From: Thermoanaerobacterium sp. DL9XJH110
GTDB lineage: Bacteria; Bacillota; Thermosediminibacteria; Thermosediminibacterales; Tepidanaerobacteraceae
Length of the DNA: 24,000 nt
Assembly (NCBI RefSeq): GCF_049310025.1
Contig: NZ_JBJYKD010000002.1
Span: forward strand, 67,351-91,350
Direction of reading: 5' to 3'
Made by a program: the position numbers and the translations under genes. Below are positions 1-24,000 of the stretch, piece after piece (the first letter of the stretch is position 1; every line of letters begins with the position of its first letter). The notes below the pieces were generated by a model. The model saw only the letters and a program-made list of their open reading frames with translations, was not told where the DNA came from and did not search any database.

Positions 1-918
1 CTTTCCAAATATACCAAATGAAGTATTGGCCAAAATATTGCCCAGGATTCTTTCTTCGTGGACAAATACACCTCTCTTTTCTCCCGGCTGGTTTTTTCGA
101 CCCGGCGTTATTGAGATTACTTTAGCCCGTATAATTTCACCTTCACCCACTTCAATGGCCCTGCCCGTATCGGCATCGGATATTATATGGCCCAGCGCAC
201 CGTAAAACCCCGTGCCGGGGTCGTAAAAAGTTAACGTCCCTACTCCTGCCGCGATATCTCTAACCCACAGACCCAACTGGTAAACACCCGTATTACTTTT
301 GACAGCACTGAGTTTGGTTTCAAAGACGCTGTCGTTTCTCTTGACGGAAAGGGTTACAACCCTGTCGCCATCTTCGTTGACCACTTTGGACATATCTTCT
401 GCCTGAAATATTTTTTTATTATTTACCATATATATTACATCGCCGACTTGAATACCGGCTTCCTGGGCAGGGTAATGTCTTTGTCCATTTTGGTCTATTA
501 CCGACGCCAGGCCGACGACTATTACCCCGTTGGGCCTGAGTTTCACTCCGACGGAATGTCCGCCGGGAACCACCCTTATTTCGGGCAATACGTGTACCTG
601 CATTTTTTTAACGGGTATAATTCCCAAAAACCTGAATTCCAGGTTGTAGGTCCCGGTTTTGGAAGAATGCAATATCAGCGGATTTTTCAGGTTAACGGTA
701 AGTCTTTTTTCAGGAGAAAAGCCGTTTATCGTCAAATATCCTTTTTGTCTGCATGATAGATTAAAGGTCAAAGGCACATTTAGCTCAATTCTCTGTTCCC
801 TGCCCTCCAAAATTCGAATCTCAGCGGGAAAGTCATAAAAACTGTAAAAATCAAGGGCAAATGCCGCAATTATTATTCCCAGAGCTATTAAGATGCCCAG
901 GGTTTTTTTGGCTCTCAT
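1..918 (-). CDS. spoIVB: SpoIVB peptidase (S55 family), N-terminal part; the 3' end runs off the window
   Basis: I translated the minus strand by hand from ATG 916-918, and it stays open to position 1: MRAKKTLGILIALGIIIAAF (signal anchor)...GIQVGDVIYMVNNKKI (PDZ-like)...GVGTLTFYDPGTGFYGALGHIISD (SpoIVB catalytic-His region). An in-frame TTG at 927 with GGAG 8 nt upstream is an alternative start. The gene sits directly downstream of recN, as in B. subtilis. It is missing from the ORF track because it is truncated by the window edge. Confidence 0.85.
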   Translation of the reverse strand, partial: MRAKKTLGILIALGIIIAAFALDFYSFYDFPAEIRILEGREQRIELNVPLTFNLSCRQKGYLTINGFSPEKRLTVNLKNPLILHSSKTGTYNLEFRFLGIIPVKKMQVHVLPEIRVVPGGHSVGVKLRPNGVIVVGLASVIDQNGQRHYPAQEAGIQVGDVIYMVNNKKIFQAEDMSKVVNEDGDRVVTLSVKRNDSVFETKLSAVKSNTGVYQLGLWVRDIAAGVGTLTFYDPGTGFYGALGHIISDADTGRAIEVGEGEIIRAKVISITPGRKNQPGEKRGVFVHEERILGNILANTSFGIFGK

Positions 919-1023
919 ATTTTGCAAGATGTTCACTCCCTGTTCTTAATAAAAAATGGGGTCTGAAAAATAAGATAACCTTTCTGTATGTTTTTATACC
1001 GCTGAGGGTAAAGCAAATTTTAC

Positions 1024-1051
1024 AAAAAAAAATAAGCCATAATAGGCTTAT
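1024..1051 (-). terminator. Weak rho-independent terminator after recN, overlapping its stop codon
   Basis: On the minus strand: ATAAGCC-tattat-GGCTTAT (7-bp stem, 1032-1038/1045-1051) followed by a run of about 9 T (A-run 1024-1031 on plus). The stem is short and AT-rich, so confidence is moderate. Confidence 0.5.
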
Positions 1052-2775
1052 CGAGCGTTTTTTATATTGTCGGCCAACTTTAGCATTTCCCTGGCGTGAG
1101 CCAGCGTGTTGCCGGTTATTTCGGCTCCACCCAGCATTCGAGCCAGTTCGTTTACCCTGTCTTGACCCCTGATTTCCGAAACTCTGGTATATGTTTTTCC
1201 TCCCAGAGTTTCCTTTTTTATTAAAAAATGAGCGTCTCCAAGGCTGGCAATTTGCGGGGAGTGGGTTACGCATAATACCTGATGACTTTTTGCTATCCTT
1301 GACAGCTTCTCCCCCACAATCTGAGCTGTCCTTCCACCGATGCCCGCATCAATTTCGTCAAATATAAGGCAGGGTATATTGTCGACTTTCGCCATTATAT
1401 TTTTTAACGCCAGCATTATCCGGGATGCTTCGCCGCCCGAAACAATTTTTGCCAGTGGCTTTAGCGGTTCTCCGGGGTTTGTGGATATTAAAAATTCCAC
1501 CCGGTCAAACCCGTCTCTTGTTATTTTATATCTCCTGCCGTTTACTTCTAACCCCGAATCGTCTTCTTCCCACTTAAAGTTAACTGCAAATTGAATTCCC
1601 TTCATGCCCAGATCCTGTAATTCTTTAGAAATATCGCGTTCCAACCTGGCAGCTGTCTTTTTTCTTGAATTATGCAGGGCTAGAGCCTTCTCAACAAGAG
1701 ATTTGTTGGTAATTTTTAACTCTTCCTCCAATTCTGCGATTTCGTCATCGATATTTAAAACATCATCCAGTCTTGCCGCAGCTTCTTCCTTATACTTCAA
1801 CAACTCCTCAATGCTCATGTTGTACTTTGCCTTTAGCCTGTCCAGCAATTCCAGTCTTGATTGTATCTCGTTTAACATTTCCGGGTCAAATTCCACGGAT
1901 TCCTTGTAATTTCTGATGGCCGACGCTGCGTCCTGGAGCTCGTAAAGCATGTTTCTTAAAGTCTCGGAAAGAGAGTCTGCGGGTTTAAAATATTTTTTTA
2001 TTTCTTCCAGATGGCTTATTATTTTGCCCAGATTATCTATAATCGAAGGGGCTTCATCCCCAACATATAATAAGGAATATGCGAGCTCCAGTGCCGCAAA
2101 AATCTTCCCGGCGTTTTCCAGCACCCGCCTTTTTTCTTCCAGTTCCTCATCTTCACCGGGTGTTAAACGGGCTTTTTCTATTTCGTCTATTTCATATTTT
2201 AATATATCTTTATGTCGGCGGAGTTCCTCGCGTTTTTTAACCAGGTCCTCTACTCTTCCAGCAAAGGTTCGTGACAGTTCATAAATCCGGGTTACATCCT
2301 CTTTTGCCGTTAAAACCTCTTCTCCGCCCAGCAGATCAAGAAGTTTCATGTGAGTCTCGCTTTCCAGCAGCGATTGATGCTGGTGCTGGCCGTGAATGTC
2401 AATTAAATATCTCCCCAGTTTTTTAAGGACCGAAACCGGTACACTTCTGCCGTTGGCCCTGCAATAGTTCCGGCCCTGTTCGGTTATTTCCCTGGTTATG
2501 ATAATTAAGCCGTCTTCCGCCTCGATTCCATACTCTTTAAGCAAATCCCCCAAGGCTTCGCCGTCGCAATCAAAAACGGCTTCCACCACGGCACTTTGCT
2601 TTCCGGTTCTGATGTATTCGCTGGAGGCCCTTTCCCCGATTATCATATTCACGGCATCTATTATTATTGATTTGCCGGCCCCCGTTTCTCCGGTTAAAAT
2701 ATTCAACCCGCCCTTAAAATCGATCTCCAGGTCATCTATCAAAGCGAAATCTTTGATATGGAGTTTAAGGAGCAT
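1048..2775 (-). CDS. recN: DNA repair protein RecN
   Basis: 575-aa ORF with Walker A GETGAGKS near the N-terminus, a long coiled-coil middle, and the C-terminal SMC signature VSGGEASRIMLALK plus Walker B LIFDEIDAGIGG. GGAGG lies upstream of ATG 2775. Confidence 0.97.
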   Translation of the reverse strand: MLLKLHIKDFALIDDLEIDFKGGLNILTGETGAGKSIIIDAVNMIIGERASSEYIRTGKQSAVVEAVFDCDGEALGDLLKEYGIEAEDGLIIITREITEQGRNYCRANGRSVPVSVLKKLGRYLIDIHGQHQHQSLLESETHMKLLDLLGGEEVLTAKEDVTRIYELSRTFAGRVEDLVKKREELRRHKDILKYEIDEIEKARLTPGEDEELEEKRRVLENAGKIFAALELAYSLLYVGDEAPSIIDNLGKIISHLEEIKKYFKPADSLSETLRNMLYELQDAASAIRNYKESVEFDPEMLNEIQSRLELLDRLKAKYNMSIEELLKYKEEAAARLDDVLNIDDEIAELEEELKITNKSLVEKALALHNSRKKTAARLERDISKELQDLGMKGIQFAVNFKWEEDDSGLEVNGRRYKITRDGFDRVEFLISTNPGEPLKPLAKIVSGGEASRIMLALKNIMAKVDNIPCLIFDEIDAGIGGRTAQIVGEKLSRIAKSHQVLCVTHSPQIASLGDAHFLIKKETLGGKTYTRVSEIRGQDRVNELARMLGGAEITGNTLAHAREMLKLADNIKNAR

Positions 2776-2787
2776 GGAGCCGCCTCC

Positions 2788-3234
2788 TTATCTCATGATG
2801 TTTTCAAACTTTTCCATTATCTCTTTGACGGCCGCTTTTGACCTGGCTATTACCAATATGGTGTTGTCCCCCGCAATGGTGCCTATTATTTCTCGCCAAT
2901 TGAGGCCGTCAATGGCTTCCGCGGCGGCTGATGCAGTCCCCGACAATGTCTTTATGACGATGAGGTTCTCAGAAGATTCCATGCCTATTATAGATTCTTT
3001 AAACATTCTGAGAAGCTTATCTGAGATAAAAGATGTTCTCTCGGGTTCAGCATAGCAATAATGTTCATTGTCCCTTAAAACTTTTATCAGCCTCAATTCT
3101 TTTATATCCCTGGAGACCGTCGCCTGAGTGACATTGAAGCCCTGTTTTCTAAGTTCTTCGGCCAATTCCTCCTGAGTCTCGATGGGCTTTTCTTTAATTA
3201 TTTCTCTGATTTTCATATGTCTCTTGGCTTTCAA
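2788..3234 (-). CDS. argR: Arginine repressor ArgR/AhrC
   Basis: 148 aa. N-terminal winged helix [30 protein letters not shown]-terminal oligomerisation/arginine-binding motif [14 protein letters not shown] start at 3234 has GGAGGAGGTGG just upstream. Confidence 0.95.
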
Positions 3235-3263
3235 GTATCCACCTCCTCCGGCTTAAAAATTCA

Positions 3264-4127
3264 TCAATCATTGAGACTGCTTTCCGTCAGCTTTTTTCTC
3301 AATACATCATAAAAACTTCTATTTTTTAACCTGATGAGTTTGGTATAGCAATCGGATTTCTTTACTACCACTTCATCGCCGGGAAGCAGTTTATATCCCT
3401 GCTGTCCGTCTACCGTCAGCATGATATCTGGATTTTCAGCCACTACCTGCACTTTTATGATATCATCCTTTGAAAGCACGATAGAACGGCTCTGAAGGGT
3501 ATGGGGGCATATGGGAGTCAGCAACAAGACCTCCACATTTGGATTAATAATAGGGCCTCCGGCGGAGAGGGAATAGGCCGTGGAACCCGTCGGCGTAGAA
3601 ATTATCAAACCGTCTGAAGGATAGGTATCGATATAGGCGCCGTTGGCGGTGGTCTTCAGCCGAACCAGCCTTGCAAAAGGGCCCTTGGTCACCACCACGT
3701 CATTTAAAGCTAGAAATCCGGCCAGCTGGCGGCCTTCCCTAATCACATTGGCTTCAATCATCATCCGCGTATCAATAAAATATTTTTTTGATTTTAACCG
3801 CTCCAGATCAACGTATAAATCTGAAAGCTCTACTTCAGTCAAAAAGCCCAGGTGGCCGATATTGATCCCCAAAATGGGAACGCCGTAAGGCGCAAGCCGC
3901 CTGGCCACATTGAGTAATGTGCCGTCTCCGCCGAGGGTGACGGCCAGATCCACATCTTTTAACGGATCCTCAAAGCCTTTTGACAGATCGGGCATATCTA
4001 TGACTTTCGCAGCTTCTTCCGGCAGCAGTACATCGAACTTGTTCTCCAACAGCCAATGAACGATATTGCGGACGATGCCGGTGGAATTTTTTTTGGACAG
4101 GTTTGGAAATAAGCCCACCTTTGTCAT
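3264..4127 (-). CDS. nadK: NAD kinase
   Basis: 287 aa with the GGDGT motif (TLGGDGTLLN), NIGHLGFL and the STPTGSTAYSLSAGGPI motif. SD AGAGGTGA precedes ATG 4127. The start abuts the stop of the upstream gene (TAAATG). Confidence 0.95.
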   Translation of the reverse strand: MTKVGLFPNLSKKNSTGIVRNIVHWLLENKFDVLLPEEAAKVIDMPDLSKGFEDPLKDVDLAVTLGGDGTLLNVARRLAPYGVPILGINIGHLGFLTEVELSDLYVDLERLKSKKYFIDTRMMIEANVIREGRQLAGFLALNDVVVTKGPFARLVRLKTTANGAYIDTYPSDGLIISTPTGSTAYSLSAGGPIINPNVEVLLLTPICPHTLQSRSIVLSKDDIIKVQVVAENPDIMLTVDGQQGYKLLPGDEVVVKKSDCYTKLIRLKNRSFYDVLRKKLTESSLND

Positions 4128-4649
4128 TTAATCACCTCTTGTCAAAAACCCGACGATAAAACCTAATAACAGGATGCCTGCGTACCACACAAAGCGATGA
4201 AGTGAAATCAAAGTTTTCTTCTCAAGGATGGAGTATTCCACTTTTTTTATTTCTTCATTTTCCATATCCACAAGGAGCAAACCATCGGGCCTGTACACCA
4301 TATAATATTCCAGCAGTTGGCGGCGGGTAGCAGGAAATCTGGGTGAAGGGGCTTTTTCGCCGGTTTTAACTTCCGCCACATAAATCTTATTTCCCTTCTT
4401 TACTATAAAATCCGCCTTTACACTGGCCTTATAAGGTCTACCGTCAACCAGAAGGATATAGGATACCTCCTTTTGGAGGTCAATGACTTCAAAGCCCTGC
4501 TTCTCAAGCAATTTAGCAGCCCTGATTTCACTTTTTTTGGCCTTCCGGATCTTTCTTTTCAGTTTCGCTTTCCGAAGAAGATTTAAAATAACTACTGTAC
4601 AGGCCGCTCCCAGAACAGCCCAGAAAAAGCCCACAGCTACATGATCCAT
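4128..4649 (-). CDS. Hypothetical two-TM membrane protein with a PD-(D/E)xK (RecB/Cas4-like) nuclease-fold core
   Basis: 173 aa with SD AGAGGT 6 nt before ATG 4649. N-terminal TM (VAVGFFWAVLGAACTVVILNLL), then a Lys/Arg-rich stretch. The core reads ...KADFIVKKGNKIYVAEVKTG...TRRQLLEYY, i.e. D, ExK and QxxxY in the canonical order. C-terminal TM (FVWYAGILLLGFIVGFL). The coding call is solid; the function is inferred from the motif pattern only. Confidence 0.8.
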   Translation of the reverse strand: MDHVAVGFFWAVLGAACTVVILNLLRKAKLKRKIRKAKKSEIRAAKLLEKQGFEVIDLQKEVSYILLVDGRPYKASVKADFIVKKGNKIYVAEVKTGEKAPSPRFPATRRQLLEYYMVYRPDGLLLVDMENEEIKKVEYSILEKKTLISLHRFVWYAGILLLGFIVGFLTRGD

Positions 4650-4694
4650 TTCAAACCTCTTTTTTACTATTCTATAAAAAATTTAAAATTCCTC

Positions 4695-5495
4695 TCAAAA
4701 AAGTTCCATATGAGCTTCCCGGACAACCTTTTCTACATCGGGCAGCGAACAGGCCGGGCGTTTCTTAAACCAGGCCAGAAATTCTATATTGCCTTTAGGA
4801 CCTGTAATAGGCGAAAATGTAAGACCCCATACAAAAAAATTTACCTCACCTGCGCTGGAAAAAACGTTTGTTATTGATTTTACATGTAAGTCCCTGTCTT
4901 TGACAACACCCTTTTTCCCCACTTCCTCTTTGCCCACTTCAAATTGAGGTTTAATGAGAGTTATCAGATCTCCGTTGTCTTTTAATAAAGAATAAAACGG
5001 CTCGAATACCTTTGAAAGAGAAATAAAAGACAGGTCTGCGGTAATAACGTCAGCCAGTTCACCTATATCGTCAAACTTCAGATAGCGGGCGTTCTTTCGC
5101 TCCAAAACCATGACACGCGGGTCTTTTCTCAAACGGTAATCCAGCTGCCCGTATCCCACGTCCACCGCGAACACTTTTCTTGCTCCGTGTTTTAAAAGGC
5201 AATCGGTAAACCCCCCTGTAGAAGCTCCGGCATCTATGGCCACTTTTTCTTTAACATCGATACCAAAGGTGGACAGCGCCTTTTCCAATTTCAGGCCACC
5301 CCTGCTGACATAGGGGATGGTTTTCCCCTTGACGGAAATGGAACTTTCCGTGTCGACCATGGTACCGGGTTTATCCACCAGCCTGTCGCCCACATAAACA
5401 TTGCCTGCCATTATTTCCACTTTTGCTTTTTCCCTGCTTGGGAAAAAACCTTTTTTTACCAATAATACATCCAGTCTTTCTTTGCAGCCGTTCAC
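4695..5495 (-). CDS. tlyA: TlyA-family rRNA (cytidine-2'-O)-methyltransferase
   Basis: S4-like N-terminus (RLDVLLVKKGFFPSREKAKVEI) and FtsJ-type SAM motif AIDAGASTGGFTDCLL. The track ORF starts at GTG 5507, inside the SD and overlapping the upstream TGA. I prefer GTG 5495, which has GGAGGTGA about 8 nt upstream. Either start is possible. Confidence 0.9.
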   Translation of the reverse strand: MNGCKERLDVLLVKKGFFPSREKAKVEIMAGNVYVGDRLVDKPGTMVDTESSISVKGKTIPYVSRGGLKLEKALSTFGIDVKEKVAIDAGASTGGFTDCLLKHGARKVFAVDVGYGQLDYRLRKDPRVMVLERKNARYLKFDDIGELADVITADLSFISLSKVFEPFYSLLKDNGDLITLIKPQFEVGKEEVGKKGVVKDRDLHVKSITNVFSSAGEVNFFVWGLTFSPITGPKGNIEFLAWFKKRPACSLPDVEKVVREAHMELF

Positions 5496-5503
5496 CCTAT
5501 AAT

Positions 5504-6151
5504 TCACCTCCTGGACGTATCTCTTTTTCCGCTTATACCGGCAAGGATGTCAAATCCAAGTCGCTGCTTTATCGTGAAAACGACCAGGGCCACGTTATGC
5601 ACAACTTTTTTTGAATTATTTATGGCAATCCCTTTGCCGATGGCCTTGCCGCCTATGGTAAGGGTAGATATAATTCCAGCCATTAAAATGCTCAGTGCCG
5701 TTTCATTTATATGTTTTGCCATTGCAAGAGCCTTTAACACAATTGCCGCCCCCGCCGCGCCGCTCAGGATACCACAGATATCTCCAACCACGTCGTTGCA
5801 GAAATTTGAAACTATGTCGGCGTTTCTTATAAGCTTAACGGCTTCTTTGCCTCCGGGCACCCTGTCGGCCGCCATGGCATGAAACGGTGTTTCGCTGGCT
5901 GAGGTAACGGCTATACCTATTATATCAAAGATTATGCCGATGGCAATTATGACCAGTAAAACGAAAATTGAAATAAATATATTAAATCTATCCATTAACG
6001 TTTCCGATATAAAACTAAAAAAAACGGATAACACAAAAGCCAGCAAGAACACCCTGTATACCCATCTGGCTTTTATGCTCCCGTTATTCTCAAAGTTTTT
6101 TCTCCTATTCGTCATCTCATGTTTATTTTTTTTTCGCGAATCGGAGTTCAA
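5504..6151 (-). CDS. oapA: OapA-like (OLE-associated protein A) four-TM membrane protein
   Basis: The track ORF (262 aa, to 6292) extends into the structured RNA. I trimmed it to TTG 6149-6151, with SD GGAGGG (6158-6163) 6 nt upstream. ATG 6115 is an alternative but has no SD. The protein has a basic N-terminus followed by four hydrophobic helices (WVYRVFLLAFVLSVFFSFI; IFISIFVLLVIIAIGIIFDIIGIAV; VVGDICGILSGAAGAAIVL; ALSILMAGIISTLTIGGKAIG). Its position directly downstream of the OLE-like RNA is the defining context of oapA. Confidence 0.75.
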   Translation of the reverse strand: MNSDSRKKNKHEMTNRRKNFENNGSIKARWVYRVFLLAFVLSVFFSFISETLMDRFNIFISIFVLLVIIAIGIIFDIIGIAVTSASETPFHAMAADRVPGGKEAVKLIRNADIVSNFCNDVVGDICGILSGAAGAAIVLKALAMAKHINETALSILMAGIISTLTIGGKAIGKGIAINNSKKVVHNVALVVFTIKQRLGFDILAGISGKRDTSRR

Positions 6152-6176
6152 ATTTTTCCCTCCGGTATTTTTATCC

Positions 6177-6785
6177 GAAAACAGGTGGTAGTGAATTGAG
6201 TAAATTTTGTGGCTTAGGTCTAGCTGGATTTCCCAGGCAGACATCCCATCGTCGCCGACAGGACGGTTCCCCTTTAAGTCTGCCTCTGCCATGTTGCCAC
6301 TGGCAGGGCTAGATTACCACTTAGTCCACACTGTAATCCTCAATTCACTTCCTTACGGAACAGTCTAGGAGCTTTCCTCACCAAAATCACTCTTCTCCTA
6401 GCCTCTTTTGCAAAAAGGGTTTCAAAGGGTATTCTCCGGAAACTGAATCGGCCAATTCAATTTCCGGCCCAATGCCTTTTTCCACCCTTTCCGCTCAAGG
6501 CAGGCTACACTGCACCCAACATCTAATCGAATGCAGGTTAACCCCCCAAGCCGTAACTCAAAATCAACAATCTTGTGTCACGAACTTGGGTCTCCACGGG
6601 AGTAGGGTCAACGCCTACATGCCATTGTAGATCGCCCCATCTCCCTTACTCCCAGCACCAACCCCCGACTGGGCGTCGGCAGCCAGCACCAGGAACTTCA
6701 TCGATGTGCCCTCGACGGATTTTTAGCCCCGCCTTCAGAGAAGCGATTTTGACTAGAATACTGCACCACCTGTTTTCAAGATTCG
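6177..6785 (-). ncRNA. OLE (ornate, large, extremophilic) RNA candidate, about 600 nt
   Basis: This is a ~650-nt gap in an otherwise tightly packed operon, with no SD-led ORF. A perfect 13-bp long-range helix closes it: 6177-6189 (GAAAACAGGTGGT) is the exact reverse complement of 6765-6777. Nested helices are visible: 6191-6200/6339-6348 (10 bp), 6365-6371/6395-6401 (7 bp), 6436-6442/6461-6467 with inner 6444-6448/6455-6459, and 6598-6607/6643-6653 (10 bp with one bulge). The size and the ispA-RNA-membrane protein-tlyA-nadK-argR-recN context match the published OLE locus. The ends are approximate: the 5' end is inferred from the promoter, the 3' end from the closing helix. Confidence 0.8.
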
Positions 6786-6791
6786 AAGTTT

Positions 6792-6820
6792 ATTATAGCA
6801 CAAAAGATACTCCGCTTCAA
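6792..6820 (-). promoter_or_regulatory. Near-consensus sigma-A promoter with extended -10, driving the OLE-like RNA and oapA
   Basis: Minus strand: TTGAAG (6815-6820), 17-nt spacer, TGcTATAAT (-10 hexamer 6792-6797). The predicted start is near 6785, about 8 nt before the 5' arm of the closing helix. Confidence 0.6.
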
Positions 6821-6949
6821 ATCCCCCGCCGGCCGCTACAAACCAAAAAAGATTGCCTTGCGAGATTAAAGAAGATTATGCACAAGTAATATTCTAAAGC
6901 TATTTATTGATATTTACTTTTAGGCCGCACCGGTTGACAGTAAAATGTT

Positions 6950-7858
6950 CTAGTATTGCCTGCTTACAAAAAAGTCTACCAGCTGTACAAAAAAATCGCT
7001 GTTTTCATACGCCGAAATTAAATCTTTGGCTTCCGCTGAGAGTCTTTCAACCAGTTCAACCGACCTGTCCAAACCGTAAATGTGCGGAAAGGTGCTCTTT
7101 TTGTTTCTCAGATCGCTGCCCACGGGTTTGCCCAGCAGTTTTTCATCACCTTTTAAATCCAGAATATCGTCCACTATTTGAAAAATCAAACCCACCTTCT
7201 CACCATAATCTTCCATGATTTTCAGGTCATCGGCAGACGCTCCCGCCAGCCGGGCGCCGGACCAGAGTGAAACCTGTATCAAACATCCGGTTTTATGAAG
7301 GTCCATATAAAATAATGTTTTTTCATCAATCATCTCACCCGATGACTCTATATCCACCACCTGACCTCCAACCATGCCGTAACTGCCGGCCGCTGTGGAA
7401 ACCTTTTCGATGACGTCTATGACGGCTGACGGAGACACGCCTTCTATATGGGAGTTTTGTGCTATAACCAGAAAGGCATGGGTCAACAGGGCGTCTCCCG
7501 CCAGCAAAGCTATGGCATCCCCAAAGACCTTATGGCAGGTGAGTTTACCCCGCCTGTAATCGTCATTGTCCATCACCGGCAGGTCGTCGTGTATCAGAGA
7601 GTAGGTATGTATCATCTCTATGCCGCAGGCTGTCGGCAGGACCTTTTCATACGGCAAACCGAAAAGCTTTGCCGCCTCGATTACCATGATGGGCCTGATG
7701 CGTTTTCCGCCGGCCATGGCGCTGTACCGCATGGCCCTGTGGATTTTTTGGGGAAAAGTATCTTCTCGCGGAAGGTAGTGGTCCAGGGCGGACTCAATTA
7801 TCCTTGCCTTTTCTGTCAGACTGCGTTCAAATTCATTCAATTTTTTCCTGCCCTCCAT
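6950..7858 (-). CDS. ispA: Farnesyl/geranyl diphosphate synthase (polyprenyl synthetase family)
   Basis: First Asp-rich motif LIHDDLPVMDNDDYRRG, second motif FQIVDDILD, and GGKRIRP near the N-terminus. The start is ambiguous. I chose ATG 7858 (MEGRKKLNEF..., 26-nt overlap with xseB) because the N-terminal length resembles B. subtilis IspA. ATG 7885 (AAGGA 5 nt upstream) is the track start. Confidence 0.92.
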   Translation of the reverse strand: MEGRKKLNEFERSLTEKARIIESALDHYLPREDTFPQKIHRAMRYSAMAGGKRIRPIMVIEAAKLFGLPYEKVLPTACGIEMIHTYSLIHDDLPVMDNDDYRRGKLTCHKVFGDAIALLAGDALLTHAFLVIAQNSHIEGVSPSAVIDVIEKVSTAAGSYGMVGGQVVDIESSGEMIDEKTLFYMDLHKTGCLIQVSLWSGARLAGASADDLKIMEDYGEKVGLIFQIVDDILDLKGDEKLLGKPVGSDLRNKKSTFPHIYGLDRSVELVERLSAEAKDLISAYENSDFFVQLVDFFVSRQY

Positions 7859-8075
7859 CGTAGTCTTTAAATACCAGGTTCCCATTTAAGTCCTTCATAA
7901 GAATCTCAATTTTACCTTCGGCTTCATCCAAAATTTTTGAGCATATCTTTGTCAGTGCTATGCCTTCTTCAAAAAGCGTCAGAGCCTCTTCCAGCGTCAA
8001 ATTCCCTTTTTCCAGCCGTTCAATAATCTGTTCCAGACGATTTATGGCTTCTTCGTATTTATATTTGGATGCCAC
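7833..8075 (-). CDS. xseB: Exodeoxyribonuclease VII small subunit
   Basis: 80 aa with typical XseB helices (YEEAINRLEQIIERLEKGNLTLEEALTLFEEGIAL). It overlaps the 3' end of xseA. Confidence 0.95.
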   Translation of the reverse strand: MASKYKYEEAINRLEQIIERLEKGNLTLEEALTLFEEGIALTKICSKILDEAEGKIEILMKDLNGNLVFKDYDGGQEKIE

Positions 8076-9288
8076 GCTTAGCCCCCCTTTTTTCGGAACC
8101 CTTTACTTCGCATATCAGGTTGCCGTCCGAAAGTAAAACCCTTACCATATCCCGGTCTGCCACATCCTGTATTTTCGTTACAATCTTGTCAGTACCTGCA
8201 ATCTGGCAGATGCTGTAGCCTCTCTCCAGTATGGACAGCGGATTTAAGGCCTGCAACTTGCCGATGTGATTTTTAAACAACAACCGGCGGCTGTCTATCA
8301 AAATCTTAGTTTCTTTTAATAGTCTTTTTGACAGCATATCAAGGGTCAGCCGGAAGTTTACAATAAGATTTCCCGGGCTGGTAAATACTGCGGAGCGCCT
8401 GGCATATTCAAGCTGCTGCCTTTTTATGTTTACAAACCCCACGGCGGCATTTATCAATCTTGCCCGCAAGCGCACAATATCGTTTTGCAACCTGCTTTTT
8501 TCCGGCACCACCATTTCCCCTGCTGCGGAAGGTGTCGGCGCCCTTTTGTCAGCCACGAAGTCAGCTATGGTAAAATCTGTTTCATGGCCCACCGCGGATA
8601 TTACGGGGATCTTTGAATGAAATATGGCTCTCGCCACTTTTTCCTCATTGAAAGCCCAGAGTTCCTCGATGGAGCCTCCCCCGCGGCCCACAATGATCAC
8701 GTCGATGTCTTTAAAACAGTTCATGTCCCTCAATGCCGCACATATTTCGTCGGCGGCTTCTCTCCCCTGGACCAGCACCGGTGCAATCACTATGTCGACA
8801 TTCGGGAATCTTCTTTTAATGACGGTTAACAGATCTCGAATGGCTGCACCGGTCAGGGATGTGATAAGGCCGATTTTTCGGGGCAAAAAAGGGATCTCCC
8901 TTTTTCTGGCCGCATCAAACAGACCTTCTTTTTCAAGCTTTGCCTTTAGTTTTTCGAAGGCCATGTGCAGGGCCCCAATGCCATCAGGCTCCAGGTCCTC
9001 CACATACAGCTGGTATTCGCCGGTTTTTTCAAAAACGCTTATCTGTCCCAGGGCTATTACCTTCATGCCATTTTCCGGATAAAAAGGAAGCAGAACATTC
9101 TTGCTCTTGAACATAATGCACCGGATCTGGGCCTTTTCGTCCTTTAAAGTAAAATACATATGCCCGGATATGTGGTGTTTAAAATTGGATATTTCTCCTT
9201 TTACATAAACATGCCTTAATACCTCGCTGGAATCAAAGAGATTTTTTATTATCTGCGTCACTTCACTTACGGTCAAAACCGGTGTCAA
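8059..9288 (-). CDS. xseA: Exodeoxyribonuclease VII large subunit
   Basis: 409 aa. N-terminal OB-fold (LTVSEVTQIIKNLF...VYVKGEISNFKHHISGHMYFTLKD), catalytic core (GRGGGSIEELWAFN), C-terminal coiled coil. TTG start at 9288 has GGGAGGA 7 nt upstream. Confidence 0.96.
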   Translation of the reverse strand: MTPVLTVSEVTQIIKNLFDSSEVLRHVYVKGEISNFKHHISGHMYFTLKDEKAQIRCIMFKSKNVLLPFYPENGMKVIALGQISVFEKTGEYQLYVEDLEPDGIGALHMAFEKLKAKLEKEGLFDAARKREIPFLPRKIGLITSLTGAAIRDLLTVIKRRFPNVDIVIAPVLVQGREAADEICAALRDMNCFKDIDVIIVGRGGGSIEELWAFNEEKVARAIFHSKIPVISAVGHETDFTIADFVADKRAPTPSAAGEMVVPEKSRLQNDIVRLRARLINAAVGFVNIKRQQLEYARRSAVFTSPGNLIVNFRLTLDMLSKRLLKETKILIDSRRLLFKNHIGKLQALNPLSILERGYSICQIAGTDKIVTKIQDVADRDMVRVLLSDGNLICEVKGSEKRGAKRGIQI

Positions 9289-9315
9289 TAGCCAGTCCTC
9301 CCAGTTTAAAATTAA

Positions 9316-9726
9316 TCAATTAACCGACTTTCCTCTTTCTTTTGCAACCGTCCCGAGGATACCGTTGATAAACTTATACGATTGTTGTTCCCCGTATTTT
9401 TTTGCCATCTCGACGGCTTCATTGATGGAAACACTCACCGGTATATCTTCACAAAAGAGCATTTCATAAATGGCCAGCCTCAGTATATTGCGATCCACGG
9501 CCGGTATGCGCTCTACCTTCCAATCCACCGAATAGCTTTCTATTATTGAATCTATCATTTTAATATTCGCCAGGACGCCTTTTACTTCTTCAAACATAAA
9601 TTCTCTTTGAACCTGGTCTACAGGTCTTGTCACGGCTATTTCGGCGGCCTCTTCTATGGTGTTATCACCCAGATCCACTGCAAATAAAATTTTAAAAGCA
9701 TTTTCTCTCGCGATTTTTCTGCTCAA
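9316..9726 (-). CDS. nusB: Transcription antitermination factor NusB
   Basis: 136 aa: SRKIARENAFKILFAVDL...ERIPAVDRNILRLAIYEMLF...INEAVEMAKKYG. TTG start has AAGGAG upstream. Confidence 0.96.
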   Translation of the reverse strand: MSRKIARENAFKILFAVDLGDNTIEEAAEIAVTRPVDQVQREFMFEEVKGVLANIKMIDSIIESYSVDWKVERIPAVDRNILRLAIYEMLFCEDIPVSVSINEAVEMAKKYGEQQSYKFINGILGTVAKERGKSVN

Positions 9727-9740
9727 AAAACAGCACTCCT

Positions 9741-9959
9741 TTACCTGTTACCGGGAGGTAATATTTTGTCCAGTATATCTCTCAGGCTTTCTCTGCCATC
9801 GATGATTTTACCGATATAATACCCTACAATTGCGCATAAAACAATAAACGCGGTTTTCAAAAAGCCAAAGACCAGTATTATTATCCCAATTATAATCCCA
9901 AGGATTGCTCCCAGAATCTTCCCGCGGTGTTCCTGCCAGTTTTCGGGAAAAAAGTCCAT
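9741..9959 (-). CDS. Small integral membrane protein, DUF2273-like
   Basis: 72 aa with two hydrophobic helices and SD AGAGGTGA before ATG 9959. It occupies the conserved position downstream of asp23/amaP. Confidence 0.8.
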   Translation of the reverse strand: MDFFPENWQEHRGKILGAILGIIIGIIILVFGFLKTAFIVLCAIVGYYIGKIIDGRESLRDILDKILPPGNR

Positions 9960-9970
9960 TCTATCACCTC

Positions 9971-10507
9971 TTATTTTACCGTTCTCTGTTTATACGGGTT
10001 ATAAATGTTGTCTACACTTATGCGCACCTCTCTTACCGTTATACCAGCCGTGTTTTCAATATGTTCCTTTACCGCCTTTTGAAGCTCGGAGGTCATCTCC
10101 GGAATTATTGCGTCATGAGTCACTACAAGCCGCAGAAATACGGAAACTCCGCCATCGTGTCTTATAACATTTACCTTAACATCTTTCACCTTTTCTATAT
10201 CCCTTGTAATCTTCAGCACCAGATTTTCAATGGCGGTTAAGGAAATACTGATATTCCCCATATCGCCGCTTTTTACAACGGTCTCTCGACGGCGGCGGGT
10301 TTTCAAACCTGAAAATAAAAGCCACAGGCTTGCAACAAGAAACACCAGCCCTACAAGTCCCACTTCCCACCGCCCGTGTAACGCAGCAACCCTTGTCCAA
10401 AAATTCTGCAAATCAATCAGGCCGCCGGAAAAAAGGATGGCAGTAACCGAAACAAGCGCCAGGGCCAGCATACAGACAGTTAAAATAATTCTGTCGAAAA
10501 GATTCAT
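9971..10507 (-). CDS. amaP: Alkaline shock response membrane anchor protein AmaP-like
   Basis: I trimmed the track ORF (to 10564) to ATG 10507, which has AAAGGAG 7 nt upstream. The longer version would read through a strong hairpin and has no SD. The protein has two N-terminal TM helices and then a soluble Asp23-partner-like domain. Confidence 0.8.
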   Translation of the reverse strand: MNLFDRIILTVCMLALALVSVTAILFSGGLIDLQNFWTRVAALHGRWEVGLVGLVFLVASLWLLFSGLKTRRRRETVVKSGDMGNISISLTAIENLVLKITRDIEKVKDVKVNVIRHDGGVSVFLRLVVTHDAIIPEMTSELQKAVKEHIENTAGITVREVRISVDNIYNPYKQRTVK

Positions 10508-10527
10508 TTCATGACTCCTTTCAATGG

Positions 10528-10555
10528 AAATTAACCCCCTGAGCACATCAGGGGG
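10528..10555 (-). terminator. GC-rich hairpin between asp23 and amaP (attenuator or mRNA-stabilising element; the T-tract is weak)
   Basis: Minus strand: CCCCCTGA-tgtgc-TCAGGGGG (8-bp stem, 10535-10542/10548-10555) followed by TTAATTT. Confidence 0.4.
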
Positions 10556-10560
10556 TATTA

Positions 10561-10953
10561 TCACTTTACCCTACCCTCTTCTTCTTTCACGGGTTGGCCG
10601 AAATTAACGCCCTGTACGTGGATGTTGACTTCAACCACCGACAAACCCGTCATATTCTCAATAGCCTTCTTTACATTTTCCTGGACATTCCACGCCACCT
10701 CAGGTATACGAACGCCGTAGTTCACAATTATGTACAGGTCTACGGCCGCTTCTTTTTCTCCGACTTCAACTTTTACGCCTTTAGAAAGGTTTTTACGGCC
10801 AAGTATCTCGGCTATTCCTCCCACGATGCCGCCGCTCATGCCCGCAACACCTTCCACTTCCATGGCGGCAAGACCGGCTATTACGGCCACTACCTCGTCG
10901 GAAATCTTTATAGAACCCTTCTCAGTGGAACTTTCTATTTTCTCGTCATCCAT
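10561..10953 (-). CDS. Asp23/Gls24-family envelope stress protein
   Basis: 130 aa: GSIKISDEVVAVIAGLAAMEVEGVAGM...VKVEVGEKEAAVDLYIIVNYGVRIPEVAWNVQENVKKAIE. SD GGAGGGAGA precedes ATG 10953. Confidence 0.9.
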   Translation of the reverse strand: MDDEKIESSTEKGSIKISDEVVAVIAGLAAMEVEGVAGMSGGIVGGIAEILGRKNLSKGVKVEVGEKEAAVDLYIIVNYGVRIPEVAWNVQENVKKAIENMTGLSVVEVNIHVQGVNFGQPVKEEEGRVK

Positions 10954-10987
10954 TATTTTCTCCCTCCAACATTTAAGTCCAATGATT

Positions 10988-11016
10988 ATTATAGCAAAAA
11001 AATCTCCGTATTACAA
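10988..11016 (-). promoter_or_regulatory. Sigma-A type promoter with extended -10, upstream of asp23
   Basis: Minus strand: TTGTAA (11011-11016), 17-nt spacer, TGcTATAAT (-10 hexamer 10988-10993). It lies in the spoIIIAH-asp23 intergenic region. Confidence 0.55.
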
Positions 11017-11033
11017 TTAATTCCTCTACTTTC

Positions 11034-11582
11034 CTACTTTCTTTCTATTATGGTAATTTTGTCAATCGGTATGCCGGTGGTCCTGGTTACAATATCCGTA
11101 ATCTGGGCCACATCCTTGGGCTGAAGACCCGCGGCTTTTATCACCACATTGGCAACATCGTTGGATAAAAATATAACCGCGTCTTCAAAGCCCTTTGCTT
11201 TTATGAGATTTTCAACTATCATTTCCTTCTCCACTTTTTGGGATAACGCAATAAGGTCAGCCTGGGCCTTATCCCTGGATTGCTGGGCGGCGTTGGGGTT
11301 GTTTATGAGTTCTCGCAGATAATCGGCTTCCTGGCTTCTCAAACGATCCCTTTCTAATTTATAATCGATAAAAAAATCATTCTGGTTGTCTTTTATTTCT
11401 CTTCCAGCGTTGGGAAGTTCATCGCCCCGCGTAACCGAAACCTTTTCGGCTTCCGCCGGACCCGGCGCCTTCTCGTTTACCACTTTCGGATAACCGCCCG
11501 CAAACATTAAATAAACAGAAATGATAAATATGCAGGTAAATAATATTATAAGCAGAGTCCTTTTCTTTATTAAGAAGGCCAT
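11034..11582 (-). CDS. spoIIIAH: Stage III sporulation protein AH
   Basis: 182 aa with an N-terminal TM, the FFIDYKLERDRLRSQ motif typical of SpoIIIAH, and a C-terminal ring-building domain. It is the last gene of the spoIIIA cluster. SD AAGGAGGGA. Confidence 0.82.
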   Translation of the reverse strand: MAFLIKKRTLLIILFTCIFIISVYLMFAGGYPKVVNEKAPGPAEAEKVSVTRGDELPNAGREIKDNQNDFFIDYKLERDRLRSQEADYLRELINNPNAAQQSRDKAQADLIALSQKVEKEMIVENLIKAKGFEDAVIFLSNDVANVVIKAAGLQPKDVAQITDIVTRTTGIPIDKITIIERK

Positions 11583-11603
11583 TTTACTCCCTCCTTTATG
11601 GTT

Positions 11604-12197
11604 TTATTGTGCCAGGACTTTAACCTTGTAAAGCGGGATGTCGAGCAGAGTCGCAGTAGCTTTTGTAATTTTTTCCACAACCGATGAAGACGAAGCCCCC
11701 TCGGCCACTATAAGCACTCCCTTTATCTGCGGAGTCATTTTTTTCAATACCAGAGGCTCATCCTCCCCTCCCTTTCGCAATACCACCGCCTGCTTGTTCG
11801 ACTGGGTTTCTATAATTGTCCTTACCCCCCCTTCATTATCTTTTTCATCGGTGGTTCTCTCACTGCTCTCAACATTAAAAGCCGGCTCCACCTGTGTTTC
11901 GTTTTCCAGCGCTATCGCCACGTCCACTTCGCCCACCCCTTTAACTTTTCCCAATATCTCCACCAGTTGCTTTTCCAATTTTGCTTTGTAAGCATCTCCT
12001 TCATCAAGCAAATTCTCCTGAATCAATTTGGGATTTTCAGAAGGGGCCCTTGAGATAGGCTTCGAAGGTATGATGAATTTGCTCAACGACAAAAACAAAA
12101 ATCCCATTGCAAAAAGTGCCAGAAGTTGAGAAATTACCTTATTTTTTGGGTTCTTCAACCATTCGATGAAAATTTTTACTTTATTTTGTTCATCCAC
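11604..12197 (-). CDS. spoIIIAG: Stage III sporulation protein AG
   Basis: 197 aa with an N-terminal TM and a C-terminal ring-forming domain (VDVAIALENETQ...IKGVLIVAEGA...ATLLDIPLYKVKV). GTG start has GGAGGGA upstream. Confidence 0.85.
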   Translation of the reverse strand: MDEQNKVKIFIEWLKNPKNKVISQLLALFAMGFLFLSLSKFIIPSKPISRAPSENPKLIQENLLDEGDAYKAKLEKQLVEILGKVKGVGEVDVAIALENETQVEPAFNVESSERTTDEKDNEGGVRTIIETQSNKQAVVLRKGGEDEPLVLKKMTPQIKGVLIVAEGASSSSVVEKITKATATLLDIPLYKVKVLAQ

Positions 12198-12199
12198 GG

Positions 12200-12814
12200 C
12201 TATCCCTCCAATTCCAGAAATATATTTTTTTCCGGAACATCAAACTGAGATTTAATGTATTCTTTCAATTTTGTCAGCTCATTTATGGCATCCCCCGGCG
12301 GCGCTTCTCTTTTTGCACCCTTCTTAATGTTTCCGACCTCCACCGAAATTCTCTTCCATCCCGCTTTATCATCACCCGACCTCCGTCGCAGCAAAACCCG
12401 CAATGTCGCTATTTTCCCAAAATCCCGGTTATTCCTGTCCTCCACCATTTCAATTTCCACGTCTTTTACCTCAAACGGGCTGTTTTGCTCTATTTGTTTT
12501 TTTACATAAAACCTGACATTGTCTACATATTGCTTAAACAGCAGTTCATCGTTGCTGTCTCTGAATCGGGCCGCACGGTCCATTATTTCCTGCTCATTTA
12601 CAAGGTCGTTTAATTTTAACTGGACCTCCCCTAACGAGTAGTCTCTGTGTAAAAGAATCAGCAGGGGGTTTAAAATAGACATCATCACGATAAGTCCCAG
12701 CAAGACCTTAATATATTTTAACAGCCCATTGTCCGGCATTAAAAAATCCATGAATGTGGCAAACATCACCACCAAAATTATCTGTCTTATCCAGAGGCTG
12801 ATGCTTTCCGGCAT
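12200..12814 (-). CDS. spoIIIAF: Stage III sporulation protein AF
   Basis: 204 aa with two N-terminal TM helices and a soluble C-terminal domain. It sits between spoIIIAE and spoIIIAG. SD GAGGTGA. Confidence 0.85.
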   Translation of the reverse strand: MPESISLWIRQIILVVMFATFMDFLMPDNGLLKYIKVLLGLIVMMSILNPLLILLHRDYSLGEVQLKLNDLVNEQEIMDRAARFRDSNDELLFKQYVDNVRFYVKKQIEQNSPFEVKDVEIEMVEDRNNRDFGKIATLRVLLRRRSGDDKAGWKRISVEVGNIKKGAKREAPPGDAINELTKLKEYIKSQFDVPEKNIFLELEG

Positions 12815-12818
12815 ATCG

Positions 12819-13982
12819 TCACCTCATCATTACCGTGATATTCCCGGCGGCCATGATCACTGTTATCGCCACAAAAAACATCAGAGTTACAGATGCCACC
12901 GATATAAATACCAGCATCAATGAATTTCCCATGTCGTTCAGACATCTTACAACGGATTCCTCGCCCACCGGTTGGATGACGGCGCCGGCAAGTTTATATA
13001 TAACTATTATGGATAGTATTTTTACTACCGGGAAGACGGTCAGCAGGAAGACCACCAGCAAGCCTGTGAACCCTATGGCGTTCTTTAATACCAGCGAACA
13101 GCTCACTATGGTGTCGACGGTATCGGAAAAAATTCCGCCGACTATCGGTATGAAATTTTTGGATGCAAATTTAGCCGTCCTTATTGAAATTCCGTCGACC
13201 GTGGCGGCCGCCGCCCCCTGCACCACGGCTATACCCAAAAAGACACTGAGGAATACCCCCAGCAGGAAAACGCAAATCTGTTTTAAAAAAGATGCAAGAA
13301 ATGAAACGTGGAATCTATCGGAAATATTATTTATAAGACCTAGTATTGCAGTGAAAAATATAACAGGCAGCAAAATGTCCTTTATCCACGTACTGGCTGC
13401 CGTTACCCCCAAAAAGATCAACGGATTAAAAACCGCCACTGAGGTAATTCCGCCGATAGAAGCCAGCAGAGTAAAAATCGTGGGCATTAACGCCTGGATA
13501 AAAGACACCATTTGCTCTATTGCTTCCTTTCCGGCGTTTAGAGCCAGCGTGAAACTCTGTATGGCAATAACCATCAGCACCAGATATATAACGCTGTAGG
13601 CAACCCTGCCGATATTGTCATTTTCAAAGGCACCTTGAATATTTTTCAACACGGCGCAAACAATGGAAAGAGCTATGAGCTCACTGAGCAAAAAATAATT
13701 CGCGGATATTTCCCTGAAAGCATAGCTGATAATGCCGCGCACCAGTTCTTTTAAATTGTAAGTTTGTTTTCCTCTCAGACAATTAATCAAATCATGCAAG
13801 TTGTAGCTGGGTATGTAACCTTCGTATTTCGCATTGAGCTGTTTTAAAAAAGAGTTCATATCAGTGGTGTCAATATTTTGAAACTGCTCTTCAACGATGT
13901 CATCGCCGGCAAAAGCCGGACAAGGTCTGAAAAAAAATGTCATGGTAATAACGGCGACAAAAACCCATGCAAATTTTTTCAA
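12819..13982 (-). CDS. spoIIIAE: Stage III sporulation protein AE (polytopic permease-like)
   Basis: 387 aa with a signal peptide (MKKFAWVFVAVITMTFFFRPCPAFA) followed by multiple TM helices. TTG start has GAGGGGGA upstream. Confidence 0.93.
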   Translation of the reverse strand: MKKFAWVFVAVITMTFFFRPCPAFAGDDIVEEQFQNIDTTDMNSFLKQLNAKYEGYIPSYNLHDLINCLRGKQTYNLKELVRGIISYAFREISANYFLLSELIALSIVCAVLKNIQGAFENDNIGRVAYSVIYLVLMVIAIQSFTLALNAGKEAIEQMVSFIQALMPTIFTLLASIGGITSVAVFNPLIFLGVTAASTWIKDILLPVIFFTAILGLINNISDRFHVSFLASFLKQICVFLLGVFLSVFLGIAVVQGAAAATVDGISIRTAKFASKNFIPIVGGIFSDTVDTIVSCSLVLKNAIGFTGLLVVFLLTVFPVVKILSIIVIYKLAGAVIQPVGEESVVRCLNDMGNSLMLVFISVASVTLMFFVAITVIMAAGNITVMMR

Positions 13983-13994
13983 GAAAATTCCCCC

Positions 13995-14381
13995 TCAGGG
14001 AAGGATTTTTAGAATCAGGTCTAAAACCGCCATTAAAATAGGTAGTGATAATACCATTATTATTATTTTTGCGGCGAATTCGATTTTTGAGGCCGTTGCC
14101 GAAGACCCCGCATCCCTGCAGATCTGGGCACCAAATTCCGCAATATAAGCAATGCCTATGATTTTAAATATAGTAGACATGAATACCGTGTCTATGCTGG
14201 CTCTTTGAGATAGTTCCTTTAAAATATTTATGACGGCAGCAATTTTATCGAGCATCATTAAGAAAATAATCGCCCCGATAACGATGCTCATTTGTATGGC
14301 TATTTCCGGCCTGTCTTCTCTGAGCAAAACCACAAAAATTGTTGTGACAAGACCGATGCCGACTATCTGGACAATTTCCAT
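13995..14381 (-). CDS. spoIIIAD: Stage III sporulation protein AD
   Basis: 128-aa hydrophobic protein: MEIVQIVGIGLVTTIFVVLLRE...FKIIGIAYIAEFGAQICRDAG. Confidence 0.92.
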   Translation of the reverse strand: MEIVQIVGIGLVTTIFVVLLREDRPEIAIQMSIVIGAIIFLMMLDKIAAVINILKELSQRASIDTVFMSTIFKIIGIAYIAEFGAQICRDAGSSATASKIEFAAKIIIMVLSLPILMAVLDLILKILP

Positions 14382-14392
14382 ACAACAGCCTC

Positions 14393-14590
14393 CTAATAAA
14401 GTTGAAACATGGTCTTGACGTTTGAAAACAACTGGCTTATCAGTTGTATAACCATCATCAGCACAATCACCACTCCCACCAGGGTGGTCATCTGAGCCTG
14501 TTCCTTTCTTCCCGCTTCATCCAGTACTTTGCTGAGAATGGATATGACAATCCCAATCCCGGCAATTTTAAACAATATATCCACATCCAT
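14393..14590 (-). CDS. spoIIIAC: Stage III sporulation protein AC
   Basis: 65 aa with two TM helices: DILFKIAGIGIVISILSKVLDEAGRKEQAQM. Confidence 0.92.
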   Translation of the reverse strand: MDVDILFKIAGIGIVISILSKVLDEAGRKEQAQMTTLVGVVIVLMMVIQLISQLFSNVKTMFQLY

Positions 14591-14610
14591 TCACACACAC
14601 CTCTTATAAT

Positions 14611-15132
14611 TCAGTATAAAAGTAAAAAGACCATAAGTCCCGTTAACACCCCGAGATATTTCCATAATCTTTCATTTTTCCTCTTCTCCTCTATTGCTGT
14701 CATTTCTTGTTGTCTTAAACTTTCCAGTGCCAATTTTATATTTCTTACCTGGTCATCCCTGTCGCTGGCCCCCAGGTACTTGCCAAAAGCCGACAATATT
14801 TCTATATCGCCGTCCCTTAGGCCGGCGTTAAAAGAAAAATCCTTTAAGGCTTTCTCCCAGGCTTCCCCTGCGGTATAACCTTCTCTCGCGGACAGGTATT
14901 TGGTTGTCTTTAAAAAAAGGTCTGCCACCTCCTTTTCACATCTCCCGCTTATGCTTTTCAGGGCCTCGGGGAGGGGAGAACATCCGTAATTTATCTCTGT
15001 TTCCAGCATGGAGAGGGCTGTTTGCAAATTTCTCAATATTTTTGGTCTCTGCTGATACAAACCGGCCACCGTAAAGCCAATCATGGTACAGGAAAAAATA
15101 ACCAGCGCACCTCCTACCAGTTTAAACAGCAT
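14611..15132 (-). CDS. spoIIIAB: Stage III sporulation protein AB
   Basis: 173 aa with TM helices at the N- and C-termini and a helical GspF-like core. Its start overlaps the 3' end of spoIIIAA by 11 nt. Confidence 0.88.
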   Translation of the reverse strand: MLFKLVGGALVIFSCTMIGFTVAGLYQQRPKILRNLQTALSMLETEINYGCSPLPEALKSISGRCEKEVADLFLKTTKYLSAREGYTAGEAWEKALKDFSFNAGLRDGDIEILSAFGKYLGASDRDDQVRNIKLALESLRQQEMTAIEEKRKNERLWKYLGVLTGLMVFLLLY

Positions 15133-16153
15133 TTGACATCATCCCCCCGCCTTTAGTTCTATCAAACAGTATGCCGAAATCCTCCCCATCAATCACTTTT
15201 TCGAGGCTGCCCACGCCCGAGCTGAATCCCAGCACCACCAATCTTTTAAAAAAACGCCGGACTATCAATTTTCGAACCGTAGGCCTTTTTTTTATTTCAT
15301 CCACATCCGATGCGTGAGCGGTGGTGATAATCGTTACACCCGCGTTTATGGCCTCTTCGATGGCCGTTACATCTTCGGGCCTTCCTATTTCATCGGTGGC
15401 GATGATATCGGGAGACATGGACCTGAGTAGCATCATTATGCCGCAGGCCTTGGGGCACCCGTCCAGTATATCGGTCCTCGTTCCCACGTCGTTTTGCGGC
15501 ACCCCTTCATAGCAACATGCTATTTCCGACCTTTCGTCCACAAGGCCCACTTTGAAGCCCTTAATGTGAAATTTTTCGACCCCGGAGCTGAGCTGTCTGA
15601 TCAAATCCCTCAGGAGTGTAGTCTTTCCTGCTTTAGGCGGTGATAATATGAGGGTATTATATACCCTTCCTTCTTTATCGATTATGTAAGGTAAAACCTT
15701 GTCCGCAGCTCCGGGTATTTCTCTGGCTATCCTTATATTGAAACCCGAAATAAATCTCAATGTTTTAACACCTCCGCCTTCCATCACCGTTTTTCCGGTA
15801 ATGCCCACTCGATGCCCCCCCGGAAGGGTTAAATACCCGTTTTTTAATTCCTCCTCTATAGCATAAACCGATCCCTGACTTATCAGCTGAAATGTCTTGA
15901 ACATATCCTCTTTTGAAACGATATACACATTCTGCCCTTTTGTAACCGGATTACCGGCAGCGGTCACCATAAAATCCTGGTTACCTATTACCAGCATCAG
16001 CGGCCTTGCCTGCCTCATCCTGATTTCTTCAAGAGAATTTAAAAGTTTTTCGGGGACTTTGCTTAAAATATGTCTTAAGTGCAGGGGGAGTATGGGGAAA
16101 ATGTCTTTTTCCAGCATCTGAACCGGACTTTTCTGTTTTTTTATATCTTCCAT
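15122..16153 (-). CDS. spoIIIAA: Stage III sporulation protein AA (secretion-type AAA+ ATPase)
   Basis: 343 aa with Walker A SPPKAGKTTLLRD and Walker B-like IIATDEIG. SD AGGGGGGA precedes ATG 16153. Confidence 0.93.
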   Translation of the reverse strand: MEDIKKQKSPVQMLEKDIFPILPLHLRHILSKVPEKLLNSLEEIRMRQARPLMLVIGNQDFMVTAAGNPVTKGQNVYIVSKEDMFKTFQLISQGSVYAIEEELKNGYLTLPGGHRVGITGKTVMEGGGVKTLRFISGFNIRIAREIPGAADKVLPYIIDKEGRVYNTLILSPPKAGKTTLLRDLIRQLSSGVEKFHIKGFKVGLVDERSEIACCYEGVPQNDVGTRTDILDGCPKACGIMMLLRSMSPDIIATDEIGRPEDVTAIEEAINAGVTIITTAHASDVDEIKKRPTVRKLIVRRFFKRLVVLGFSSGVGSLEKVIDGEDFGILFDRTKGGGMMSNAV

Positions 16154-16175
16154 TTCTTGTCCCCCCTTTTTATAA

Positions 16176-16205
16176 ATTTATATTTTCCTCTGCCGCTTAT
16201 TATGA
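16176..16205 (-). promoter_or_regulatory. Candidate sigma-E-type promoter for the spoIIIA operon
   Basis: Minus strand: TCATAAT (16199-16205, fits the kmATAww -35) and ATATAAAT (16176-16183, 6 of 8 matches to CATACAmT), with about 17 nt between ATA and the -10 element. This is a motif match only. Confidence 0.35.
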
Positions 16206-16213
16206 CAGGGGGA

Positions 16214-16241
16214 CAAAAAAAAGAGGGTTTTAAAACCCTCT
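16214..16241 (-). terminator. Rho-independent terminator after the zinc-ribbon gene, upstream of spoIIIAA
   Basis: Minus strand: AGAGGGTTTTAAAACCCTCT (perfect 20-nt palindrome at 16222-16241) followed by TTTTTTTT (16214-16221). Confidence 0.75.
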
Positions 16242-16256
16242 GAACTTTTACATAAC

Positions 16257-16673
16257 CTACTCGTTTTCTTCCACTTCGTCTACATTGATGGTTTGCCTGC
16301 AATTGGGGCATTCGGCTTTTCCGTCTTTTCCTACCAGGTCTTCGTCGATATAAACCGTTTCATGGCAATTGGGGCATTCAATTTCAATGAAATCTCCCTC
16401 GTCGAAATCATAATCGTCATAATCTTCATCGTCAAAATCCTCTTCTTCCCCGTCTCCGTAAACATCTTCTTCGAGCTCTTCCAGATCTTCATCGAGGCTT
16501 TCGAGGTATTCCTGAGTTTCATCTGCCCTGGCTTCAAGGTCGTCTACAACCCCGGCCATTTCATCAAGGACGTTGATAATTTCCATCATCAGCCTTTTTT
16601 CTTTGGAATCTTCAAGCCCCAAACCATCTGCAAGCCCTCGGACATAAGAAATCCTTTCTTTAAGTTCGCTCAT
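16257..16673 (-). CDS. Acidic zinc-ribbon protein (CD1247 N-terminal-domain-like), function unknown
   Basis: 138 aa: a helical N-terminal domain, then an extreme D/E-rich linker (EEDVYGDGEEEDFDDEDYDDYDFDEGD), then CPNC...17 aa...CPNC. SD AAGGAGG. It lies between efp and spoIIIAA. Confidence 0.85.
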   Translation of the reverse strand: MSELKERISYVRGLADGLGLEDSKEKRLMMEIINVLDEMAGVVDDLEARADETQEYLESLDEDLEELEEDVYGDGEEEDFDDEDYDDYDFDEGDFIEIECPNCHETVYIDEDLVGKDGKAECPNCRQTINVDEVEENE

Positions 16674-16691
16674 TTTTCTGCCTCCTTAAAA

Positions 16692-17249
16692 TTATACTCT
16701 GCTTAAATATTCGCCTGTCCTTGTGTCCACCCTGATAACATCTCCAATATTTATGAAGAGCGGGACCTGGACAACGGCGCCCGTCTCCAGTGTAGCGGGT
16801 TTGGAACCTCCCGTGGCTGTATCTCCCTTGAAACCGGGCTCGGTCTCGGTGACTTTTAATTCCACAAAGGTGGGCAACTCTATTCCTATGGTAACCCCTT
16901 CATAAAACATGACCATAACTTCCATATTTTCCTTTAAATACTTGATGGAATCTCCCAGTTGATCCTTGTTTAAAGGCACTTGCTCGAAGGTTTGTGTATC
17001 CATGAAATAGTATGTATCCCCGCTCGAATATAAATACTGCATAGTTTTCCTTTCGATAATCGCCCGGTTCAGTTTTTCACCGGCTCTAAAGGTCCTTTCA
17101 AAGACCTGGCCCGTCTTTACATTCTTGATTTTGGTCCTGACAAAGGCGGCTCCCTTGCCGGGCTTTACATGTTGAAAATCGACGATCATAAATACATCGC
17201 CATCAATTTCTACGGTTACACCTGTTCTCAAATCATTTGTCGAAATCAT
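16692..17249 (-). CDS. efp: Translation elongation factor P
   Basis: 185 aa: [17 protein letters not shown]...[21 protein letters not shown] (the modified-Lys loop), with a typical three-domain length. Confidence 0.98.
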
Positions 17250-17280
17250 TGCAATACCTCCATCCTGAACAAATTGCCTG

Positions 17281-18357
17281 TTATATGCATATAATATCTT
17301 TACTGGCTTTTGTCAGATCCTCACATCCATCCCCGGTTATTACAACCAGATCTTCTATTCTTACGCCTCCAAAACCCGATATGTATATTCCCGGCTCCAC
17401 GGTTACAACCATACCGGGTTCAAGTTTTGTTTCGCTTTTTGAAGAAAGCCTGGGTTCTTCGTGGATTTCAATTCCAACGCTGTGGCCCAAAGCGTGACCG
17501 AAATTTTCGCCAAAACCCCGCTCTTTGATTACATCCCTTGCGATCCTGTCTACATCTTTCCCAAAAATCCCCGGTTTTATATAACTCAAAGCTTTTTTTT
17601 GAGCCTCCAGGACTGTGTTATATATATTCAGCTGGTCCCTGTCCGGTTTGCCCAAAAATACGGTTCTTGTCATGTCCGAACAATAGCACGAAAATCGCGC
17701 CCCGAAATCCACTGTCACGAAATCGCCGGCTTCGAGCCTCCTGTCTGAAGCCCTGCCGTGGGGCAGCGAACTCCGGGGACCCGAAGCTACAATGGTATCA
17801 AAGGCCATTTCTTCGGCGCCTCTTTTTTTGACGAAATACTCAAGCTCACACGCCAGATCCTTCTCACTGACGCCGGGTTTTATGTAGTTTAAGATGTGAC
17901 CGAAGGCCTCGTCGGTAATTTCCTGAGCTTTTTTTATCATGTCTATTTCACACTCTTCTTTGACAACTCTCAGCTTTTCCACCATTCCGTCGGTTATCTC
18001 CGGTTGCACGGCTTTTAGATGTTGCTTGAGTTCTTCAAAGGCTTTTACGGTCAGATGGTGACTTTCAAATCCTACTTTTTGGGCCCCGGCCGATTCCAAA
18101 ATCTCGGCGCAGGCTTTGAAAGGCGAAACTCCCGGTTCAAGTTCTATAATATTATAATCAGGAGCCTGATCCGCGGCCTGCTCGGCGTATCTGAAATCCG
18201 TAACAAGGGATGCCACCTGCCTGGTTATGATTATAACTCCTTCTCCCCCCGTAAAACCGCTCATGTAAAACAGGTTTTCAGGCTTGCTTATTATCATCCC
18301 ATCCAGATTGCCGTCATCGAGTTTTTTTCTCAGCTTGCTCAACCTCTCTCCATACAT
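17281..18357 (-). CDS. M24-family Xaa-Pro aminopeptidase/dipeptidase (B. subtilis YqhT/PapA-like)
   Basis: Creatinase-like N-terminal domain plus the M24 metal-ligand motifs [16 protein letters not shown] and [15 protein letters not shown]...VEPGIY. I trimmed the track ORF (TTG 18378) to ATG 18357, which has AGGGGGG 6 nt upstream. The position upstream of efp is conserved. Confidence 0.93.
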
Positions 18358-18387
18358 CTCCAACCCCCCTGCTTTCAAAAACTTCTT

Positions 18388-18746
18388 TTACAGCCAAAGC
18401 GGCGGTTCGTACGCCTTGCCTTCCAGTCCTCACACAGCACTCTGACCCGTAACGGTGATTCTCCAGAATTCTTCTAGGGCAAATATTTCACTCAAGCGAA
18501 CTTACCAGCGGGAATGTTCCCTTCCAGGGCATCTCCGATAGCCATGCTATAGTGAGTATATCCTGCCGCGTTTATTATTATTCCATCATAATTTTCCATG
18601 CACTTTTGGCTTTCGTCTACTGGGCTTCCCTTATTGTGGATTGAAACAAGCCCACCGAGATACCCATGGTCGCAGCCTTTCATCCATTTCACACAAAAAA
18701 ACTCACAAATTATATTACCATATTTTTCACTTTTTGAATAGGTCAA
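18388..18746 (-). pseudogene. aroQ: Decayed type II 3-dehydroquinate dehydratase
   Basis: Frame A (18746->18492) still reads ...[25 protein letters not shown], which matches the AroQ core (GIIINPGAYTHTS.A..DA...IP). The rest continues in another frame: [36 protein letters not shown], compare VEVHLSNIhAREEFRhhS...G.I.GlG..GY.LAL. Lesions: a frameshift near 18495, an in-frame TGA at 18430-18432, the motif His changed to Arg, and no room for the N-terminal ILVxNGPNLNxLG segment because the remnant starts at the aroK stop codon. Confidence 0.75.
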
Positions 18747-19261
18747 GAACTAATTTTTTTAAAAAGCTCCACTATTTCCTGTGATACCTCTTCAATGTTT
18801 TTGCCGGTAACATCTATTGAAAAATCACAATATTTTTTATATAATTCGCACCGCTTTTCGAAAAGTTCCTCTAATTCTAAACTACTTTTCCCCACCAGCA
18901 AAGGCCTGCTATAATCTCTTCTAACACGCTCTAAAATTATGTTAAGAGGTGCTTTTAACCATATCGTAATGCCTGTTTTTTTCAGTGTCTCTATATTGTC
19001 CGGATTTGTTACAATACCACCACCTGTGGCTATCACCGTATTTAAAGAATCAGAAATTTCCTTTGTAATTTCACTTTCTTTTTTTCTGAAATATTGTTCG
19101 CCAAATTTGGCAAAAATCTCCGATACGGTCATCGACATTTTTTCTTCAATTAAAAAATCCGTATCGATAAAATTCATTTTTAAAAGCGATGCAGTTTTTT
19201 GGCCAACAGAAGTTTTACCGGCTGCCATAAAACCGATGAATATAAGATTTGATTTATCCAT
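18743..19261 (-). CDS. aroK: Shikimate kinase
   Basis: 172 aa with Walker [12 protein letters not shown], the DTD motif (FIDTDFLIE) and GGG (ATGGGIV). SD GGAGGAAAG precedes ATG 19261. Confidence 0.93.
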
Positions 19262-19288
19262 AATCTTTCCTCCAGAAACTTTATCTAT

Positions 19289-19317
19289 ATTTTATTCATC
19301 GGTTTGGTAACAGTCAA
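19289..19317 (-). promoter_or_regulatory. Sigma-A type promoter upstream of aroK
   Basis: Minus strand: TTGACT (19312-19317), 17-nt spacer, TAAAAT (19289-19294). It lies downstream of the aroE terminator. Confidence 0.5.
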
Positions 19318-19397
19318 TATATTTCTTGTTTGGAGTTAATTATCAGAAAATAACTCCTTTTTGTAAATCAATATCGGCAGCAGGAAAGATGGGAAAT

Positions 19398-19439
19398 AAA
19401 AAAACCTCACCCTCTACGATCGAATTCATCAGGGTGAGG
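19398..19439 (-). terminator. Rho-independent terminator about 100 nt after aroE
   Basis: Minus strand: CCTCACCCT-(17-nt loop)-AGGGTGAGG (9-bp stem, 19405-19413/19431-19439) followed by TTTTTTT (19398-19404). Confidence 0.75.
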
Positions 19440-19536
19440 AAAAAACAAAAACAATCCACAATACTAATATACATTTGAAACCGGCCCATGAAGGAAACGA
19501 GTTTGACCAAACCCTGGTACACCTGCATGTTCCTTT

Positions 19537-20424
19537 CTAATCATTGATACACTCCCTGGAATCTCTTTTTAAATTCCTGTTCACCACTTCGAACATGGAA
19601 CCCAAAGGAGGTTTCAGACCTGTCCATAGTCTGAATGCTTCTGCCCCCTGGTTGACAAGCATTCCAACCCCAGTTAGAATAGAACACCCCTTCTTTTCAG
19701 CAGTGTTCAGCAACCGGGTCTTCAGCGGGTTATAAATCACATCACAAACCAAAAGGTCGGGTCTCAATATGGTCTCGGCAACGGGCATTTCTTCAGTATT
19801 GGGATACATGCCCACCGATGTAGTATTTATTATCACCTGGCAGCTTTCTGCAGCCCGGCTCAATTCATGACTTTCCAGGGGTAGCGCTTCGGCCACTCCG
19901 TTTAAGATATTGTTTACATCGCGGGTCAAGGCTTCGGCTTTTTCAAAGGTGCGATTGGTTATAAAAATGTGTTTTGCACCTTCAAAGGCCAGAGTTACGG
20001 CCAGGCCCCGTGCGGCGCCTCCCGCCCCGATTATTAAAAAAGAGGCGTTTCTCGGGTCAATACCCCTTTCATTTCTCAAAGAGCGGATAAAGCCAGGACC
20101 GTCGGTATTGTAACCTATTATTTTATTATCTCTAACCACCAGAGTGTTTACCGCTCCTATAGCTTTGGCCAGCTCATCGATTTCGTCAATATATTTTATT
20201 ACTTCGGTCTTATAGGGCATAGTTACATTGGCGCCACAGAAGTTGTATACCGGCATATTTCTTACCGCCCTTTCCAAGTCTTCAGGTTTAATCTGGAAGG
20301 GCACATAAATAAAATCAATGCCGCATATTTCAAAGGCAGTATTTTGCATTAATGGTGAAAGTGTATGCCCCAGAGGATTGCCAAAAAGGCCCACGATTTT
20401 AGTATTTGCCGATGGGATTCTCAA
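19537..20424 (-). CDS. aroE: Shikimate 5-dehydrogenase (copy with host-like base composition)
   Basis: 295 aa with GLFGNPLGHTLSPLMQN, NVTMPYK, NTDG, GAGGAARG and NRT. TTG start has GGGAGG 8 nt upstream. Confidence 0.93.
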   Translation of the reverse strand: MRIPSANTKIVGLFGNPLGHTLSPLMQNTAFEICGIDFIYVPFQIKPEDLERAVRNMPVYNFCGANVTMPYKTEVIKYIDEIDELAKAIGAVNTLVVRDNKIIGYNTDGPGFIRSLRNERGIDPRNASFLIIGAGGAARGLAVTLAFEGAKHIFITNRTFEKAEALTRDVNNILNGVAEALPLESHELSRAAESCQVIINTTSVGMYPNTEEMPVAETILRPDLLVCDVIYNPLKTRLLNTAEKKGCSILTGVGMLVNQGAEAFRLWTGLKPPLGSMFEVVNRNLKRDSRECIND

Positions 20425-20523
20425 TTTTATACCTCCCTGCTCGTACTTTTCCGTAAGCTATAGAAATAACTTTATAATAAAAGCTTTTTGAAATCAATCA
20501 TTGAAAAATTCATAAAAATGGAA

Positions 20524-21405
20524 TTACAGACTCTCATAGTTTTTTTGCCTCTTTATAAGCTCCTTATTCACTATATCATATAATTTTTCAACGGGTGGTT
20601 CAATTCCAGTCCAAATTTTAAAAGATTCCACACCTTGATTAACCATCATTCCAACGCCTGTCAATATTTCACAACCTTTGCTTCGAGCTATTTGCAAAAG
20701 TTTAGTGTGTATGGGATTGTAAACTATGTCGCATACAATCATCTTCTTATGTATTACATCTTCATCTACAGGCACTGCGTTTATATCAGGATACATCCCC
20801 ACTTTTGTGGTATTAATCAAAATATCGACGTTATTATTTATTTTTTTAAGTTCATTAGATTCAAGTTTTATTGGAATGGCGCAATGTCTGATGTTATTTA
20901 TGTCTATTACCAGATCAACAGCTTTATTAAAAGTTCTATTAGCTATATATATATTGCCCGGTTCGCACATGGCCAGAGTTATAGCCACAGCCCTTGCAGC
21001 ACCGCCACAACCTAGTATCAATATATTTTTATTTTTAGGGTCCACCTTTTTCTCTTGCTTTAATGATCTAACAAAACCATCTCCATCTGTATTAAAGCCT
21101 TTAAGTTTATTATTTTCAAACTTTATTACATTAACTGCACCTATTAATCTCGCTTTATCATCTATTTCATCAAGGTATTTTATAATTGCTGTTTTAAATG
21201 GGGATGTAACATTACCGCCAATGAAATTTAAATACTTTATACTTTTTATTACATCCTCAAAATTCTCTGGTTTAACTTCAAAAGGAATATAAAGGTAATT
21301 CAAATTCAACATTTCAAAGGCCGAATTATGCATCATCGGTGAAAGCGTAAAAGACAGCGGATTCCCGAAAAGCCCCAAAAGTTTTGTATCTACAGAAATA
21401 TTCAT
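20524..21405 (-). CDS. Shikimate/quinate dehydrogenase-family paralog (AT-rich copy)
   Basis: It carries the same motif set (GLFGNPLSFTLSPMMHN, NVTSPFK, NTDG, GCGGAARA, NRT). By eye it is roughly half identical to the neighbouring aroE. I trimmed the track ORF (ATG 21420) to ATG 21405, which has GGAGG 8 nt upstream; both are in frame. Confidence 0.9.
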   Translation of the reverse strand: MNISVDTKLLGLFGNPLSFTLSPMMHNSAFEMLNLNYLYIPFEVKPENFEDVIKSIKYLNFIGGNVTSPFKTAIIKYLDEIDDKARLIGAVNVIKFENNKLKGFNTDGDGFVRSLKQEKKVDPKNKNILILGCGGAARAVAITLAMCEPGNIYIANRTFNKAVDLVIDINNIRHCAIPIKLESNELKKINNNVDILINTTKVGMYPDINAVPVDEDVIHKKMIVCDIVYNPIHTKLLQIARSKGCEILTGVGMMVNQGVESFKIWTGIEPPVEKLYDIVNKELIKRQKNYESL

Positions 21406-21446
21406 TTTATATTCCTCCATTCTTTTTATATTCCTCCATTCTTTTT
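21405..21446 (-). repeat. Tandem 19-nt direct duplication (about 2.2 copies) covering the SD and an upstream ATG of the aroE paralog
   Basis: Minus strand: AAAAAGAATGGAGGAATAT AAAAAGAATGGAGGAATAT AAAATG. The period is 19 and the two full copies are identical. Confidence 0.85.
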
Positions 21447-21760
21447 GCAGTAAAGCTATTGTAATGTAGAGTCCACTTTGCCATTATGGCGAAAAAGCTT
21501 AACCAGGAGTCTTTCGCCCGTGTTTTGAGGATGTCTGTGTGGCGTTGGGCTGATCCCGGACATTAAGTTTAGCGCCATCGGACGACAGCAGACCTGTCAG
21601 GTCGGGATACAGCCCAATGATGTTAAGGTTTGCATTCGGATGGGAAAATCGCCATTAATAACTTCATAGACAAAAGGCATATTTTCTTGGTATTTGTGGT
21701 ATTTGCAGCATATCTCGGACAATGCTTCGTTATTTACTCAAAATCAAAAACGTTCAATTC

Positions 21761-23242
21761 TTAACTTGTTTTTACATCCTTAGCTTTCGTTTGACTGATA
21801 GTCATGAAAATCATAAATATAAGCAGAACTAACGAAATCGGATTTGTAAATAAGCTTGTTATAAAACCCCACATGCTGTTATGTTCCATTGATAAAGCTC
21901 TTCGGAAATTCGTATCGATTATGGGGCTTAAAATTACTCCTAAAATCATTGGAGCGACAGGATAATCATACATCTTCATGAAATAGCCCAATATTCCAAA
22001 CCCTATCATCCAATAAATGTCAGTAACGTTGTTATTGATCGAATAGCTGCCGATAATGGAAAGCACGATAATAATCGGTATAATTATCGCCTTAGGTATT
22101 TCGACTATTTTACTAAAAAGTCTTAGTCCCGTCATGCCAAAAATGTATAAAAATATATTTGACAATACTAAACACCCTACTATTACCCAGAAAAATTCCG
22201 GCTGTTCCCTCATCAACATAGGCCCGGGCCTTAAACCGTGAATGATCAACGCACCTATTAATATGGCGGTAACCGAATCGCCCGGAATCCCCAGAGTCAT
22301 CATTGGTATATAGGCTCCGCCTATTGCGGCATTATTGGCGGCTTCCGGAGCAATTACCCCTTCGTATGCTCCCTCCCCAAAGGGACGCGATGGATTTTTG
22401 ACCGTTCTCTTGGCATGATCGTAGGCAATTAACGCAGCAATATCCCCACCTGTACCCGGAAGCGCTCCAATTAATGTCCCAATCGTTGAACATCTCAGAG
22501 TAAGTGGCAGGTTTTTTAAGATCAATTTAAGATTTGGAACTATTCTATCTACTTTTTGCTTTACAGGCTCAACCTTCTGGTGCAACTGGTACAAGCTTTC
22601 CGATAACCCAAACAAACCGATCATGACAACAACAAAATTTATTCCGCCTAAGAGACTGTAGTTTCCGAAAGTTAACCTTGGTTGACCTGTCACAGGGTCC
22701 ATGCCAACCAACCCAACTACAATACCCAAAAAGGCTGTAATTAAAGCTTTAATTAATGAACCGCGGCTCAGGCTCCCCACAAGGAATAAGCCCATAATGG
22801 CCAACAGGAAATAGTCTCTTGGGGCGAAATTCGTAGCTAGCTTTGAAACAATCGGGGAAGCAAGCGCCAGAACCAATATTCCAAAGAATTCACCGATCAC
22901 AGATTCTGTCGTGCTTAGCCCCATAGCAATACCAGCTTCCCCTAATTTTGCCAGGGGATAACCGTCAAAGCCAGTGGCAACTGCCGCGGGAGCACCGGGA
23001 ATATTCAAAAGAATGGCCGATCTGCTGCCGCCATAAACACCGCCCGTATAAATGCCCACCATTACTGCCAAAGCAGGCAATGTGTCCCACGAAAAAGTAA
23101 AAGAGATTAACAGAGAAACCGCCATGGTTACCGAAAGTCCCGGAATAGCGCCGATATATATCCCCACAAATACGCCTGCAGCAACATATAATATTAATTC
23201 CGGATTCACGAAAGGTACAAGAAATCCCTCAATACCCGTCAT
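21761..23242 (-). CDS. tctA: Tripartite tricarboxylate transporter, large permease TctA
   Basis: 493-aa polytopic membrane protein with a TctA-like N-terminus (GIYIGAIPGLSVTMAVSLL) and repeated GxPG motifs (LNIPGAPAAV, GALPGTGGDIAA, TLGIPGDSVTA). Confidence 0.93.
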   Translation of the reverse strand: MTGIEGFLVPFVNPELILYVAAGVFVGIYIGAIPGLSVTMAVSLLISFTFSWDTLPALAVMVGIYTGGVYGGSRSAILLNIPGAPAAVATGFDGYPLAKLGEAGIAMGLSTTESVIGEFFGILVLALASPIVSKLATNFAPRDYFLLAIMGLFLVGSLSRGSLIKALITAFLGIVVGLVGMDPVTGQPRLTFGNYSLLGGINFVVVMIGLFGLSESLYQLHQKVEPVKQKVDRIVPNLKLILKNLPLTLRCSTIGTLIGALPGTGGDIAALIAYDHAKRTVKNPSRPFGEGAYEGVIAPEAANNAAIGGAYIPMMTLGIPGDSVTAILIGALIIHGLRPGPMLMREQPEFFWVIVGCLVLSNIFLYIFGMTGLRLFSKIVEIPKAIIIPIIIVLSIIGSYSINNNVTDIYWMIGFGILGYFMKMYDYPVAPMILGVILSPIIDTNFRRALSMEHNSMWGFITSLFTNPISLVLLIFMIFMTISQTKAKDVKTS

Positions 23243-23266
23243 TCTTCCTCTCTCCCGTAAAATTAT

Positions 23267-23752
23267 TTATGGTAGAATAACTTGAAATAGATATGCAAAG
23301 ATTACTACAATTGACACTAATGTACCAAGAGATATTATAAATTTTTGAACAGGTTTATTTCTGTCAAACATGAGCATTGATATATACAGGAATAAGAAAG
23401 TTGCAAGTTTAAAATGCAATATTTCTAATACAAAAGCATAAAGTATAACCAGAACAAGAAGGATAATTACATCCCTGGAGAACAGGTACCGAAGCGCCTC
23501 AAAGGGCTTTTTTTCTGTATCGTTCCCCCTGATATAATGAATGATGAGAATACTAATCATAATAATACTCACAGCAGATATTATTTGGGGTATGAATCCC
23601 GACTCATTGTATAATCCCTGCATGATGCCTTTTAGTTTTAATGATTCAATAAAAAACGCTCCATTAATTATAAAAAGTAATAAAAGAAAATATAGTTCAC
23701 CTGGATTTTTTTTAGTTCGCTGCAGTTCAAACTGCTCATTTTTTTCCTCCAT
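23267..23752 (-). CDS. tctB: Tripartite tricarboxylate transporter, small membrane subunit TctB-like
   Basis: 161 aa with four hydrophobic helices, placed between tctC and tctA. SD GGAGGG lies 7 nt before ATG 23752. Confidence 0.8.
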   Translation of the reverse strand: MEEKNEQFELQRTKKNPGELYFLLLLFIINGAFFIESLKLKGIMQGLYNESGFIPQIISAVSIIMISILIIHYIRGNDTEKKPFEALRYLFSRDVIILLVLVILYAFVLEILHFKLATFLFLYISMLMFDRNKPVQKFIISLGTLVSIVVIFAYLFQVILP

Positions 23753-23797
23753 ATTGAAACCCTCCGTTTAACCCTATCTTCGTAAAGTCGTAAAGCA

Positions 23798-23820
23798 GGG
23801 GGGAATCCCGGATTCCCCCC
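23798..23820 (-). repeat. Perfect 23-nt GC-rich palindrome in the tctC-tctB intergenic region
   Basis: GGGGGGAATCC-c-GGATTCCCCCC (11-nt arms), starting 8 nt after the tctC stop. No T-tract follows it on either strand. Confidence 0.7.
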
Positions 23821-23827
23821 CTTTTCC

Positions 23828-24000
23828 TTACTGGGCAGGTCTAGGTATGCCAAATACTTCCGGAGACTCTTTAGCATCGCCAGCATCGTAAATCAACCAC
23901 GCCATCTGTGACTGCCATTCCTTCATATAATTTTTGGCTTCTTCTCCAGTGATGCCCATTGGGATTAAACCATTTTTCTGGCAATATTCCTGGAACTTAG
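23828..24000 (-). CDS. tctC: TctC/Bug-family periplasmic-type solute-binding protein, C-terminal end only (the 5' part is outside the window)
   Basis: My translation reads ...KFQEYCQKNGLIPMGITGEEAKNYMKEWQSQMAWLIYDAGDAKESPEVFGIPRPAQ* with stop TAA at 23828-23830. The call rests mainly on its position upstream of tctB-tctA, because only 57 codons are visible. Confidence 0.7.
   Translation of the reverse strand, partial: KFQEYCQKNGLIPMGITGEEAKNYMKEWQSQMAWLIYDAGDAKESPEVFGIPRPAQ

Follow-up and report, generated by a model that had tools for sequence, protein, structure and literature searches.

What does the long interval between ispA and the gene for a small membrane protein encode in an otherwise tightly packed operon of Thermoanaerobacterium sp. 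DL9XJH110? Within the window (the whole 24-kb stretch of DNA that was analysed), the distance from the ispA stop codon (position 6950) to the likely start codon of the downstream gene (TTG at 6151) is 798 nt, and the remaining gaps of the operon measure 0-45 nt or are overlaps. A sequence-only reading of this DNA, made without database searches, had proposed that the interval holds an OLE RNA candidate in an operon whose other intergenic gaps are mostly under 100 nt. The short gaps and the existence of a non-coding interval stand, while its length, put at about 650 nt in that reading, had been underestimated. To our knowledge, OLE RNA ranks among the largest of those conserved bacterial RNAs that have no established biochemical function. 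The family comprises 2,822 matches in the Bacillota of GTDB (PMC11332333). As the sequence-only reading had stated, its members measure about 600 nt, are membrane-bound, have OapA, OapB and OapC as partners, with YbxF as a k-turn binder, and are associated with ethanol, cold and Mg2+ phenotypes (PMC12265935, PMC9723947, PMC3413148).

Results

A full-length match to the OLE family lies downstream of ispA

Scanning of the whole window with Rfam 15 returned a single above-threshold match, to RF01071 (OLE), on the minus strand from 6785 to 6169, and no other Rfam 15 family reached threshold in the window. The match scores 551.8 bits (E 1.7e-159), far above the family gathering score of 50 bits, and extends over model positions 1-616 of 616 with no truncation. 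The resulting RNA fills 617 nt of the interval. The covariance-model search of the minus strand that the sequence-only reading had suggested as a check was therefore significant, bearing out its proposal of an OLE RNA.

Nucleotide conservation agrees with this assignment. The window RNA matches 240 of the 249 upper-case (highly conserved) consensus positions of RF01071, and an alignment of 72 sequences (the window RNA and its homologs) contains 138 invariant and 101 nearly invariant (at least 90%) positions. The RNA is of the full-length OLE type, with P7, P8, the long P9 and the P13 end all aligned without large deletions. Furthermore, the minimum free energy of the region is -274 kcal/mol, compared to -200 +/- 6 kcal/mol for dinucleotide shuffles (z = -11.6; none of 20 shuffles equalled it). 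With respect to the nested helices of the sequence-only reading, the Rfam consensus structure, when mapped to the window, places 158 pairs, 150 of them standard; the eight non-standard pairs are unremarkable. The features of the locus are collected in Table 1.

Table 1. Coordinates of the ole RNA, its structural landmarks and its flanking genes in the 24-kb window; roles given for RNA landmarks are putative, by analogy with OLE RNAs studied elsewhere.
Feature	Positions	Strand	Basis
ispA, farnesyl diphosphate synthase, upstream neighbour	6950..7885	-	PF00348 E 2.5e-57; NF045485 FPPsyn 354.5 bits
Proximal sigma-A-type promoter of ole (predicted)	6792..6820	-	Consensus scan, 10/12 positions + TG
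ole, OLE RNA gene (almost certain), full-length type, 617 nt	6169..6785	-	RF01071 match, conserved positions, fold z, covariation
P1, 5' strand (UUGAAAACAGGUGGU), pairs with 6189-6175	6765..6779	-	Complementarity, covariation
P2, 5' strand: GCAG (6764-6761) with 6363-6360; UCUAG (6757-6753) with 6368-6364	6753..6764	-	Covariation
P3/P3.1, 5' strand, pairs with 6398-6381; domain 1 closing stem	6737..6752	-	MFE pairs, covariation
L4 A-rich loop CUAAAAAU; putative dimer bridge B1 via A-A pairs	6719..6726	-	Motif; role PMC12286853, PMC12265935
P4a palindrome AUCGAU (putative OapA contact), overlapping the GAUGAAG k-turn strand presumed to be bound by OapC	6696..6705	-	Motif
L5 loop CGCCCAG; putative part of dimer bridge B2	6669..6675	-	Motif; role PMC12286853
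L6 loop AAUGGCAUG; putative part of dimer bridge B2	6618..6626	-	Motif
J6/7 segment GUGGAGAC; putative second k-turn strand, as in cryo-EM	6590..6597	-	Motif; PMC12286853
Palindromic GGCC, P9 terminal loop; putative kissing-loop dimer bridge B3	6450..6453	-	Motif; PMC12286853, PMC12265935
P13 terminal loop GGCGAC; putative counterpart of the OapB-bound region in B. halodurans	6251..6256	-	Aligned to the model's conserved GGcgAC
P1, 3' strand (ACCACCUGUUUUCGG)	6175..6189	-	Complementarity, covariation
oapA, 215 aa, TTG start 6151, SD GGAGGG 6163-6158	5504..6151	-	Homologs, motif, gene caller on near-identical contig L081

Covariation supports the helices of the RNA, including the closing stem

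A search with the protein encoded downstream confirmed 566 relatives in bacterial contigs representing one genome per species, and the best 80 were kept. The window RNA and 71 full-length homologs from this search (72 sequences, the homologs being 51-87% identical to the window RNA) were aligned with MAFFT, and the Rfam consensus structure, complemented with the closing helix, was mapped onto the alignment. Standard pairs occupy 85.7% of the pair cells in this alignment, compared to 40-47% when the 3' partners are slid by 1-3 columns, a proportion that is flattered by the origin of the structure in the family consensus. The counts of compensatory changes are unaffected by this origin: two-sided changes are seen in 131 of 171 pairs, against 103.3 +/- 3.0 in column shuffles, and none of 500 shuffles matched the observed values in any of five measures. 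The RNA thus has an ornate multi-stem structure with covariation, as counted from the family consensus on the MAFFT alignment, in which covariation supports stems P1-P3 and every helix annotated by Rfam, all of them present in the window RNA.

The 13-bp helix that the sequence-only reading had taken to close the RNA (6177-6189 with 6765-6777) is exact. On the minus strand, GAAAACAGGUGGU (6777-6765) is complementary to ACCACCUGUUUUC (6189-6177) with no mismatch, and two G-U pairs (6779-6778 with 6176-6175) lengthen the helix to 15 contiguous pairs. This helix is stem P1. Its inner seven pairs are formed in 76-99% of the sequences, with exchanges of GC for AU and of UA for CG, and its outer six pairs in 43-63%. 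Across the family, the contiguous length of P1 has a median of 7 bp and ranges from 0 to 16, placing the 15 bp of the window near the top. The extension shows compensated changes within the clade, reading UUGAAAAC/GUUUUCGG in the window, GGUGAAAC/GUUUCACC in locus L006 and, again compensatory relative to the window, AAGGGAAAC/GUUUCCCUU in locus L007. Since these changes occur among the closest relatives, the extension is real but lineage-variable. The helices listed in the earlier reading therefore covary, the closing helix included, but its length of 13 bp is not a family-wide property, which is confined to the inner 7 bp or so.

The first 52 nt of the Rfam OLE model are unpaired, and it is there that the published consensus places P1, P2 and P3 (PMC12265935). 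Neither P2 nor P3 is part of the Rfam model. In our alignment, P2 is paired in 98-100% of cells and six of its nine pairs change on both sides. P3/P3.1, a stem that has been proposed to span the membrane (PMC12265935), has two-sided changes in 14 of 16 pairs, and 72% of its cells are paired.

Elements with assigned roles are present at their expected positions

All elements with a published role occur, as sequence, in the window RNA, where they sit at the expected positions and in invariant or nearly invariant columns. Among the loops that would bridge two OLE molecules, C65 to A71 (L4 region), G117-G122 (L5) and A165-T172 (L6) are invariant in the 72 sequences, and G338-C341, corresponding to the GGCC of the P9 loop, are nearly invariant. 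The putative k-turn combines the P4a region, in which AUCGAU starts at 6705 and GAUGAAG at 6702 (6702-6696) in columns that are invariant or nearly so, with the J6/7 segment, where G196-G199 are invariant; the roles of P4a and of the k-turn have been described for other OLE RNAs (PMC12265935, PMC9723947, PMC12286853). Sites for OapA have been located in or near P2 and P4a (PMC12265935), and the CUAG palindrome inside the 5' strand of P2 coincides with one reported contact region. The role of the P13 loop in OapB binding comes from the same line of work (PMC12265935, PMC11332333).

The downstream gene and the operon are those of known OLE loci

The protein encoded downstream of the RNA presents four hydrophobic segments by hydropathy (residues ~29-54, 55-87, 121-145 and 153-171) and a basic N-terminal tail, with nine K/R among the first 30 residues. 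A DxxxD motif, which separates OapA from CNNM domains (PMC11332333), occurs as DVVGD at residues 120-124, and DV[VI]GD is found in all 80 homologs kept as the best of 566 relatives (DVVGD in 68, DVIGD in 12). Residues 65-192 match the CNNM family PF01595 with an E-value of 2.2e-4 and a score of 21.4 bits, which is below the cut-off of 28.4. No CBS or CorC domain or other Pfam domain was detected in the protein, no NCBIfam model matches it, and a sequence search of the PDB gave chance-level matches alone. Its closest relatives, among the best 80 of 566, come from Tepidanaerobacteraceae and Thermosediminibacteraceae genomes and are 58-73% identical.

Searches with the window RNA using nhmmer reveal that OLE adjoins oapA in 80 of the 80 kept loci and lies directly upstream in 78; in one locus (L063) the order is inverted, with OLE downstream of oapA. 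In the window, the gene lies downstream of the RNA, adjacent to it and on the same strand. Judged from its sequence, the gene is a genuine oapA, as had been claimed for this four-TM neighbour, and its product is predicted to be a small four-helix membrane protein with a basic cluster, distantly related to CNNM/DUF21. OapA is structurally similar to CorB, and MpfA anticorrelates with OLE (PMC11332333). The window protein is not a member of the MpfA/CorB/CNNM Mg2+ transporters: it resembles the CNNM transmembrane domain weakly, with a score below the cut-off, but it has 215 aa, lacks CBS and CorC_HlyC domains, carries the OapA-specific DxxxD motif and has an RNA partner.

Assignments with Pfam and NCBIfam place the RNA in a long series of minus-strand genes. 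In the direction of transcription, this series starts with tctBA, two aroE genes, aroK, a disrupted aroQ, pepP and efp, continues with spoIIIAA-AH, two Asp23-family genes (yqhY-like) and a DUF2273 gene, and ends with nusB, xseA, xseB, ispA, OLE, oapA, tlyA, a 173-aa ORF, nadK, argR and recN. A synteny comparison shows the gene order to be common to related loci. The last part corresponds to the nusB-xseAB-ispA-OLE-oapA-tlyA-nadK-argR-recN cluster described for OLE (PMC12265935), confirming the operon context that had been put forward for the candidate. The 173-aa ORF between tlyA and nadK is clade-specific. We considered it as a general gene of the OLE cluster and rejected it, as it occurs in 15 of 80 loci and members of its family are widely distributed in lineages without OLE. 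Its product is 100% identical to an NCBI protein entry of Thermoanaerobacterium sp. DL9XJH110. No oapB, oapC (ybxF) or mpfA gene was found within the 24-kb window; these genes are normally unlinked to ole.

The nearest relatives of the locus, among the best 80 of 566, belong to Tepidanaerobacter, Thermosediminibacter, Thermovorax and Fervidicola. Together with the spoIIIAA-AH operon, they point to an anaerobic or extremophilic Bacillota host. The genus label Thermoanaerobacterium is probably a loose one, with the phylogenetic neighbours being Tepidanaerobacteraceae. A contig from run SRR36563509 is 99.6% identical to positions 1-6633 of the window. An exact look-up of the OapA sequence gave no record, this contig being the sole public near-match.

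Taken together, these data leave little doubt that the ole gene occupies 6785-6169 of the minus strand and encodes a canonical full-length OLE RNA, in a presumably thermophilic, anaerobic and spore-forming Bacillota host, and no evidence opposes this identification. Since the standard family model scores the sequence very high and all testable defining features are present, the RNA is an ordinary member of an already known class.

A proximal promoter and a terminator-less junction with oapA

The promoter predicted for ole is strong and close to consensus. It consists of a -35 element TTGAAG (6820-6815) and, after a 17-nt spacer, an extended -10 element TGcTATAAT (TG at 6800-6799, TATAAT at 6797-6792), setting the predicted transcription start at about 6785, a few nucleotides before P1. 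Of 72 loci, 65 have a comparable promoter no more than 90 nt before the P1 core, as opposed to 8.5% of 1440 control windows. In B. halodurans, the proximal promoter has been shown experimentally, with 5' ends near the start of P1 (PMC3413148).

The 164-nt spacer between ispA and ole contains no terminator and no structure (z = +1.4), so that read-through from upstream is possible. No terminator was found between ole and oapA either, and the sole terminator-like match on the minus strand falls within P9, a part of the RNA itself. Given its own sigma-A promoter and the lack of terminators on either side, ole can, as predicted from these signals, be transcribed alone or by read-through, with a geometry suited to co-transcription toward oapA.

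The junction itself is tight. The oapA start codon follows the P1 helix by 25 nt; when the count begins at the end of the conserved inner part of P1, about 6 nt further upstream, the median spacing is 34 nt, and roughly half of 69 loci have spacings of 21-30 nt, frequently with TTG as the start codon. Throughout the clade, oapA combines TTG, a weak start, with a strong SD. Given this short junction and the lack of a terminator, we infer that the mature 3' end of OLE must arise by processing. We also considered that the 3' region of OLE hides the ribosome-binding site of oapA, and rejected this on the predicted fold, in which no sequestration of the oapA SD is seen.

Alternative readings of the region

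Two mechanical ORFs overlap the RNA, one on the minus strand (5504..6292), in which the oapA frame would reach 6292, and one of 104 aa on the plus strand (6575..6889), and translated searches with them return similarity in close relatives. This similarity is explained by nucleotide conservation: at least 80% of the query is spanned by just 7 of 118 translated matches for the plus-strand ORF and by just 13 of 87 for the upstream extension of oapA. Moreover, across the 71 homologs the longest open frame has a length of 46 to 178 aa and changes strand from one homolog to another, and the pattern of variation is that of base-pair covariation. The oapA extension also lacks an SD, while GGAGGG precedes the TTG at 6151 by 6 nt, and a gene caller assigned 215 aa to oapA on the near-identical contig L081. 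We therefore rejected a protein-coding function for the region, the chance of which is vanishingly small, and treat both ORFs as artefacts, in keeping with the earlier statement that the region has no SD-led ORF. A non-coding region in this position could still act mainly in cis, as a riboswitch-like or protein-binding 5' leader that controls the translation or stability of oapA mRNA rather than as a free-standing RNA. The uninterrupted run from RNA to oapA without a terminator, the start codon just past P1 at a spacing that is common among loci, and the clade-wide pairing of a weak TTG with a strong SD would all fit such a leader. Yet the oapA SD is free in the predicted fold, and the 552-bit match is to a family that accumulates as a single stable species of about 600 nt; in E. 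coli, this species acts with OapA produced in trans (PMC3413148, PMC12265935). In addition, a 5' leader is impossible at L063, where OLE lies downstream of oapA, and 617 nt with 25% near-invariant nucleotides far exceed known leaders. We consider a leader function to be highly improbable.

A different question is what a free-standing OLE RNA does. Its core might be a ribozyme or an ion-conducting element, with OapA serving as a membrane anchor alone and the RNA not acting as a regulatory subunit. The size, conservation and structural complexity of the RNA recall large ribozymes, the 138 invariant and 101 nearly invariant positions in 72 sequences fit such a core, and both ideas have been raised in the field (PMC11332333, PMC12265935). 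Against this, neither splicing nor self-cleavage nor any other reaction has been observed for OLE (PMC3413148), the cryo-EM dimer, as described, presents no evident active site (PMC12286853), and the fact that MpfA anticorrelates with OLE, like the related phenotype with Mg2+, favours a transporter-linked role (PMC11332333). A catalytic or conducting core thus appears unlikely, though less so than a leader function.

Discussion

The OLE RNA of the window would operate as its studied counterparts do. By analogy with these, an RNA of about 610 nt would be cut from the ole-oapA transcript and be stable and abundant, and two copies would form a homodimer via the conserved loops. Dimers of OapA would attach close to P2 and P4a, keeping the RNA at or within the membrane. 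The particle would be completed by OapB and OapC, whose genes would lie elsewhere in the genome, and would confer protection against short-chain alcohols, cold, excess Mg2+ and poor carbon sources. The basis for this analogy comprises the promoter, stability, and ethanol and cold phenotypes of OLE (PMC3413148), the k-turn and OapC (PMC9723947), the structure of the dimer (PMC12286853) and a review of the field (PMC12265935).

With respect to function, we tentatively favour a mechanism in which OapA is a bare CNNM-like transmembrane module and OLE RNA supplies the regulatory and sensing part that CBS and CorC domains, absent here, contribute in MpfA-type Mg2+ transporters, a proposal whose prospects we put at slightly short of even. 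It draws on the sub-threshold CNNM similarity and the missing domains observed here, on reports that MpfA anticorrelates with OLE and that OapA is structurally similar to CorB (PMC11332333), and on the Mg2+ phenotype (PMC12265935). In this proposal, the particle would tune divalent-cation handling and, downstream of it, the responses to the four stresses named above.

Recent structures suggest that OLE may span the membrane. The tight, terminator-less junction might then be functionally important, in that co-translational insertion of OapA would deliver the attached RNA to the membrane in cis and a later cut in the linker would free it; we regard this as a long shot, if a somewhat better one than a leader function. 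As a further speculation, the cut would precede the move of domain 2 (the 5'/3' domain) to the extracytoplasmic position that it has in the transmembrane model, and a clade-specific, membrane-anchored PD-(D/E)xK-like protein (4128-4649) could speculatively serve as the processing nuclease. If delivery in cis were true, the ole-oapA junction would be the place to seek how OLE enters the membrane.

Compared with the OLE RNAs of Halalkalibacterium (Bacillus) halodurans and Clostridium acetobutylicum, the latter known from cryo-EM, the window RNA agrees in length, full-length model match, conserved nucleotides and helices P1-P15, in the dimer-bridge loops, k-turn strands and P13 loop, and in the proximal promoter near P1, the downstream oapA and the neighbouring genes. 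It differs from known OLE loci in its P1 of 15 bp, as opposed to the family median of 7, in the lack of dxs between oapA and tlyA, and in the 173-aa ORF between tlyA and nadK. These instance-specific details (long P1, no dxs, clade-specific ORF) are minor, and the nearest representative found, at locus L001, is 87% identical to the window RNA. OLE variants 1 and 2 belong to the same family and share the conserved core, but their P7, P8 and P9 are shortened or absent, and many have no OapB site at the P13 end (PMC11332333); the window RNA has all of these elements. GOLLD, ROOL, HEARO and the raiA motif are likewise large, structured and conserved non-coding RNAs, but with unrelated sequences and folds. 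We know of no oapA-type membrane partner for any of these four. GOLLD and ROOL form RNA-only homo-oligomers (PMC12286853).

The RNA described here is one more canonical OLE, from a Tepidanaerobacteraceae-like thermophilic organism, beside roughly 2,800 already catalogued, and as an instance it adds nothing further to the family. As a thermophile ortholog with a long P1 and intact motifs, it is a possibly convenient construct for determining the structure of the 5'/3' domain. The measurements made across loci, namely the proximal promoter in 65 of 72, the short junction with oapA, the frequent TTG start and the one inverted locus, are reusable as a description of the expression architecture of OLE.

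Genes flanking the OLE-oapA cluster

The coordinates of the features described in this section are collected in the following table. The copy of spoIVB in the window runs past its left end, so that only the 5' part lies inside, and on contig L081, which is 99.6% identical to window positions 1-6633, spo0A is the next gene after spoIVB. The protein encoded between efp and spoIIIAA combines a CD1247 N-terminal domain with an MJ0042-type zinc ribbon at its C-terminal end. Among the shikimate-pathway genes, the aroQ coding sequence is split into pieces, the first beginning FQS and the third VRLSEIF, and the sole remaining ORF, of 84 aa, gives a partial match; this aroQ either is a frameshifted pseudogene or includes sequencing errors. 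Two tandem aroE paralogs adjoin aroK and the disrupted aroQ.

Coordinates of additional features in the window
Feature	Position	Strand	Basis
spoIVB (Peptidase_S55), 5' part	1-927	-	Comparison with near-identical contig L081
173-aa ORF, tlyA/nadK interval	4128-4649	-	ORF
138-aa protein, efp/spoIIIAA interval	16257-16673	-	Domain matches
aroQ (type II 3-dehydroquinate dehydratase), disrupted	~18379-18746	-	Coding sequence in three reading frames
aroE (shikimate dehydrogenase), tandem paralog	19537-20424	-	
aroE (shikimate dehydrogenase), tandem paralog	20524-21420	-	

The ORF between tlyA and nadK

The 173-aa product carries hydrophobic segments at both its N- and C-termini and a D80...E93-x-K95 motif, a pattern typical of PD-(D/E)xK nucleases. 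Searches against Pfam returned no match at E <= 0.001, and only a weak match to Cas4 was obtained (E 7e-4). Its homologs, 1089 in number, are spread over several phyla, and a few of them are labelled as PD-(D/E)XK nucleases or contain PF12705. Among the OLE clusters, the ORF is found only in the Tepidanaerobacter/Thermosediminibacter clade and in the related loci L070 and L072, with a weak match in L067.

Arrangement and translation start of oapA

Two of the related OLE-bearing loci, drawn from the best 80 of 566 OapA relatives, depart from the arrangement seen in the window. In an uncultured Peptococcaceae MAG (L063:6001-7350) the gene order is ispA-oapA-OLE-tlyA, which places OLE downstream rather than upstream of oapA; this order is unusual for the OLE family, and a promoter-like site is still present upstream of OLE despite the change. 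In L043 (1786-2939), OLE and oapA are separated by approximately 1.15 kb, compared to a family median of 34 nt, and there may be an insertion between them.

The window oapA presents an apparent TTG start preceded by a strong GGAGG Shine-Dalgarno sequence (6151-6163, minus strand), a combination common to its whole clade. Across 69 related loci with heuristically called starts, TTG is also the most frequent oapA start codon, and its use may keep the level of OapA well below that of the abundant OLE RNA.
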